Source of the DNA: Spirochaetia bacterium
GTDB lineage: Bacteria; Spirochaetota; Spirochaetia; UBA9216
NCBI GenBank assembly: GCA_963675665.1
Contig: OY776510.1
Span: 2,272,001-2,336,000, forward strand
Reading direction: 5' to 3'
Length of the DNA stretch: 64,000 bases
Shown here: positions 1-64,000 of the stretch, in pieces
Position numbering within the stretch: the first letter of the stretch is position 1
Layout of the letters: each line of letters begins with the position of its first letter
Program-made: the position numbers and the translations under genes
The notes under the pieces: generated by a model
Databases searched by the model: none
What the model was told of the DNA's origin: nothing
Seen by the model: only the letters and a program-made list of their open reading frames with translations

Positions 1-698
1 TCAAATTCGTCCGGATCATAAATGCCTTCTTCCATTCTGCGGATAAATTCCGACATGTCCACGACCTCTGTGCGCATGCCGAGATATTTCTGAAAGAAAT
101 CCTGATCAACAATCGATCCGGCGATACCCATCGATACTCCGCCGAAGGAGAGGTATGCCTTACCTTTCATATATGCTGCGGCAAGACCGGCTTTTATGAA
201 ACGTAAAATCTTTTCTTTTACATCGTCGTGGATGGAAGTATCTGAAGCGTCCTGAACCTCACGTCCGTAAATTCCGAACGCAGGCAGTCCCTTCTGCGCA
301 TGTGCCGCCAGAACTGCCGCCAGATAAACGGCTCCCGGACGTTCTGTCCCGTTAAATCCCCATACAGCCTTCGGGGTCAGGGTGTCCATATCCATTGTTT
401 CCGAGCCGTAGCACCAGCAGGGCGTTACGGTCAGCGAAACGCCGACATTTTCCTTTCTGAATTTATCTGCGCAGTCGGCAGCTTCGGCAAAACCTCCAAT
501 AGTGGAGTCCGCTATAACACATTCCACCGGCAGTCCGTTAGGATGTCTGAGATTTTCACATATCAGCTTTGCCGCGGCTTTTGCCATATTCATCGTCTGA
601 TCTTCAAGCGATTCCCGGACGCCCTTTCTCCTGCCGTCGATGGTCGGTCTGATACCTACTTTGGGCATTTCGCCGCGCAGTCTGTTTGTAAATTCCAT
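1..698 (-). CDS. fucI: L-fucose isomerase, N-terminal part (runs off the window)
   Basis: Manual translation of the minus strand from ATG 698: [36 protein letters not shown]...[13 protein letters not shown]...[13 protein letters not shown], which are hallmark FucI motifs. GAGGA RBS upstream. Absent from the ORF track because it is truncated. Confidence 0.93.
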
Positions 699-718
699 AT
701 TCTATTCCTCCGTATCTT

Positions 719-754
719 TCAATAATAAATGTAATCGATTACATTTATTATTGA
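719..754. promoter_or_regulatory. LacI-family operator upstream of fucI (36-bp perfect palindrome, core TGTAATCGATTACA)
   Basis: TCAATAATAAATGTAATCGATTACATTTATTATTGA is its own reverse complement, is CG-centred like LacI sites, and has the same core as 1838-1851. Confidence 0.8.
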
Positions 755-802
755 TCCAATCAGGCATTTTTGCAAGTAAAATGTTCAAATATATGACCGG
801 GG

Positions 803-1822
803 TCATACCGGTTTTACAGATCTGTGTTCTATGAGTCCGGTTTTTAGTCTGATAAACCGGGACGGGCAGATTTGGGTTGAACCTGATGCGAATTCCTCAA
901 TCCTTTCGAGCAGCATTTCAGCGGCTTTTTCTCCCATGCTGTGCATCGGCTGGGATACGGTAATGCTGGAGAAACCCAGGATCGATGAAAGCGACATGTC
1001 GTCGAAACCGGCAATCCGTATTCCGGGCTGTACCCGGTTATTATTTTCAATAAGGAATTTGGTTGCGCCTACCTGTAGAAAATAATTTGCTATAAATACA
1101 TTCTCAGGCGGGTTGGGGCCGATCATAAGCTCTTTCATCAGCTCATAACCTGAATTTATGTGGACATTGCCGAATTTTATGATTTCGTCTTCCAATGCGA
1201 TGTTATAATCGCTTAATGCGCGTTTGAATCCTTCATATCGCTCCCTGAAATTCGATAATTCAAGACTTCCGCCGATAAAACCGAATCTTTTGCAGCCGGT
1301 TTCGATAAGATGTACTACCGCTGAATAAGTGCCGTTGATGTTGTCGGCAAGAACGGCATCGGAATTAAAATCATCTACCAGCCTGTCTACCAAAACTACC
1401 GGAATTCCAGCTTCGGGCAGCCGGTTGAAATGCGCGCCTGCAGAGCTTGCGGGAATAATGATTGCACCGTCCACACATTGCTCAATAAGCAGATCTATAC
1501 GATCCTGTTCATATTTTTCATCTTCATTGGCATTACATATAATTACACCGTAGCCCCTGGTTCTCAGCACATCTTCCACGCCCTGGGCAACAGTCATGAA
1601 GAAGTCGTTGGCAAGTTCGGGAACAAGAAGGCCAACTGTACCTGTTCTTGAGGTCTTGAGGCTTCGTGCCGCCTTGTTTATTCGGTACCCGGTGTTTTTG
1701 ATAGATTCCTTAACCCTTCTCCGTGTTTCCGGTTTTATTCCCGGATCATTATTTAAAACCCGCGATACTGTAGCTGTGGATACCCCGGCATGGGCTGCAA
1801 CGTCCTTAACTGTAATTGCCAA
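803..1822 (-). CDS. LacI-family transcriptional regulator
   Basis: N-terminal TVKDVAAHAGVSTATVSRVLN HTH, AARSL hinge, sugar-binding domain (IAGFDD). TTG start with GAGGA RBS. Confidence 0.95.
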   Translation of the reverse strand: MAITVKDVAAHAGVSTATVSRVLNNDPGIKPETRRRVKESIKNTGYRINKAARSLKTSRTGTVGLLVPELANDFFMTVAQGVEDVLRTRGYGVIICNANEDEKYEQDRIDLLIEQCVDGAIIIPASSAGAHFNRLPEAGIPVVLVDRLVDDFNSDAVLADNINGTYSAVVHLIETGCKRFGFIGGSLELSNFRERYEGFKRALSDYNIALEDEIIKFGNVHINSGYELMKELMIGPNPPENVFIANYFLQVGATKFLIENNNRVQPGIRIAGFDDMSLSSILGFSSITVSQPMHSMGEKAAEMLLERIEEFASGSTQICPSRFIRLKTGLIEHRSVKPV

Positions 1823-1837
1823 TTTATTTCCTCGTGT

Positions 1838-1851
1838 TGTAATCGATTACA
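1838..1851. promoter_or_regulatory. LacI-family operator (autoregulatory site)
   Basis: TGTAATCGATTACA perfect palindrome just upstream of the lacI start, identical to the core of the fucI site. Confidence 0.8.
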
Positions 1852-1947
1852 TAAGTATATCATTACGTTTATCCGTAAAGCAAGTTTAAAGATGATGAAA
1901 ATACAGCAAATTGTTTTATGTGCAGGTTCGGATACAGACAGCAGGAT

Positions 1948-2526
1948 TTATTTATCGGGGTCCTGTCCGAGTATATGTCTGGTCATTTTTTCGATCGGTA
2001 TTTCCTTGATTCCCAGGCTTGCCTGGATGAATATTCCGTCGAGACAGGCCAGGATTAATTCGGAGAGAATTTCCTTATCGGAATGTTCGCTGATTATCTT
2101 CGACAGGCCTTCTTTTACTGTATTTTTCCATTGCTGATATATTTCGCGAACCCTGATTGTTGCGGCTTCCGACCCCGAAATACCGTCATAGATCAGGTAC
2201 AAATGAAGGCGTCCGCGTTTGCTTGCCCTGGTAAGCAGGCTGTATACAGCCTGAAGGATTTTTTCCGGCGGCAGGCCCTCGCTCATGCTGCCTACCCAGC
2301 GCAGAATGTCTTCGCTGAGGCGGGTCATATGCCGGTTTGTAATTTCAAAGATTAATTCTGATTTTGTCGGATAGTAATAGTACAGAGTTCCCTTACTGAT
2401 GCCGCTTTCACGCGCTATGTCTGAAAGGCTTGTATTCTCCGCGCCCTGCTTTGTAATCAGGAAAGCTGCCGTACTTATTATTTTTTCTCTGGTTTTCGCG
2501 GAATCCGCATTTTTCATCTTGCCCAT
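1948..2526 (-). CDS. TetR/AcrR-family regulator
   Basis: TSLSDIARESGISKGTLYYYYPTKSEL TetR HTH. Confidence 0.93.
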   Translation of the reverse strand: MGKMKNADSAKTREKIISTAAFLITKQGAENTSLSDIARESGISKGTLYYYYPTKSELIFEITNRHMTRLSEDILRWVGSMSEGLPPEKILQAVYSLLTRASKRGRLHLYLIYDGISGSEAATIRVREIYQQWKNTVKEGLSKIISEHSDKEILSELILACLDGIFIQASLGIKEIPIEKMTRHILGQDPDK

Positions 2527-2545
2527 CGGTTTATTTATCGGCCTC

Positions 2546-3343
2546 TTACTGTAAAAATGTTCCTGTTATTTTTTTAAACTCCGCCCGGTCGGAATGCCGC
2601 ACAATTTCAGGGGTTTTTCCGGCCATTGCAAGTTTATCGTTTTTTATTATAAGAACACCTTCAATTTTTTCAACCGCTGCAATATGCTTTGCAGCCGGTT
2701 CGAGGTCTTTTTCGGTTTTAACCAGGTTGCATCCGAGGGTTGCGGCAGCATCGGCGACGGCTGCGTCGGCTGATATAACCGTACAGAGATCACAGTGGCC
2801 GAAACTCAAGGAGTGACCCATCAGGCTTGATGAAGAGCAGACCGCAATTCCGCCGGGGGGAGGTTTTACCTTAAGCGCAAGATTTCCGAACCTTGAACCG
2901 GGCCCGCTGAATATGCCGGCTATAACCGGTTTCCCGTCATGTTTATCCGAAGGCAGTATGAAAATATCGCCGCCGTTTTCAATGATAATCTCTGGCGTGA
3001 TTTCTCCGCTTTGAAGGCTGAATTCTTCAGCTGCCCTGCAGGCTGCAAGCTGTGCGACGGTTCCTGCTACGGCCGCCATTGGACCAATTCCGGTTTTTCG
3101 TGCTGCTTCAGCCATAATAACTGCAGAGGTCGGCGCCCCGGGAAGAAGATCAAGCGGCACAAGAGATTTGAGGAATTCCGGCTGCAGCTTTATATATGCT
3201 TCAAGCTCATCTCTGAGCGCTGTGATTTCCGACGTAATAATTCTGTAAAGAATCGGACCGTACGGCGACTTCTCATCAGGAGATATCCGGTATGAGGCGT
3301 CACGATATCTGAAGGTTGTAAAGCTTCGTCCGGATTCGTGCAT
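2546..3343 (-). CDS. UPF0280 / ApbE-like family protein
   Basis: GPMAAVAG, IIENGGDI, CSSSSLMGHSLSFG, ADAAAT motifs; follows the DUF39 and NIL-ferredoxin genes. Confidence 0.85.
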   Translation of the reverse strand: MHESGRSFTTFRYRDASYRISPDEKSPYGPILYRIITSEITALRDELEAYIKLQPEFLKSLVPLDLLPGAPTSAVIMAEAARKTGIGPMAAVAGTVAQLAACRAAEEFSLQSGEITPEIIIENGGDIFILPSDKHDGKPVIAGIFSGPGSRFGNLALKVKPPPGGIAVCSSSSLMGHSLSFGHCDLCTVISADAAVADAAATLGCNLVKTEKDLEPAAKHIAAVEKIEGVLIIKNDKLAMAGKTPEIVRHSDRAEFKKITGTFLQ

Positions 3344-3349
3344 ATCGGG

Positions 3350-3769
3350 TCAGAATATGGTTGTACAGGCTTCGAAGGGACAGTTTCGTATACAGCTGAG
3401 ACATTCTATGCATTTCTCTCCGTTAAATACTACCTTGCGGCTGGATTCATCAGAGACATAAAGCGCCCCTGTAGGGCAATGACTGAGGCAGTTTCCGCAA
3501 CTGACGCATTTTCCTTCATTCCAGATTAGACTGTTTTCGGTATGGTTGATATCTACATCGAATGAACTGAGAAACCGGAGCCCGCTTTCAATCTGATCTT
3601 TTTCTCCGGACAAATCAATTGCCATATGGCCTTCTTCGTTTGGGGTTATCCTTGCCCGGTATATATTGACCTGCAGGTCATATTTGCGTATCAGTTCTGA
3701 AATAATGGGTTTGCCGGCAATTTCACCTGTAAATGTAAGAAGAACTCTTCTGGTTACCATGCTGCTCAT
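3350..3769 (-). CDS. NIL-domain 2x[4Fe-4S] ferredoxin
   Basis: N-terminal NIL-like domain (PIISELIRKYDLQVNIYRA) plus CVSCGNCLSHCP and CIECLSCIRNCP. Confidence 0.9.
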   Translation of the reverse strand: MSSMVTRRVLLTFTGEIAGKPIISELIRKYDLQVNIYRARITPNEEGHMAIDLSGEKDQIESGLRFLSSFDVDINHTENSLIWNEGKCVSCGNCLSHCPTGALYVSDESSRKVVFNGEKCIECLSCIRNCPFEACTTIF

Positions 3770-4962
3770 GCCCGGCCTCCCTGTTTTCTGATTTTAAGCG
3801 ACGACATGCCCTGTTTTGCAGGCAGCGGCCGGATTGGTCTGGAAAGATGGAATTCTCCGCGCCTGATTTGCTCTTTAAGCAGTTCTGCAATCTTAAGGGC
3901 TTTGGAATATGACGACATTGAGCCGGTAACAACCTTTTTACCATTAATTTCAACCTGGCCGCTGCGCATCTGTTCGTAGGAGAGTTTGCATAATATATCG
4001 CCCCTGCGTTCCGGATAGGCGGATGAATAATCAATTACCGGAGCAAATATCTCGCTGTCTCGTACAGTACAGTTTTTAAGGATCTCCCTGTCCAGGATAG
4101 GGATAGGTATGCCGACGCCCAGCGCCAGCGAGGCGCCGTAACCTTTGAGGCTTACACCGCGGACATATTCCGCATCCATTTTTTTCATGTCGCCGGTAAG
4201 CGCCAGGGTTCCGGCGCCTTCCGTCGGCACCCCGTTCTCACCGCGATCGCAGAGCGATGCATGCTGGGTTCCTTCAGCGTAAACATGGCCGTGTGCTCCC
4301 GCAAGCCATACGCTTGTTCCTACGCCGATTGTTCTGTAATGAGGATCATTCAGAAGCGGCGAAAGTTGACCGGCGGAACAGTAGGTCAGGTTTTTCATAT
4401 TGGGATTAAGCTTTCCGAGATAGGTATGAATAGGTTTGTCCGAGCAGTTAATTGCAACATTATAATTCTGATAACAGTTGCGCGGATTTGTCATTATTGC
4501 CTGATTAAGATCGTCTATGGTTATGTATGATCGAAGCTCTTTAAGCGGGTATTCATCGGTACCGTAGGAAAGAGCGAAAAGCTGAACCTCTTCTCCAGCA
4601 ACAAGTTTTTCGATAACATGTCCGCCGCCGAACAGGAAATCGCCGGGATAATACATGTTGGCCGGATCATTATGTCGCAGCTGGGTTGCTCCGAGATAAA
4701 CATCTACCGCTGCAATGCCTGCGTACGCCATCACATCATCAAGCCATACTTCGGTCATTCTCATTTTTGGTTTTGAATGCCCGAAATTGAGAAAACATCC
4801 TGAAGAGCACATCGGTCCGAATGTGGCTGTTGTAACTACGTCGATTTCGGCAGCGGCTTCGTCCAGGCCCTTTCTGTCAACATAGCCGATTACTTCATCT
4901 GCAGTGAGAACAACTGCTGTTCCGGATTCAATTTTCGAGTTTATTTCTTCATATGTCTTCAT
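3766..4962 (-). CDS. DUF39 homocysteine biosynthesis protein (aspartate-semialdehyde sulfurtransferase family, MA1821/MJ0100-like)
   Basis: KTYEEINSKIESGTAVVLTADE, DVVTTATFGPMCSSG, NPRNCYQNY, AGQLSPLLNDP motifs. Confidence 0.88.
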   Translation of the reverse strand: MKTYEEINSKIESGTAVVLTADEVIGYVDRKGLDEAAAEIDVVTTATFGPMCSSGCFLNFGHSKPKMRMTEVWLDDVMAYAGIAAVDVYLGATQLRHNDPANMYYPGDFLFGGGHVIEKLVAGEEVQLFALSYGTDEYPLKELRSYITIDDLNQAIMTNPRNCYQNYNVAINCSDKPIHTYLGKLNPNMKNLTYCSAGQLSPLLNDPHYRTIGVGTSVWLAGAHGHVYAEGTQHASLCDRGENGVPTEGAGTLALTGDMKKMDAEYVRGVSLKGYGASLALGVGIPIPILDREILKNCTVRDSEIFAPVIDYSSAYPERRGDILCKLSYEQMRSGQVEINGKKVVTGSMSSYSKALKIAELLKEQIRRGEFHLSRPIRPLPAKQGMSSLKIRKQGGRA

Positions 4963-5086
4963 ATAATCGACAGTATATTATTGTTTTATTTATTTCAAGG
5001 CAAATCGGTTGCCGAATAATCTTCAATATCAGAATATTTTTTTTTCTTGGCTTGCAATCAATATTAAAAAAGTTCAAAATTGACCT

Positions 5087-5488
5087 ATGATTGGTTTGAA
5101 GGCTGACGGTTCTCCGTACCGTATTATGATTGTGGACGACTCAATATTTGTACAAAACCAGATAAAAAAACTGCTTCTTCCGGAGGGATTTGAAATAGTT
5201 GCTACCGCCGGTCATGGACGCGAGGCAATAGAAAAATACCAGTCGCTCTGTTCAGGTATCGATTTGGTCACCATGGATATTACCATGCCGGGTATGCACG
5301 GTGTTGAAGCCATGAAAGAAATCATAAAGATTAATCCTGATGCTTGCGTTATTATAGTCAGCGCACTGGGCAGAACCGATTTGATGAAAGAAGCTTTGCT
5401 TTGCGGTGCCGCCAATTATATTATCAAACCGATTAAGAGGAAAAATCTTTTACAGACTATACAGTATGCAATTCAGGCATTTATATAA
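5087..5488 (+). CDS. Single-domain response regulator (CheY-like)
   Basis: IVDDS, TMDITMPGMHG, VSALG, YIIKP receiver motifs. Confidence 0.9.
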   Translation: MIGLKADGSPYRIMIVDDSIFVQNQIKKLLLPEGFEIVATAGHGREAIEKYQSLCSGIDLVTMDITMPGMHGVEAMKEIIKINPDACVIIVSALGRTDLMKEALLCGAANYIIKPIKRKNLLQTIQYAIQAFI

Positions 5489-6714
5489 TCCGAATATCTG
5501 CTCAGGATTTCATCGCCGCAGACCGCTTTGATTTTAATTACCGAATCGGTATATTTTTCTTCAATAATCTCGCATGCGTTGTGTATATGACCGGTGATTC
5601 TGTACCCTCCGGGTTCAACCGGGATGCGGAATTCTGTTACCCGTCTGCCTTCCCGCAGCATTTTTTCCATTTCATTAACCAGCTCTTCCATACCGGCTCC
5701 GGTTTTTACCGAACAGAATATACAGTTTTCGGCATCAAGCTGGATGCTTTTGATATTCATAAGCTTTGATTCATCATCATCAAAACAGTCTGTTTTATTA
5801 AACACTGTCAGTATACGTTTGCTTCCGGCTCCAATCTCCGTCAGTGTTTCAAGGGTCGTCCGGTACTGGGCCTCGGCGGACGGATCTGATGAATCGATAA
5901 CATGAATCAGGAAATCGGCTATTACCGCTTCTTCCAGAGTAGAATGAAAAGCCTGAACCAGTTTATGCGGCAGGTCACGAATAAATCCTACGGTGTCTGT
6001 AAGAGTCATTTTATGTCCGTTTTTCAGTATCAGTAATCTTGTAGTTGGATCAAGGGTGGCAAAAAGCTTGTCTTCAGCGGGAATCCCGGCGTCGCAAAGC
6101 CTGTTTAAAAGAGATGACTTCCCTGCGTTGGTATAGCCCACGATACAGGCCGAGGGAATTCTTCCTGCACGTTTTGACCGTTGTACCGCCCGCTGTTTTT
6201 TTACCTCAATAAGCTCGCGTTTCATTCTTGCTATTTTTTTCAGTACTATCCGGCGGTCAACTTCCAGCTGGGTTTCACCCTCTCCGCGGGTACCGCGGGT
6301 GCCTCCGCGCTGCCTCGACAGGTGCGTCCATGCCCGGGTAAGGCGGGGCAGCGAGTATTCCATCCGGGCAAGCCCGGTCTGAAGAGCGGCTTCGCGGGTG
6401 ACCGCACGCTGTGAAAATATCTCAAGTATAACCTCATGCCTGTCAATAACGCATAATCCAGACGCTCTTTCCCAGTTGCGCTGTTGCGATGGAGAAAGGG
6501 GCGGGTTGAAAACAATCATGTCGGCTTCGTTGTCAATTGCCCACTCGATTATCTCTTCTGTTTTGCCCTTGCCAAGCAGCCAGGCCGGACCTGGTTTAAT
6601 CAGCGGAACTGTAAAGGTTTTTATCGTTTCAATTCCAATCGAAAGGCAGAGGGCTTCCAGCTCGCTGGTAAGTCTGCCGCTGTTTTTTAAGGCGACGATT
6701 ACTGCCTGTTCCAT
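5473..6714 (-). CDS. hflX: Ribosome-splitting GTPase HflX
   Basis: LSPSQQRN, RGEGETQLEVDRR, GYTNAGKS, LFATLDPT, DTVGF, NKTD. Confidence 0.95.
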   Translation of the reverse strand: MEQAVIVALKNSGRLTSELEALCLSIGIETIKTFTVPLIKPGPAWLLGKGKTEEIIEWAIDNEADMIVFNPPLSPSQQRNWERASGLCVIDRHEVILEIFSQRAVTREAALQTGLARMEYSLPRLTRAWTHLSRQRGGTRGTRGEGETQLEVDRRIVLKKIARMKRELIEVKKQRAVQRSKRAGRIPSACIVGYTNAGKSSLLNRLCDAGIPAEDKLFATLDPTTRLLILKNGHKMTLTDTVGFIRDLPHKLVQAFHSTLEEAVIADFLIHVIDSSDPSAEAQYRTTLETLTEIGAGSKRILTVFNKTDCFDDDESKLMNIKSIQLDAENCIFCSVKTGAGMEELVNEMEKMLREGRRVTEFRIPVEPGGYRITGHIHNACEIIEEKYTDSVIKIKAVCGDEILSRYSDYINA

Positions 6715-7943
6715 CTTTTCTCCACTTTCCTGAAATAGGAATTTATCATATCAAGTTCAAATTCTTGATTGTTTACGTACTCGCGGTTAAATACCGGGGC
6801 CCAGAGCCCGATGTCTTCCATACAAAGATAGAAGAATATTTCATCATGCCAGGGTTTAAAGGCATTGTATGCAAAACTGAACATCTCCTTTTTAACATTA
6901 AACGGGTAGGAGAATTTTCCTGCAATTTCTTCCAGCGGCATCTGCAGAATTTTACTCTTTAATTCGCGTTTTCGGAGTTCTTTTATTACAGGTTTTATAA
7001 ATGTAAGAGTACCGAACGAAATATGAGTAATCTCTTCGGCGGAGAATTCCGAAAGCAGACGTGTGAATATTTTATTGTAATCTTCTTTCCACCCTTCATA
7101 AATTATTATCGGGTGAAAGTGAAAACCTATCAGACCGCCGTGTGATGCTATCTTTGCAGCGGCGGAAATCCTGTCTTCAAGCGACGCGGTAAGATGTTCT
7201 TCGTTCTCAACAATAATATCGGGGTTAAGCGACCATGTTGTAAGGATATTGGCGGGTATTCTGTTTTTAACATGATATGAGACATTGCCCGACTTTGATT
7301 TTAATTCAAGAATAACGTTGGGATTTTTTTCGGCAAAATCGAAAAGGTCATCCATCATTCCGTTCCGGTTTCCCCACATGAGCGAGTCCGACGACTGGCC
7401 TGTTCCTATATGGTATCGTTTTTTATGATCAAGGTTTGCCGAGATCTCCGCCAGTTTCTGTTTAAGATTCTTATGAAAAAGTATTTCGTCAGTATGGTAG
7501 AATGTCTGAATTGAACAATAGCTGCAGTCGAATCCGCAGTTAATAACAGCGTCAAGGGTCTGAAGATTACAGCATCTGGTCTTCTCCGATGCAACAGGGC
7601 ACTTCCCAAGAATAGGGTTTTCAGGGGAACGGTCGGACAGCCTGCTTTCCGCAGGCCGCGCGGAATAATCTGTTCTGAAGTTGCCGTAATCTTTCGGTTT
7701 AAGCTTCAGCTGCTCCCAGTAGTTTTTAATATGGCCCATTGCACGCTTTTTACGGTCTTTTCCCTTTAGCCCGGTATCTTCCGGCTCCTTCCATATTCGG
7801 GATAATATGCCTTCGTCCCAGCGTCTCAGATCGGAAGCTATTACTTCGAGCTGGAGCCTGTCCTGGCAGCTGAGTCTGTATTCTTCTGTTTTTCTTTCAA
7901 TAAAACGGAGATCTTCCTGTTGAAGGAAAGCTAAATTACGCAT
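6699..7943 (-). CDS. Radical SAM protein, spore photoproduct lyase (SplB)-like
   Basis: CGFDCSYC cluster motif, GTGQSSDSL, LELKSKS, WSLNP, FHFHPII, YLCME. Confidence 0.8.
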   Translation of the reverse strand: MRNLAFLQQEDLRFIERKTEEYRLSCQDRLQLEVIASDLRRWDEGILSRIWKEPEDTGLKGKDRKKRAMGHIKNYWEQLKLKPKDYGNFRTDYSARPAESRLSDRSPENPILGKCPVASEKTRCCNLQTLDAVINCGFDCSYCSIQTFYHTDEILFHKNLKQKLAEISANLDHKKRYHIGTGQSSDSLMWGNRNGMMDDLFDFAEKNPNVILELKSKSGNVSYHVKNRIPANILTTWSLNPDIIVENEEHLTASLEDRISAAAKIASHGGLIGFHFHPIIIYEGWKEDYNKIFTRLLSEFSAEEITHISFGTLTFIKPVIKELRKRELKSKILQMPLEEIAGKFSYPFNVKKEMFSFAYNAFKPWHDEIFFYLCMEDIGLWAPVFNREYVNNQEFELDMINSYFRKVEKRWNRQ

Positions 7944-8206
7944 TTAACTCCTTCAAGGCTGCCGAGATCAGAATACAGTTTCCGGAAAGTATCATCATCA
8001 TTTATGGTAACATCGACACGGTAGCTTGCGTATTTTCCACCGCTGCTCAGCTTGCAGTCCCATCCGGAATGGCAGATATTTATATTGTCCAGTATCTTGC
8101 CGAATCTGTTGTAAGCCGAGTTCTCATTATCGTATACTATACTGATAATTTTCAGTCTGAATGAAACAGGAAACTGAATTTTATCATTTTTCGGTTGTAA
8201 ATCCAT
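7931..8206 (-). CDS. DUF493/YbeD-like small protein
   Basis: IQFPVSFRLKII...SSGGKYASYRV...GVKCVI pattern typical of DUF493. Confidence 0.7.
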   Translation of the reverse strand: MDLQPKNDKIQFPVSFRLKIISIVYDNENSAYNRFGKILDNINICHSGWDCKLSSGGKYASYRVDVTINDDDTFRKLYSDLGSLEGVKCVI

Positions 8207-8253
8207 ACTTCACTGAGTATCATGAAACAGCGGAAATTTCAAGGAGGGTTGTG

Positions 8254-9024
8254 ATGTACATGCAAGAACGGGCTGATTGGTATAAAAACCCGGAATTCTG
8301 GGAAGTATATATGCCGCTCATGTTTGATCCCGACAGAATTGAGGATACGCCGCTTGAAGTTGACGGGATAATCCGTCTGGCAGGATTAAAAGAAGGTTCT
8401 GATGTTCTGGATCTTTGCTGCGGATGGGGGCGGCATTGTTTTGAGTTTGTCCGAAGAGGTTATAATGTCTGCGGTGTTGATATAACTCCCTCTTATCTGG
8501 AAAGGGGACGGAAGGCCGCTCTGGAGACAGGGCTGGAAGTCCGGTTTATAGAAGAAGATGTAGGCACTTTCGTTGAACCGGAAAATTATGATTTTGCAAT
8601 GAATTTTTTCACATCTTTCGGTTATTTTGAAGATCCCGCTGATGATCTCGGGTTTTGCATGAATGTCTGTAAATCGCTCAGACCCGGAGGACGCTTTCTT
8701 GTTGATACGGCAGGCAAAGAGACTGTTGCGCTTAAATTCAGAGAAGCGGAATGGTTTCAGCGGGACGGTTTTTTTATCATGCTTGAATATAAAATTACCG
8801 ACGGCTGGACACATATTGAAAACCGCTGGATTTTTACGTCGGATAATCCCGAGAAAAAGTCCGAACCGAACGAAGCAGTTTTTAAACACAGGCTTTATTC
8901 CGCAATGGAGATGGCCGGGCTCTTAACCGAAGCCGGTTTTTCAGAAGTCCGTTTTTTCGGTTCTCTTGACGGCCGTCCGTATGATCATAAGGCGGAACGA
9001 ATGATTGCTGTTGCTTATAAATAG
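8254..9024 (+). CDS. Class I SAM-dependent methyltransferase
   Basis: VLDLCCGWGRH, GVDI, FTSFGYF, LRPGGRF. AGGAGG RBS favours ATG 8254. Confidence 0.9.
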   Translation: MYMQERADWYKNPEFWEVYMPLMFDPDRIEDTPLEVDGIIRLAGLKEGSDVLDLCCGWGRHCFEFVRRGYNVCGVDITPSYLERGRKAALETGLEVRFIEEDVGTFVEPENYDFAMNFFTSFGYFEDPADDLGFCMNVCKSLRPGGRFLVDTAGKETVALKFREAEWFQRDGFFIMLEYKITDGWTHIENRWIFTSDNPEKKSEPNEAVFKHRLYSAMEMAGLLTEAGFSEVRFFGSLDGRPYDHKAERMIAVAYK

Positions 9025-9032
9025 AAGATTAT

Positions 9033-10799
9033 ATGAAAAGGCTTTTTATTATTATCATACCGATCCTGTTTCTTTCATGTTCAGGCGGAAGCAAAGATTT
9101 TTCCGTAGTCGACGGGATCCTTGACCTGCGCTCCGGAACTGCCTTTGAAGACGGTTTAATTGAAATCAAGGGTGATTTTGCTTTTTTCTGGAACGAATTT
9201 GCGTCGGAAGAGAATCTTGCCGGGTTGACGGTTGACGCTGCCGATGACTATATGCATGTTCCGGGATACTGGTCTCCTTATGTCCGGGGGTATGGTGCTT
9301 ATTCACTCAGAATACTGCTGCCGGAACAAAGGCCTGATGTCCTTTATTTCAAGCTTACCAATGTTCTTGAAAATTACAGTATGTATGTAAACGGCGAGCC
9401 TGTTTTTCAAATGGGTACGCCCGGAACCAAAAGAGAGTCTTCGGTACGTGAATCGGCGCCCGCTATTATTGTTGTGGACGCCGGCCCTGATATTCTGGAT
9501 ATAGTTTTCCAGGTTTCGGTCTGGAATGATGTTCAGGGCGGTTTATGCAGAAATATTTATATCGGAAACAGAAAGGATGTTGTTTCCGCCCGGGAAAGAG
9601 GCCTGATTCTTGACGCCCTGATCATCGGTGCTGTTTTATTAATAGGTTTGTATCATATCGCTTTGTTTATATTGCAGAGATTTGAGTACCGGTATCTGTC
9701 AATGCTTTTTCTGGGGATGGTGTTTGTTTTAATTGTTCTGTTTATCGGCAGCAAGGATGAGCTGATGTTCAGAACGCTGTTTGAATGTTTTAACGCGTCG
9801 ATCAGATCCAAATTCATATATTCGAGTCTTACGATCTCTGTTCCGTTCTTCTTCTGTTACATATATTTTATTTTTCCGGAGTACATGTCGAAAAAGGTTT
9901 TTTACATCGTTCTGGCGGTGTCTTCCGTTGCATGGATTTTTATACTGAGCTCAGATGCAGCGGTTTATACAAAGCTTTTAATTCCCCTCGAAGTTTTTAA
10001 TCTCGGAACATCGATCTATATAATCTCGAATCTTTTCTACCGTTTTGCAGGTAAAAAGACCCCGATTATTCTGGGTTTTCTCGGAGGTTATATCCTGCTG
10101 GTCTGCGGTGTGGTATTCAGTATGCTCGATAATTTCATGATAGTGCCTGTATGGTCGCCCGGGGTTGTGTTTCTGTTATTCACAGTCTATCAGACCGTGC
10201 TTCAGGCATTCAGTACTTCCGATGCGTACAGGCAGGTTGTCAGACTTAACGATGCATTTATTGAAATGGAAAAAGAAACGGAGAAACTTTATGATCTTTC
10301 CTATGTTGATCAGCTAACATCGCTGGCAAACAGGCGGTTTTTAAATGAATATATGCAGAAGCTGTGGGAACGGAACAGCATGACCGGTACTGAAATAGGC
10401 TTTATTATTGTTGATATTGATTACTTTAAGCGCTATAACGACCGCTATGGGCATCTGGCCGGCGACAACTGTCTGATCAGTGTTGCGGGCTCTCTCCGGG
10501 ACTCAATGAACCGCAAGGGTGATTTTATTGCAAGGTACGGAGGGGAGGAATTCGTTGCAATCATCCCGAATTGTCCCGGTGAAGAACTTCCGATGATTGC
10601 CGAAAGACTTCGGGAGAATGTTGAAAAAATGGAGATAGAGCATCTCGACTCCGACTGTTCGGAATTCGTGACTGTCAGCGCCGGGGTTTCTTCAATAATT
10701 CCCGACAGAAAAGACAGCTGGCTCAGGCTTTTTAAAAAGGCGGACGACGCCCTGTACCAGGCCAAAAAAAGCGGGCGCAACAGAATTGTTTCCGTCTGA
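9033..10799 (+). CDS. 7TM-DISM-type membrane diguanylate cyclase (GGDEF)
   Basis: Extracellular beta-sandwich-like region, about 7 hydrophobic helices, DQLTSLANRR, DIDYFKRYND, RYGGEEF. Confidence 0.9.
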   Translation: MKRLFIIIIPILFLSCSGGSKDFSVVDGILDLRSGTAFEDGLIEIKGDFAFFWNEFASEENLAGLTVDAADDYMHVPGYWSPYVRGYGAYSLRILLPEQRPDVLYFKLTNVLENYSMYVNGEPVFQMGTPGTKRESSVRESAPAIIVVDAGPDILDIVFQVSVWNDVQGGLCRNIYIGNRKDVVSARERGLILDALIIGAVLLIGLYHIALFILQRFEYRYLSMLFLGMVFVLIVLFIGSKDELMFRTLFECFNASIRSKFIYSSLTISVPFFFCYIYFIFPEYMSKKVFYIVLAVSSVAWIFILSSDAAVYTKLLIPLEVFNLGTSIYIISNLFYRFAGKKTPIILGFLGGYILLVCGVVFSMLDNFMIVPVWSPGVVFLLFTVYQTVLQAFSTSDAYRQVVRLNDAFIEMEKETEKLYDLSYVDQLTSLANRRFLNEYMQKLWERNSMTGTEIGFIIVDIDYFKRYNDRYGHLAGDNCLISVAGSLRDSMNRKGDFIARYGGEEFVAIIPNCPGEELPMIAERLRENVEKMEIEHLDSDCSEFVTVSAGVSSIIPDRKDSWLRLFKKADDALYQAKKSGRNRIVSV

Positions 10800-10861
10800 T
10801 ATTTAACATGGACGAAGAACAAGAAATTACCAAAAGATCACAAGAATCTTATTGTTTATTA

Positions 10862-10975
10862 TCGGATATTATGGGAGAATACTTCACCCATCAATGGAAG
10901 TGAGGTGAGAATCCTCCGCGGACCCGCCACTGTAATCGGATGCAGCTGCATCCGAAAGCCAGGTTACATTGATTT
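10862..10975 (+). ncRNA. Cobalamin riboswitch
   Basis: GGAAgtgaGGTGagAaTCC...GCCACTGTAA, then a stem (TCGGATGCA/TGCATCCGA), then AAGCCAGG; lies upstream of the B12 ABC transporter. Boundaries are approximate. Confidence 0.9.
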
Positions 10976-11077
10976 TCGATAATAATTTGCGTTGACTTCG
11001 AGGATTGAGTCGCAATGCCTGATAATCTTCCGTTTACAGGTTAGCCGAGCTCCTCTCTTTGAACAAAGGAAGGATGA

Positions 11078-11926
11078 ATGAAAAAATTAAGTATAACTGT
11101 ACTTATCGTATTAATACTGCCGTTTATGATTGCTGCCGGCGGACAGCAGGATGTTCCTGTAACGGAGGATACTGTTCCTCAGCTGAGAGTAGTATCGCTT
11201 GCGCCCAATATAACCGAAGCCGTATTTGCCCTGGGAAAGGGCGGCTGCCTTGTGGGCCGGACCGATTATTGCGATTATCCGCCTGAAGTATTATCCGTTG
11301 CCTCGGTCGGCTCAATAATGCAGCCTAGCACCGAGACCATAATTGAGCTTGCCCCGGATCTAATTTTCGCGTCCACGCATGCGCCCAAAGATGCCGCGGA
11401 CGTGCTGACGGACGCCGGTCTGGAGGTAAAATACTATTACGGACCTGAAAGTTTTGAGGGTGTGTATGATGTAATTGCCAGTGTAGGCGCTGATCTGGGC
11501 GTATCTGAAGCAGCTGATGCCATGATTGATGATATTAGGCGGCGGTATGAAGAAGTAAAAGCCGTAACCTCCGGCAGTACGGACAGGCCGTCTGTGTATT
11601 ATGTTGTCGGATTCGGAGAAGGCGGAGACTGGACGGCCGGCGGCGATACCTTTATAGGAAAGATGATTGATATAGCCGGCGGGGACAATATTGCAAAAGA
11701 CATAAGCGGCTGGTCGTTCTCTCTTGAAAAAATTGTCGAGGCAGATCCTGATATTATAATTGTTAATTCCATACTGAAAGACGATTTTGTCAGTGCCCCA
11801 ATCTATTCGGAGCTTTCTGCAGCAAAAGCCGGAAATGTAATAGGTGTGGATGAGAATATAATCGCCCGCCAGGGCCCACGGCTTATTGAAGGGCTCGAAT
11901 TTCTTAACGATGTTTTTTCGAAATAG
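11078..11926 (+). CDS. btuF: Cobalamin ABC transporter substrate-binding protein
   Basis: RVVSLAPNITEAVFALG, VGRTDYCDYP, RQGPRL; downstream of the B12 riboswitch. Confidence 0.88.
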   Translation: MKKLSITVLIVLILPFMIAAGGQQDVPVTEDTVPQLRVVSLAPNITEAVFALGKGGCLVGRTDYCDYPPEVLSVASVGSIMQPSTETIIELAPDLIFASTHAPKDAADVLTDAGLEVKYYYGPESFEGVYDVIASVGADLGVSEAADAMIDDIRRRYEEVKAVTSGSTDRPSVYYVVGFGEGGDWTAGGDTFIGKMIDIAGGDNIAKDISGWSFSLEKIVEADPDIIIVNSILKDDFVSAPIYSELSAAKAGNVIGVDENIIARQGPRLIEGLEFLNDVFSK

Positions 11927-12935
11927 GCACACCGTTTCGATCATACTTTTTCCCGCTGTTCCACTGATAATGATCATATCAGCTGCATTTGGTGCAGCTG
12001 ATATAAATTTTGTTACTGTAATAAAGGCTGTTGTTGAATCTCTGGGATTAGCCGATTTCGGGATTAGCGAATCAGTAAAGATAATACTGTTTAAAATCCG
12101 CCTTCCGCGAATCTTTCTTGCGGCTATTGCCGGCGCCGGTCTTGCAACGGCAGGCGCTGTATTTCAGGCAGTGTTCAGAAATCCGCTTGCCGAACCTTAC
12201 CTGCTGGGAATATCTTCAGGAGCATCGCTCGGGGCCACTATAGCCATCGTTTTCGGGGGCGGACTGCTGATCGGCAGTTACGGAAGCATTACCGTTTTTG
12301 CTTTTGCAGGGGCCATCCTGACGCTTTTTCTGGTAGCCTTATTGAGCGGAAAAGGACGGGGCAACCTGGGGCATCTTCTGCTTGCCGGAATTGCGGTCGG
12401 TTATATATTTCAGTCCGTAATCTCGTTTCTGATGATGCTGAATCATGACAAGATGGAACGCATTGTTTTCTGGATGATGGGCAGTTTCACATTTGCCGGC
12501 TGGAACAAGGTCGCAGGTTCGGCAGTTATTGTGACCCTGTGTGTTATAGTAATCAATTTAAACGCATTGAAGCTTAATATTCTTTCGCTCGGAGCTGAAG
12601 AGGCCCATTCGCTGGGAGTCAATCCTGAACGGTCGGGAATGTTTCTGCTTTTATTCAGCTGCATGCTGACTGCATCGGTTGTTGCGGCATCGGGAATTAT
12701 CGGGTTCGCGGGCCTGATTGTGCCGCACCTGATAAGGCTGATAACCGGGGCTGATCACAGAAAACTGCTTCCCGCAGCTGCGGCCGCAGGCGCCTGCCTC
12801 CTGATTCTGGCAGATATTGCCGCCAGGAGCATGATGGCGCCGCAGGAAATACCGGTCGGTGTTATAACGGCTTTTATCGGCGGACCGTTTTTTCTGATAA
12901 TGTTGCGCAGAAGGCGCAGGGAGGCAATCAAGTGA
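11910..12935 (+). CDS. btuC: Cobalamin ABC transporter permease (FecCD family)
   Basis: IRLPR, FRNPLAEPYLLGISSGA, GIIGFAGLIVPH, EIPVGVITAFIGGPFF. Confidence 0.9.
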   Translation: MFFRNRHTVSIILFPAVPLIMIISAAFGAADINFVTVIKAVVESLGLADFGISESVKIILFKIRLPRIFLAAIAGAGLATAGAVFQAVFRNPLAEPYLLGISSGASLGATIAIVFGGGLLIGSYGSITVFAFAGAILTLFLVALLSGKGRGNLGHLLLAGIAVGYIFQSVISFLMMLNHDKMERIVFWMMGSFTFAGWNKVAGSAVIVTLCVIVINLNALKLNILSLGAEEAHSLGVNPERSGMFLLLFSCMLTASVVAASGIIGFAGLIVPHLIRLITGADHRKLLPAAAAAGACLLILADIAARSMMAPQEIPVGVITAFIGGPFFLIMLRRRRREAIK

Positions 12936-13747
12936 CTATCAAACTGACGGCGGCTGAATACAGATACGATCAGGGCTTTCATTTAAAACCCGTGTCGTTT
13001 GAAATAGAGCCCGGTAATTTTATTGTGCTGACAGGCCCTAACGGATCCGGAAAAACAACTCTTTTTTCCTTAATTAACGGGGTGGTCAAGCCTTCTTCCG
13101 GGAGTGTTACAGTAGGAAAGCAGGATGTCTCGGGCATGTCCGCCCGTGCCCGCGCGCGTTTTATGGGAATGGTTCCCCAGGTCAGCCGCATCAATTTCGA
13201 TTATACAGTTGAAGAACTTATTGCAATGGGCCGTTACCCGTACCAGGGGTTTTTCTGCAGTGAGTCCGACGAAGACAGACGGGTTATAGACGAAGTAATT
13301 ACACGCCTGGATTTGTCTGAATTCCGGGAGCGTTCGATCAGCTGTCTCAGCGGCGGCGAATACCAGCGGGTTTTGCTTGCCCGGGTACTTGTGCAGCAGA
13401 CGGATATACTGCTTCTGGACGAGCCTGGCAACCATCTTGATCTTAAACACCAGACAATGCTTCTGAATCTGCTTAAAGAAGAAGTTGGAAACGGAAAAAC
13501 GGTCATAGCGGTTTTACATGATCTTAACCAGGCTCTGCTGTATGCCGATTACGGGGTTCTGCTGGACAGGGGAGAATGCGTGAGATTCGGAAGCCCGTCT
13601 GAAATACTGACGGCGGATATCATACAGGAAGTATTCGGCGTCACTATGAAAGAATACAGGAACGATGAAGGTGCGGTTCTTTTCGCACCCGAAACAGGGG
13701 CAGCTGAATCTGCCGCCGGAATTGTCGACTATAAAATGTCCTGCTGA
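12932..13747 (+). CDS. btuD: Cobalamin ABC transporter ATPase
   Basis: GPNGSGKT, LSGGEYQRV, LLLDEP, VLHDLN. Confidence 0.9.
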   Translation: MTIKLTAAEYRYDQGFHLKPVSFEIEPGNFIVLTGPNGSGKTTLFSLINGVVKPSSGSVTVGKQDVSGMSARARARFMGMVPQVSRINFDYTVEELIAMGRYPYQGFFCSESDEDRRVIDEVITRLDLSEFRERSISCLSGGEYQRVLLARVLVQQTDILLLDEPGNHLDLKHQTMLLNLLKEEVGNGKTVIAVLHDLNQALLYADYGVLLDRGECVRFGSPSEILTADIIQEVFGVTMKEYRNDEGAVLFAPETGAAESAAGIVDYKMSC

Positions 13748-13773
13748 TTTTAATTTAACGGAGCTGATTTCTG

Positions 13774-14481
13774 ATGGATATAAACTGGAGTTGTACCGAC
13801 GCCTGGGTCAGCCTTGTCTTCGACAAGCCTGTTAAAGCGCTGTCTTCGGCTATCCTTGGCGGGGGGCTGGGATGCGTACAAAGTTTTTTAAATATGCGCG
13901 TGGATGAAAATTTTAAAGGGGCCGAAAAAGATTTTCCGCCGCCGCGGCAGACCCTCTCTGAAGTAATACGCAGCATAAATTTACCCGAACCGGCTTCCGG
14001 AATGATGACCGCGGCATCCATGAACAGTTTCAGGTATTCGTTTCGAACCCGGGAAGACATCAGCGTTTTTTGTTTTCTTACCGCCGGGCTGTCGAATGCA
14101 CTTGCGGCCGGTGATGCGGGTGAGTTTCTTCCCGGACAGATGTATTCCGGAAGCGGAAACAGCCGGACGGGCACCATCAATATGGCCGTCGGAACGGATT
14201 GCCCGCTGTCTGATGCCGCGCTGACGGAAGCATTGCTGATAACGACTGAAGCCAAATCTTCGGTACTGTTTGAGCTCGGGGTTAAAAGTATTAATTCGGA
14301 AAGGATAGCAACCGGAACAGGAACCGATTCAGCCTTTATTTTCTGCCGTCAGCCGGAAGCTTCAGGGCCTTTTGAAGAGTTCTGCGGAAAACATACTGTT
14401 CTCGGCGAGATGTTTGCGGCAGTTGTTCGTGAAGCCTTGTTTGATTCGGTTAAAAACGATGCAGTCTTCAGCAGCAGATGA
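13774..14481 (+). CDS. cbiZ: Adenosylcobinamide amidohydrolase
   Basis: LSSAILGGG, GMMTAA, TAGLSNA, GTIN, TEAK, ATGTGTD, GKHT motifs; in the B12 operon. Confidence 0.88.
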   Translation: MDINWSCTDAWVSLVFDKPVKALSSAILGGGLGCVQSFLNMRVDENFKGAEKDFPPPRQTLSEVIRSINLPEPASGMMTAASMNSFRYSFRTREDISVFCFLTAGLSNALAAGDAGEFLPGQMYSGSGNSRTGTINMAVGTDCPLSDAALTEALLITTEAKSSVLFELGVKSINSERIATGTGTDSAFIFCRQPEASGPFEEFCGKHTVLGEMFAAVVREALFDSVKNDAVFSSR

Positions 14482-14488
14482 GGCTGAA

Positions 14489-15493
14489 TCAGAAAAAATC
14501 AGGGTATTCAGCGATTAACGCGTTCTTTTTTGATTCCGCCTGCAGCAGGAAATCCCGGTATTCGGGCGAATCAGGGTTAATCGGTTTGTGGTTAAGATCA
14601 CGCAGTACCGGCAGCCACAACTCAAGGAATTTCAGAAAGCGGCTGTCATAAACACTGTTGATAAATCTTGAAATTATATAGCTTACAGCCTCGGCGGAAG
14701 GATGACATAGATCATCTGCATACCAGCGGTAGTCGCGAAGTTCGTCGAGCATTATTTCAAAGGACGGATAATACCAGGTTCCGGATGTATCTGCCTGTTC
14801 TTTACGGCCGCCGCAGACCTCGGCTGCCGCACAGCGAAGTACTGCTTTGCTCAGGGAATTCTCAGCTGCATCGTCGCGCAGGTGTCTTACAGGCGAAACA
14901 GTAATGATTATCTTCAGGTCCGGGTTGACTTTGCGCAGATTTTCTATTGTCTGCCGAAGAGCTTCGGCAGTTTCTTCTATTCTTAACTGTTCGCGGACAA
15001 ACATCCCGGAGGGCAGTTTGTGGCAATTATTGACTATGGCCGCGTTTTTATTAATTAGCCTGAAAACCTGTGATGTTCCAGGTGTAATTACCGCCGCCTC
15101 TGCATTAAGCAGAAAATTGCGACATTCAGCCAGCTCATCATTCAGACATGCTGCAAGCGCATCGGCCGAACCGGCAGTTTTAAGGCTGTGAAACATGAAG
15201 TGCTTGAATCCGCCCGGTGTGCTGAAACAGTCTTCAGGTTTTACCGGGGGCGTTTCCGAGCTTATCATCCGGGCTGCTTCAGCCAGCGAAACCGGGTTGT
15301 AGATGTTTCCGAAAGGCGACCCGAAAGCTTTAAGCCCGGCAGTTTTAAATTCAGTGTAAAGATATTCGGCAAAGCAGGACCCGAGAAACAGTGTGCCGCG
15401 TCCGGCGAGCTTCCAGGCAGGCGGATGAATCTTGACAGCAGTGATTCTGGAGCTGTAGAAGTTTTCACCGTTGTTATATGAGAGCGAAATCAT
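14489..15493 (-). CDS. GSCFA-domain protein
   Basis: LGSCFA, PFGNIYNP, NNCHKLP, TVSPVRH, YYPSFEIMLDELRDYRWY. Start uncertain. Confidence 0.88.
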   Translation of the reverse strand: MISLSYNNGENFYSSRITAVKIHPPAWKLAGRGTLFLGSCFAEYLYTEFKTAGLKAFGSPFGNIYNPVSLAEAARMISSETPPVKPEDCFSTPGGFKHFMFHSLKTAGSADALAACLNDELAECRNFLLNAEAAVITPGTSQVFRLINKNAAIVNNCHKLPSGMFVREQLRIEETAEALRQTIENLRKVNPDLKIIITVSPVRHLRDDAAENSLSKAVLRCAAAEVCGGRKEQADTSGTWYYPSFEIMLDELRDYRWYADDLCHPSAEAVSYIISRFINSVYDSRFLKFLELWLPVLRDLNHKPINPDSPEYRDFLLQAESKKNALIAEYPDFF

Positions 15494-17888
15494 AATTGAA
15501 TCCTGTTTCCTTTTCATTGCCCTGAACACGGTTTAATTCATAATAATCGGCGCAATTCCCGGTTGCAGGGAGCGAGATGACCTCGTCCGGAAAAACAAAT
15601 CCGAGGCCTCCGGCTGCAGGTTTTTTCCCGTCGTCCGGTTCGGAGAAATCCAGATCTGATACCACAGGCTGAACGACAATGAATTTCTTTCCGCGTGAAT
15701 CGGAGATCAAACCTTCAATCGAGAGCGTTGCCCTGGTGGCAAGAAGAAAGGGTTTTCCGCGGCGGTATAATTCCGCTTTAACCGGCCAGTTCTTAACTGC
15801 AGCTTCGATTGCATCATAATCAAGTTCAAGCCAGATTTGTATTTTTGAAGCGCCCATTGTTTCCAGTTCGCGGGAGGCAAGGCTGTTGGCGGCGGGCAGC
15901 GGAAAGGAGACGGATAATCTGAAGTCTTCAGGAAAAACCCATTCTGCATCCGGCGCAGTGTTTCTGCCGAGCGCTGTTTCAAGCAGTGTAAACTGGTAAA
16001 TCGAGGTAAGCCTGAAGCGGCGTATACCGCGTACGGCTGCGGTCCTGATCATCTCTGCAAGCGCAGCAAGGCGATTTTCGGGACAGAAAAAAGGCAGGAT
16101 CAGCTCACTGATTCCGTCCGGGGAAGAGACGGAACGTGCCGGCCCGTTAATAAAACTGCTGATGTCGAGTACGTTTATTCGTTCTCCGTTAATGCCTTCG
16201 TTTGCTTTATGTCCGGTGCCGGCAAAGACCGCCGGCAGATTGCTCAAACTCAGGGCTTTATTCTTTTCAGCTGAAAAACGGTAAGCCTCGCGATCAGCGA
16301 TAAAAGTATCTTCCCAGCCGTTGAATGCTGATGAGTTCCGGTTTACCAGGGCTTCAGATACAGCCGGCTGGTTTTCAAGCCATTCCCAGAACTCGCGGCG
16401 TATCTTTTTTAATCTTCCTGCAGGCAGAAACAGTCCGTCTCCGGTTTCCGCTTTTATCGGGTCTGCAGCAAGGAGCGTGTTCCTGGTGACCCCGAAGGCC
16501 TCAGTGAGCGTGTCAGGGGCCAGCGGCCTGTTTGCCGCGGGTTCGATGGGTTCGCTGTCGGACCATTCGAGAATGATCCGACTCCCGGTGTTCCCGGGCA
16601 CTTCAGCGGTAACGCGGAGGCCGCCGGCTGAGGCTTTTATACTGAGGCCGATATCAACGGGAGGATCATACAACGGCAGATCCGACGGTCTTTTAACTGT
16701 TTCAGCGCTGCTTTCGCCTATTTTGTATATGATACTGCGTTCGGATACAGGCTTGTCGCAGTGAATAAACACACGGCTGCCTTTTGATGCAGTCTTTACG
16801 GACTGCCTTTCGCGGCTCATTTTTGTTATTGTTATTGACGGGCCTTCGTCTCCGGACCGCGGCTGGATTCTTATCCGGTCGCCGATGTGAAGCCGCTGAC
16901 TTACCGAAGCTTCAAAGCCGTTTTTGGCGGTTTTTTCAACGTTCCCGGCAAGCCTGCCCGAAACGCCTGCGGAACTGAACTGGATAAGGCTCTCCATGTC
17001 TTCGTAGGTTGAAAAACCGTGAGACCATTTGCGTCCGTATGAGCCTGCAAGAACCGCCCGTGCTTCCCTGATAATTACAGGCTTGTCTTCCGCCGGAGCG
17101 TCTATCATCATGCGGTAAGCCGTTACAACGGATTTAACGTAATCCGGCTTTTTCAGACGGCCTTCAATTTTCAGTGAACGAACTCCTACTTCTGCCAGAA
17201 CGTCAAGCATGTCAAGGCTGTAAAAATCCCGGGTTGAAAAGAAAAACCCGCTTTTTCTGTCGCCGTCTTCTTCTCCGTGGAAGCGTCTGCGACAGGGTTG
17301 TTTACACCGTCCCCTGTTTCCGCTCCAGCCTCCAAGCCATGATGAAAACAGGCAGTGTCCGGATATTGAGCAGCATAATGCTCCGTGAATAAACACTTCA
17401 ATCTCTACCGGAAGTCGGCATATGGATTTCAGCTCGTCAATCGTTACCTGGCGTTCAAGGATTACCCGCTCTATTCCCATTGACGCGGCTGTTTCAACTC
17501 CTGCGCTGTTGTGAATTCCCATCTGGGTGGATGCATGAATTGTCAAAGCAGGGAAATATTCTCTCAGAAAGCGAACCACTCCTATGTCCTGAACTATAAC
17601 GGCGTCGGGTTTCAGCGAGGAGATTTGTTCGACTGTTCTGCCGAAGTCTTCGAGTTCCTGTTCTTTAACAAGGGTGTTCAGTGTAAGGTAAAGCCGTTTG
17701 CCGGTTTTTTTTGTAAACGCTGAAAGCCGGGACATATCGTCCCAGCTGAAGTTTTCGCCCATCTCGCGGGCGTTAAAACGGCTGACTCCGGCATATACAG
17801 CGTCGGCGCCGCTTTGCAGGGCGGCAAGCGCACAGTTAAGGTTTCCGGCCGGAGCAAGCAGTTCTGGTTTGTCGGTTGTATTCTTCAT
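15474..17888 (-). CDS. Peptidase U32 family protein (RlhA-like RNA hydroxylation family)
   Basis: PELLAPAG, GADAVY, HASTQ, HGALCCSISGHC, NRGRCKQPCR, SLKIEGR. Confidence 0.9.
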   Translation of the reverse strand: MKNTTDKPELLAPAGNLNCALAALQSGADAVYAGVSRFNAREMGENFSWDDMSRLSAFTKKTGKRLYLTLNTLVKEQELEDFGRTVEQISSLKPDAVIVQDIGVVRFLREYFPALTIHASTQMGIHNSAGVETAASMGIERVILERQVTIDELKSICRLPVEIEVFIHGALCCSISGHCLFSSWLGGWSGNRGRCKQPCRRRFHGEEDGDRKSGFFFSTRDFYSLDMLDVLAEVGVRSLKIEGRLKKPDYVKSVVTAYRMMIDAPAEDKPVIIREARAVLAGSYGRKWSHGFSTYEDMESLIQFSSAGVSGRLAGNVEKTAKNGFEASVSQRLHIGDRIRIQPRSGDEGPSITITKMSRERQSVKTASKGSRVFIHCDKPVSERSIIYKIGESSAETVKRPSDLPLYDPPVDIGLSIKASAGGLRVTAEVPGNTGSRIILEWSDSEPIEPAANRPLAPDTLTEAFGVTRNTLLAADPIKAETGDGLFLPAGRLKKIRREFWEWLENQPAVSEALVNRNSSAFNGWEDTFIADREAYRFSAEKNKALSLSNLPAVFAGTGHKANEGINGERINVLDISSFINGPARSVSSPDGISELILPFFCPENRLAALAEMIRTAAVRGIRRFRLTSIYQFTLLETALGRNTAPDAEWVFPEDFRLSVSFPLPAANSLASRELETMGASKIQIWLELDYDAIEAAVKNWPVKAELYRRGKPFLLATRATLSIEGLISDSRGKKFIVVQPVVSDLDFSEPDDGKKPAAGGLGFVFPDEVISLPATGNCADYYELNRVQGNEKETGFNYDFALI

Positions 17889-17897
17889 TCATTTTCA

Positions 17898-18899
17898 TCA
17901 TACCCGTCCTTTCGGCAGTATGGCAAGGGTCCTTTTTACAAGGTTCCAGCCGCTGAGGCCGAGCAGAAGAATCAGAACGCCGGTATAGATTTTAACAGCC
18001 ATAGACGCCAGTTCTTCAATCCCCGCAATACTGAAAGAGTCGAGTATAAAGAAAGTCTCCGCCCCTCTTGAAAGCAGAAGGATCAGTATCCCGATATCAA
18101 ACACGGACAGGCCTATCTGGGATATCTGGTAATAGTAGTTCTGTTTACCCGCGGACACGGCATCTGCCCCCGCAATAAACGGCAGTACCACAACAGCGCC
18201 TACGGCTATTCTGACGCTGAACATCGGAAGCAGGCTTTTAATCTGATCGGTCAGTACCGGTGTAAAAGTAAAACCTTCATCATGAAAATTGTAAATTCCA
18301 ACCTTGTCTATAAAAAGGTTGAGAACGATTATTAATATCACCGAGAATATCAGACCTGCGACAATTTCAGCTTTTGAAGGTATCTTTTCATGGGTTTCGG
18401 GCAGATCGGAAATCTTCCAGCTGTCATCGTTAAAATCAAGTTCTGATTTGTTTTTAATGGCGCGTTCAAGAATAACAAAAATTATAAAGATTGTTCCCAC
18501 TGCCCCGGTCAGCGAGCTGAAAAGTTCAAGAAAGTACAAACCGGCTTCCGCCGCCGACATTCCTGAAATTGTCAGCGCAAAATTTATTACCGATACGATT
18601 GTTGTTACAAGGCAGACTACAAGAAGGACAATTTTGAATATCGGCATCAGTTCGGGGCCTATAAGAGGTTTGTCTTCCCTGTATTTTGCCGCCAGTCCGG
18701 AGGGTTTGCCAAGCTCTGTGAGGACGCTTTCCATTCTTTTTGAATCTACATCGGTCTGGCTGTACCGTTCTTCGCATATATCAAGCGCCAGGGATTCAAT
18801 TTCCCTGGAAATATCGGCTCTTTTTGAAAGCGGCAGGTGCCGTTCAACTGCCTTCAGATATCGCTGAAGCAGCTCTTTAGCGGTGTTTTCGATATTCAT
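17898..18899 (-). CDS. PadR-associated membrane protein (HAAS-like N-terminus)
   Basis: RYLKAVERHLP...VLTELGKPSGLAAKY N-terminus plus several TM helices; overlaps the padR stop. Confidence 0.7.
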   Translation of the reverse strand: MNIENTAKELLQRYLKAVERHLPLSKRADISREIESLALDICEERYSQTDVDSKRMESVLTELGKPSGLAAKYREDKPLIGPELMPIFKIVLLVVCLVTTIVSVINFALTISGMSAAEAGLYFLELFSSLTGAVGTIFIIFVILERAIKNKSELDFNDDSWKISDLPETHEKIPSKAEIVAGLIFSVILIIVLNLFIDKVGIYNFHDEGFTFTPVLTDQIKSLLPMFSVRIAVGAVVVLPFIAGADAVSAGKQNYYYQISQIGLSVFDIGILILLLSRGAETFFILDSFSIAGIEELASMAVKIYTGVLILLLGLSGWNLVKRTLAILPKGRV

Positions 18900-19234
18900 T
18901 TAATTACCTCCCTGAGTCTTTCAGACTGGTTTTTCCATTCTTTTGCGAGATTCTCAAGCATCGTTCTGCCGTCTTCGTTAATGGTGTAATATTTTCTGGG
19001 CCTGGTTTCATCCACAACCCATTCGCTGTCGATTAACTGCTGTTCATCCAGTCTTCGAAGCAGCGGGTACAAAGTATCCTGGGAAAGACCGAAACCCAGA
19101 CTGTTCATCTGTTTCAACAGTTCGTATCCGTACTTTTTTTCCGGCAGCATTGCAAGGACGGCAAGAACAAGGTTTCCCCGTCTCATCTCCTGCACAGAAC
19201 GTTTTAAAAGCTTTTTATGTTCTTCACTTGTCAT
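18896..19234 (-). CDS. PadR-family regulator
   Basis: EMRRGNLVLAVL, YGYEL, TLYPLLRRL, RPRKYY. The start is probably ATG 19234. Confidence 0.92.
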   Translation of the reverse strand: MTSEEHKKLLKRSVQEMRRGNLVLAVLAMLPEKKYGYELLKQMNSLGFGLSQDTLYPLLRRLDEQQLIDSEWVVDETRPRKYYTINEDGRTMLENLAKEWKNQSERLREVIK

Positions 19235-19240
19235 ATTTAT

Positions 19241-19270
19241 ACAATACTGTGTAATGCACACTATTGTCAA
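19241..19270 (-). promoter_or_regulatory. Sigma70 promoter with overlapping inverted repeat (putative PadR operator)
   Basis: TTGACA-N18-TATTGT ending 6 nt before the ATG; imperfect inverted repeat ACAATA..TATTGT spans it. Confidence 0.55.
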
Positions 19271-19380
19271 GTAAAAATAGTGTTAAACCGCATTGTTGTT
19301 TATAGATCAGCTAACTTACTGTACTGTTCAAACTTCAGAACATGCTGTAGAATATTAAAACGTTTTAAATAGGAGGAAGT

Positions 19381-19791
19381 ATGTACCAGACGTATAATCT
19401 TTCACATGCCGAAGCGGCAGAGATAATTGATGTAATCAGGAAAAAGGTTGAAGAATACGGAGAGGGGGCTTCTGTTGCTGTTGTAGATTCTCACGGAGAA
19501 CTGCTTGCTTTTCTGCGGACCGATAATTGCCGTGTTTCGGTGATAAATATTGCTATTAATAAGGCATTTTCGGCGGCAAGGGAACGTACCGAGTCGGGAA
19601 ATATAGGGAAAGCGGCCCGTGAGTATAATTTTCCTATCACAAACTTCGGCAGTCTGCATTATACGGGATGGGACGGAGGATTTCCGGTTATTTACAACGG
19701 ACAGGTTATCGGCGGAGTAGGGGTAAGCGGCCTTCCCGATGAAGTTGATGTGGAGTTTGCAAAGGCAGGCGCGGCGTTATTCAGTAATTAA
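19381..19791 (+). CDS. GlcG/HbpS-family heme-binding protein
   Basis: VAVVDSHG, IAINKAFSA, GGFP, IGGVGVSG...D. Confidence 0.9.
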   Translation: MYQTYNLSHAEAAEIIDVIRKKVEEYGEGASVAVVDSHGELLAFLRTDNCRVSVINIAINKAFSAARERTESGNIGKAAREYNFPITNFGSLHYTGWDGGFPVIYNGQVIGGVGVSGLPDEVDVEFAKAGAALFSN

Positions 19792-19821
19792 AAGAAAAAT
19801 CTGAAACGTTTTAGATTTTTC

Positions 19822-19850
19822 TTGACACATTACTTTTCATGGGTTACCAT
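19822..19850 (+). promoter_or_regulatory. Sigma70 promoter
   Basis: TTGACA-N17-TACCAT. Confidence 0.6.
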
Positions 19851-20017
19851 TTCTTTACATTTAATAGCATTTGGTAGCGTTTGAAAGCGCGACGATAAGG
19901 AGGAATGATAAAAAGTCTTCCATGACTTTATATCATTTTGAAGTTTGAAGCGTTGCTGTCAAACTTCATCTCCGTATCCTGCATCCATGCAGGTATTACT
20001 TATAGGAGTTAAGTTAG

Positions 20018-21346
20018 ATGAAAGCAAAACTGGTACCCGTATATTTCCCATCAAAAGATGAACAATTTCAGAAACAGATTGACTATCTGAAAAAAAATCT
20101 CGGTGATTACGCTGAAATACTTGGACCTGTTCCGCTGGGCGCGGACATCCCCGCTGATGTTGATGCAGTGCTGTTTCCTCAGATCCTGGGCGACGCCTAC
20201 ACAATGGCTGATGAAATCCGGAAGATTGATAATGCCGGTCTTCCGATGCTCGTGATTACTTCCGCATACGGAACTTTTTCAATGTGGGACTGGGAGATAA
20301 ACAATTTCCTTCGATCAAAGGGAATGAACTTCCTGATGCCCCACAATCTTGAAACGTCAAAAAAACTTTGCAAAATTCTTACGGTGAAGCGGGAAATGAA
20401 AAATACCAAATTCCGTGTATACCAGGACAATCCCGGAGAGGGTATGCAGCCGTGGATATTCAAATGTTTTTACTGGTGGGGAGATGAATGTACCGGGCAG
20501 ATAAACAGAAAATTCGGCGTGGAAATTGAGAAGAAAAGTTTTAAAAAACTTGCCGAAGATGCAAAAGCCGTATCCGATGCAGATGCGAAAGCGGAATGGA
20601 AAAAATGGGATTTCCCTGTTGAGGGTCTGGGCGACAAGGCAATTAACAATGCCGTCAAGATGTTTCTTGCTCTTGAACGTGATATGGATGATGAAGCAAT
20701 AAAGGGTATGGGCATCAACTGCCTTAACGAGTCCGCCTTTTCCGATACAACGCCGTGTCTTGCATGGAACATGCTTTATGAAAAATACGGTATGATGTGG
20801 GCCTGTGAAGCCGATACCGTTACTTTAACGACAAAGTACCTGCTTCATAAATCGCTTGGTATGCCTATCATGATGACGAATATCTATCCGTTCCTTATGG
20901 ACAAGGCCGCCACGGCCCATGAAAAGATACCCGGACTTCCCGAGTTTGTGCATGACTGGGAAGATCATGTTCTGCTTGCGCACTGCGGTTATTTCGGGCT
21001 TGTCCCGAGGTCATTCTGCTCATCCTGGACATGCAAGCCCCCTGTTCTTGAGATTGTAGACAAAGACGCTCACATGTTCGACGCGCGATTTCCCGAAGGT
21101 CCGCTTACGCTGGCCAAACTTGACGCAACAATGGATAAAATGTTTGTAACGGAAGGCGAGCTTGAGGGTTACATTCAGTATGACGAGACTTCCGACTGCA
21201 GAAACGGTGGAATCCTGAAGGTTAAGGACGGACACCGGTTCCTTGACAAGGTCTATTCGCATCACCTTCTGTTTATGACCGGAAAACAGCAGCGTGATAT
21301 CTCGCTGGTCGGAAAGATTTTCGATATTGATATGGATGTTCTTTAG
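20018..21346 (+). CDS. L-fucose/L-arabinose isomerase-like protein (substrate unknown)
   Basis: GINCL, PCLAW, ACEAD, LAHCG and terminal HH motifs of FucI/AraA-fold isomerase-like proteins. Confidence 0.65.
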   Translation: MKAKLVPVYFPSKDEQFQKQIDYLKKNLGDYAEILGPVPLGADIPADVDAVLFPQILGDAYTMADEIRKIDNAGLPMLVITSAYGTFSMWDWEINNFLRSKGMNFLMPHNLETSKKLCKILTVKREMKNTKFRVYQDNPGEGMQPWIFKCFYWWGDECTGQINRKFGVEIEKKSFKKLAEDAKAVSDADAKAEWKKWDFPVEGLGDKAINNAVKMFLALERDMDDEAIKGMGINCLNESAFSDTTPCLAWNMLYEKYGMMWACEADTVTLTTKYLLHKSLGMPIMMTNIYPFLMDKAATAHEKIPGLPEFVHDWEDHVLLAHCGYFGLVPRSFCSSWTCKPPVLEIVDKDAHMFDARFPEGPLTLAKLDATMDKMFVTEGELEGYIQYDETSDCRNGGILKVKDGHRFLDKVYSHHLLFMTGKQQRDISLVGKIFDIDMDVL

Positions 21347-21405
21347 AAAGCTCTGTAATAATTTGGGGTACTGCTGATAACCCTGAATTGGGATTATAAA
21401 GATTC

Positions 21406-21434
21406 AAGCCGCTCTGTTTACGGGGCGGCTTTCT
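21406..21434 (+). terminator. Rho-independent terminator
   Basis: AAGCCGCTCTG-TTTA-CGGGGCGGCTT followed by TCT, downstream of the 20018 gene. Confidence 0.7.
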
Positions 21435-21512
21435 AAATTCAGGAAAAGAAAATTCAGCTACGTAATGCGGGGCTGAACGAAGAGGCGGTTCACGGAGTTT
21501 GATAATATCGCT

Positions 21513-22607
21513 TCAGTGGTACCGGAGCTTAAGATTTTTCACCGTTTGTAGAAAATGCACAGCCCTGTTTTTTCTGTATGTGAATGAATCGATGTGCCTG
21601 GTCGTATAGGCAGGATCGTTTGTATCAACAAAGCTTCTGATGCAGTTTGCAGCAGCCATGGTTGAATCGATAAAGATGAAGTTGTCGTTGTTTGTTCTTC
21701 TGAACGGAAAATTGTCGATTGATTCAATAAAGCTTCCGACTGATTTTGCAATACGGTTTATATCGCCGTACATTCCCCATCCTGATCTTTCCAGCATAAT
21801 TGCGTTAAGCCTCTGTTCGAACTGCATTTTCTGGGGAAAGGCAAGAACAGGTTTCCCAAGGAACAGGGCTTCAGAAAGCATCTGGTGTCCGCTTGAACTG
21901 ATTACGCCTTTGCAGCCGGTCAGCGCTTCTGTGAAATTCTGTTTTTTATCGGGGAAGACCCTGAAGTCCGTATCGGGAAATTCTCTGATCGCCTCAAGGA
22001 CTGATTCACGCGATTCTTCCTTTGTATAAACGAGGTAATAATTGTCCCTGCGTGGTTTCCTGTTTTTTATATCCTTTCTGAGTATCGGACCTATGTCTCC
22101 GCCATAGAAGGAGCAGATAAGATCCTGTGTTCCCCGAGGCATCATAATCCTGGCGGCAAATTTGGCCGCCAGGGCATCGGGTTTTATCGAGAAATATCTG
22201 AGGACCACCCCCGGATGATTAAGGTTCAGCACGGGAAGATTCAGACTTTTTGCCGCCAGGGCCGTATAAGGCTCAAAATCGGAAACAAGGGCAGTAACCC
22301 CGAATTCCGACATAAGCGCGGAAAGCCTCCTGACTTCCGGTTGAATACGGCCTATCTTTGTGAGGTTTTTCAATAGTGTTTTTCTGTAACGGACAACATG
22401 ATTTTCCTTATGAAAATTTATTCCCGGAATTTCGATAATTTCAGTTTCAGGAAGACTTTCAGCAAGAAATCTTCTGATTGATTGGGGTGCAAAGATCATT
22501 ACTTCATAGTGCTCCTGCAATGCTTCAGTTAATGCAATGGTCCTTGCCGCATGTCCGCGGCCTTCTCCGGCAACGCCAAACGATATTAGTTTTTTTGTAT
22601 TGTTCAT
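21513..22607 (-). CDS. Glycosyltransferase, MJ1255/VC2487 family (GT-B)
   Basis: GEGRGHAAR, VSDFEP, SSGHQMLSEALFLGKP, QFEQRLNA. Confidence 0.85.
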   Translation of the reverse strand: MNNTKKLISFGVAGEGRGHAARTIALTEALQEHYEVMIFAPQSIRRFLAESLPETEIIEIPGINFHKENHVVRYRKTLLKNLTKIGRIQPEVRRLSALMSEFGVTALVSDFEPYTALAAKSLNLPVLNLNHPGVVLRYFSIKPDALAAKFAARIMMPRGTQDLICSFYGGDIGPILRKDIKNRKPRRDNYYLVYTKEESRESVLEAIREFPDTDFRVFPDKKQNFTEALTGCKGVISSSGHQMLSEALFLGKPVLAFPQKMQFEQRLNAIMLERSGWGMYGDINRIAKSVGSFIESIDNFPFRRTNNDNFIFIDSTMAAANCIRSFVDTNDPAYTTRHIDSFTYRKNRAVHFLQTVKNLKLRYH

Positions 22608-22780
22608 TACAGAAAAACTAAAGCCTGAATATTTCTGCAGAGTTAATGTTAAGTTAGGAATCGGTTATTATTTGCGGGTGAATTGAGTCTTTTTAAAGGT
22701 TTTCTAATGTGTCTGTAATTCAGCTCACATATGCAGTTGATTTACTACCGGCAACAGGAATGAATTGTCGGGAGGGCATG

Positions 22781-24160
22781 ATGAAAAAGAAAATAGCTGT
22801 TTTCGGAACCGGTTATGTTGGGCTTGTTACCGCTGTGGGACTTGCCGAAATCGGGCATGATGTTACAGCAGTAGATATCGATACAAGCAGGGTAAAAGAA
22901 CTGAAAAAGGGATATCTGCCGTTTTATGAACCGGGACTGAAAGGTATGCTGAAAAAAAACCTTACTGTCGGTAAAATCCGGTTTACGACTGAAGGCGACG
23001 AAGCTGTTACAGGTAACAATATAATATTTATTGCCGTGGGTACCCCTTCAAAAGCGGACGGCAGGGTTGATCTTTCACAGGTTGATAAGGTTTTCGATGT
23101 TATAACGGAAAATCTTGATACAGCAAAGACTATAATCATCAAATCCACAATTCCTCCGGGAACTGTTAACAGCTACAGGGAGTTGTATTCAAGCGAGCTT
23201 CAAACAACATCAAGCGAAATTATATTTTGCCCTGAATTTCTGAGGGAGGGTACTGCAGTGCACGATTTCTTTCATCCCGACAGAATAGTCGTAGGCGCTG
23301 ATTCGGTTGAGGCATCAAGGACGGTCAATTCGATATTCTTTCCCATAATATCAAGGCTGGATGTGCCGGTACTGAGATGCAGGCCGGTTTCGGCTGAAAT
23401 GATTAAGTACGGAAGCAATGTTATGCTTGCCTCAAGAATAGCTGTGATGAATGAACTGGCCGAAATGTCCGAAGCGGCAGGCGGCGATATTAGAGAGGTT
23501 TCAGCAGGGGTGGGCATGGATAAAAGAATTGGAAAAGAATTCCTCAAGGCCGGTCCGGGGTTCGGCGGAAGCTGTTTCGGAAAAGATGTTGCCGGTATAG
23601 TCAGGACAGCGGAGTATTACGGTCTTGACCTGAGGTTGATAAGCGGGATTATCAAATCAAACGACAGGCAAAGAGTCAGGCCTGCACTGAGGCTTGAGAA
23701 AGCCCTCGGGTCTCTGAAGGGAAAGAAAATTGCCGTTCTCGGACTTGCTTTCAAGGCGGATACCGACGATGTTCGCGGGTCGGCAGCTTTTGATGTGATA
23801 AATTATCTTGTTGATAAAGGAGCGCAGGTAAAGGCCCATGATCCCCGGGCTGAATACAATTTTATCCGGCTTTTCAGGAAGAAGGGTTATACCTGTACTG
23901 ATAAGGCGGAAGACGCCCTGAAAGGCGCCTGGGCCTGTATTATCCTTACTGAATGGAAAGAATATAACGATTTAGGTCCGGAAATGTTCGGCTGCCTGAT
24001 GCGGGGAAGAATCATAATCGACGCAAGAAACATCCTTGACGGGGATGCTTTCAGATATGAAGGTTTCAGGGTATTCGGCTCAGGCCGCCCCGAAACTGTT
24101 CCTGCAGCAAGGACAATTATAAGAAGTGATTTTGTAAACGCAGCGATTGTATCGGTTTAA
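22781..24160 (+). CDS. ugd: UDP-glucose 6-dehydrogenase
   Basis: GTGYVG, IAVGTP, KSTIPPG, PEFLREG, GFGGSCFGKD, GLAFKADTDDVR. Confidence 0.92.
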   Translation: MKKKIAVFGTGYVGLVTAVGLAEIGHDVTAVDIDTSRVKELKKGYLPFYEPGLKGMLKKNLTVGKIRFTTEGDEAVTGNNIIFIAVGTPSKADGRVDLSQVDKVFDVITENLDTAKTIIIKSTIPPGTVNSYRELYSSELQTTSSEIIFCPEFLREGTAVHDFFHPDRIVVGADSVEASRTVNSIFFPIISRLDVPVLRCRPVSAEMIKYGSNVMLASRIAVMNELAEMSEAAGGDIREVSAGVGMDKRIGKEFLKAGPGFGGSCFGKDVAGIVRTAEYYGLDLRLISGIIKSNDRQRVRPALRLEKALGSLKGKKIAVLGLAFKADTDDVRGSAAFDVINYLVDKGAQVKAHDPRAEYNFIRLFRKKGYTCTDKAEDALKGAWACIILTEWKEYNDLGPEMFGCLMRGRIIIDARNILDGDAFRYEGFRVFGSGRPETVPAARTIIRSDFVNAAIVSV

Positions 24161-24170
24161 TAAGAATGGT

Positions 24171-24205
24171 AGTTACGTAATAGATTTTGATTTATATACG
24201 TAACT
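24171..24205. terminator. Inverted repeat between convergent genes (possible bidirectional terminator)
   Basis: AGTTACGTA...TACGTAACT. Confidence 0.4.
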
Positions 24206-24220
24206 GTCTTCTTCAGTTTT

Positions 24221-25222
24221 TTACATTTTGCCGTAATTATTTCTATATAAAGGAGATTTTTTCTCGATAAGTTTTGTGATGAGCCTACTGAAAATTCGGA
24301 TTGCCGGTAAAATCGGACGCAGTTTTTTTACAAGGATCTCCTGCCAGTTCCGTATGGAATGCTGCTGGTAATCAAGTAACGACTGCACTTCAGCTGTGTC
24401 GTACCAGTCAAGGTAATAAGAGTCCGGATCCTGTGAATAAAGGGCCGGATTGGGTGTTTTAAGAAAAAGCGGATGAAACATCGCTTCTGCAAAATCCTCA
24501 GTATGCATACGGCAGCCGTTCTGTTCTCCGCCGGCAATAAAACCTTTTTTACCGCAGATTTCCCCGCTGCCCCGGAGGTTCTCACACGCAGCAACCAGTG
24601 CAATTGCTACATCAAGATCAACTACGGCTTCGCAGCGGGCATTAACCGGTATTTCAAACAGGAGTTCCGTCATGTTCAGTACGGCTTTCAGGTTAAGTAC
24701 CGTAGGAAGAACTGCCGCAGGTCTGAGAATGCAGTAGTCAAGCCCTGATGATTGGATAACTTCTTCAGCTTCAGCCTTGCTGACTGAATAGTTGTCGGTA
24801 GGCGACAGTTTGTCATCTGGGCTGACCGGCGGCTTTCGGTTTTGCGTAGACCCCATCACGCTTGCCGAAGAAACAAAGACAATCCCCGTTTTACCGCCCG
24901 ACTGTTTTAGCGCTTTTACAAGGTTTTCAGTACCGCCAAGGTTAACGGCCCTGCACAGTTCAGGCAGTCTGTCGCTTGCGGGAGGCAGAATCGACGCCAT
25001 ATGAATAACGGCATCCTGGTTTGCTGTGGCGGCGGAAATATCGTCATATTTTCTTATGTCGCCGAAAATGACTTTTACGCCTTTTCTTGCATATTTACGG
25101 GCAAGTCTGAAGGTGCGGTCGGTTCTTACTTCAAATACGGAAACACTGTGGCCGCGTTTCAGGCATTCTTCAATTACAACTACTCCTATACTGCCGAATC
25201 CGCCTGTTATCAGGATTTTCAT
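24221..25222 (-). CDS. NAD-dependent epimerase/dehydratase (extended SDR)
   Basis: KILITGGFGSIG, GDIR, VSSAS, YSVSK. Confidence 0.9.
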   Translation of the reverse strand: MKILITGGFGSIGVVVIEECLKRGHSVSVFEVRTDRTFRLARKYARKGVKVIFGDIRKYDDISAATANQDAVIHMASILPPASDRLPELCRAVNLGGTENLVKALKQSGGKTGIVFVSSASVMGSTQNRKPPVSPDDKLSPTDNYSVSKAEAEEVIQSSGLDYCILRPAAVLPTVLNLKAVLNMTELLFEIPVNARCEAVVDLDVAIALVAACENLRGSGEICGKKGFIAGGEQNGCRMHTEDFAEAMFHPLFLKTPNPALYSQDPDSYYLDWYDTAEVQSLLDYQQHSIRNWQEILVKKLRPILPAIRIFSRLITKLIEKKSPLYRNNYGKM

Positions 25223-25277
25223 GGTAGGGCCTCTTTTTATCATTATACTTCATTAAAGGCGGTTTTGAGAAATTTTA

Positions 25278-25325
25278 TGGCCGCGAATTACACGAATGTG
25301 TATCGGGTAAGGGCAGGAAGAGATT
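25278..25325 (+). repeat. Direct repeat copy A (48 bp; partner at 44670-44717)
   Basis: TGGCCGCGAATTACACGAATGTGTATCGGGTAAGGGCAGGAAGAGATT, 44/48 identical to copy D. Confidence 0.9.
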
Positions 25326-25474
25326 GGAAGAGGGGGTATCGATACCATATTCTGGTTTTTAATAAGTATGAGTAAAAGTGTAATTTGTAATTTTTATGGA
25401 TCGGGCATATAATGATTTTTAGGCCCAATAATAAAATTATAGTTTCTGTATTTTTAAAAATGGTTTGGTTTGGA

Positions 25475-26497
25475 ATGAAAAGGGCTTATGCAAAATCAGA
25501 GAGATTAAACAAAATCCAGCTCTTATTGTCGTCAATTGAACGGGGCATTACACGAAGTGAATTGGCGAGAAGGCTTAATGTAAGCAGAGCCACAATATCC
25601 CGTGATATAGCAGAACTCAGTCATGATTATCCTGTGATTGAGGATGAAGAAACCGGAAAACTTTATGCCGATAAAATTTCTCTTTTGGCTAATCTTCATT
25701 TTAATGCAGAAGAAATTCAGGCTATGCACCTTGCCTGCAGACTTCTTGGCCGGAAAGTGCGATTTAAGTACCCTTCAGCTTCTTCTGCACTAAGGAAGCT
25801 TGGAATCGCTCTGGAACATTATGCTTCTCCGCTTGCTTCTTCAATTACTTCGACTGCTGAATTATTCGAAAACCATGAACCGGAAAAACAGACAGAACCG
25901 GCAGTTATGGTAAAAACAATAACTGAAGGTATAGTCCGGGGTCTTTCAATCCGTTTTGAGAGATACTCAAGAAGAGAGAAGATCTGGAAGGATTGTTTAT
26001 TCAATTCTTATTGCATTGAACCGTATGCCGAGGGGAATTCGCTTTATCTTGTGGGTTTTGATGAATGCTCTTCAGAACTAAGAACCATTAAATTTGAATT
26101 GATAAGAAATATTATACTTACTGACAGGTCTTATAGTATTCCGTCTGATTTTAATGCAAACGAATATTTTAAAAACAGCTGGGGTATCTGGACTTCATTA
26201 TGTGAAAGCCAAAGGGTTGTTTTAATGTTTTCAGCGGCTGTAAAGCAGCGGGTGCTTCAGACGGAATGGCACTATAGCGAAGAGATTGAGAAGCTTCAGG
26301 ACGGCAGAATAAAATGGACCGCTCTAATTGCCGAACCTGTTGAGATGCTTCCTTGGATTAGAGGTTGGGGTGCTGATGTGGAGGTAATAGAGCCAGAAGG
26401 TTTAAAACAGATGATTATTGATGATATCAGGGCTTGTTCAGATTGTTATGGGTTACGGATGTTAAGTGATAATGATGAAAAAAAACAGAATTTATAA
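25475..26497 (+). CDS. WYL-domain transcriptional regulator (wHTH-WYL-WCX)
   Basis: RSELARRLNVSRATISRDI HTH, LYLVG...RTIKFE WYL core, WIRGWGADVEVIEP WCX. Confidence 0.93.
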   Translation: MKRAYAKSERLNKIQLLLSSIERGITRSELARRLNVSRATISRDIAELSHDYPVIEDEETGKLYADKISLLANLHFNAEEIQAMHLACRLLGRKVRFKYPSASSALRKLGIALEHYASPLASSITSTAELFENHEPEKQTEPAVMVKTITEGIVRGLSIRFERYSRREKIWKDCLFNSYCIEPYAEGNSLYLVGFDECSSELRTIKFELIRNIILTDRSYSIPSDFNANEYFKNSWGIWTSLCESQRVVLMFSAAVKQRVLQTEWHYSEEIEKLQDGRIKWTALIAEPVEMLPWIRGWGADVEVIEPEGLKQMIIDDIRACSDCYGLRMLSDNDEKKQNL

Positions 26498-26513
26498 GTT
26501 TACCCTGTCAGCA

Positions 26514-26546
26514 GTTTCATTAGGTGAAACGGGTCGTGAGTAAAAT
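26514..26546 (+). promoter_or_regulatory. Putative WYL-regulated promoter for the cas operon
   Basis: Palindrome GTTTCA-N5-TGAAAC, then 10 nt, then TAAAAT (-10-like), immediately after the WYL gene. Confidence 0.5.
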
Positions 26547-26565
26547 AAAATGGAGGTGTTGAGTC

Positions 26566-26593
26566 GGCCGCGGATTAAGAGGATTTTCACGGA
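26566..26593 (+). repeat. Direct repeat copy B (left of GxxExxY)
   Basis: GGCCGCGGATTAAGAGGATTTTCACGGA, 23/28 identical to copy C. Confidence 0.8.
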
Positions 26594-26665
26594 AAGGGAA
26601 AAAGGCTGATACATATGATTAATAGTTTTTATACGATGTTTTTCCTTCAGTTTTTCATTTTACAA

Positions 26666-26740
26666 TCCGTCTTTAGCCTGTCAAGGGCCGGGCAAGTTAA
26701 ACGGCTGTGCCGTTTAACCCTTGACCGGCTAAAGAGCGGA
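26666..26740. repeat. Long hairpin (about 30 bp of stem) upstream of GxxExxY
   Basis: Arms TCCG/CGGA, TCTTTAGCC/GGCTAAAGA, GTCAAGG/CCTTGAC and GTTAAACGGC/GCCGTTTAAC; TGT loop and a 9-nt bulge. Confidence 0.85.
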
Positions 26741-26776
26741 GTCTGTATGTTCTGAAAAATTTCAGGAGGTACAGTT

Positions 26777-27139
26777 ATGGTACATGAAGAGTTAAGTTAT
26801 AAAATTATCGGCTGTTGTATGGAGGTTCACAGTGGTCTTGGAGCCGGTTTATTGGAACAGTGTTATCACAATGCATTGTTTTATGAAATAAAAACGGCCG
26901 GGTTGCAGGTTGGGTACAATGTTCCTTTTACGGTGAAATACCGGGGTGAGGTGGTCGGAGAATATTTTGCTGATCTGGTTGTTGAGGGCAAGGTAATTAT
27001 TGAGCTTAAGTCGGTAAAAAGGCTTGGTGATGAGCATGCGGCGCAGGTTATCAACTATCTGCGTATTTCAGGCTGTCGTCTGGGGCTGCTGGTTAATTTT
27101 CAGGGCTCAAGCCTTGAGTGGAAACGGCTGGTTGTATAG
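26777..27139 (+). CDS. GxxExxY protein (PD-(D/E)XK nuclease fold)
   Basis: GLLEQCY signature, ADLVVEGKVIIELKS, AQVINYL, GLLVNF; AGGAGG RBS. Confidence 0.95.
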   Translation: MVHEELSYKIIGCCMEVHSGLGAGLLEQCYHNALFYEIKTAGLQVGYNVPFTVKYRGEVVGEYFADLVVEGKVIIELKSVKRLGDEHAAQVINYLRISGCRLGLLVNFQGSSLEWKRLVV

Positions 27140-27163
27140 GGCGTTTTCTGGCCGGGTTTGTTG

Positions 27164-27191
27164 GGCCACGGATTTGGAGGATTAGCACGGA
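27164..27191 (+). repeat. Direct repeat copy C (right of GxxExxY)
   Basis: GGCCACGGATTTGGAGGATTAGCACGGA; its continuation TGTATAGGGTTAAGGG...GAGATT resembles the tails of copies A and D. Confidence 0.8.
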
Positions 27192-27244
27192 TGTATAGGG
27201 TTAAGGGTGGGGGGGAGATTGTGATAAAGATCTGGAGGTTGTAG

Positions 27245-29557
27245 ATGAATGAGATTAAATTTTATGCACATTCTACAAAAATGGGTGATAAATCTGATTG
27301 GCAATTACTTGAAACTCATCTTTCTGAAGTTGCTCAGTTAACAGAAAAATTCTCTGAGAGTTTTGGAGTCGGAGAGTGTGGTCGAATCGCTGGTCTTCTT
27401 CACGATTTAGGTAAATACACAAAGTCATTTCAGGGATATCTGGAACGCAGTCAGCGAGGCGAAACTGTAAAACGTGGTGAAGTTATTCATGCTTTACAGG
27501 GAGCAAAGTATGCAGAACAAATAATTTGCGATAATGTACTTTCGGATATAATTGGTAATGTCATCGCGTCTCATCATGGAGGCTTGTTTGACAATATTTT
27601 TGATGGGGAGAGGACGTTATCAGTAAAGACAGATAAAGGTGAAGATAGTTTACATTATGCAGAAGTTATAAATCACTTCAGTCCTGAAATTAATGAAATA
27701 AAAGTGAAAGAGGAAATCCTTAACTTTTGTAAAACAATTCAACGAAGAGGGTTAAAAAGTCCTTCTTTTATGCTCCATTTTATAACAAAAGCAATTTATT
27801 CGTGTGTTGTGGATGCAGATAGATCTAACAGTGCGGGGATAGAAGTCAGCGATGCAATTCCAAATTGGGAAAAGTCAATTCAACAATTAGAAACTTATCT
27901 TGAAGCTTTTTTAGCGATAAATGATATCGATAAAATTCGTACACAAATATCAGAGCAGTGCCAAACAGCTGGCAGAAAACCGCAGGGAATTTATACTTTA
28001 TCCGTTCCGACAGGCGGCGGGAAAACATTATCTAGCATGCGTTTTGCTTTAGAACATGTTAATGCACATAACCTTAAAAGAATAATCTATGTTATTCCTT
28101 ATTTATCTATTCTTGATCAAACTGCAGAGAAATTACATGAAGTTTTTTCTGATGAAAGAGATGACTTAATTCTTGAGCATCATTCAAACATCGAACCACC
28201 TGAAGATGATAATGAAGAAGACGAATACCGTTTACTAACTTCAAGGTGGGATAGTCCAATTATTTTAACTACAATGGTTCAGTTTTTAGAGACAATATAC
28301 AGTAATAAATCTTCAAAGCTTCGTAAATTCCATAATATGTCAGATTCGGTTTTAATCTTTGATGAGATACAGGCCTTGCCGATAAAATGTATCCATCTTT
28401 TTAACGATGCAATTAATTTCCTGCAAGTAGCCGGCGGATCAACAATCTTACTTTGTACAGCGACTCAGCCCCATCTCCATATGGTGGACCGTCCGGTGCT
28501 GTTGGCTGAGAACCCGGATATCGTAAATATTACAGCGGAAGAGTTAAGCGTTTTCGAGAGAGTTCATATCAAAGACATTACTCAAAAGGTAATGGATTAC
28601 GAAGAAATAACCGAACTTGTTCGTACTCAAATTGAACAGGAAAAGAGTACCCTTGTAATTATGAACACGAAAAGGGATTCCCTCGCTTTATATGAACAAT
28701 GTAGGTCTATTGATTGTGAAAGAGCATTGTTGACGACTGATCTTTGCCCAGCCCATCGTTTGGAAGTACTTAGACTGTTACGTAATAATCTGGCCCCTGA
28801 ATCAAAGCAAGTAATATTATGCATAAGTACACAACTGATTGAGGCCGGTGTAGATGTGTCGTTTGATTGTGTCATTCGTGCAGAAGCGGGTATGGACAGT
28901 ATTATTCAGGCAGCCGGGCGTTGTAATCGAAATAAAGAAAATTCAATACCTCAGTCGGTATTTGTTGTTGATGTTCAGGGGGAAAAGCTTTCCCGGCTTC
29001 CAGAAATAAAGGAAGCAAAAAGTGTAACAAAAACAGTATTCCACGAAAAGCAGGGAGCTGATTTACTAAGTCCTGATGTTGTGAATTTATTCTATAAGTA
29101 TCATTTCTATGATCAGAAAAATAGAATGGATTATGACACTAAGGATGGTAAAACAACCGTCTATAATTTATTAAATATTAATAGCTTAGGAATGGGCGCA
29201 TACAAGGATCGAAATAGTGAAAAACAATACAACGGGTTGCCTTGTGCTTTTAAAACTGCTGCAGAAGAATTTTCTGTAATTGGGGGAGGTCAAATCGGTA
29301 TTGTTGTTCCTTATGGTGATGCTATGGATCTTGTAGATGATTTTATACAAAGTTTTAAACCTAAAAATAAAATACGCATTCTTAAGCAGTTGCAGAAATA
29401 TACGGTTTCTGTCTATTCGAATAAATTAGAAAAACTTATACAAGAGCGTGCAATCAGGCCTATAGAAGATTCTTTCTATCTTTTAGATTCAGAATATTAT
29501 GATTCTGAGGAGAAGGGATTATTAATAAATTCAAAATTTTCCTTTTTGTATGTATAG
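27245..29557 (+). CDS. cas3: CRISPR-associated HD nuclease/helicase Cas3
   Basis: YAHS, LLHDLGK, SHHGG, VDADR, PTGGGKT, EHHSN, FDEIQ, TATQP, QAAGRCNR. Confidence 0.96.
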   Translation: MNEIKFYAHSTKMGDKSDWQLLETHLSEVAQLTEKFSESFGVGECGRIAGLLHDLGKYTKSFQGYLERSQRGETVKRGEVIHALQGAKYAEQIICDNVLSDIIGNVIASHHGGLFDNIFDGERTLSVKTDKGEDSLHYAEVINHFSPEINEIKVKEEILNFCKTIQRRGLKSPSFMLHFITKAIYSCVVDADRSNSAGIEVSDAIPNWEKSIQQLETYLEAFLAINDIDKIRTQISEQCQTAGRKPQGIYTLSVPTGGGKTLSSMRFALEHVNAHNLKRIIYVIPYLSILDQTAEKLHEVFSDERDDLILEHHSNIEPPEDDNEEDEYRLLTSRWDSPIILTTMVQFLETIYSNKSSKLRKFHNMSDSVLIFDEIQALPIKCIHLFNDAINFLQVAGGSTILLCTATQPHLHMVDRPVLLAENPDIVNITAEELSVFERVHIKDITQKVMDYEEITELVRTQIEQEKSTLVIMNTKRDSLALYEQCRSIDCERALLTTDLCPAHRLEVLRLLRNNLAPESKQVILCISTQLIEAGVDVSFDCVIRAEAGMDSIIQAAGRCNRNKENSIPQSVFVVDVQGEKLSRLPEIKEAKSVTKTVFHEKQGADLLSPDVVNLFYKYHFYDQKNRMDYDTKDGKTTVYNLLNINSLGMGAYKDRNSEKQYNGLPCAFKTAAEEFSVIGGGQIGIVVPYGDAMDLVDDFIQSFKPKNKIRILKQLQKYTVSVYSNKLEKLIQERAIRPIEDSFYLLDSEYYDSEEKGLLINSKFSFLYV

Positions 29558-29566
29558 AGGTGAAAT

Positions 29567-30305
29567 ATGGATAAAAAATGGAATTCGGTGGAGTTTAAGA
29601 TCACGGGACGATACGCAATGTTTGCCGACCCAGTCACGCGGGTAGGCGGTGAAAAGTTTTCATATCAGGTTCCAACTTATCAGGCACTTAAAGGTATTTT
29701 GGAAAGTGTGTATTGGAAGCCGACTTTTATCTGGTATATCGATAAAGTTCGTATAATGAAAAAAAATACAAACCGAGTCAAAAGGCATTAAGCCAATTAA
29801 AATGAGCGGTGGTAATGATCTCTCGTATTACACTTATTTACGTGATGTGGAATATAAGGTCATGGCCCATTTTGATTGGAATTATAAACATAAAAACTTA
29901 GATAATGATCGCGACGAAAATAAGCACCACAACATCGCTAAACGTAGCATAAAAAAAGGAGGAAGGCGTGACATTTTCCTTGGGTCACGGGAATGCCAGG
30001 GGTATGTTGAACCCTGTGTTTTGGGAGGAGAGAAGGGTTTTTACGATAACTATGGAGAATTGGATTTCGGTGTAATGTTTCATGGATACGATTATCCTGA
30101 TGAGACTGGGAATGATGAGCTTGTTGTCCGTTTATGGAGGGCAAAGATGAAAGACGGACTAATTGAGTTTCCTATGCCGAAGAATTGTGATCCTGCCATG
30201 AAACGTTTTATACGCAAAATGACTGCAAAAGAATTTGAGAATAAGCGTAACTTTTCACTAATCGATGAAGATCCTTCTATAGCGGATACATTATTGGAGG
30301 TATAG
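29567..30305 (+). pseudogene. cas5: Type I-C Cas5 (Cas5d) split by a +1 frameshift in an A8 run
   Basis: ORF 29567-29791 ([26 protein letters not shown]) and ORF 29802-30305 (YLRDVEY, GGRRDIFLGSRECQG) join into one Cas5d ([20 protein letters not shown]) if one A is removed from 29759-29766. It could be a sequencing error. Confidence 0.9.
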
Positions 30306-30306
30306 A

Positions 30307-32301
30307 ATGGGATTCTGGCAAAACTTAGCAGATAGTTACGATAAAAATGTTGATATTTTAGGAAAACTCTATCCTCTCTCGACAACCTCAATTTCCAATA
30401 ACAGTGACATGATTGTCATCATTGTTATTGATGGAGATGGCAATTTTGTCCGTTTCGATAAAATTGAGAAAATATCTAATCAAACCAAAAAAGGTCATGG
30501 AAATCCTCTCGTCAATATCACGATTCCGGTTACTGAAGAGAGTATGGGACGATCAAGCGGTATTTCGCCACATCCTGTTTTTGATCAATTCGGATATTTA
30601 AGAGGAGATGGCGATAAATTCAAAGCTTACATCGAACAGTTTAAAGGATTTGCCACATCTAAATTCGCAACAAAACAGGTAATGACCATCTTTCAGTATG
30701 CTGAAAAGGGAAATATTGCTCTTAATTTATCAGAAATCGGAATGAAAGAAAAAACAAACATCCTCTTTCAAGTAGAAATATCGGGGCAATCACAATCTAA
30801 AGTTTGGGAAGACGAAACGTTTTTTAATGCCTGGCATCAATATTATCTGGATGTAAAGGACAAACGGGCTGAAGCGAAAAAAACAGGTGAATATAGACTG
30901 GCAAGCAAAACAAAATTATCTTCAGAGGAAAAGGAACAAAAGAAAGAACTGGGAAAAATAAAAGATGTAATATCTTTGGACTATATTACAGGTTACGGGA
31001 AACAGCCGATTGCTACTTTTCACCCTAAAAAAATTTCCAATGCCTCTGCAAATTCAAAACTTGTATCGGATAACGATACAGCGAATTATACATTTCGAGG
31101 TAAATTCGAAGACTCCCTGCAAGCGGTATCCATTGGGTACGAGACCTCCCAGAAAGCCCATCAGTTTCTACGTTATCTTATTAATGATCGGGGATACTAT
31201 TGCGGCGAACAAGTGCTTTTATCTTTTACCATTGGTTCCAATGAAAAGCTGTTAGCTCCACCAATCAATAATGATAGTATAACATCTTTTTTGAAAGAAG
31301 CTATAACCCTAACGGACAAAGACAGGGAAATCGAACTTCATGCTGAAACAGGGATTGATTACGCAAAGATATTAAAAAAGGCACTTGATGGTTTTAAATA
31401 CAATAAAAAGTTAGAGCATGCAAAAACAGCGGTAATAGCTTTAGATGCGGCTACGACCGGGCGATTATCCATTACCTTTTATCGTGAATTGGATCGAAAT
31501 GAATATCTTGAAAGAATATTAGACTGGCATGAAGGCTGTAAATGGAATCAAAAATTCTGGGATAAAGAGGAAGGACGATACGTTCCTTATACAGGAGCCC
31601 CATCCGTTGATACGATTATTGAAGCCGTCTATGGAAAACCTCGTGGGGGTAAAGATGAGAGCTATACTAAAATAAAAAAGGCTGCCAGAGAGCGTATTTT
31701 ACGTTGCATTTTTGATGGCTCTCCTTTACCTCTGGATTATGTAGTAACAGCATCACGGCGGGCATCAAATCCATTGGGAATTACAAGTAGAAGTAAATTT
31801 GATCGAAATAGTTTTTTACAAGTCGTTTCAACGGCATGTGCACTAATAAGAAAGAATAATATACAACAAAAAAAGGAGGAATATAAATTGAGTATTGAGC
31901 ATGATAGAACTGACCGCGATTACCTGTACGGCAGATTGTTGGGCGCTGCAGACAAATTGGAGGAATATGCCTTAAATAAACAGGGAAATGATCGATTAGT
32001 GACAGCTGCAATCAGACATATGCAGGCCTTTTCACAGCATCCGTTTCGAACATGGAAAACAATACACGATAGTTTGATACCTTATATTCAAAAGGTTAAA
32101 GGAAGTTTTGCCTTTGATGAAATTCAAGCTGTGAATAAACTTTTTATACCCGGTGAATACGAGAAGGATCTGCCGTTAAGTGGTTCCTATTTGATCGGGT
32201 ATTACCATGAACGCGCCTACATTGAGAATTTGGCTAAGATTGCCAGTGATAAAAAGAAAGGAAAAAATGGTAGCGAAAAGGAGAATAACAATGACAGATA
32301 A
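30307..32301 (+). CDS. cas8c: Type I-C large subunit Cas8c (Csd1)
   Basis: PVTEESMGRSS, KLVSDND, SQKAH, LDAATTGRLSITFY, DYLYGRLL, YLIGYYH. Confidence 0.95.
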   Translation: MGFWQNLADSYDKNVDILGKLYPLSTTSISNNSDMIVIIVIDGDGNFVRFDKIEKISNQTKKGHGNPLVNITIPVTEESMGRSSGISPHPVFDQFGYLRGDGDKFKAYIEQFKGFATSKFATKQVMTIFQYAEKGNIALNLSEIGMKEKTNILFQVEISGQSQSKVWEDETFFNAWHQYYLDVKDKRAEAKKTGEYRLASKTKLSSEEKEQKKELGKIKDVISLDYITGYGKQPIATFHPKKISNASANSKLVSDNDTANYTFRGKFEDSLQAVSIGYETSQKAHQFLRYLINDRGYYCGEQVLLSFTIGSNEKLLAPPINNDSITSFLKEAITLTDKDREIELHAETGIDYAKILKKALDGFKYNKKLEHAKTAVIALDAATTGRLSITFYRELDRNEYLERILDWHEGCKWNQKFWDKEEGRYVPYTGAPSVDTIIEAVYGKPRGGKDESYTKIKKAARERILRCIFDGSPLPLDYVVTASRRASNPLGITSRSKFDRNSFLQVVSTACALIRKNNIQQKKEEYKLSIEHDRTDRDYLYGRLLGAADKLEEYALNKQGNDRLVTAAIRHMQAFSQHPFRTWKTIHDSLIPYIQKVKGSFAFDEIQAVNKLFIPGEYEKDLPLSGSYLIGYYHERAYIENLAKIASDKKKGKNGSEKENNNDR

Positions 32302-33142
32302 TAACACACTTACAAACAAGATTGATTTTGCGGTAATTATTTCTGTAAAAAGAGCGAACCCTAACGGAGATCCCCTGAATGGGAATCGCCCCCGTCAGAC
32401 GTATGATGGATATGGTGAAATTTCTGATGTTTGCCTTAAACGTAAAATTCGTAATCGCCTCCAAGATTTGGGCGAATCAATTTTTGTTCAGTCGGATGAT
32501 AACCGTGTCGATGATTTCCGTTCGCTAAACGATCGTTTTAAAGCAGCAAACCTTGGTAAAGATACAAGAGACGAATCTTGTAAAAAATGGTTTGATGTAC
32601 GGGCTTTTGGACAGGTTTTTGCCTTTAAATCAAAAAAGAATAAAGAAGCGGATAGCTCAGAAGAAAATGCCGATGCAGTGTCTGTAGGAATACGTGGTCC
32701 AGTAAGCATTCAGAGTGCTTTCAGTTTGGAATCGATTACACCTGAAAGTTTACAGATAACGAAAAGTGTCAATTTGGAAACTAACATAAAAGAACCGGAT
32801 AAAAAAGGCTCCGACACAATGGGTATGAAACATAGGGTTGATAAGGGAATTTATGTAACCTATGGAGCTATCAATACCCAGCTTGCTAGTAAAACCGGCT
32901 TTTCTGATGATGATGCAGAAAAAGTAAAATTGGCTTTACAAACTTTGTTTGTAAATGATGCTTCTTCTGCCCGTCCTGAAGGCAGTATGGAAGTGAAAAA
33001 AGTTATCTGGTGGGAACACAGTTCCAAAACAGGGCAATACTCGTCAGCAAAGGTTCATGGCTCCCTCATTGTGAATTCTGATGGTAGCTATACATTGAAT
33101 AATCTTGATGGTCTGGTTCCAAAAGAACTAGATGGTCAGTAA
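32291..33142 (+). CDS. cas7: Type I-C Cas7 (Csd2)
   Basis: ANPNGDPLNGNRPR, SDVCLKRKIRN, DVRAFGQVF, GIRGPVS, ITKS, DASSARPEG; AGGAG RBS before ATG 32291. Confidence 0.96.
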   Translation: MTDNNTLTNKIDFAVIISVKRANPNGDPLNGNRPRQTYDGYGEISDVCLKRKIRNRLQDLGESIFVQSDDNRVDDFRSLNDRFKAANLGKDTRDESCKKWFDVRAFGQVFAFKSKKNKEADSSEENADAVSVGIRGPVSIQSAFSLESITPESLQITKSVNLETNIKEPDKKGSDTMGMKHRVDKGIYVTYGAINTQLASKTGFSDDDAEKVKLALQTLFVNDASSARPEGSMEVKKVIWWEHSSKTGQYSSAKVHGSLIVNSDGSYTLNNLDGLVPKELDGQ

Positions 33143-33159
33143 TCCTAAGGAGTCACCCC

Positions 33160-33993
33160 ATGTCTGATCAAATCGCCGTCTTTCAGGGAAAATCGATCCG
33201 TAAAACCATCTATCAAAACGAATGGTGGTTTTCCGTTGCTGATGTTGTCGAAATCTTGAGCGACACTAGTGATCCCAAACAGTACATCAAGAAAATGAGA
33301 CAACGGGACCAGGAACTGAACTCCAAGTGGGGTACAATTTGTACCCCACTTGAATTGTTAGCTCCCGACGGGAAGAAAAGGAAAACCAACTGCGCCAACA
33401 CTGAAGGAATATTCCGCATCATCCAGTCCATTCCCTCTCCCAAAGCGGAACCATTCAAACGCTGGCTGGCCAAAGTCGGATACGAACGGATACAGGAAAT
33501 TGAAGATCCTGAACTGACCATCCGGAGGATGAGGGAAACCTACATCATTAAGGGATACAGCGAAGAATGGATTGAAAAACGTCTTCGTGGAATGGAAGTA
33601 CGAAAGGACCTGACGGAAGAGTGGGACAAGAGGGGAGTTAAGGAAGAAAAGGACTATGCCATCTTAACGGCGGAGATCAGTAAAGCGGCTTTCGGTATGA
33701 CGCCGGAACAATACAAACACCATAAAGGTCTGGATAAACCCTCTGAAAACCTTCGGGACCATATGACCGATCTTGAGCTGATCTTTACCATGCTGGGAGA
33801 AGCCTCGACAACCGAAATAGCCCGAAACAGAGATGCTCAGGGTTTTGAGCAAAACAAAAAAGCTTCCAGAGAAGGTGGAGAGGTTGCGGGAAGTGCAAGA
33901 AATGAACTGGAAAAGCGTTCGGGGCGTATGGTGGTATCCAAGAACAACTATAAGGGAATTCCTGAAAAAGAAATGAGGAAAAAACTGGAATAA
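33160..33993 (+). CDS. BRO-N domain DNA-binding protein
   Basis: EWWFSVADVV, RIIQSIPSPKAEPFKRWLAKVG, NLRDHMTDLEL. Confidence 0.9.
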   Translation: MSDQIAVFQGKSIRKTIYQNEWWFSVADVVEILSDTSDPKQYIKKMRQRDQELNSKWGTICTPLELLAPDGKKRKTNCANTEGIFRIIQSIPSPKAEPFKRWLAKVGYERIQEIEDPELTIRRMRETYIIKGYSEEWIEKRLRGMEVRKDLTEEWDKRGVKEEKDYAILTAEISKAAFGMTPEQYKHHKGLDKPSENLRDHMTDLELIFTMLGEASTTEIARNRDAQGFEQNKKASREGGEVAGSARNELEKRSGRMVVSKNNYKGIPEKEMRKKLE

Positions 33994-33996
33994 GGC

Positions 33997-34089
33997 ATGT
34001 ATACTAATGACTCGGACTTGCTCATGATCTACGCCCCGCGATATTACATATTCTGTCCCAGTCAATGCGCGTTGATTCATATAGAGTAG
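33997..34089 (+). pseudogene. cas4: Degenerate 5' remnant of a second cas4
   Basis: Translates MYTNDSDLLMIYAPRYYIFCPSQCALIHIE*, aligning to the intact Cas4 MFDEEDLVPISALQHVLFCERQYALIHLEQ, with TAG at the Gln position. Confidence 0.8.
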
Positions 34090-34135
34090 GCTTGAACAGT
34101 TTTAATGGGTACATACGTTTAAATTCTTTTCCTAA

Positions 34136-34192
34136 TTGACGCCAACTCTATTGGCGATTATTATAATATATGCCAACTCTATTGGCGATTAT
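34136..34192 (+). promoter_or_regulatory. Internal promoter with two identical 21-bp palindromic operators
   Basis: TTGACG-N17-TATTAT; GCCAACTCTATTGGCGATTAT at 34141-34161 and 34172-34192, each containing GCCAA-N5-TTGGC. Confidence 0.7.
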
Positions 34193-34220
34193 AAGCATTT
34201 TCGACTATTTAGGGGAGTTT

Positions 34221-35402
34221 ATGAGTGAGTACAGGAACCGTGCTATTGATTTAAGGGAGTTGCTTGCCGAAAGGTCGCTTTTTTTACTGGGACCGAGGCA
34301 GACGGGGAAGTCTTCTTTTGTACGGGAAGAATTATCCGGAGTTCCTGCGCTTTCATATAATCTGCTTGACAACAGTCTTCGTTTCAGGCTTACAGCTGAT
34401 CCGTCATATATGCGTCAGGAAATTGAGGCAAAGGGGTTTAGAGACTGTGTTGTTTTCATCGACGAGATTCAGAAGTGTCCGTTTCTGCTGGATGAGGTGC
34501 ATCTTCTTATCGAGGAAAGGGGTGTTCGGTTTCTCCTTACCGGCTCAAGCGCCAGAAAGCTCCGAAGCGCTGGGGTAAATCTTCTGGGTGGAAGGGCCAG
34601 AACCAGGGCTATGCATCCATTTGTTTATCCCGAAGTAGCCGGAACGGATTTTTCCCTTGAACGGATGATGAACAGCGGCCTGTTGCCTCCACACTATCTG
34701 TCTTCAAACCCTGTCGAGGATCTGGATGCTTATGTGAATACTTATCTTGCGGAAGAGATAGCGGCTGAAGGCGCTTCGAGAAATATTCCTGCTTTTGCAC
34801 GATTTTTGCAGGTTGCAGCAGCTACTAATGCGAGAATGATTAATTATACCAATGTGGCAGGCGATGCCCAGGTGCCCCGGCAGACTGTGCGGTCATGGTA
34901 TCAGATTTTAACCGACACGCTTCTTGGTTATGAACTGTCTCCGTATACCAGGACTGTAAAGAGAAAACCGATAGAAACTGCCAAGTTTTATTTCTTTGAT
35001 ATCGGAATTGTCAGAATACTGCGAAGACTCCCCGCGGTTGTTCCGGAAAGTTCCGATTTCGGCGAGTTTTTTGAGCATTTTATTTTTATGGAACTGCGTG
35101 CGTGGATTGATTACCGTAAACCAAATACCGGATTGTCCTACTGGCGTTCAAATACGGGTTTTGAGGTTGATTTTATCCTGGACAATAATATTGCCGTTGA
35201 GGTTAAATCGGCGACTGTTATCCATGACAAGCATTTGAAGGGACTTAAGGCTTTGAGGGAAGAGGGGATAATAAGCAGATACTTTCTGGTCTGCAGGGAA
35301 CCAAGGCAGCGTCTTGTTGACGGTATCCATATAATGCCGTGGCAGGATTTCCTTGAGCGCCTGTGGTCTGATGAGTTTTCCAGGGATTTGGGGAATGTTT
35401 GA
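34221..35402 (+). CDS. AAA+ ATPase (AAA_14) with DUF4143 and a C-terminal PD-(D/E)XK-like motif
   Basis: GPRQTGKS, FIDEIQ, LTGSS, KFYFFDIG, FEHF, YWRS..EVDF..AVEVKS; GGGGAG RBS before ATG 34221. Confidence 0.9.
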   Translation: MSEYRNRAIDLRELLAERSLFLLGPRQTGKSSFVREELSGVPALSYNLLDNSLRFRLTADPSYMRQEIEAKGFRDCVVFIDEIQKCPFLLDEVHLLIEERGVRFLLTGSSARKLRSAGVNLLGGRARTRAMHPFVYPEVAGTDFSLERMMNSGLLPPHYLSSNPVEDLDAYVNTYLAEEIAAEGASRNIPAFARFLQVAAATNARMINYTNVAGDAQVPRQTVRSWYQILTDTLLGYELSPYTRTVKRKPIETAKFYFFDIGIVRILRRLPAVVPESSDFGEFFEHFIFMELRAWIDYRKPNTGLSYWRSNTGFEVDFILDNNIAVEVKSATVIHDKHLKGLKALREEGIISRYFLVCREPRQRLVDGIHIMPWQDFLERLWSDEFSRDLGNV

Positions 35403-36054
35403 CGAGGAAGATCTTGTCCCGATTTCAGCTTTGCAGCATGTTTTATTCTGTGAGCGCCAGTACGCGCTGATCCATCTTGAGCAGTTGTGGGAAGAGAACC
35501 TTTTCACCGCGGAGGGCAGGATCCTGCATGAACGTGTGGATATTGAGCATCACGAGTCGCGTAGAGATTTTAAAGTTGAATACGGGATGGCTATAAGATC
35601 GCTTGAGTACGGATTAATAGGCAAGGCTGATGTAGTTGAATTCCGGAAAAGCAGTGATGGGGGTTATGTGGAAATTACTCCTGTTGAGTTCAAGCGGGGG
35701 AAAACCAAGACAGAGGACTGGGATAATATTCAGCTTTGTGCTCAGGCTTTATGTCTTGAAGAGATGTTTTTAATCGATATTCAATACGGGCAATTTTACT
35801 ATTTTCAGGAGCATAGACGGAGTGATGTGGATTTTTCGGGAGAGCTTCGGCGTAAAACCACAGATATGATTGACCGGATAAGGGCAATTAACTCACTTAG
35901 AAAAACTCCTGCTGCCGTATATAATAAAAAACGATGTGATTGCTGTTCTATTTCTGACATTTGTATGCCAAGGGCTTTAAACGGCGGAGGTAAAAATGTT
36001 TCAAAATATATGTCGATACAAACCAGCAAAACATTGGCGGATGGTACGGAATAA
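35395..36054 (+). CDS. cas4: CRISPR-associated Cas4
   Basis: ISALQHVLFCERQ, GKADVVEF, PVEFKRG, QLCAQALCLEEM, CDCCSISDIC. Confidence 0.95.
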   Translation: MFDEEDLVPISALQHVLFCERQYALIHLEQLWEENLFTAEGRILHERVDIEHHESRRDFKVEYGMAIRSLEYGLIGKADVVEFRKSSDGGYVEITPVEFKRGKTKTEDWDNIQLCAQALCLEEMFLIDIQYGQFYYFQEHRRSDVDFSGELRRKTTDMIDRIRAINSLRKTPAAVYNKKRCDCCSISDICMPRALNGGGKNVSKYMSIQTSKTLADGTE

Positions 36055-37085
36055 TGAGAAAGCTTCTGAATAATCTGTATGTCAGTACACAGGGCAGTTA
36101 TCTGCACAGAGAGGGTGAAACTATTGTAATTGAACAGGAACAGAAGAAGGTACTTCAACTTCCTATTCATACAATAGGAAATATTGTCTGTTTCGGCAAT
36201 GTGATGTGTTCTCCGCCTCTTTTAGGGTTATGCGCAGAGCGTGATGTAAGTGTGTCGTTTATGACTGAATACGGACGTTTTCTTGCCGCAGTAAGGGGTC
36301 CCGTACGGGGAAATGTTTTACTCAGAAGAGAGCAGTACAGAAAGGCTGATAATGCTGCTATTGTAAGGGATGTAGCAGCAAATATTATAACTGTAAAGCT
36401 GGCAAACTCAAAGGTAGTGCTGAAACGAGCCTATCGTGATCATAATGACAAAGTCGATACTGAAGTTCTTAAAGGCGCTTCGTCACAGATTAACGGTCTT
36501 CTTCAGCTGCTTGATAAAGCAGGGGATACCGAGGAGGTAAGGGGTATTGAAGGAATGGCGGCTGTTCGTTATTTTGGAGTCTTCAATAATCTGATTATCG
36601 ATCAGAAAGAGGATTTTATTTTTAACGACAGGAATCGCAGACCTCCCCTTGATGAGGTAAACGCTCTTTTATCTTTTGCATATACCGTCTTGTCTCATGA
36701 TGTCAGATCTGCACTGGAAACAGTTGGGCTTGATCCTGCTGTGGGTTTTCTTCATCGCGATCGTCCCGGCAGATACGGGTTGGCCCTTGATTTGATGGAA
36801 GAGTTTAGGTCGGTAATTGCCGATCGGCTTGTGTTGTCTTTAATTAATAGAAGGCAAGTTAGCAGATCCGGATTTAAGAAAGCGGAAAACGGCGCTGTAG
36901 TTATGGATCAGGATACTAAAAAAATACTTCTAACAGAGTATCAAAACCGAAAGCAGACTGAGATATATCATCCATATATCGAAGAGAAAATACCTATCGG
37001 TCTTTTATTTTTTATTCAGGCAAATTTAATGGCCAGGTTCATAAGAGGCGACATAGACGGATATCCCGCTTTTTTTTGGAGGTGA
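36054..37085 (+). CDS. cas1: Type I-C Cas1
   Basis: MRKLLNNLYV, GNVLLRREQY, RGIEG, RRPPLDEVNALLSF, GFLHRDRPGR, LALDLMEEFR. Confidence 0.97.
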   Translation: MRKLLNNLYVSTQGSYLHREGETIVIEQEQKKVLQLPIHTIGNIVCFGNVMCSPPLLGLCAERDVSVSFMTEYGRFLAAVRGPVRGNVLLRREQYRKADNAAIVRDVAANIITVKLANSKVVLKRAYRDHNDKVDTEVLKGASSQINGLLQLLDKAGDTEEVRGIEGMAAVRYFGVFNNLIIDQKEDFIFNDRNRRPPLDEVNALLSFAYTVLSHDVRSALETVGLDPAVGFLHRDRPGRYGLALDLMEEFRSVIADRLVLSLINRRQVSRSGFKKAENGAVVMDQDTKKILLTEYQNRKQTEIYHPYIEEKIPIGLLFFIQANLMARFIRGDIDGYPAFFWR

Positions 37086-37088
37086 GTT

Positions 37089-37379
37089 ATGATGGTTTTA
37101 GTAAGCTACGATGTAGCCGTATCAACAGACGGCGGGCAGAGAAGGCTAAGGCGAATTGCTAAGGCTTGCCAAAATTATGGTCAGAGAGTCCAATTTTCAG
37201 TATTTGAATGCGTAGTTGATCCGGCCCAGTGGGCAAAATTAAAGAACAATCTGGAAAAAATAATTGATAAGGATAAAGACAGCTTACGGTATTACTACTT
37301 GGGAGCAAATTATAAAAAAAGAGTGGAACATGTCGGAGCAAAGGCTTCCATTGATATCGACAGCCCTATAATTGTCTGA
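37089..37379 (+). CDS. cas2: Cas2
   Basis: VSYDV, RRLRRIAKAC, GQRVQFSVFEC, DSLRYY. Confidence 0.97.
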   Translation: MMVLVSYDVAVSTDGGQRRLRRIAKACQNYGQRVQFSVFECVVDPAQWAKLKNNLEKIIDKDKDSLRYYYLGANYKKRVEHVGAKASIDIDSPIIV

Positions 37380-37554
37380 TGCGAACCCCGATGATACATG
37401 AAAACAAGCGAAACTCGCAACTGGAGTAATTCTTTATAATACAATGATCTATGAAAATTAAGAGAAGGATTTTTAAAGAAATCTTGCCTACTTTTAGAGG
37501 TTCGCAATATTGACATTTTAATTTATTATTATATAAATAATTATATAAAGTATA
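37380..37554 (+). promoter_or_regulatory. CRISPR leader
   Basis: AT-rich; carries the inverted pair TGCGAACC (37380) and GGTTCGCA (37499) commonly seen in I-C leaders. Confidence 0.8.
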
Positions 37555-40500
37555 GTCGCTCCCTTCGCGGGAGCGTGGATTGAAACATTAAATGGATGTG
37601 TGAGAAGGCTGATGATTTTAAGTCGCTCCCTTCGCGGGAGCGTGGATTGAAACGTGATTACGCATTCTGCGGCTACTGTCATGACCGAGTCGCTCCCTTC
37701 GCGGGAGCGTGGATTGAAACAAATCTAAGGATCGGCTGTATTCCAATTTATAAGGTCGCTCCCTTCGCGGGAGCGTGGATTGAAACTTATACAATGTAAC
37801 ATATAAATAACCTTGCTCATGTCGCTCCCTTCGCGGGAGCGTGGATTGAAACAATCCGTCTGCTTTGAGCCTCATTATTAGCGCGTGTCGCTCCCTTCGC
37901 GGGAGCGTGGATTGAAACGATTTAAAGATTAAAGTATCGCTGAGAAAGGGAAGGTCGCTCCCTTCGCGGGAGCGTGGATTGAAACACAACATCAAGCCTC
38001 AGGATGATTCGTGGTCAAGTCGCTCCCTTCGCGGGAGCGTGGATTGAAACCATTTCCCGGCTTTCGCATCGGCTATTGAATCAGGTCGCTCCCTTCGCGG
38101 GAGCGTGGATTGAAACAGGATAACAATGCTACAAATGCCGGCTCGATTGAGTCGCTCCCTTCGCGGGAGCGTGGATTGAAACAGGATAACAATGCTACAA
38201 ATGCCGGCTCGATTGAGTCGCTCCCTTCGCGGGAGCGTGGATTGAAACAATTATTATCCACTTGGGGATTTTGCAGATGCAGAGTCGCTCCCTTCGCGGG
38301 AGCGTGGATTGAAACAGGCTCCCGCTGGAACAATGGTATGTAACGAGCCTGTCGCTCCCTTCGCGGGAGCGTGGATTGAAACATTTAATAAAATCTTGCC
38401 GTCCTAAACAAATAAACGTCGCTCCCTTCGCGGGAGCGTGGATTGAAACTCTTGTATATTTCTGACCTGTTAAATCATCTGTAGTCGCTCCCTTCGCGGG
38501 AGCGTGGATTGAAACCAGTTATGAGGATAATTTTACAACCCTTGCTGCAGGTCGCTCCCTTCGCGGGAGCGTGGATTGAAACACACGAGTACTGACAATG
38601 GCGGTTATTACAGTAGGTCGCTCCCTTCGCGGGAGCGTGGATTGAAACATCTCATCCCAAGATTTACAGAGTTCCCTTTCAAGGTCGCTCCCTTCGCGGG
38701 AGCGTGGATTGAAACAGTATAAACGTGGCTTTGGGTTTGTTGAGGCTGAGTCGCTCCCTTCGCGGGAGCGTGGATTGAAACAATCATACAGGTGTTTATA
38801 TCCCTACATTACCCGGTCGCTCCCTTCGCGGGAGCGTGGATTGAAACCCTCCAAAATTTCATCTAACGTCTCGCGAATAAAGTCGCTCCCTTCGCGGGAG
38901 CGTGGATTGAAACACACGTTTAAAGAGGGTGACGATGTATATGTCGGGTCGCTCCCTTCGCGGGAGCGTGGATTGAAACAAGTTCTCCGAATATAGGGAC
39001 CTCAAGAGATCCACGTCGCTCCCTTCGCGGGAGCGTGGATTGAAACTAATAGGATATGGCGGTATTGAGAATATATCATGGTCGCTCCCTTCGCGGGAGC
39101 GTGGATTGAAACCTCGGGTAGCATGTAGCAATGCCTGCCCCTGATAGTCGCTCCCTTCGCGGGAGCGTGGATTGAAACATGTACTGACTCTGGCGTCTCC
39201 CACGGATACCCAAGTCGCTCCCTTCGCGGGAGCGTGGATTGAAACAAAGTCCTTTAGCGTCTCTTTACGGAAAGTAACGGGTCGCTCCCTTCGCGGGAGC
39301 GTGGATTGAAACCCGCTATCCGGGCAAACGGTGGTTAAATCCCGGCGTCGCTCCCTTCGCGGGAGCGTGGATTGAAACATTTGGATTATAATCATCACAA
39401 TAGAAGTCGTTGGTCGCTCCCTTCGCGGGAGCGTGGATTGAAACTCACAAGCGATAAGCGTTGAGCCTGAGCCGAGAAAGTCGCTCCCTTCGCGGGAGCG
39501 TGGATTGAAACATCAACAGTCAGCATCCGCGCCTTATCAGACGAAAGTCGCTCCCTTCGCGGGAGCGTGGATTGAAACTCTGATCGCAATATGTAGTGAT
39601 GGCCCAGAGAGAGTCGCTCCCTTCGCGGGAGCGTGGATTGAAACAGATAAATCAGTTTTTTGCACAACTATTGAAACTAGTCGCTCCCTTCGCGGGAGCG
39701 TGGATTGAAACCCGGCAATAAGATAGGAAACCCCGGACTACCCGGGTCGCTCCCTTCGCGGGAGCGTGGATTGAAACATATTGATAGCCAAGACTAACTA
39801 ATTTCCCTATAGGTCGCTCCCTTCGCGGGAGCGTGGATTGAAACTTTCATTGGTTGAGACATGTTGTCTTTAGCGTCAGTCGCTCCCTTCGCGGGAGCGT
39901 GGATTGAAACGATATCTATCTGGTAAGTAGATCGATAAACACAAAGTCGCTCCCTTCGCGGGAGCGTGGATTGAAACCTTCTAATGCTGCGGCGCACCCG
40001 GTTGAACCTGAGTCGCTCCCTTCGCGGGAGCGTGGATTGAAACTTTGCTCATCTGTTAAAATCTGTCCGGATGGTAAGTCGCTCCCTTCGCGGGAGCGTG
40101 GATTGAAACATGCCGAGCTTTTAAGCCGGGACACCGAATATAAAGTCGCTCCCTTCGCGGGAGCGTGGATTGAAACCGACTACAGCAGGTACATATTACA
40201 TCCGCGCCGGAAGTCGCTCCCTTCGCGGGAGCGTGGATTGAAACCATTATGGGCCGAACTTACAGCCCGACCACGTAAGTCGCTCCCTTCGCGGGAGCGT
40301 GGATTGAAACTTTTTACCAAATCCTGCCAAGAGATTTGTCCATCGTCGCTCCCTTCGCGGGAGCGTGGATTGAAACTATTCATGAAACCCCCACTTTATC
40401 GTGTCTATAACGTCGCTCCCTTCGCGGGAGCGTGGATTGAAACGACCTCTACTACATTGTCAGTAAGTTCCAACCATCGTCGCTCCCTTCGCGGGAGCGT

Positions 40501-42898
40501 GGATTGAAACTTCCCTCTTGTCGATGTCAACTACATCATATCTGGTCGCTCCCTTCGCGGGAGCGTGGATTGAAACCGTATTCTTAAATTAAGTATTATG
40601 CGTGAAATTCGTCGCTCCCTTCGCGGGAGCGTGGATTGAAACCAAGCAAAAGATGTTTTGCTGTACAGGATGAGGAGTCGCTCCCTTCGCGGGAGCGTGG
40701 ATTGAAACACTGCATCATTGCCGTGGCAGCAAAGAGGAACTGGTCGCTCCCTTCGCGGGAGCGTGGATTGAAACGATGCAAAATGTAATAGTCTCGGAAG
40801 TACTACAAAGTCGCTCCCTTCGCGGGAGCGTGGATTGAAACGTTGCTTGATATGATGTCTAAAAACTCGATAGGCAGTCGCTCCCTTCGCGGGAGCGTGG
40901 ATTGAAACTCACCGACTGCTAACGTTGCACAGCTAATTCTCAAGTCGCTCCCTTCGCGGGAGCGTGGATTGAAACTGGTATAACGCAAGTATTGAATTAG
41001 GCAAACAAGTCGCTCCCTTCGCGGGAGCGTGGATTGAAACGGAATTACTCCGAAAAGTGGAAATGGAATAATAAAGTCGCTCCCTTCGCGGGAGCGTGGA
41101 TTGAAACCAGACCAGCAAACTGCAAACTAATATCCTCATCCCCTGAGTCGCTCCCTTCGCGGGAGCGTGGATTGAAACACGCTCACAATGTCGGACGAGG
41201 CACTTGTCAGGCGTCGCTCCCTTCGCGGGAGCGTGGATTGAAACACTATATCAGTACGGACACAGGAAGGGTTACGATTGTCGCTCCCTTCGCGGGAGCG
41301 TGGATTGAAACTTCTGTGCAATCAAAAGGCTTGAAAACTTCGTCGGTCGCTCCCTTCGCGGGAGCGTGGATTGAAACCAGTTCTTTTCCAAGATGATACC
41401 TGAAAATAAAGTCGCTCCCTTCGCGGGAGCGTGGATTGAAACGCTGCATCAAGCACGGCCTGAGTCATGCCGGTGTGTCGCTCCCTTCGCGGGAGCGTGG
41501 ATTGAAACTCAATTTGAGAGCAATGCGGCAAATGAAAGCGTAAGTCGCTCCCTTCGCGGGAGCGTGGATTGAAACATGAGGCAGGGAAAAGGCAGGGCTT
41601 TAAACTCAGGTCGCTCCCTTCGCGGGAGCGTGGATTGAAACTTCCCAGTAGTCAAGCACCTTTGCAATGTCGTCGGTCGCTCCCTTCGCGGGAGCGTGGA
41701 TTGAAACTTTAATCCATTTTTTAATCTGTTCGTTTGTCATAGTCGCTCCCTTCGCGGGAGCGTGGATTGAAACGCGGATATAATGACGTTAAACAGTATG
41801 TGCATTGGTCGCTCCCTTCGCGGGAGCGTGGATTGAAACTTCTTTGAAGCGTACAGGCATTATAACCCCGCTTGTCGCTCCCTTCGCGGGAGCGTGGATT
41901 GAAACAGAACTTGTATACCAGCTAAACGTTGGAGAATCCCGTCGCTCCCTTCGCGGGAGCGTGGATTGAAACACTTGTATTGCGAGTAGCGCCGTAGATT
42001 TAACTAGTCGCTCCCTTCGCGGGAGCGTGGATTGAAACTTGAGTATGTGGAAGCCAACCCCCCGGATGCTCAGGTCGCTCCCTTCGCAAGGGAGCGTGGA
42101 TTGAAACTTGATATAGTCAATTTCTTTCTGTAACAATGGCAAGTCGCTCCCTTCGCGGGAGCGTGGATTGAAACATACCATTCAACTAAAATATTTTCAT
42201 CTTCTACGTCGCTCCCTTCGCGGGAGCGTGGATTGAAACTCTTAATGAGTTTTTATTAAGCCGTTTTAAACAAGTCGCTCCCTTCGCGGGAGCGTGGATT
42301 GAAACCCAACTCCTCCGCGTGAATAAACAACCATAACAAGTCGCTCCCTTCGCGGGAGCGTGGATTGAAACATACAATACCCGCTGTCCATGTATTTATC
42401 ACCGTGTCGCTCCCTTCGCGGGAGCGTGGATTGAAACCGAATTACATATCTTTCACTCATACTGTTTTCCTGTCGCTCCCTTCGCGGGAGCGTGGATTGA
42501 AACATGCTGTCAAGTTTTAACTTTGCTGCTGCCAATAGTCGCTCCCTTCGCGGGAGCGTGGATTGAAACCCGGAGCGTTTGCCGCAATAGTTTCTGTGGT
42601 GAAGTCGCTCCCTTCGCGGGAGCGTGGATTGAAACGGAACTATTCCGAAAAATGGAAATGGAATAATAAGTCGCTCCCTTCGCGGGAGCGTGGATTGAAA
42701 CCTATAGTTTAGCGACGAATGCATAAAGTAATCTAGTCGCTCCCTTCGCGGGAGCGTGGATTGAAACCTTATCAAGATTAAACAGACCACACAAGCTGTT
42801 AGTCGCTCCCTTCGCGGGAGCGTGGATTGAAACTCAAGATCAATATCTGTACGGAGAGGGAACAAGGTCGCTCCCTTCGCGGGAGCGTGGATTGAAAT
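37555..42898 (+). CRISPR. Type I-C CRISPR array, 81 repeats / 80 spacers (manual count)
   Basis: 32-nt repeat GTCGCTCCCTTCGCGGGAGCGTGGATTGAAAC; spacers 33-39 nt; the terminal repeat ends GAAAT; one repeat has an AA insertion. Confidence 0.99.
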
Positions 42899-42925
42899 CT
42901 CCCAAACAGCATCAGCAATATCATC

Positions 42926-43066
42926 AATCGGTATAAATAAAAAAAGGGGTCCGGGTTGGGCCTTATCCTCTGCAGGGAATTTATTGAAAAGCATCAGAGA
43001 ACCATAACAGTCGAAAGCGCCGGGGGAAAGGGTTCTGTTTTTACTTTCAGGATTCCGTCGCAGTAA
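42926..43066 (+). pseudogene. C-terminal fragment of a sensor histidine kinase (HATPase_c)
   Basis: Translates KKGSGLGLILCREFIEKHQRTITVESAGGKGSVFTFRIPSQ* (G2 box and C-terminal strand), with no start and no upstream part. Confidence 0.82.
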
Positions 43067-43171
43067 ACCTTGAAACAGTATTGAAGTATAACTCATTATT
43101 AACTTTTCAGTCGCCGGAATGGATGATAAACTTACTGCACCCCTGTTTTTCGGGACAGGACCGGAGGGAAG

Positions 43172-44668
43172 ATGAAAAAAAGAGAAGCGTTATTGTTTCT
43201 GCCTGTATTAATAATTCTGATAATTACCGGCTGCACGACGACCGGGCGCGGGGCCCCGGAATCAGGATATTCATGGAACGACGGTCCTTACCTGATCCAG
43301 TCGGGGCCTGCAGGCAGTTCGGTAACCGTCTGCTGGATAACTTCCGGGGTAAAAGATTCTGTATTGAAATGGGGGTCTTCCGGGTCCGAACTGATAAATA
43401 CAGAGGTTTCCCGGGATTCCCGGGTCCATTCGGTCATGCTGGATAATCTTCTTCCCGGCAGCGAATACTTCTATTCCGTCGATGAGGATCTTTTTCTGTA
43501 CGGGAAGAACAGGGTTTTCAGTTTTTCAACCCCGCCTGCTGTGCCGGAGGACGGTCCGCTTGAATTTATTATTGCCGGAGATCTTCAACCGAAAAACGTG
43601 TATACCCTGAAAACAAACAGGGTTGTTGCCGAACAGATTGCAGCCGAGGACCCAGATTTTATCATTCAGGTGGGCGATGCCGTGCAGATCGGAAGTTCGC
43701 CGGACGACTGGCATTTGCTGATGCATTCTCTGCCGCTCATGGCTTCGGAACGGCCGTTAATTCCCGCTGTCGGCAACCATGAGTATTATCTTTTTCATAA
43801 CAACGGAAGTTTCAGGTCCGTTTTTCCCTATGATTTTGCCGACGACGGAAGCTGTTATTATTCGCTGGATATAGGCGAGGTCCATATTACGGTTCTGGAT
43901 CCTTACGAGGGCGGGCCTGCGGGGCTTAATTCAAAGATGGGCCGAAAACAGAAGGAATGGTTTGTTTCGGATCTTGAAAATGCAGTAGAGAAAAACGCCG
44001 GATGGATCTTTGTGGTTATTCACCAGACGGTGCTGACCAGCGGAGAGTTTCATGACGACGTCAAACTCAGAAAATGGATCCTTCCGATTCTGTCCGACTA
44101 TGATGTCGATGCCGCCTTCTGGGGCCATACGCATTTTTATGAACACTGGAGATATCAGTACGGAAAAAACGGATACCTGCTGAATGCCGGCGACAAAGCA
44201 GGGAGGAACCCTATAGACTATTTTGTTATAGGCACCTCCGGGGCAAGCCTGGAAAGCAACTACGACCTTCTTACGCACCGCCCGTTTACTGATGAATCGC
44301 ACCAATGGTACAACCTAGCCTCCGGACAAATGGAGGATATCGACACAATACAGTATCCATGGGACACAGGCGTCTTTTTTGCCGGGGTGATGGGTGTCAA
44401 TCAGTTTAATGATACCGATCTTCATTATTACCAGTTGCCTTTTGATGAAGACGGCGGCTATTCGGATGATCCGTCAATTTCGTATGCAACTGATAACGAG
44501 TGGTTCGGTTATCAATACGGAGAGAACACCCTGAATTACGCGAAAATGTCTATATCTGGGGACGAATGCCGTATTTCAATTCACTACCCTGACGGCAGCA
44601 TTATTGCCGGTCCCGACGGTTCAATACCCCAGGTTTTTACGCTGCATAAAAAGACAAGAAACAAGTAA
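43172..44668 (+). CDS. Purple-acid-phosphatase-like metallophosphoesterase lipoprotein (FN3 plus calcineurin-like domain)
   Basis: Lipobox IITGC, GPYL, GDLQ, GDAV, GNHE, GHTHFYE. Confidence 0.88.
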   Translation: MKKREALLFLPVLIILIITGCTTTGRGAPESGYSWNDGPYLIQSGPAGSSVTVCWITSGVKDSVLKWGSSGSELINTEVSRDSRVHSVMLDNLLPGSEYFYSVDEDLFLYGKNRVFSFSTPPAVPEDGPLEFIIAGDLQPKNVYTLKTNRVVAEQIAAEDPDFIIQVGDAVQIGSSPDDWHLLMHSLPLMASERPLIPAVGNHEYYLFHNNGSFRSVFPYDFADDGSCYYSLDIGEVHITVLDPYEGGPAGLNSKMGRKQKEWFVSDLENAVEKNAGWIFVVIHQTVLTSGEFHDDVKLRKWILPILSDYDVDAAFWGHTHFYEHWRYQYGKNGYLLNAGDKAGRNPIDYFVIGTSGASLESNYDLLTHRPFTDESHQWYNLASGQMEDIDTIQYPWDTGVFFAGVMGVNQFNDTDLHYYQLPFDEDGGYSDDPSISYATDNEWFGYQYGENTLNYAKMSISGDECRISIHYPDGSIIAGPDGSIPQVFTLHKKTRNK

Positions 44669-44669
44669 T

Positions 44670-44717
44670 TGGCCGCGGATTACACGAATGTGTATTGGGT
44701 AAGGGCCGGGAGAGATT
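44670..44717 (+). repeat. Direct repeat copy D (partner of 25278-25325)
   Basis: TGGCCGCGGATTACACGAATGTGTATTGGGTAAGGGCCGGGAGAGATT, starting 2 nt after the phosphoesterase stop. Confidence 0.9.
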
Positions 44718-44826
44718 TAAGAGAGAAATACCAGGGGGCCCTTTGGTTTTCTGAAATTCTCCTTAAAGTTTTTTCTAAACTTCATCTTTTATTGATTAAT
44801 AATCGCTTGCTAATTAATATTGAATT

Positions 44827-45921
44827 ATGAGCAAAGCCGGATTTTTTTACTTCAAGGGACTGCTGAACAGATTGATTATTATACTGAGGGCTTACTGGAA
44901 AGGCCGGCGGTATCTGGAAACGATATTTTATGCTGTTGTTTTTATTCCTCTGCATTACTTTATGCAATTGCTGTTCAGGCTGGATAATATTTTTTACCGC
45001 GATATAAAGAATACTGAAGTCCGGGAACCGATTATAGTAATAGGTCACCCTCGCAGCGGCACTACATCACTTCAAAATTATATTGCCCAAACAGGCGAAG
45101 TGGCATTCAGTACTTTTCAAACACTTCTTTTTCCCTCGATTTTGATGCGGAAACTTCTTACGCCTGCAGCCATGCTGTTTAATAAATTCAATATCCTGGA
45201 CTCCGAGAAAAAAGGTCACCGCATGGAACTTTTCAGCATTGAGGAAGACGAGGGGCTTTTTCTCCATTCCCTGAATACTGAAATTCTGACAATTTTTTGT
45301 CCGTGGCTTCTTTTAAATCCCGAAACCAGGAAAAAGGGGATCAGGGCAGGTTGGCATGACTTTAACGGTGAAGAAAGCGATATGCCTTTTTTCAGGGAGT
45401 ATCTCAAGAGGCAGCTGGTAACACAGAAAAAGAGACGGGTGCTTTTAAAAACAAACCCGTCGGTTTTGCGCATACAGAAAATTCTGAAATATTTTCCCGA
45501 TGCAAAATTTGTTTATATATACCGTGACCCTGTGGAGACAATCCCGTCTTTTTTTTCAATGCATTACAATTTTATAAATGAACGTTTGACAGAAAATGAG
45601 TTGAATACTTATTTTACTCATAAATACAAATATTCATTTATGTTGTATCACTATTTTGAAAAAATTAGTAAAAAGATTCCTGCCGAACAGTTGCTGTCTG
45701 TGGAGTTTGAAGAACTCAAGAATGATCCGGGTTCTCTTATGAAAAAAATATCCGATTTTACCCGACTCGCTATGTCCGAATCATACCAGGAATATATGGA
45801 AAATAGAAGCCTGCAGAAGCATCAGAAGAAACACCGTAATTTGGATTTCAGCTTTTTCGGAATATCACCAGAGGCGATAAAAAAGGATTTTGGAAAGATT
45901 AGGGCAAAGTACAGCTGCTGA
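44827..45921 (+). CDS. Sulfotransferase family protein
   Basis: 5'-PSB GHPRSGTT, LKTNP, 3'-PB YIYRDPVETIPS. Confidence 0.85.
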   Translation: MSKAGFFYFKGLLNRLIIILRAYWKGRRYLETIFYAVVFIPLHYFMQLLFRLDNIFYRDIKNTEVREPIIVIGHPRSGTTSLQNYIAQTGEVAFSTFQTLLFPSILMRKLLTPAAMLFNKFNILDSEKKGHRMELFSIEEDEGLFLHSLNTEILTIFCPWLLLNPETRKKGIRAGWHDFNGEESDMPFFREYLKRQLVTQKKRRVLLKTNPSVLRIQKILKYFPDAKFVYIYRDPVETIPSFFSMHYNFINERLTENELNTYFTHKYKYSFMLYHYFEKISKKIPAEQLLSVEFEELKNDPGSLMKKISDFTRLAMSESYQEYMENRSLQKHQKKHRNLDFSFFGISPEAIKKDFGKIRAKYSC

Positions 45922-46094
45922 AAACAGAGGGCCGGCTGAGCAGGGATGTATTCACAGCTTCTGGCAGATGCCGCAAAAGTATACGCTTACGCCCATGTAT
46001 GCTGCTTTTCCTGTAAAGCAATGAAGCAGACAAGGTTTTCAGAAAGAAACGCTCTAAATAATCTGTATTGAAGAATTAGTGCTGATTCTATTAA

Positions 46095-46123
46095 TTGACA
46101 GTTTCAGAAATAACAGTTAGATT
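46095..46123 (+). promoter_or_regulatory. Sigma70 promoter
   Basis: TTGACA-N17-TAGATT upstream of the FadR-type gene. Confidence 0.6.
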
Positions 46124-46168
46124 AAATTGGTCGATTAGTTGATTAGAAGCATAGAATGGGTGGTGTTG

Positions 46169-46894
46169 ATGAAACTGGACCCCTTTACAGAAATAGATGT
46201 TCCGAAAATCTCAGATTTAATAATCCGGCAAATTCTTAATCTTATGCATAACGGGGCATTGCAGCCTGGTGATAAACTTCCTTCGGAACTTCAGTTGCAG
46301 AAATCGCTTGGTGTTGCAAAACAGCAGCTTAAGGCTGCTTTTAAAAAGCTTGAGCTGTACGGAGTTCTTGAAACAAAACCGCAAAGCGGTTCCTTTATTG
46401 CTAATATGGAGTCTAAAATCCTCTGCGGATTGATTTCAAATATTCTGGACATTGAAGATACTCTTGATCCTGTGTCGGTGATGGATACTCGTATGGTTCT
46501 TGAATTAAGAGCAGTTGAGCTTGCTGCAGACCGAATGACAGAGCAGGAGCTTGATAGCGTCAAGAAGGCAAATGACATCTTTTTAAGTAAATCCAGAATA
46601 GAAAAAAGAGCAATCGAAGATGATATATACTTTCATCTCGAAATTGTTAAATATTCTCACAGTACAGCTTTGATTGCTCTTTTCTCCTTTATTACCAGGC
46701 AGATAGTGGATATCTGGAAACAAATGGATGTTTTCAGTAAGGATAAAACCAGAAAAAGAATTAAGGAAACATACTCGGAACATGTACAGATAATTAAATA
46801 TTTGGAGAAACGGGATGTCTCCGGAAGCGTGGAAGCAATGAGAATTCATTTACTGAATGTATGTAAAGACACTGAAGCCCTGAGGAGATGTTAA
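46169..46894 (+). CDS. GntR/FadR-family regulator
   Basis: LQPGDKLPSELQL wHTH; FCD domain with D..FH, EH and MRIH. Confidence 0.92.
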   Translation: MKLDPFTEIDVPKISDLIIRQILNLMHNGALQPGDKLPSELQLQKSLGVAKQQLKAAFKKLELYGVLETKPQSGSFIANMESKILCGLISNILDIEDTLDPVSVMDTRMVLELRAVELAADRMTEQELDSVKKANDIFLSKSRIEKRAIEDDIYFHLEIVKYSHSTALIALFSFITRQIVDIWKQMDVFSKDKTRKRIKETYSEHVQIIKYLEKRDVSGSVEAMRIHLLNVCKDTEALRRC

Positions 46895-47979
46895 TGGAAG
46901 TGCGTGTAAAAAGAGAGGATTTAATCGCATATATTTCAGAAATATTTGTAGCTAAGGGGTTGAATGCTGCTGATGCAGGAATAATTGCAGATGTTCTTGT
47001 TGCTGCTGATTCAAGGGGTATTCCCTCGCATGGAATCGGCCGTTTATGGCGGTATCTTGCCGGAATTGATAAAGGTGTAATGAAACTTGATGCTATTCCG
47101 GAACCGGTATATGATACTTCAGTTTCGCTGGTCGTAGATGCTAAAGGTGTAATGGGACCTCCTGTAAGCTACAGAACAATGAAAGCTACTATAGAAAAAG
47201 CTGAAGAAAGCGGGTTGGCATTTTCCTGTGTACGAGATTCAAATCATTTTGGAATTGCCGGGTATTATGCGATGATGGCTATGGATTCTGATATGATCGG
47301 TTTCTGTATGACAAACACCGCAGCTCTTGGTGTTCCTACTTTCGGTAGAAACGTGATGTTCGGAACTAATCCTCTTGCTGTGGCGGTTCCATCATTAACA
47401 GAAATCCCTTATGTTCTCGATATGTCTACAACGGTTGTCTCCCGCGGAAAAATAGAGGTGTATGAGCGGAATGGGGAAGAGCTTCCTGCAGGTTGGGCTG
47501 TAAATGAAAAGGGCTTGAGCGCTGTTGAACCTGGCCCGTTGCTTGAAAATATGCTGTTTCGCAGGGGGGGCGGAATTATGCCTCTGGGCGGTGAAGGTGA
47601 GGCTTTTGGAGGTTATAAAGGATACGGGTTGGCACTTTTTGTGGATATAATGACCGCTGTTCTTTCGGGAGCTGATTTTGGTCCCGACGTAGCCGATTCG
47701 CAGGAAACTTCTGCAAGGGTATCGCATTTCTTCGGGGCAATGAAAATATCCCGCTTTCGTGAAGTCGAAAGTTTCAAATCAGATATGGATAAAATGCTAA
47801 GACAGTTGAAAAAATCTCAACCGGCAGAAGGACAAACCCGTGTTTATTATCCCGGATTGAAAGAAGCCGAGAATGAGATTAATGCTGCTTCAAAAGGAGT
47901 TCTGTTAAGTAAAAAGATTTGGGCTTCCGTTACAGGCTTCGGCGACGGGTTAAATGTTAAAAGACCGAAAATAATCTAA
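46894..47979 (+). CDS. Ldh_2 family (malate/L-lactate/ureidoglycolate-type) oxidoreductase
   Basis: RGIPSHG, NHFG, GTNP, LDMSTT, YKGYGL, YYPG. Confidence 0.92.
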   Translation: MEVRVKREDLIAYISEIFVAKGLNAADAGIIADVLVAADSRGIPSHGIGRLWRYLAGIDKGVMKLDAIPEPVYDTSVSLVVDAKGVMGPPVSYRTMKATIEKAEESGLAFSCVRDSNHFGIAGYYAMMAMDSDMIGFCMTNTAALGVPTFGRNVMFGTNPLAVAVPSLTEIPYVLDMSTTVVSRGKIEVYERNGEELPAGWAVNEKGLSAVEPGPLLENMLFRRGGGIMPLGGEGEAFGGYKGYGLALFVDIMTAVLSGADFGPDVADSQETSARVSHFFGAMKISRFREVESFKSDMDKMLRQLKKSQPAEGQTRVYYPGLKEAENEINAASKGVLLSKKIWASVTGFGDGLNVKRPKII

Positions 47980-47985
47980 TTTGTT

Positions 47986-48909
47986 TTATATCTGAAGTTT
48001 GTTTTTGTTTTTTATTATGATCCTGCATCCGTACAGCAGAGTCAGGCCGCCGGTAATTTGAATCAGGTTTATTGTTTCCCCGAAAAAAAAGTACGAGAGA
48101 ATCCCTGTAGCGAATGGTACAAGTAATTGTACAGATGCTGCAATAATGATCCCGATTCTCGGAAGCAGGTAGTAGTATAATCCCTGTCCGCCGGCAATAC
48201 CCAGAAGGCCGGATCCGATTAATACGGTCCACTTCAATATCCCGGGGTTGCCGATAACAGCTTCCCCGGTCAGAAATGCAAAAGGTGTCAGTATTATCGA
48301 AACCATACTGAAGATAATTGTTACTATCAGAACAGGGGGCAGATGATCGGTAAGCCACATCCGGGTAGTAAGTCCTACGAAAGACCATGAGACAGCCGCA
48401 AGAAGAGCCATAAACACTCCTGCATTCATAGAGAAACCTACCTTTTCATCCTTAAATAAAATAACTGCAAGGGCGCCTGAGACTGCCATCACGATGGCAG
48501 TTATGGTTGTTCCGGATTTCAGCAGTTTTCTTTCTGCTGTAATAAAGATTGCTCCCGTTAAAAGAGAAAAAACAGCCTGTGACTGGTACAGAAGTATACC
48601 AAAAGCCGGTTGAATCAGAAAAAAACAGTATGTGTAAAACAATTGAAACGATATTGTACAGATGGCAATAACCAACATTCTGCTTAAGAAATAACCTGAT
48701 TTCTGCTTTATTATTGAAAGTTCTAGTCTGAGTTTTTTATTGATTATTACTACTGCCCATAGCACAGCAGAGGAGCTGAGGTAACGCAACCATACCTGGA
48801 AAGTCAGGGAAAAGTCCGCTTTAACCCATGCAATAGTTACCGGTGTAATAGCCCAGAAGAGAACCATGCCGGTAATAGGGACGATATCGGAAAATCTTCT
48901 TTTATTCAT
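47986..48909 (-). CDS. DMT/EamA-family transporter
   Basis: About 10 hydrophobic helices in two repeats, FFFGE near the C-terminus. Confidence 0.85.
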   Translation of the reverse strand: MNKRRFSDIVPITGMVLFWAITPVTIAWVKADFSLTFQVWLRYLSSSAVLWAVVIINKKLRLELSIIKQKSGYFLSRMLVIAICTISFQLFYTYCFFLIQPAFGILLYQSQAVFSLLTGAIFITAERKLLKSGTTITAIVMAVSGALAVILFKDEKVGFSMNAGVFMALLAAVSWSFVGLTTRMWLTDHLPPVLIVTIIFSMVSIILTPFAFLTGEAVIGNPGILKWTVLIGSGLLGIAGGQGLYYYLLPRIGIIIAASVQLLVPFATGILSYFFFGETINLIQITGGLTLLYGCRIIIKNKNKLQI

Positions 48910-48914
48910 TGAAA

Positions 48915-49769
48915 TTAAAATTTAAGATATGAAAGAGCCTGTTTTGTTTTATTAAGTCTGTTCACTACCGAGTCGCCCATTTGTATTGTAACTGCAATAT
49001 AGATCATATCAAGAAACATGTTTTGTACATGACGCGCCATCATAGCATCAGTTCGGTAATTCAGTTCTTCTGTATGTGATATAAGACAAACATCAGCAAG
49101 CTGTCCTAAAGTAGATTTTGCAGATCCTGTTATTGCTATTACTTTGGCTACAGGTTTCGATTCCTGAGCAGGTACAATCACATCTTTTGTAAGTCCTGAG
49201 AAAGAAATGCAAATCAGCAAATCTCCATCTTTTGGTTCAGTGAGCAGCATTGTATTAAAATGGCTGTCAGGACTGTAAAAACAGTTAAAGCCGAGACGTG
49301 TGAATTTGAATTTAGCGTTTTCACACATATATCCTGATTGTCCAAAGCCAAGAAAAATTATTCTCTTGGCTTTGAATATCAGATCGACCGCTTTTTCCAG
49401 AGAATTGTCATCAATCAGTGAATAATTGTCATGCAGAGTTTTTATAATTCCATTATAAATTTTTTCTTTTACCGTTGAGACATTGTCGTTTTCAGTCAAC
49501 TCGGAGTAAGCATGATAAAATGATTTGCCTGCAATTTCTGTTGCCAACGCAACCTTGAAATCATGATAACCGGAGAATCCCAGAATCCTGTAGAAACGCA
49601 CTATGGATGATTCACTTTTATTGCCGGTAGCTTCAGCAAGATCTGAAATAGACATTCGTATTACCTGGGATGAGTTTTTGCGAATGAAATCCGCAATCTT
49701 CTGTTGCATCTTTGTGAGTTCATCATACTTTTCGTTTATCTTGGCTAAAACAGGCGTATTAGTTGGCAT
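48915..49769 (-). CDS. RpiR/MurR-family regulator (HTH plus SIS)
   Basis: SISDLAE, SIVRFYRILGFSGYHDFK, ISFSGLT, VIAITG. Confidence 0.93.
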   Translation of the reverse strand: MPTNTPVLAKINEKYDELTKMQQKIADFIRKNSSQVIRMSISDLAEATGNKSESSIVRFYRILGFSGYHDFKVALATEIAGKSFYHAYSELTENDNVSTVKEKIYNGIIKTLHDNYSLIDDNSLEKAVDLIFKAKRIIFLGFGQSGYMCENAKFKFTRLGFNCFYSPDSHFNTMLLTEPKDGDLLICISFSGLTKDVIVPAQESKPVAKVIAITGSAKSTLGQLADVCLISHTEELNYRTDAMMARHVQNMFLDMIYIAVTIQMGDSVVNRLNKTKQALSYLKF

Positions 49770-49818
49770 AACAATAATATGATATGTTATAAAAGCTTAT
49801 CTGTAAACCCGAATATAA

Positions 49819-50257
49819 GAAATTATTTCTTTTGCTCAATTGGAAAATTTAGAAATATTTTCTTATATTACCGATTTTTAAAAACTTATTAGCATATTGC
49901 GCCAGCGATGATATACTTCTCCGGTAAAATTCTTTGAAATCATAAGAAATTTTTTTCTATAATATTTTTTAGATTGAGATTAATATTTATTTTTACTCTG
50001 ATCATAAAGGCAATTTTTTTATAATTTATTGCATCACGATTATAAATAATTATATTACAAGAAATTACAATAAAGATGTTTTGAACCGTCGAGTTTCTGC
50101 TTTTTTGTAACCTCACGAGATAAGAATAATCCTGGACATTAATTATGTTTTGAGAGGAAATTATTTCTATTCTTATTAAAAAAATACCTAAAAAAGAAAT
50201 AATTTCCCTTGACATCACGCTATTTTATGATAATCTATTAAAAAAGGAAAAAATTTC
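49819..50257. promoter_or_regulatory. Divergent control region with five GAAA-N3-TTTC boxes (putative RpiR operators)
   Basis: Boxes at 49819, 49852, 50157, 50196 and 50247; TTGACA at 50209. Confidence 0.55.
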
Positions 50258-50281
50258 TTTTTTTAATAATTCGGAGGCACA

Positions 50282-50959
50282 ATGCTTATAGAACTTTCAT
50301 ATCCTTTATCGGAGGATTCTCCCGTATATCCGGGGAGTCCTGCAGAACGATTCAGGGCTATTAACAGGATTAGTAATGGTGATGATTGCAATACTACAGT
50401 AATAGAACATTATATTCATGCCGGAACACATGTTGATGCGCCTTTCCATTTTTCAGCTACAGGAAAGACTATTGATCTGCTTCCGATTGAAGATTTCTGT
50501 TATGAAAGAGTAGCTCTGGTTGATTGTCCGCTTGAAAAGTCGGGTCTTGTAAGCAGAAATCAAATTAAAAATTGCCCCGATGCTGAAAATGCTGAAATTT
50601 TATTCCTTGATACAGGTTACGCATCAAGGAGAGGAAAAAAGAAAGAATATTGTGATGATTTTCCGGCTCTGTCGGAGGAAGCTGCATTGTTTATAAGGAC
50701 GGAACTGTTGAATGTGAAGGCTGTAGCAATAGACAGCCTGAGTATTGAAAGCGCTGTTTTGGGGGCTGTAAACGGATTTTCAGTACACCGGACCCTGCTT
50801 GACCCGGGTGTCTCGGAAGCTCGTCCGGTGATTATATTTGAAGATGTCAATATTGAGCTTCTTCGGGGTAAAAATGTCTTAAGGGTTTATGCTTTTCCTC
50901 TTAGGCTGAAGGGTGTAGACGGCTCTCCGGTAAATATTGTTGCGGAGGTTCAAGTATGA
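50282..50959 (+). CDS. Cyclase-family (KynB-like) metal-dependent hydrolase
   Basis: HAGTHVDAPFH, AIDSLS, PLRLKGVDGSP. Confidence 0.9.
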   Translation: MLIELSYPLSEDSPVYPGSPAERFRAINRISNGDDCNTTVIEHYIHAGTHVDAPFHFSATGKTIDLLPIEDFCYERVALVDCPLEKSGLVSRNQIKNCPDAENAEILFLDTGYASRRGKKKEYCDDFPALSEEAALFIRTELLNVKAVAIDSLSIESAVLGAVNGFSVHRTLLDPGVSEARPVIIFEDVNIELLRGKNVLRVYAFPLRLKGVDGSPVNIVAEVQV

Positions 50960-52206
50960 CAAAAGGTTTGGAGCGAAAAAGATCGGATAAAAAATCTATT
51001 GTAACAATTATCAAGTCGAAAACCTTGTCCTATAGTAATACTGATTTTTACTTTATGGTTAATGAGGCAATTGAAAATCTTGAAGCCAACGGGGTTAAAA
51101 TACCTTCCGCCGGCACGGTATTCATTAAGCCGAACCTGATCCTGAGCGCAACTGCAAAAGAGAGTATCACAACAGAACCCCGGTTTGTGTCAGCTTTGGT
51201 TTCCATATTAAAAGAGCGTGGAGTTGCTACTGTCTATGTCGGAGATTCTTCTGCCGGTTTCGCAGAAAGCAGCGAGGCTCTTGAGGCTACCGGAATGGGT
51301 AGAGCGGTTAAAGCCGCCGGTGCTGAACTTGTAAACATAGATGATCCTTCCGAGCGAAGAAATGTGCAGATGCCTGACAGCGATATTATGGCTGAAATAT
51401 CACTTCCGGTGAAAATGCTGGAAGCTGATGCAATTATAAATTTTGCAAAGCTTAAAACACACCGTTTTGGAGCTATGACCGGATCCACTAAGAACTGGGT
51501 AGGTTTGATTGATCAAAAAACCAGGCTGAAATACCATCAGGGGCAGCTGCCGAAGCTGGTGTCTGAAATTCATGGAATATTACCTGAAAGTATCTGTTTT
51601 ACTGATGGGGTTGTTATTGGAGAGGGTGATGGCCCGGATTTATCTGTTCCCCGGTTTCTGGGTGTACTTTTAGCATCAAATGATCCGGTGGCAAATGATT
51701 CCATTTCTTCGGAACTTTTATCCATTGATAAGAATGAACTGATTTTCCCATGGACTGCATATCTTGATGGTCATGGAGAGATCCTGAGAAACAATATCAC
51801 TCTTATAGGGCCTGATATTCAGGATATTGCGATCAAGGTTGAAAAACCGGTAGAAGTTCTTTATAACCGATTTCCATGTAATATGATAATCGGCGGAATG
51901 TGTCCGGGCTGTTTTGTCTGGTTTATCGGGCCGGCTCTTTTTTGGGAAAAGGAAGGGCTTTGGGAAAAGATAAACGAGAAAAAAGGCAGACCAACCTTTA
52001 TGCTCGGTTTTAATGCGGAAGATGTCCATTTTGAAAAACATCTGAAGGAAGGTCCATATTTTGTAATCGGTGATTGTACGAAAGAAAAATATCGTAACCA
52101 TCCCGAGACAGTTCATATTCCGGGGTGTACACCGGGTCCCGCTATCCCTGATATAGTGCTCAAGCATTGCGGAGAGCATTTGGCAATATGGGGGGATGAT
52201 GAATAA
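50956..52206 (+). CDS. DUF362 domain protein with a Cys-rich C-terminus
   Basis: IKPN, ITTEP, VGDS, KLKTH, KNWVG, GEGDGP, DPVAND; C-terminal CPGC, IGDC, PGCTP. Confidence 0.85.
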   Translation: MTKGLERKRSDKKSIVTIIKSKTLSYSNTDFYFMVNEAIENLEANGVKIPSAGTVFIKPNLILSATAKESITTEPRFVSALVSILKERGVATVYVGDSSAGFAESSEALEATGMGRAVKAAGAELVNIDDPSERRNVQMPDSDIMAEISLPVKMLEADAIINFAKLKTHRFGAMTGSTKNWVGLIDQKTRLKYHQGQLPKLVSEIHGILPESICFTDGVVIGEGDGPDLSVPRFLGVLLASNDPVANDSISSELLSIDKNELIFPWTAYLDGHGEILRNNITLIGPDIQDIAIKVEKPVEVLYNRFPCNMIIGGMCPGCFVWFIGPALFWEKEGLWEKINEKKGRPTFMLGFNAEDVHFEKHLKEGPYFVIGDCTKEKYRNHPETVHIPGCTPGPAIPDIVLKHCGEHLAIWGDDE

Positions 52207-52846
52207 AAAGATAATTGATTTAAGTTATCCTGTTACGGATTCAATGCTTGTATATCCCAATACCGAGCGACCTTCTTTCTCCTGGAAGGCAAGGGTTAAT
52301 TCGGAAGGTTATAATTTAACAAGGATAACAATGTTGGTTCATACAGGAACACATGTTGATTCGCCTCTCCATTTTCTTGCGGACGGAAAACCAGTTGATG
52401 AGATGTCTTTGAAATATTTTTATGGTGAAACTATTATTTTCAGGCTTAAAAAAAATATTTACGGGCAGGAATTCGGCGCTGAGGAATTGGAGCCTTCGCT
52501 TGACGAGTTAAAAGAGGGTGAGATTTTTGTTGTAGAAACCGGAATAGGGCATTATGCAGAGACTGCGGATTATAACCGCCTTTATCCGTGGCCTTCGAAG
52601 AATCTTGTAAATCTTCTTGTAAGAAAAAAAATATGTTCATATATGACAGATGCAACGGCAGTTGACCCTGTTGGTTCTCCCGACAACGGCATTCATAAGG
52701 CCCTGTTTAAAGCCGGAATTCCTATTGTTGAGAATCTGGCTAATCTGGATAAAATTCCCGCTGGAAAGAGATGGATTATAAGTGCATTACCGTTGAAACT
52801 GTCCGGCCGGGAAGGTTCTCCTTGCAGGGCCGTGGCAATTCTTTAG
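52199..52846 (+). CDS. Second cyclase-family hydrolase
   Basis: HTGTHVDSPLH, IVENLANL, PLKLSGREGSPCRA. Confidence 0.9.
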   Translation: MNKKIIDLSYPVTDSMLVYPNTERPSFSWKARVNSEGYNLTRITMLVHTGTHVDSPLHFLADGKPVDEMSLKYFYGETIIFRLKKNIYGQEFGAEELEPSLDELKEGEIFVVETGIGHYAETADYNRLYPWPSKNLVNLLVRKKICSYMTDATAVDPVGSPDNGIHKALFKAGIPIVENLANLDKIPAGKRWIISALPLKLSGREGSPCRAVAIL

Positions 52847-52893
52847 CGCATTAAACGGCTGTTTGCCGGATTAAGTTTTTATGGAGGTTTAAA

Positions 52894-53925
52894 ATGATTA
52901 AACGAATGTTTTTGGTACTTTTGGTACTGATGGTTGGGATTGGATTCTCTGCGTTTGCCGAAGGGCAGCAGGAATCTTCAGCTGGAAGCGGAGACGGCTA
53001 TGTTATCGGCCTGAGTAATTACAGCCTCGGTAATTCATGGCGGGTTCAGATGATGGAAGAAGCTCGCTTTGAAGCTGACAATAATCCAATGGTTAAGCAG
53101 CTTATTACTACTGAGGCAAACGGCGATACCGCAAAGCAGATAGCTGATATTGAAGACCTTATCGCACGCGGTGTAGATGCTATTTGCATAACCGCATCAA
53201 ACCCGAAAGCCCTTATCCCGGTAGTTGATAAGGCAATGGCGGCCGGCATTGTAGTTGTTGACTTCGACAATGTTGTTGATACGGATAATATTACCTCGCA
53301 TGTTATTGTAGATCAAATTGATTTTGGTCGTGTTCAGGCTGAATGGCTTGTTGAAGCAATGGGCGGCAAGGGTAATGTAGTAGCTTTTAACGGAATCAAG
53401 GGTACTTCGGTATCAGCAGGAAGATATGCCGGCGCAATGTCTGTGCTTGATCAGTATCCGGAGATTGAAATAATCAATGTTGTTTATGCCGACTGGGATT
53501 TTGCCAAGGCAAAAAGAGCAATGGAGAATATAATAGCTTCAAACGCGCAGGTCGACGGTGTTTGGTCGCAGGGCGGCGCAATGAGTGAGGCCGTAGTAAA
53601 AGCCTATAATGAAAGAGGATTGGATATACCGCCTGTTACCGGTGAAGATGGAAACGGGTTCCTGAAGGTATGGAAAAAGCTTAAGGACGGCGGCAGCAGT
53701 TTTGATTCAATAGCTACTTCAATGCCGACATGGATAAGCAAAAAAGCTATGCAGGTTGCAATTGATGCTCTTGACGGCAAAGCTGTTGCAAAAGAAATTA
53801 CTCTTCCGATTCCTACTATAAATGCAGCGGAACTGGATGACTATGTACGGACCAGCCTTTCCGACGCATTCTGGTGTAATTCTCAATTACCCGATGAGCG
53901 TGTAAAGGCTCTTTTCGAGAATTAA
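52894..53925 (+). CDS. Sugar ABC transporter substrate-binding protein (RbsB-like)
   Basis: Signal peptide, NSWR, QIADIEDLIARGVDAI, GED. Confidence 0.9.
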   Translation: MIKRMFLVLLVLMVGIGFSAFAEGQQESSAGSGDGYVIGLSNYSLGNSWRVQMMEEARFEADNNPMVKQLITTEANGDTAKQIADIEDLIARGVDAICITASNPKALIPVVDKAMAAGIVVVDFDNVVDTDNITSHVIVDQIDFGRVQAEWLVEAMGGKGNVVAFNGIKGTSVSAGRYAGAMSVLDQYPEIEIINVVYADWDFAKAKRAMENIIASNAQVDGVWSQGGAMSEAVVKAYNERGLDIPPVTGEDGNGFLKVWKKLKDGGSSFDSIATSMPTWISKKAMQVAIDALDGKAVAKEITLPIPTINAAELDDYVRTSLSDAFWCNSQLPDERVKALFEN

Positions 53926-53934
53926 AAGTAGTGG

Positions 53935-53967
53935 AATATGTTCCCGGATTATACCGGGAACAATATT
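53935..53967 (+). terminator. Intercistronic stem-loop after the SBP gene
   Basis: TGTTCCCGG-ATTATA-CCGGGAACA. Confidence 0.55.
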
Positions 53968-53980
53968 TTTATCTTAAAGG

Positions 53981-55513
53981 ATGACAGACCAGATGCATAA
54001 AACAGATATTCTGTTGGAAATGAAAAATATTACTAAAAGTTTTCCCGGCACCTTAGCTGTTGATTCTGTAGGTTTCGATTGCAGGTCCGGAGAGGTTCAT
54101 TGTCTGGTAGGAGAAAACGGCGCCGGCAAGAGTACCCTTATGAAGATGCTGGCAGGTATTCATCAGCCTGATTCGGGTACGATTTTTATAGATGGAGCAA
54201 AATGTATTCTGCGTAATAATGCTGAAGCCCGTAAAAACGGTATAGGAGTGGTATACCAGGAGTTGTCACTTCTGCCGGACTGTTCGGTAGCAGAGAATAT
54301 ATCGATGGGAATGTGGCCCAGGAGGGGCATTCGAATCGATTGGCAGAAAATAAATAAAATCGCTGAAGATGTCCTTTCCGGTGTAAACCTTAGAATTAAA
54401 CCCGATGAACTTATAAGCGGTCTTCCGATGGCTGTGCGGCAAATGGTTGAAATTGGAAAGGTCCTGTCTCAGCAGCCCAAACTGATAATTTTTGACGAGC
54501 CCACAGCGTCACTTTCAAAAGAGGAAGTCAAAATTCTATTCGGGATAATCAGGAAACTTAGGGATGAGGGCAAGGGTATAATATATATATCACACCGGCT
54601 TGAAGAGGTTTTTGAGCTTGCTGATCGTGTAACAGTCATGAAAGACGGTAAAAAAGTGGTTACAGATAATATTTCAGCTTTTGATGAAAATAAATTGATC
54701 TCAAAGATGGTAGGAAGAGATCTGAAAGAAGTTTTTCCGCCAAAAGCTGAAAAAAGTAATGATAAAAAAATATTTTCAATGTCGGTCAAATACTTGCCTG
54801 AATCAAAACCTGTTTCGCTTTCGGTAAATGAAGGGGAGGTCCTTGGGATTGGGGGACTGCAGGGACAGGGGCAGATTAAACTGTTGCAGTCAATTTTCGG
54901 GCTTGAGGCGGTTGATGAACTTTCTGTTATGATTCATGGCCGTAAGTTGAACGTCAGAAACCAGGCTGATGCCGTTCGATTAAAAATTGCATTAGTACCG
55001 GAAAACCGAGGTGAAGAGGGGGTATTCTCCGGAGCTTCCGTTTATGAGAATCTGGCTGCTGCAACTTTGGACATGCGCAAGAAAGCAGGTTTTATTAAGA
55101 AAAAACAAGAGAAGTCTGATGTAGACAGAATGGTGAAAGAGCTTGCTGTGAAGATCAGCAGTGACTTGCAACCGGCTGATTCGCTATCCGGCGGTAATAT
55201 GCAGAAACTGGTTATCGGTAAATGGCTTCTCGCTGATCCGGATGTAATTATTCTTTTGGAACCGACCAGGGGAGTAGATGTAGGAACCAAACAGCAGATC
55301 TACAGGATTATAAGGAAACTTGCAGATGAAAAAGCTGCAGTAATTATTTATACAAGCGACATGCTTGAATTGATTGGCGTAAGCGACAGGGTTATGGTGA
55401 TGAACCATAATTGTTTTACGGCAGAACTGCAGGGTGATGAGATTACAGAAGAGAATATCATGAAAGGAGCAGTTGCTGCTTTTGATATTAATGGAAATGA
55501 GGTTAGAGAATGA
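53981..55513 (+). CDS. Sugar ABC transporter ATPase (tandem NBD, RbsA-like)
   Basis: GENGAGKS, DEPT, ISHRL, LSGGNMQK, EPTRGVDVG. Confidence 0.93.
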   Translation: MTDQMHKTDILLEMKNITKSFPGTLAVDSVGFDCRSGEVHCLVGENGAGKSTLMKMLAGIHQPDSGTIFIDGAKCILRNNAEARKNGIGVVYQELSLLPDCSVAENISMGMWPRRGIRIDWQKINKIAEDVLSGVNLRIKPDELISGLPMAVRQMVEIGKVLSQQPKLIIFDEPTASLSKEEVKILFGIIRKLRDEGKGIIYISHRLEEVFELADRVTVMKDGKKVVTDNISAFDENKLISKMVGRDLKEVFPPKAEKSNDKKIFSMSVKYLPESKPVSLSVNEGEVLGIGGLQGQGQIKLLQSIFGLEAVDELSVMIHGRKLNVRNQADAVRLKIALVPENRGEEGVFSGASVYENLAAATLDMRKKAGFIKKKQEKSDVDRMVKELAVKISSDLQPADSLSGGNMQKLVIGKWLLADPDVIILLEPTRGVDVGTKQQIYRIIRKLADEKAAVIIYTSDMLELIGVSDRVMVMNHNCFTAELQGDEITEENIMKGAVAAFDINGNEVRE

Positions 55514-56508
55514 GAGTACAGCAACGCGACAGAATGATGTATGTCCCCGTATATGTAATTGCGGTACTTATTTATATTACAGCATGTATATTACAGCCAA
55601 GGTTTTTGACCTGGGCCAATAATGTAAACCTCTTAACTCGGATTACCCCGCTTTTACTTGCCGGTATTGCACAGATGTTTGTGCTTCTGACAGGCGGGAT
55701 TGATTTATCAGTTGGGGCTATAATAGGTTTTACAAATGTAATAGCCGCAAGTTTGCCTTTTGTAGATACGCCGGCGAATATTATACTTTGGGCAATCATT
55801 CCAGTTATTGCCGGCCTTCTGATAGGGTTATCAAACGGTTTTATAATTGCACATTGGGGGTTTCCTCCGTTTATAGTGACACTTGCTACAAGCACAATAT
55901 GGACCGGTGCTACGCTGTTTATTATGGATGTTCCGGGCGGTGAAATTTCGACGGCAGTTTACCGATCGCTCACAGGAAAGTTATTCGGTGTTGTCCCGAT
56001 GCCGCTTCTGATAATAATAACAGTGCTCTTTTTAACCGGGTTTATTTTAAAGAAAACTGTTTTTGGTCGTTCGGTTTATGCAATCGGAGGTAATAAGCAA
56101 ATTGCTGTTGAATCCGGAATTAACGCAAATAGAATCGAAATATCGGTATATGGAGTCAGCGGGATGTACTCTGCTCTTGCGGGTATGTTTTTATCGGCAA
56201 TGATGATATCCGCCGATCCGCTGGTTGGCGAACCTTATGTAATGAACTCCATTGCAGTTGCCGTTATCGGCGGGGTAGCTCTGTCCGGTGGACGCGGAGG
56301 GGTTACAGGGATCCTCGGAGCGGCATATATCTTCTATTTAATAGATAATATTTTAAACCTGGTAGGGGTGTCAACATTTTACCAGTATGTTGCCAAGGGG
56401 CTGGTGATTATAATTGCTCTGACAATAACATCATTGAATAGTGAAGATAATACGAACCGGAACTTGTTCTCCGGAATAAAGAATGCACTTCGACTGGGGG
56501 GCAGATAA
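55510..56508 (+). CDS. Sugar ABC transporter permease
   Basis: GGIDLSVG, FGRSVYAIGGN, VIGGVALSGGRG. Confidence 0.92.
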   Translation: MRVQQRDRMMYVPVYVIAVLIYITACILQPRFLTWANNVNLLTRITPLLLAGIAQMFVLLTGGIDLSVGAIIGFTNVIAASLPFVDTPANIILWAIIPVIAGLLIGLSNGFIIAHWGFPPFIVTLATSTIWTGATLFIMDVPGGEISTAVYRSLTGKLFGVVPMPLLIIITVLFLTGFILKKTVFGRSVYAIGGNKQIAVESGINANRIEISVYGVSGMYSALAGMFLSAMMISADPLVGEPYVMNSIAVAVIGGVALSGGRGGVTGILGAAYIFYLIDNILNLVGVSTFYQYVAKGLVIIIALTITSLNSEDNTNRNLFSGIKNALRLGGR

Positions 56509-56509
56509 T

Positions 56510-57481
56510 ATGGTCAATACACTGCAGCAGAACAGTCTCCTCGAGGTACTGAAAAGAAATAAAATTATTGTCTTGCTTTTAGCAGTTATTATCGGAATGT
56601 TTGTAATTGGAGAATTTCTGTCGGCCGGTTTCGCTTCTTTTGGACATATAAAAGATATTCTAAGAACCGCTTCTTTTGTAGGTATTTGTGCAATAGGTCA
56701 GACGCTTGTTATTCTTACCGGTGGAATAGATTTGACTATCGGTTCGTTGATTACAATGGGTCAGATATACGGTTGTATGTTTGTGAACGGATATGATGCA
56801 AATACCGGATGGGCGTTTCTTCTTGTTCTGTTGATGGGCGCAGGATTCGGGTTGTTAAACGGTGCAGGTATTTCATTTGTCAGGATTTCTCCACTTGTAA
56901 TGACGCTGGCTACGAGTTCACTGGTAAACGGGGTTATGCTGATCTCCATAAACGGCGCGCCGCGCGGCGTTGCGTCTCCGATTCTGGAGCATATCGGTGC
57001 AAGAACAACAGCCGGTTTGCCGTCTATCTTATGGGTATGGATAATTATGTCTGCCATAACCCTGATCTTTTTACGTAAGACGGTAGTCGGCAGGAAAATA
57101 TATCACCTGGGAATGAATCCGACAGCTGCAAAGTTTACCGGAATTAAAATTAGGGGATTGAGAACCCTTGTTTACTGTATCAGCGGAGTCTTGTCTACGC
57201 TAACAGGGTTTTTACTTGCCGGCAACACGTCCAGGGCATTTCTGGAATCGGGAACAGAGTACACAATGTGGTCCATTACGGCAGTCGTTATCGGCGGTAC
57301 AGCTATGACCGGCGGGAAAGGCGGTTATCTTGGAACTGCGGCCGGGGCAGTAATTATAATAATGCTGGAAGGTATTTTAACGGTGGTTAAAATGCCCGAG
57401 GCCGGAAGAAAAATGGCAAACGGAATAATTGTTCTTATAATGATTATGATTTACTACAGAAAGAAAAAGAACGGTAAATAG
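56510..57481 (+). CDS. Sugar ABC transporter permease 2
   Basis: GGIDLTIG, VIGGTAMTGGKG. Confidence 0.92.
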   Translation: MVNTLQQNSLLEVLKRNKIIVLLLAVIIGMFVIGEFLSAGFASFGHIKDILRTASFVGICAIGQTLVILTGGIDLTIGSLITMGQIYGCMFVNGYDANTGWAFLLVLLMGAGFGLLNGAGISFVRISPLVMTLATSSLVNGVMLISINGAPRGVASPILEHIGARTTAGLPSILWVWIIMSAITLIFLRKTVVGRKIYHLGMNPTAAKFTGIKIRGLRTLVYCISGVLSTLTGFLLAGNTSRAFLESGTEYTMWSITAVVIGGTAMTGGKGGYLGTAAGAVIIIMLEGILTVVKMPEAGRKMANGIIVLIMIMIYYRKKKNGK

Positions 57482-57489
57482 GAGACAGT

Positions 57490-58518
57490 ATGTATTTAGC
57501 ATCAATCGACTGCGGAACTACCAATTCAAGAGTTTATATAATAGATAAGGATGAAAGGATTGTAGGGAAGGGAGTCAGAAAGGTCGGTGTTCGTGATACC
57601 TCAATGACAGGAAGCAAGGATACTTTGAAAAATGGACTTAAAGATGCTTTTCATGAGGCAGTTGGAAATGCAGGACTGAAAGTAGAAGATATAAGTTTTG
57701 CAGTATCGGCAGGAATGATCACATCTGAGATTGGCCTGATTGAGATACCGCATCTCTGGGTGCCCGCCGGACCTGAAGAACTGGCTGCCGGATTAAAAAA
57801 AGTCCACGATCTTAATATTTTTCCTGTGGATATTCCCATATATTTCATTCCGGGAATAAAAAATAAATTTGATCCGGAGAATACAAAACCGGAGCAAGTC
57901 GGAATGCTTGATTTTATGAGAGGTGAAGAGGCTCAGGTTGCGGGAATACTTGCCGGTTTTGGAATTGAATTGCCTTTTACGATGGTTATTCTTTCTTCTC
58001 ATACAAAGTTTATATCTTTAAGTAAGGAAGGAAAGGTCCTCAGCAGCTTAACAACTCTTTCCGGACAAGTGTATGAAGCAATCAAGAAAGAAACATTTCT
58101 GGGAAAATCAATCGAAGCTCCGGAAGGTGAGAATGAGCCCGACGGTTATTTTGATACCGGTGTTATAGATTATGGTTTTAAATGGATTGAAAGCGGAGGA
58201 TTTCTGAGATCTCTTTTAATGACACGTTTTCTTGATGTTCTGCTTAAAACAAAATGGTATGAACGAAAGTTGTTTGTTGAGTCTCTCATTGCTTCAGAGG
58301 ACATGCACTCTCTTAATCAGTTTGACGAGATGGGTCTTCCGAAGGATTCAAACATTGTGCTCGTCGGGCATGAAGGCCGCTGCAGGATCTATGAACATAT
58401 ATTGAAAAATAAAATGAACTGGAACGGCGGAGTCCGGTCAATAACAAATGTGGACGACATCGATATGCTTAATATAAAGGGATCTATCGATATTCTGAAA
58501 AGAGCGGGTGTACTGTAA
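57490..58518 (+). CDS. dgoK: 2-dehydro-3-deoxygalactonokinase family
   Basis: IDCGTTNSR, GMITSEIG, DFMRGEE, SHTK. Confidence 0.85.
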   Translation: MYLASIDCGTTNSRVYIIDKDERIVGKGVRKVGVRDTSMTGSKDTLKNGLKDAFHEAVGNAGLKVEDISFAVSAGMITSEIGLIEIPHLWVPAGPEELAAGLKKVHDLNIFPVDIPIYFIPGIKNKFDPENTKPEQVGMLDFMRGEEAQVAGILAGFGIELPFTMVILSSHTKFISLSKEGKVLSSLTTLSGQVYEAIKKETFLGKSIEAPEGENEPDGYFDTGVIDYGFKWIESGGFLRSLLMTRFLDVLLKTKWYERKLFVESLIASEDMHSLNQFDEMGLPKDSNIVLVGHEGRCRIYEHILKNKMNWNGGVRSITNVDDIDMLNIKGSIDILKRAGVL

Positions 58519-59495
58519 TGTCTTTTAAAGTTGTTTTTACTGATTACTATTATCCTGATAATGCACAGGAAGTTGAGATTCTTAAACAGATTGAGGATAT
58601 TGAGATTATTGATTTAACAAAGCTGAAACCCGGAGGTGTTATTGAACCTGATGAAATTATACCTTATGTGAAAGATGCTGATGCTGTGATTGTTCAGTTC
58701 GGAAAGATTAATGAAGAAGTTATTGCAGCGATGGAAAAATGTAAAATTATTGCACGTTATGCAATCGGTGTTGACGTAGTGGATCTGAACGCTGCAAAAC
58801 AGAAGGGCATAGCAGTTGCAAATGTACCAGATTATTGTATTGAGGAAGTATCGGATACTGCGGTTGCCCATATTATGAACTGTTTAAGGGCGATAACAAG
58901 GGCTAATTATCTTATTCATGAAAACATTTGGGAATATAACAAAATTAAACCGTTGAAAAGGTTTTCGGAGTGTACAGTCGGGTTGCTCGCTTTTGGTAAT
59001 ATCGGACGACGTACAGCTGAAAAACTGCGTGCATTCAATTGCAGGATACTGACCTTCGATCCGGGATTTGCTGAGCAGAATGCCTGGGACTGGGTTGAAT
59101 TTGTTTCATTTGAAGAACTCCTTCAGCAGTCGGAGGTCTTGTCGGTGCATGCTCCGTTAAACGATAAAACACATCATATACTTAACGAAAAGGCTTTTGC
59201 TTTAATGCAGGATGGAGTGTCCATAGTTAATACTTCGCGTGGAGGTATAATAAATGAGGAGGCTTTATTGAAAGCTATTAAATCAGGAAAAGTGAGAAAT
59301 GCCAGCCTTGATGTGCTTGATATGCAGGATTCAGATTACAATGTTTCAGAACTGCTGAAGTTTCCGACGCAAGTAACCATTACGCCGCATCTTGGCTGGT
59401 ATTCTGAGACATCGATTGCCGAGCTGAGGCGGAAAGTCGGTGAGAATGTATACAGCATGCTTAAGGAAGGTAAGCCTGTTTATCAGGTGGTGTAG
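58518..59495 (+). CDS. D-2-hydroxyacid dehydrogenase (CtBP-like subgroup)
   Basis: NVPDYCIEEV, AFGNIG, NTSRG, LDV, TPHLGWYS. Confidence 0.9.
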   Translation: MSFKVVFTDYYYPDNAQEVEILKQIEDIEIIDLTKLKPGGVIEPDEIIPYVKDADAVIVQFGKINEEVIAAMEKCKIIARYAIGVDVVDLNAAKQKGIAVANVPDYCIEEVSDTAVAHIMNCLRAITRANYLIHENIWEYNKIKPLKRFSECTVGLLAFGNIGRRTAEKLRAFNCRILTFDPGFAEQNAWDWVEFVSFEELLQQSEVLSVHAPLNDKTHHILNEKAFALMQDGVSIVNTSRGGIINEEALLKAIKSGKVRNASLDVLDMQDSDYNVSELLKFPTQVTITPHLGWYSETSIAELRRKVGENVYSMLKEGKPVYQVV

Positions 59496-59572
59496 TCTTA
59501 CAGCTTTATTATAGACAGAAAATTATAATTTAATTACTCGAAAATAAATATTTACATGCTAAGGAGAGAAAT

Positions 59573-60454
59573 ATGTTCAAAATGAAAGGGGTTACCCCTC
59601 CAATGATCACACCTTTTAAAGAAAATGGAGAGCTTGATGTAGAGAACCTAAAAACCCTCGTTACTTATCTTAAAAAAGAAGTTAACGGGTTATTTATTAC
59701 CGGTTCATACGGAGCCGGTCCAATGATGAATCTTTCGGAAAGGAAGCAGGTCGTAGAAACTACTATGTCTATTACTAAAGGAGACATACCAGTAATACCG
59801 ATGGTGGGAACAACGAATAATATTGAATCAATTGAACTTGCAAAACATGCGGAATCAGCCGGAGTAGATGCTGTAGCAGCAGTCGGTCCGTTTTACTTTT
59901 CACATAAAGAAGATGATCTTATTGATTTTTATACTGATCTGATTGAATCGGTAAAAATACCGGTTTATTTGTATAACAATCCGGGGTTTCAGGGTTATGA
60001 GATTGGACTTGAAACACTTAAAAAGCTTAAATCACGCGGACTTGCAGGAGTTAAGGATGCAACATTCGATATTCTTGTTCATGCGACATACCACAGGGTT
60101 CTTAAAGATGAGAATTTCGATGTAGCGCTAGGAACTGAGGCAATGTTTGCTTCCGCCAGGGTTCTCGGCTGTGAAGCATTTATTCCTGGTCTTGCAAATG
60201 CGTTTCCTGAAATTAATATGAAAATGTTCGAAGAGGGTATGAAATGGGACATGGCGGCATGTGCTGAAACCCAGTTCAAGATAAATGAATTGCGGGATGT
60301 AATGTATCTTGCACGTTCAACTCAACTTGCAGTTTACGCAATGCTTGAAATCAGGGGCATTATAAAATCATTTCCCCGCAAGCCTTTTGTTCCGGCATCA
60401 GCCGCGGAAATCGGGGCGATAAAAAAAGAATTAATACGGTTGAAAATGATTTGA
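59573..60454 (+). CDS. DapA/NanA-family aldolase or dehydratase
   Basis: TPF, GSYG, YNNP, Schiff-base Lys in GVKDA. Confidence 0.9.
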   Translation: MFKMKGVTPPMITPFKENGELDVENLKTLVTYLKKEVNGLFITGSYGAGPMMNLSERKQVVETTMSITKGDIPVIPMVGTTNNIESIELAKHAESAGVDAVAAVGPFYFSHKEDDLIDFYTDLIESVKIPVYLYNNPGFQGYEIGLETLKKLKSRGLAGVKDATFDILVHATYHRVLKDENFDVALGTEAMFASARVLGCEAFIPGLANAFPEINMKMFEEGMKWDMAACAETQFKINELRDVMYLARSTQLAVYAMLEIRGIIKSFPRKPFVPASAAEIGAIKKELIRLKMI

Positions 60455-60506
60455 AAACAACGGAAAAGGGGGGCGGATGCCCCTCTGTTGTCCAGTGGAG
60501 TTTGAA

Positions 60507-61790
60507 ATGGTTTATGAACTTGTTTTCCATGATGACGGTATAGCGTCAGTTTTGGTTCCTTCAGAAAACATTATAAATATTATTGAACCAAATGATGTCA
60601 TGATCGATTGCCGTCCAGCTGAACAACTTGTTGTGGAATGTCTTGAGAATCCGATTGGAATGGGCAGACTTAGTGAAGAGCTTAAAGGAAATGAAAAAGT
60701 TCTTATACTTGTTGATGATTATACACGGCTTACGCCGACTGATGTAATTCTGCCGGTAATGATTAAGGAAATAATATCAACAGGAGTGCCTCTGAAAAAT
60801 ATTGAGCTTCTGATCGCTTCAGGTACCCATCGTGCAATGAATGAGAATGAGAAAATAAAGAAATACGGTCGATGGGTAATGGAGAATGTAAAGGTTCGGG
60901 ATCACCTCTGGTACGAAAAGAATCAATTGACTGAAATAGGCAGAACCGATAACGGCACAGACGTTGTGATAAATAGCAGGCTGTTGGAAGCGGATTTTAT
61001 AATAGGTATAGGTCATATTGTCCCTCATCGGGTTGCAGGTTTTTCAGGCGGCGCAAAAATTGTTCAGCCGGGCGTCTGTGGGGCCGTAACGACCGGACAG
61101 ACCCACTGGCTGAGTGCGAAAGATTATGTAGGCAGGGATATAATGGGTAAAATTGATAATCCTGTCAGGGATGAAATAAATCAGGTGGGCATTGAAGCCG
61201 GTCTGAAGTTTATTTTTAATACTGTTCAGGCAGGAAACGGGAAAGTATATGCCTGTGTTTGCGGTGAGCCGGTAAAAGCTTATAGGGCCGGGTGCCGGGC
61301 TGCAAAGGATGTTTACGGTTGTGAGATTAAAGAGCTGGCGGATATCGTGATTTCTGATGCTTACCCGTCTAATATGAATATGTGGCAGTCTGCTAAAGGT
61401 GTATATTCAGGAGATCTGGCTCTTAAAGACGACGGTATTCTTATACTTGTTTCACCATGCAAGGAGGGGATAGCGGTGGAGCATCCCGAAGTAGGCGAAC
61501 TAGGTTACTCGCATCCCCGGAAGATTGCGAAAATGGTTGAATCAGGAGAATTTAATGATTTAACTGTTGCTGCCCACATCCTTCATGTTGGAAGGGTTAT
61601 TACAGGCAAACGGAAAGCGATTATTGTTTCAGACGGTATAAACAGGGAAGATTCTGAGCGGATAGGATTTATTAAAGCTGATACTGTAAAAGAAGCTCTG
61701 GATACAGCAATAAAATTAAAAGGCAGTAATGCTTCAATCACAATAATAAAACATGGCGGTGAAGTTATGCCTGTATACAGGAGCAAATAA
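60507..61790 (+). CDS. larA: LarA-family nickel-pincer hydroxy-acid racemase/epimerase
   Basis: DDYTRLTP, GTH, PHRVAGFSGGAK, QTH, WQSAK; the NPN-binding residues appear retained. Substrate uncertain. Confidence 0.88.
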   Translation: MVYELVFHDDGIASVLVPSENIINIIEPNDVMIDCRPAEQLVVECLENPIGMGRLSEELKGNEKVLILVDDYTRLTPTDVILPVMIKEIISTGVPLKNIELLIASGTHRAMNENEKIKKYGRWVMENVKVRDHLWYEKNQLTEIGRTDNGTDVVINSRLLEADFIIGIGHIVPHRVAGFSGGAKIVQPGVCGAVTTGQTHWLSAKDYVGRDIMGKIDNPVRDEINQVGIEAGLKFIFNTVQAGNGKVYACVCGEPVKAYRAGCRAAKDVYGCEIKELADIVISDAYPSNMNMWQSAKGVYSGDLALKDDGILILVSPCKEGIAVEHPEVGELGYSHPRKIAKMVESGEFNDLTVAAHILHVGRVITGKRKAIIVSDGINREDSERIGFIKADTVKEALDTAIKLKGSNASITIIKHGGEVMPVYRSK

Positions 61791-62764
61791 TGTCAAAAGT
61801 ATATATAAGTGATTATGATTATGAGGATTTGGAGATTGAAAAAACCATTCTTGAGCCGATTGGGGCTGAGGTGATTGGTCTTCAATGCAGTACTGGAGAG
61901 GGGTTGGGAGATCTTGCGCGCGATGCCGATGTGCTTATGACACGATATGCCAAGGTGACCAGAGAAACCTGCGAAAAGCTTGAACATTGCATCGGTATAT
62001 GCAGATACGGAATAGGTGTTGATACGGTAGATGTGCAGGCAGTTTACGATAACGGTATGGTGCTCACTAATATTCCGGATTTTTGTATAGAGGAGGTGGC
62101 TGAGCACAGTATTGCCATGGGATTATCGCTATGCAGAAGACTTCCGCATTATGATGCAGCGACAAAGTCCGGAAGGTGGGAGTTTCAGGATGCGGTACAG
62201 CCGATTAGGAAATTCAGAAATACTGTATGGGGGCTGATAGGGTTCGGCAAGATCGCCCAGATTATTGCCCGGAAAATTATAGGCTGTGGAATGACTGTAA
62301 TATCTTCTGATCCATATGTGTCTGAAAACTATATGGCGGCAATGGGCGTCAGAAAAGTTGAGCTTAACGAGCTTGTGAAAGAATCTGATGTTGTGAATGT
62401 AATGTGCCCCTACACAAAAGCTACTCACCATATCATAAATGAAGAAAAACTCAGGATGATGAAAAAAAATGCTGTTGTAGTAAATTGCTCAAGGGGCAAG
62501 CTGGTTGATAATAAGGCGTTGTACAAGGCTCTTGCGGAAGCGTGGATTGTGGGCGCCGGTCTTGATGATACGGAAGAAGAGCCGGCAAAAAATCCCGACT
62601 GGAAACCTTCAGATAATCCGCTGTTTTCATTATCAAACTGCATTATCTCACCGCATTCGGCTTTTTATTCAGAGCAGTCGCTGGTGGACAATAGAAGACT
62701 TACGGCTATAAACGCGAAGGCTCTGCTGGAAGGTTCGCCTCCTATCAATATAGTAAGACCATAA
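61790..62764 (+). CDS. Second D-2-hydroxyacid dehydrogenase (CtBP-like)
   Basis: NIPDFCIEEV, GFGKIA, NCSRG, SPHSAFYS. Confidence 0.9.
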   Translation: MSKVYISDYDYEDLEIEKTILEPIGAEVIGLQCSTGEGLGDLARDADVLMTRYAKVTRETCEKLEHCIGICRYGIGVDTVDVQAVYDNGMVLTNIPDFCIEEVAEHSIAMGLSLCRRLPHYDAATKSGRWEFQDAVQPIRKFRNTVWGLIGFGKIAQIIARKIIGCGMTVISSDPYVSENYMAAMGVRKVELNELVKESDVVNVMCPYTKATHHIINEEKLRMMKKNAVVVNCSRGKLVDNKALYKALAEAWIVGAGLDDTEEEPAKNPDWKPSDNPLFSLSNCIISPHSAFYSEQSLVDNRRLTAINAKALLEGSPPINIVRP

Positions 62765-62790
62765 AACAAATAATATACAAGGAGACTTTT

Positions 62791-63558
62791 ATGCAAATTG
62801 TAAGGTACGAAAAAGATGGTGATGTTTTTTACGGTTCTCTTAACGGGGATAAAATTAACAGGATTGAAGGCTCAATCTATGACAATTATGAGGTTACGAG
62901 GGAAACTGCGGAAGTTAGCGATGTTAAGCTGCTTTATCCCTGTGAACCTACAAACCTCTACTGTGTCGGGCTGAATTTTAAAGCTCATATAGCTGAACTT
63001 GATCTTCCGACCCCCGAACTCCCTGCGAATTTTATGAAACCGGTAACGGGTGTAATCAATCCCGGTGAAGCTATAGTAATACCTGCTGTTGCAAACAGGG
63101 TGGATTACGAAGGTGAAATGGCTCTGGTTATCAAGAACAAGATAAAAAATGTAAGCGTGGAAGAAGCAAAGCAGCACATCTTAGGTATAACTCCGTTAAA
63201 TGATGTTACAGAGCGTGAGATGAGTTATAACTCTACACAGGTTACATACAGCAAGAGCTTTGATACATTCACTTCATTCGGCCCTGTTCTTGATACCGAT
63301 ATTGATCCGGATAACGCTACTGTCAGAACATATCTGAACGGCGAAAAGGTTCAGGAAGGCAATACATCTGATCTGCTTTTCAATGCGGCTTACATTGTTT
63401 CATATTTTTCGCAGAGTAGAACCCTTTTCCCCGGTGATATTATTTCTACCGGTACTCCTTATAATGTGAAGCCCATGAAAGACGGTGATGTTGTTGAAAT
63501 TGAGATTGACGGAATTGAAATGCGCTGTGTTAACCCGGTAGAAGATCCTGAAAAATAA
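62791..63558 (+). CDS. Fumarylacetoacetate hydrolase family protein
   Basis: VGLNF, FMKP, DYEGE, NDVTER, KSFDTF, STGTP. Confidence 0.92.
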   Translation: MQIVRYEKDGDVFYGSLNGDKINRIEGSIYDNYEVTRETAEVSDVKLLYPCEPTNLYCVGLNFKAHIAELDLPTPELPANFMKPVTGVINPGEAIVIPAVANRVDYEGEMALVIKNKIKNVSVEEAKQHILGITPLNDVTEREMSYNSTQVTYSKSFDTFTSFGPVLDTDIDPDNATVRTYLNGEKVQEGNTSDLLFNAAYIVSYFSQSRTLFPGDIISTGTPYNVKPMKDGDVVEIEIDGIEMRCVNPVEDPEK

Positions 63559-63568
63559 ATCTTTCATC

Positions 63569-63605
63569 AGATTAGATCGCAACTGTCATTGCTGTGATCT
63601 AATCT
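63569..63605 (+). terminator. Intercistronic stem-loop
   Basis: AGATTAGATC...GATCTAATCT. Confidence 0.5.
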
Positions 63606-63631
63606 TTAATGATAAAAGGAGAATTTAACGC

Positions 63632-64000
63632 ATGAATAAATCAATTGCCGCTGAAAGCGCATTACTTGTAATGCATTGCCAGAATGATATTGTTGATCCG
63701 AACGGGTTGTATAACGACTCAGGGGCATATTGTGAAGTAAAGAGGCGCGGGGTTCTTGAAAAAATTGCCGATGTTCTTGAAAAAGCCAGAGCTGCTGGGG
63801 TTTTGATCGTTTTTGTGAATAATGCTTTCAGCCGGGGGTATCCGGAGTTGAAGGGAAATACGCTTCCTATCTGCGATGCCGCCAAAAAAAGCAATTCTTT
63901 TCTCGAGGGTACATGGGGTGTAGAGAATCCGACAATAATCAAGCCTGTAGACGGAGATATCGTGTTGAGGAATTTTAACACAAGCTCTTTTTCGTATACC
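63632..64000 (+). CDS. Isochorismatase/cysteine-hydrolase family protein (truncated by window end)
   Basis: AGGAG RBS; manual translation MNKSIAAESALLVMHCQNDIV...KARAAGVLIVFV...EGTWG...GDIVLRNFNTSSFSYT. Confidence 0.8.
   Translation, partial: MNKSIAAESALLVMHCQNDIVDPNGLYNDSGAYCEVKRRGVLEKIADVLEKARAAGVLIVFVNNAFSRGYPELKGNTLPICDAAKKSNSFLEGTWGVENPTIIKPVDGDIVLRNFNTSSFSYT

Follow-up and report, generated by a model that had tools for sequence, protein, structure and literature searches.

The window is a stretch of 64,000 nt from a spirochaete genome (Spirochaetia bacterium; assembly GCA_963675665.1, contig OY776510.1, positions 2,272,001 to 2,336,000 of the forward strand). Between a regulator gene and cas3 of a type I-C CRISPR-Cas system it carries a short unit that consists of a gene of the GxxExxY (PDDEXK_3) family, a structured RNA leader running into the start codon of that gene, and a phased repeat module, here called a head, on either side. 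Two more heads, E1 and E3, stand alone and form a bracket around the whole 19.4-kb block. The features, in window coordinates, are as follows.

25278 to 25343, plus strand: solo head E1 (GGCC, phased CRCGRAT words, G-rich tail), upstream of the regulator gene; nhmmer E 8.9e-14
25412 to 26497, plus strand: regulator gene, WYL type according to the first-pass annotation (PF25583 WCX, 2.8e-12; HTH_11, 2.4e-09)
26514 to 26530, no strand: operator-like palindromic box GTTTCA-5-TGAAAC before the putative cas promoter, as read in the sequence
26541 to 26551, plus strand: two overlapping copies of the -10-like box TAAAAT of the putative cas promoter (GTGAAA-16-TAAAAT, 9/12 consensus match)
26566 to 26615, plus strand: head B, made of repeat B (26566-26593) and a diverged G/A-rich tail
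26629 to 26782, plus strand: structured leader RNA (match to covariance model R1, E 1.5e-26), with the anti-SD CCUUC at 26644-26648, a long stem at 26667-26739, the Shine-Dalgarno (SD) sequence GGAGG at 26765-26769 and the ATG at 26777
26657 to 26684, minus strand: promoter-like site in the leader, pointing outward (TTGACA-16-TAAAAT, 11/12)
26777 to 27139, plus strand: GxxExxY/PDDEXK_3 gene, 120 aa, predicted minimal PD-(D/E)XK nuclease fold
27163 to 27237, plus strand: head C, made of repeat C (27164-27191) and a tail; nhmmer E 1.4e-08
27245 to 29557, plus strand: cas3, first gene of the type I-C cas operon, followed by cas5d, csd1, cas7, cas4, cas1 and cas2 up to 37379
35353 to 36054: the operon's own cas4, with a match to PF01930
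37689 to 42833: CRISPR array of the type I-C system
44669 to 44735, plus strand: solo head E3, starting just past the stop codon of a metallophosphoesterase gene and followed by a sulfotransferase gene; nhmmer E 1.3e-14

Much of this anatomy had been read from the letters alone in the first-pass annotation, and that part of it holds. Repeats B and C share 23 of 28 bases (counted by eye), lie on the plus strand 598 nt apart, and are the sole matches of a degenerate B/C pattern, which finds nothing in 100 shuffles. The related copies said to lack the gene are there as well, at 25278-25325 and 44670-44717, 92% identical over 48 nt; no leader and no GxxExxY gene follow E1. The placement of the unit between a WYL-linked promoter and cas3 is correct: cas3 and a regulator gene with WCX and HTH domains flank it, the WYL domain itself having no match in a Pfam scan of the regulator protein. 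TGGAGGT is found on both sides, at 26551-26557 and 27233-27239, as had been noticed. Considered as a target duplication, this pair is a 7-nt match that resembles a ribosome-binding site; a loosely similar purine-rich pair is seen in a congener, G002.

The GxxExxY protein is assigned to its family with scores far above the cut-offs (TIGR04256, 144 bits against 35, E 2.3e-42; PF13366, 136.4 bits against 22, E 7.6e-40). Among 40 homologues, residues G24, E27, Y30, D66, and K78 are invariant, and E76 is conserved in at least 90%. The AlphaFold model (pLDDT 96.7) has an alpha-beta core with a central mixed sheet and resembles solved members of the PD-(D/E)XK fold. In Foldseek searches its top match is Cas4 SSO0001 (E 1.7e-4, TM 0.62-0.64), followed by lambda exonuclease and Hjc, which have the same type of catalytic motif. 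Judged from the sequence and the model, this is a minimal PD-(D/E)XK nuclease fold with an intact E...D...ExK site, and nuclease activity is predicted. It differs from the Cas4 group in its size (~120 aa, the core only) and in the lack of a match to the Cas4 family PF01930, and the cas operon has a cas4 of its own. No PDB chain matches the protein in sequence. GxxExxY/PDDEXK_3 is a large family across many phyla with no known function: a catalogue line gives the function as unknown, and a reverse-transcriptase survey mentions the family in passing. A full-text literature search, with subscription journals outside its coverage, finds no description of the gene together with its repeats. A fixed partnership with phased repeats would supply this family with concrete substrates to test.

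The genome (5.15 Mb, one contig) contains 8 matches to TIGR04256: 6 intact genes, one with an in-frame TAG (c7), and one C-terminal fragment (c8), the last two being decaying copies. The paralogues are 43 to 68% identical to the copy in the window; since there is no recent pair among them, no movement is caught in the act. The closest GxxExxY loci in the public genome collection are from Spirochaetia genomes, the closest homologue (locus L018) being 83% identical at the amino acid level.

About 140 nt upstream of the start codon are common to all 7 full paralogues, and nothing is shared further out. For the 154-nt leader in the window, the predicted folding energy is -60.1 kcal/mol (z -6.07), a value matched by none of 200 shuffles; the long hairpin noted at first (26667-26739) is real. 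It forms a single rod of ~45 bp, in which CCUUC pairs with the SD sequence GGAGG. RNAalifold predicts 29 pairs from 9 sequences, 17 of them changed on both sides. In a count over these sequences, 93.8% of cells pair, against 39.8 to 57.1% when the partners are slid by 1 to 3 columns; helix 1 pairs in 92.3% of cells, and the observed level of covariation is reached by 0 of 500 shuffles. At E ≤ 1, the genomic matches of covariance model R1 are confined to the places of the 7 full paralogues, with 150 of 1052 first-look candidates scored; within the same scope, no gene-less copies of the leader are found. Three weaker R1 matches fall on the opposite strand of the same paralogue places. Beyond this genome, R1 matches 26 of 80 homologous loci (E ≤ 0.01), of which 25 are spirochaetal and one comes from a Bacteroidales MAG; two of the 26 repeat loci already counted among the relatives. 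A regular expression for the leader had flagged 40 loci, including false positives (e.g., L050 and L058), and the covariance-model count is used instead.

At the 26 loci, 638 of 720 cells pair. G.U pairs number 40 and A.C combinations 9, an excess which points to a sense RNA and not to a DNA hairpin. The hairpin thus differs from a REP-like DNA hairpin and belongs to a leader, made as sense-strand RNA, in which the ribosome-binding site is sequestered. The SD sequence has a median probability of being unpaired of 0.006 for 33 leaders against 0.379 for 150 control gene starts (long ORFs of this genome with a GGAG box), and 17 of the 33 leaders fall under the 5% quantile of the controls. In a second group of leaders, pairing fails at a pyrimidine-rich internal loop in the lower stem. 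A local hairpin beside the SD sequence is a second way of burying it. Rfam yields nothing at its gathering threshold in the window (the best hit in 26450-27300 has E 0.95, 11 bits against a threshold of 61) and nothing on four other loci, and look-ups of the leader by sequence and by words found nothing. With 33 examples and no Rfam match, the leader is a candidate new cis-regulatory RNA, and the spirochaete genes behind this covarying, SD-hiding structure offer one that is directly testable by reporter fusions.

The best conserved unpaired letters of the leader, read on the opposite strand, spell TTGACA-15/16-TAnAAT (in the window from 26684 to 26657). In 29 of 33 leaders, the best-scoring site of the opposite strand has the homologous position. 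Scores of at least 9 are reached on the opposite strand in 20 of 33 leaders, on the sense strand in 1 of 33, and in 5.5% of shuffles; accordingly, no sense-strand sigma-70 promoter was found inside the leader. The spacer is 15 to 16 nt in 29 of the 29 sites at the homologous place, which is short for sigma-70. An RNA from this putative promoter would start near 26650 and cover the anti-SD. Part of the promoter-like box doubles as stem sequence, and the site is a lead.

The heads B, C, E1, and E3 align as one module that consists of GGCC, two to three CRCGRAT-like words spaced ~10 nt apart, and a G-rich tail. B differs in its diverged tail; C, whose module is complete and includes an additional 10-nt word, immediately precedes the ribosome-binding site of cas3. 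All heads in the window point in the same, plus direction. A profile of E1, E3, and C has no match below E 0.01 in the 5.15-Mb genome other than these three, and phased word clusters number ~10. On its own, the 6-mer CACGGA shows no enrichment in the window (13 occurrences, 21 expected); the phased arrangement alone is unusual.

Heads are also found beside GxxExxY genes elsewhere. The head word GCCRCKRA was searched in 33 leader-type units, 300 nt upstream and 150 nt downstream. Upstream, it is present on the gene strand in 16 of 33 units, against ~0.85 expected (background, 0.026 per 300 nt per strand), and on the other strand in 5; downstream, it is present on the gene strand in 4 units and inverted in none. 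The head module abuts the 5' end of the leader at three loci (L021, L023, and L024), and at L018 it follows the ORF, as C does in the window. Heads stand on both sides in four units (the window, paralogue c6, L018, and the G002 orthologue), so the direct-repeat bracket is real yet a minority layout. Among the 80 loci, those outside the spirochaetes have phased arrays with a period of 8 to 11 nt right beside the gene; in other phyla the words are lineage specific and the arrays form inverted arms on both sides of the gene. Flanks sharing at least 8 5-mers do so in the inverted sense at 13 loci and in the direct sense at 5. The array finder has 18% false positives per flank on shuffles (145/800). 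Exact 6-mer enrichment, a measure of low power for spirochaete loci, reaches p ≤ 0.01 at 24 of 80 loci, mostly in other phyla. The association of gene and repeat proposed in the first-pass annotation thus generalises, both through these arrays and through the excess of head words upstream.

The same annotation had likened the unit to REP/RAYT. REP and REPIN elements are inverted doublets, present in tens to hundreds of copies and tied to RAYT genes, whose products are HUH Y1 enzymes (similar to the IS200/IS605 TnpA). The cassette shares with them a single gene tied to short, lineage-specific repeats, the occurrence of gene-less copies (E1 and E3), and the absence of a classical transposase or long terminal repeats. 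A strict version, with a protein that recognises the repeat and disperses it across the genome, would draw on those gene-less copies and on a gene-repeat link that crosses phyla. However, REP-style dispersal is not what the genome shows, with ~10 word clusters and 3 full heads in 5.15 Mb, nor is inverted flanking, as the window heads are direct and the downstream word is never inverted. The protein is not RAYT-like either: only PF13366 is matched, and the fold is PD-(D/E)XK, not HUH. The hairpin is a leader attached to the gene, and it has no gene-less counterparts among the candidates scored. The strict reading fails three defining features of REP/RAYT systems and is very unlikely.

Alternatively, the heads might be portable promoter or operator modules, with iteron-like sites for some DNA-binding protein, which chance to stand before many genes, GxxExxY included, and to which the nuclease is unrelated. 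Each of the four window heads precedes a gene start or leader on the plus strand (the regulator gene, the leader, cas3, and the sulfotransferase gene), the head is the sole sequence shared upstream of the leader, and the ~10-nt spacing would place the words on one face of the helix. A need for such a module can be seen in the orientation of the neighbours. In this genome, the upstream neighbour has Pfam support for 6 copies, and all 6 run in the same direction as that neighbour (one further copy is ambiguous). Elsewhere, an upstream ORF fragment with Pfam support is found at 13 loci, of which 3 are co-oriented and 10 divergent, so a cassette must often have its own promoter. A general rule that cassettes ride on the transcript of the upstream gene was tried on these counts (6/6 here, 3/13 elsewhere) and dropped. 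No sense promoter of the cassette was found, however: the heads have no sigma-70-like -35/-10 pair by eye, and a promoter scan of 25200-27400 gives no plus-strand site inside any head. Most heads begin within ~90 nt past the stop codon of a co-oriented gene, a position just as compatible with a 3' element or with an insertion preference, and the inverted arms on both sides of the gene in other phyla are left unexplained. On balance, the promoter reading is unlikely. A sigma-54 reading of the start of the head, checked by eye, does not fit E1 or E3.

The palindrome at 26514-26530 and the TAAAAT box at 26541-26551 form a promoter-like site by consensus match, and a transcript from this cas promoter would start a few bases before head B. 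The same 19-mer, containing the operator palindrome, is found before Cas3 genes in the congener G003 and at a metagenome locus (L101), and it stands at L105 too. At L101 it precedes a gene for a 919-aa Cas3 homologue, with the operator/-10 geometry of the window. No cassette lies between the 19-mer and the cas3 gene in G003 or L101, which places the cassette of the window in the 5' untranslated region of the type I-C operon. No terminator-like site is found in 25200-27400.

The regulator has orthologues in G003 (72% amino acid identity) and G002 (59%). In G003 it is followed by the operator and an I-E-like Cas3, with no cassette and no head in the spacer; a unit of head, leader, and GxxExxY gene lies upstream of the regulator gene instead, where the window has solo E1. 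The window Cas3 is 24% identical to that of G003 over 156 aa. In G002, the same site contains a head B', a leader, an ORF, and a head C', then a handful of cas3-like codons and Cas1 of type I-F (Cas1f); copies of a small element (~55 nt) interrupt both the leader and the ORF, one copy in each, a sign of decay. Another study provides a contig with ~94.5% identity (118 differences and 5 gaps in 2141 nt). It runs colinear with 25000-27140 and diverges immediately past the GxxExxY stop codon, the start of a head being visible in the next 30 letters. One regulator gene is thus followed by three different cas modules in three congeners, and the breaks are at the cassette or the downstream head.

A relative with the regulator and cas3 and a single repeat in place of the unit had been put forward as a check. 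The congener G003 has the empty site, but that site contains no repeat, and an exact pair of empty and filled junctions was not found. The regulator protein finds no relative in metagenomes, and when the epimerase was used to anchor a synteny search for an E1/E3 site without the block, the other matches were 50% and 35% identical and the test was dropped. In run X3, the coverage gap at 26616-26918 is uninformative because a stretch inside the regulator gene is equally uncovered. A 165-nt contig of X3 agrees with 26476-26564 letter for letter, beyond which its remaining 76 letters differ from the window.

These comparisons also bear on a reading of B, C, E1, and E3 as binding sites of the neighbouring WYL-type regulator. 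Heads lie upstream and downstream of the regulator gene and upstream of cas3, as such sites might. The element common to G003, L101, and L105 is the palindrome, though, and not the heads; the G003 spacer between regulator and cas3 has no head, and heads accompany GxxExxY copies at loci where no WYL-type gene is seen. This reading is extremely unlikely.

Several copies in this genome lie near defence genes. Four are found in a defence island at 5-31 kb, along with type I restriction-modification (R-M), ImmA/IrrE-DUF4411, DUF433-PIN_10, QueC-like/SMODS/SLATT, and HicB genes. Three of the 7 full copies immediately precede defence operons that run in the same direction (cas3, hsdM, and the QueC-like/SMODS/SLATT set), and others adjoin HipA, Uma2, or type I R-M genes. 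At 24 other leader-type loci, 16 of the downstream ORF fragments have a Pfam match, and 8 of those 16 are toxin-antitoxin, Abi, or R-M proteins. The cassette could therefore be an immobile, domesticated host gene, a gated stress or anti-phage nuclease that is switched on with defence operons, with the leader as a safety lock and the heads as regulatory DNA. The intact ORFs with conserved catalytic residues agree with this, and a locked SD sequence is what a dangerous enzyme needs. However, islands gather mobile DNA anyway, so the neighbourhood is no proof of a defence role, and copies are also found by housekeeping genes (PFOR, cupin/methyltransferase, and CysN-like genes). Decay is seen in 2 of the 8 copies of this genome and in the G002 copy, the presence of the gene varies between congeners, and the protein has no PHROGs match and no meaningful PADLOC match (best E 0.007, which is chance level). 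Domestication is an unlikely explanation.

The reading that we prefer, at a probability of roughly 0.45, is a composite one: the unit belongs, as a single copy, to a spirochaete subtype of GxxExxY cassette (head, leader, ORF, head) that is shuffled horizontally and probably selfish, rather than a core host gene, with its translation locked and the heads serving as junctions. Under this composite reading, the nuclease mRNA would be made with or ahead of cas3 and would seldom be translated, because its ribosome-binding site is, as proposed, locked. Release would need a trigger, for which RNase III cutting of the rod is a candidate; another is an antisense RNA from the opposite-strand promoter-like site, which would cover the anti-SD. 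The heads would be sites at which cassettes and neighbouring modules are gained, lost, and swapped, and recombination between two direct heads would give rise to solo heads like E1 and E3. We infer that the nuclease most likely acts on the heads, as a homing or recombination-initiating enzyme. Gain, loss, and swapping are supported by the different site of the cassette in G003, by the G002 cassette that is followed by Cas1f, and by the contig that departs after the stop codon. Against the composite reading, heads are few (~10 clusters, with the 3 full E-type copies all in the window), and the intact, conserved ORFs placed before defence operons fit a host function equally. Should the heads prove to be recombination junctions, they would go some way to account for the exchange of defence modules, including CRISPR-Cas types, behind a conserved regulator gene.

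Several known systems share parts of this design. Some 23S rRNA intervening sequences, e.g., in Coxiella and Leptospira, bear an ORF; they lie in a 23S rRNA helix, and their stem encloses the ORF. The cassette resembles them as a small stand-alone ORF in a host transcript with a long stem of the RNase III type. However, it lies outside rRNA (an Rfam scan finds none in the window), its stem is wholly upstream of the ORF, and the protein family is different. Integron gene cassettes are moved by the IntI integrase at attC sites, imperfect inverted repeats that fold. Single-gene units punctuated by a repeated site, co-oriented arrays, and variable gene content at the sites are common to both, whereas the heads are phased direct words, and no recombinase is found among the ORFs scanned.

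The insertion sequence IS10 restrains itself by fold-back inhibition of the transposase start and by an outward antisense RNA from pOUT. The cassette is similar in that its start region is sequestered by an upstream complement and in that an outward promoter-like site near the 5' end would give an RNA covering the sense 5' end. It has no transposase and no terminal inverted repeats, its antisense promoter is putative, and its SD lock is present in every sense transcript that covers the leader, whereas that of IS10 is present in read-through transcripts only. A bolder proposal, possible if rather doubtful, is that GxxExxY cassettes represent a new class of transposase-less mobile element with IS10-like self-restraint, in which a Cas4-like minimal nuclease would work on the heads, the SD-locking leader and the outward antisense promoter would restrain the element, and recombination between heads would move large host modules. 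In the window, two nearly identical heads enclose the whole 19.4-kb block (the regulator gene, the type I-C CRISPR-Cas system, and the phosphoesterase gene), and the cas module behind that regulator gene differs in each of three congeners.

At the solo heads E1 and E3, 48-nt direct repeats (window positions 25278-25325 and 44670-44717; 92% alike, n = 2) bracket a block that contains the type I-C cas genes and CRISPR array together with the regulator gene, the GxxExxY cassette, and a gene for a metallophosphoesterase. Polysaccharide-type genes are found on both sides of this block, with those for UDP-glucose dehydrogenase and an epimerase on the left and one for a sulfotransferase on the right. 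The cas7-cas4 interval of the type I-C operon includes two additional genes:

within 33160-35402, between cas7 and cas4: Bro-N domain protein
within 33160-35402, between cas7 and cas4: AAA_14/DUF4143 ATPase

The 19-mer palindromic box that precedes the cas promoter (window positions 26514-26532) was found again in 12 metagenome contigs, L101 to L112. It is located upstream of a Cas3 gene in L101, and L105 has the same sequence 5' of the box. In nine metagenome contigs, seven of them with soil-type identifiers, the box precedes another gene start, which is conserved.

Two other features were seen in the window:

10850-10990: cobalamin riboswitch (Rfam RF00174, 45 bits)
26492-26614 (-): 40-codon open reading frame that crosses head B

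This reading frame, which would be carried on the putative antisense RNA, is probably spurious.

In the source genome, G000, the GxxExxY paralogues c5 and c6 contain a small element of ~55 nt between the head and the leader. The orthologous cassette of the congener G002 (locus L004) has two related copies inserted, one in the leader stem and the other in the open reading frame. The element, which has no match in Rfam, looks MITE-like. Its copies are as follows:

G000 contig, 2630138
G000 contig, 2656340
G000 contig, 2645864 (-)
G000 contig, 23340 (-)
L004, about 1861-1919 (related copy)
L004, about 1441-1499 (related copy)

Positions 5,000-31,000 of the G000 contig represent a defence island, with four GxxExxY copies scattered among its genes. 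The island genes encode type I restriction-modification proteins (hsdR, hsdS, and hsdM), ImmA/IrrE-DUF4411, DUF433-PIN_10, a QueC-like protein with SMODS and SLATT, and HicB.
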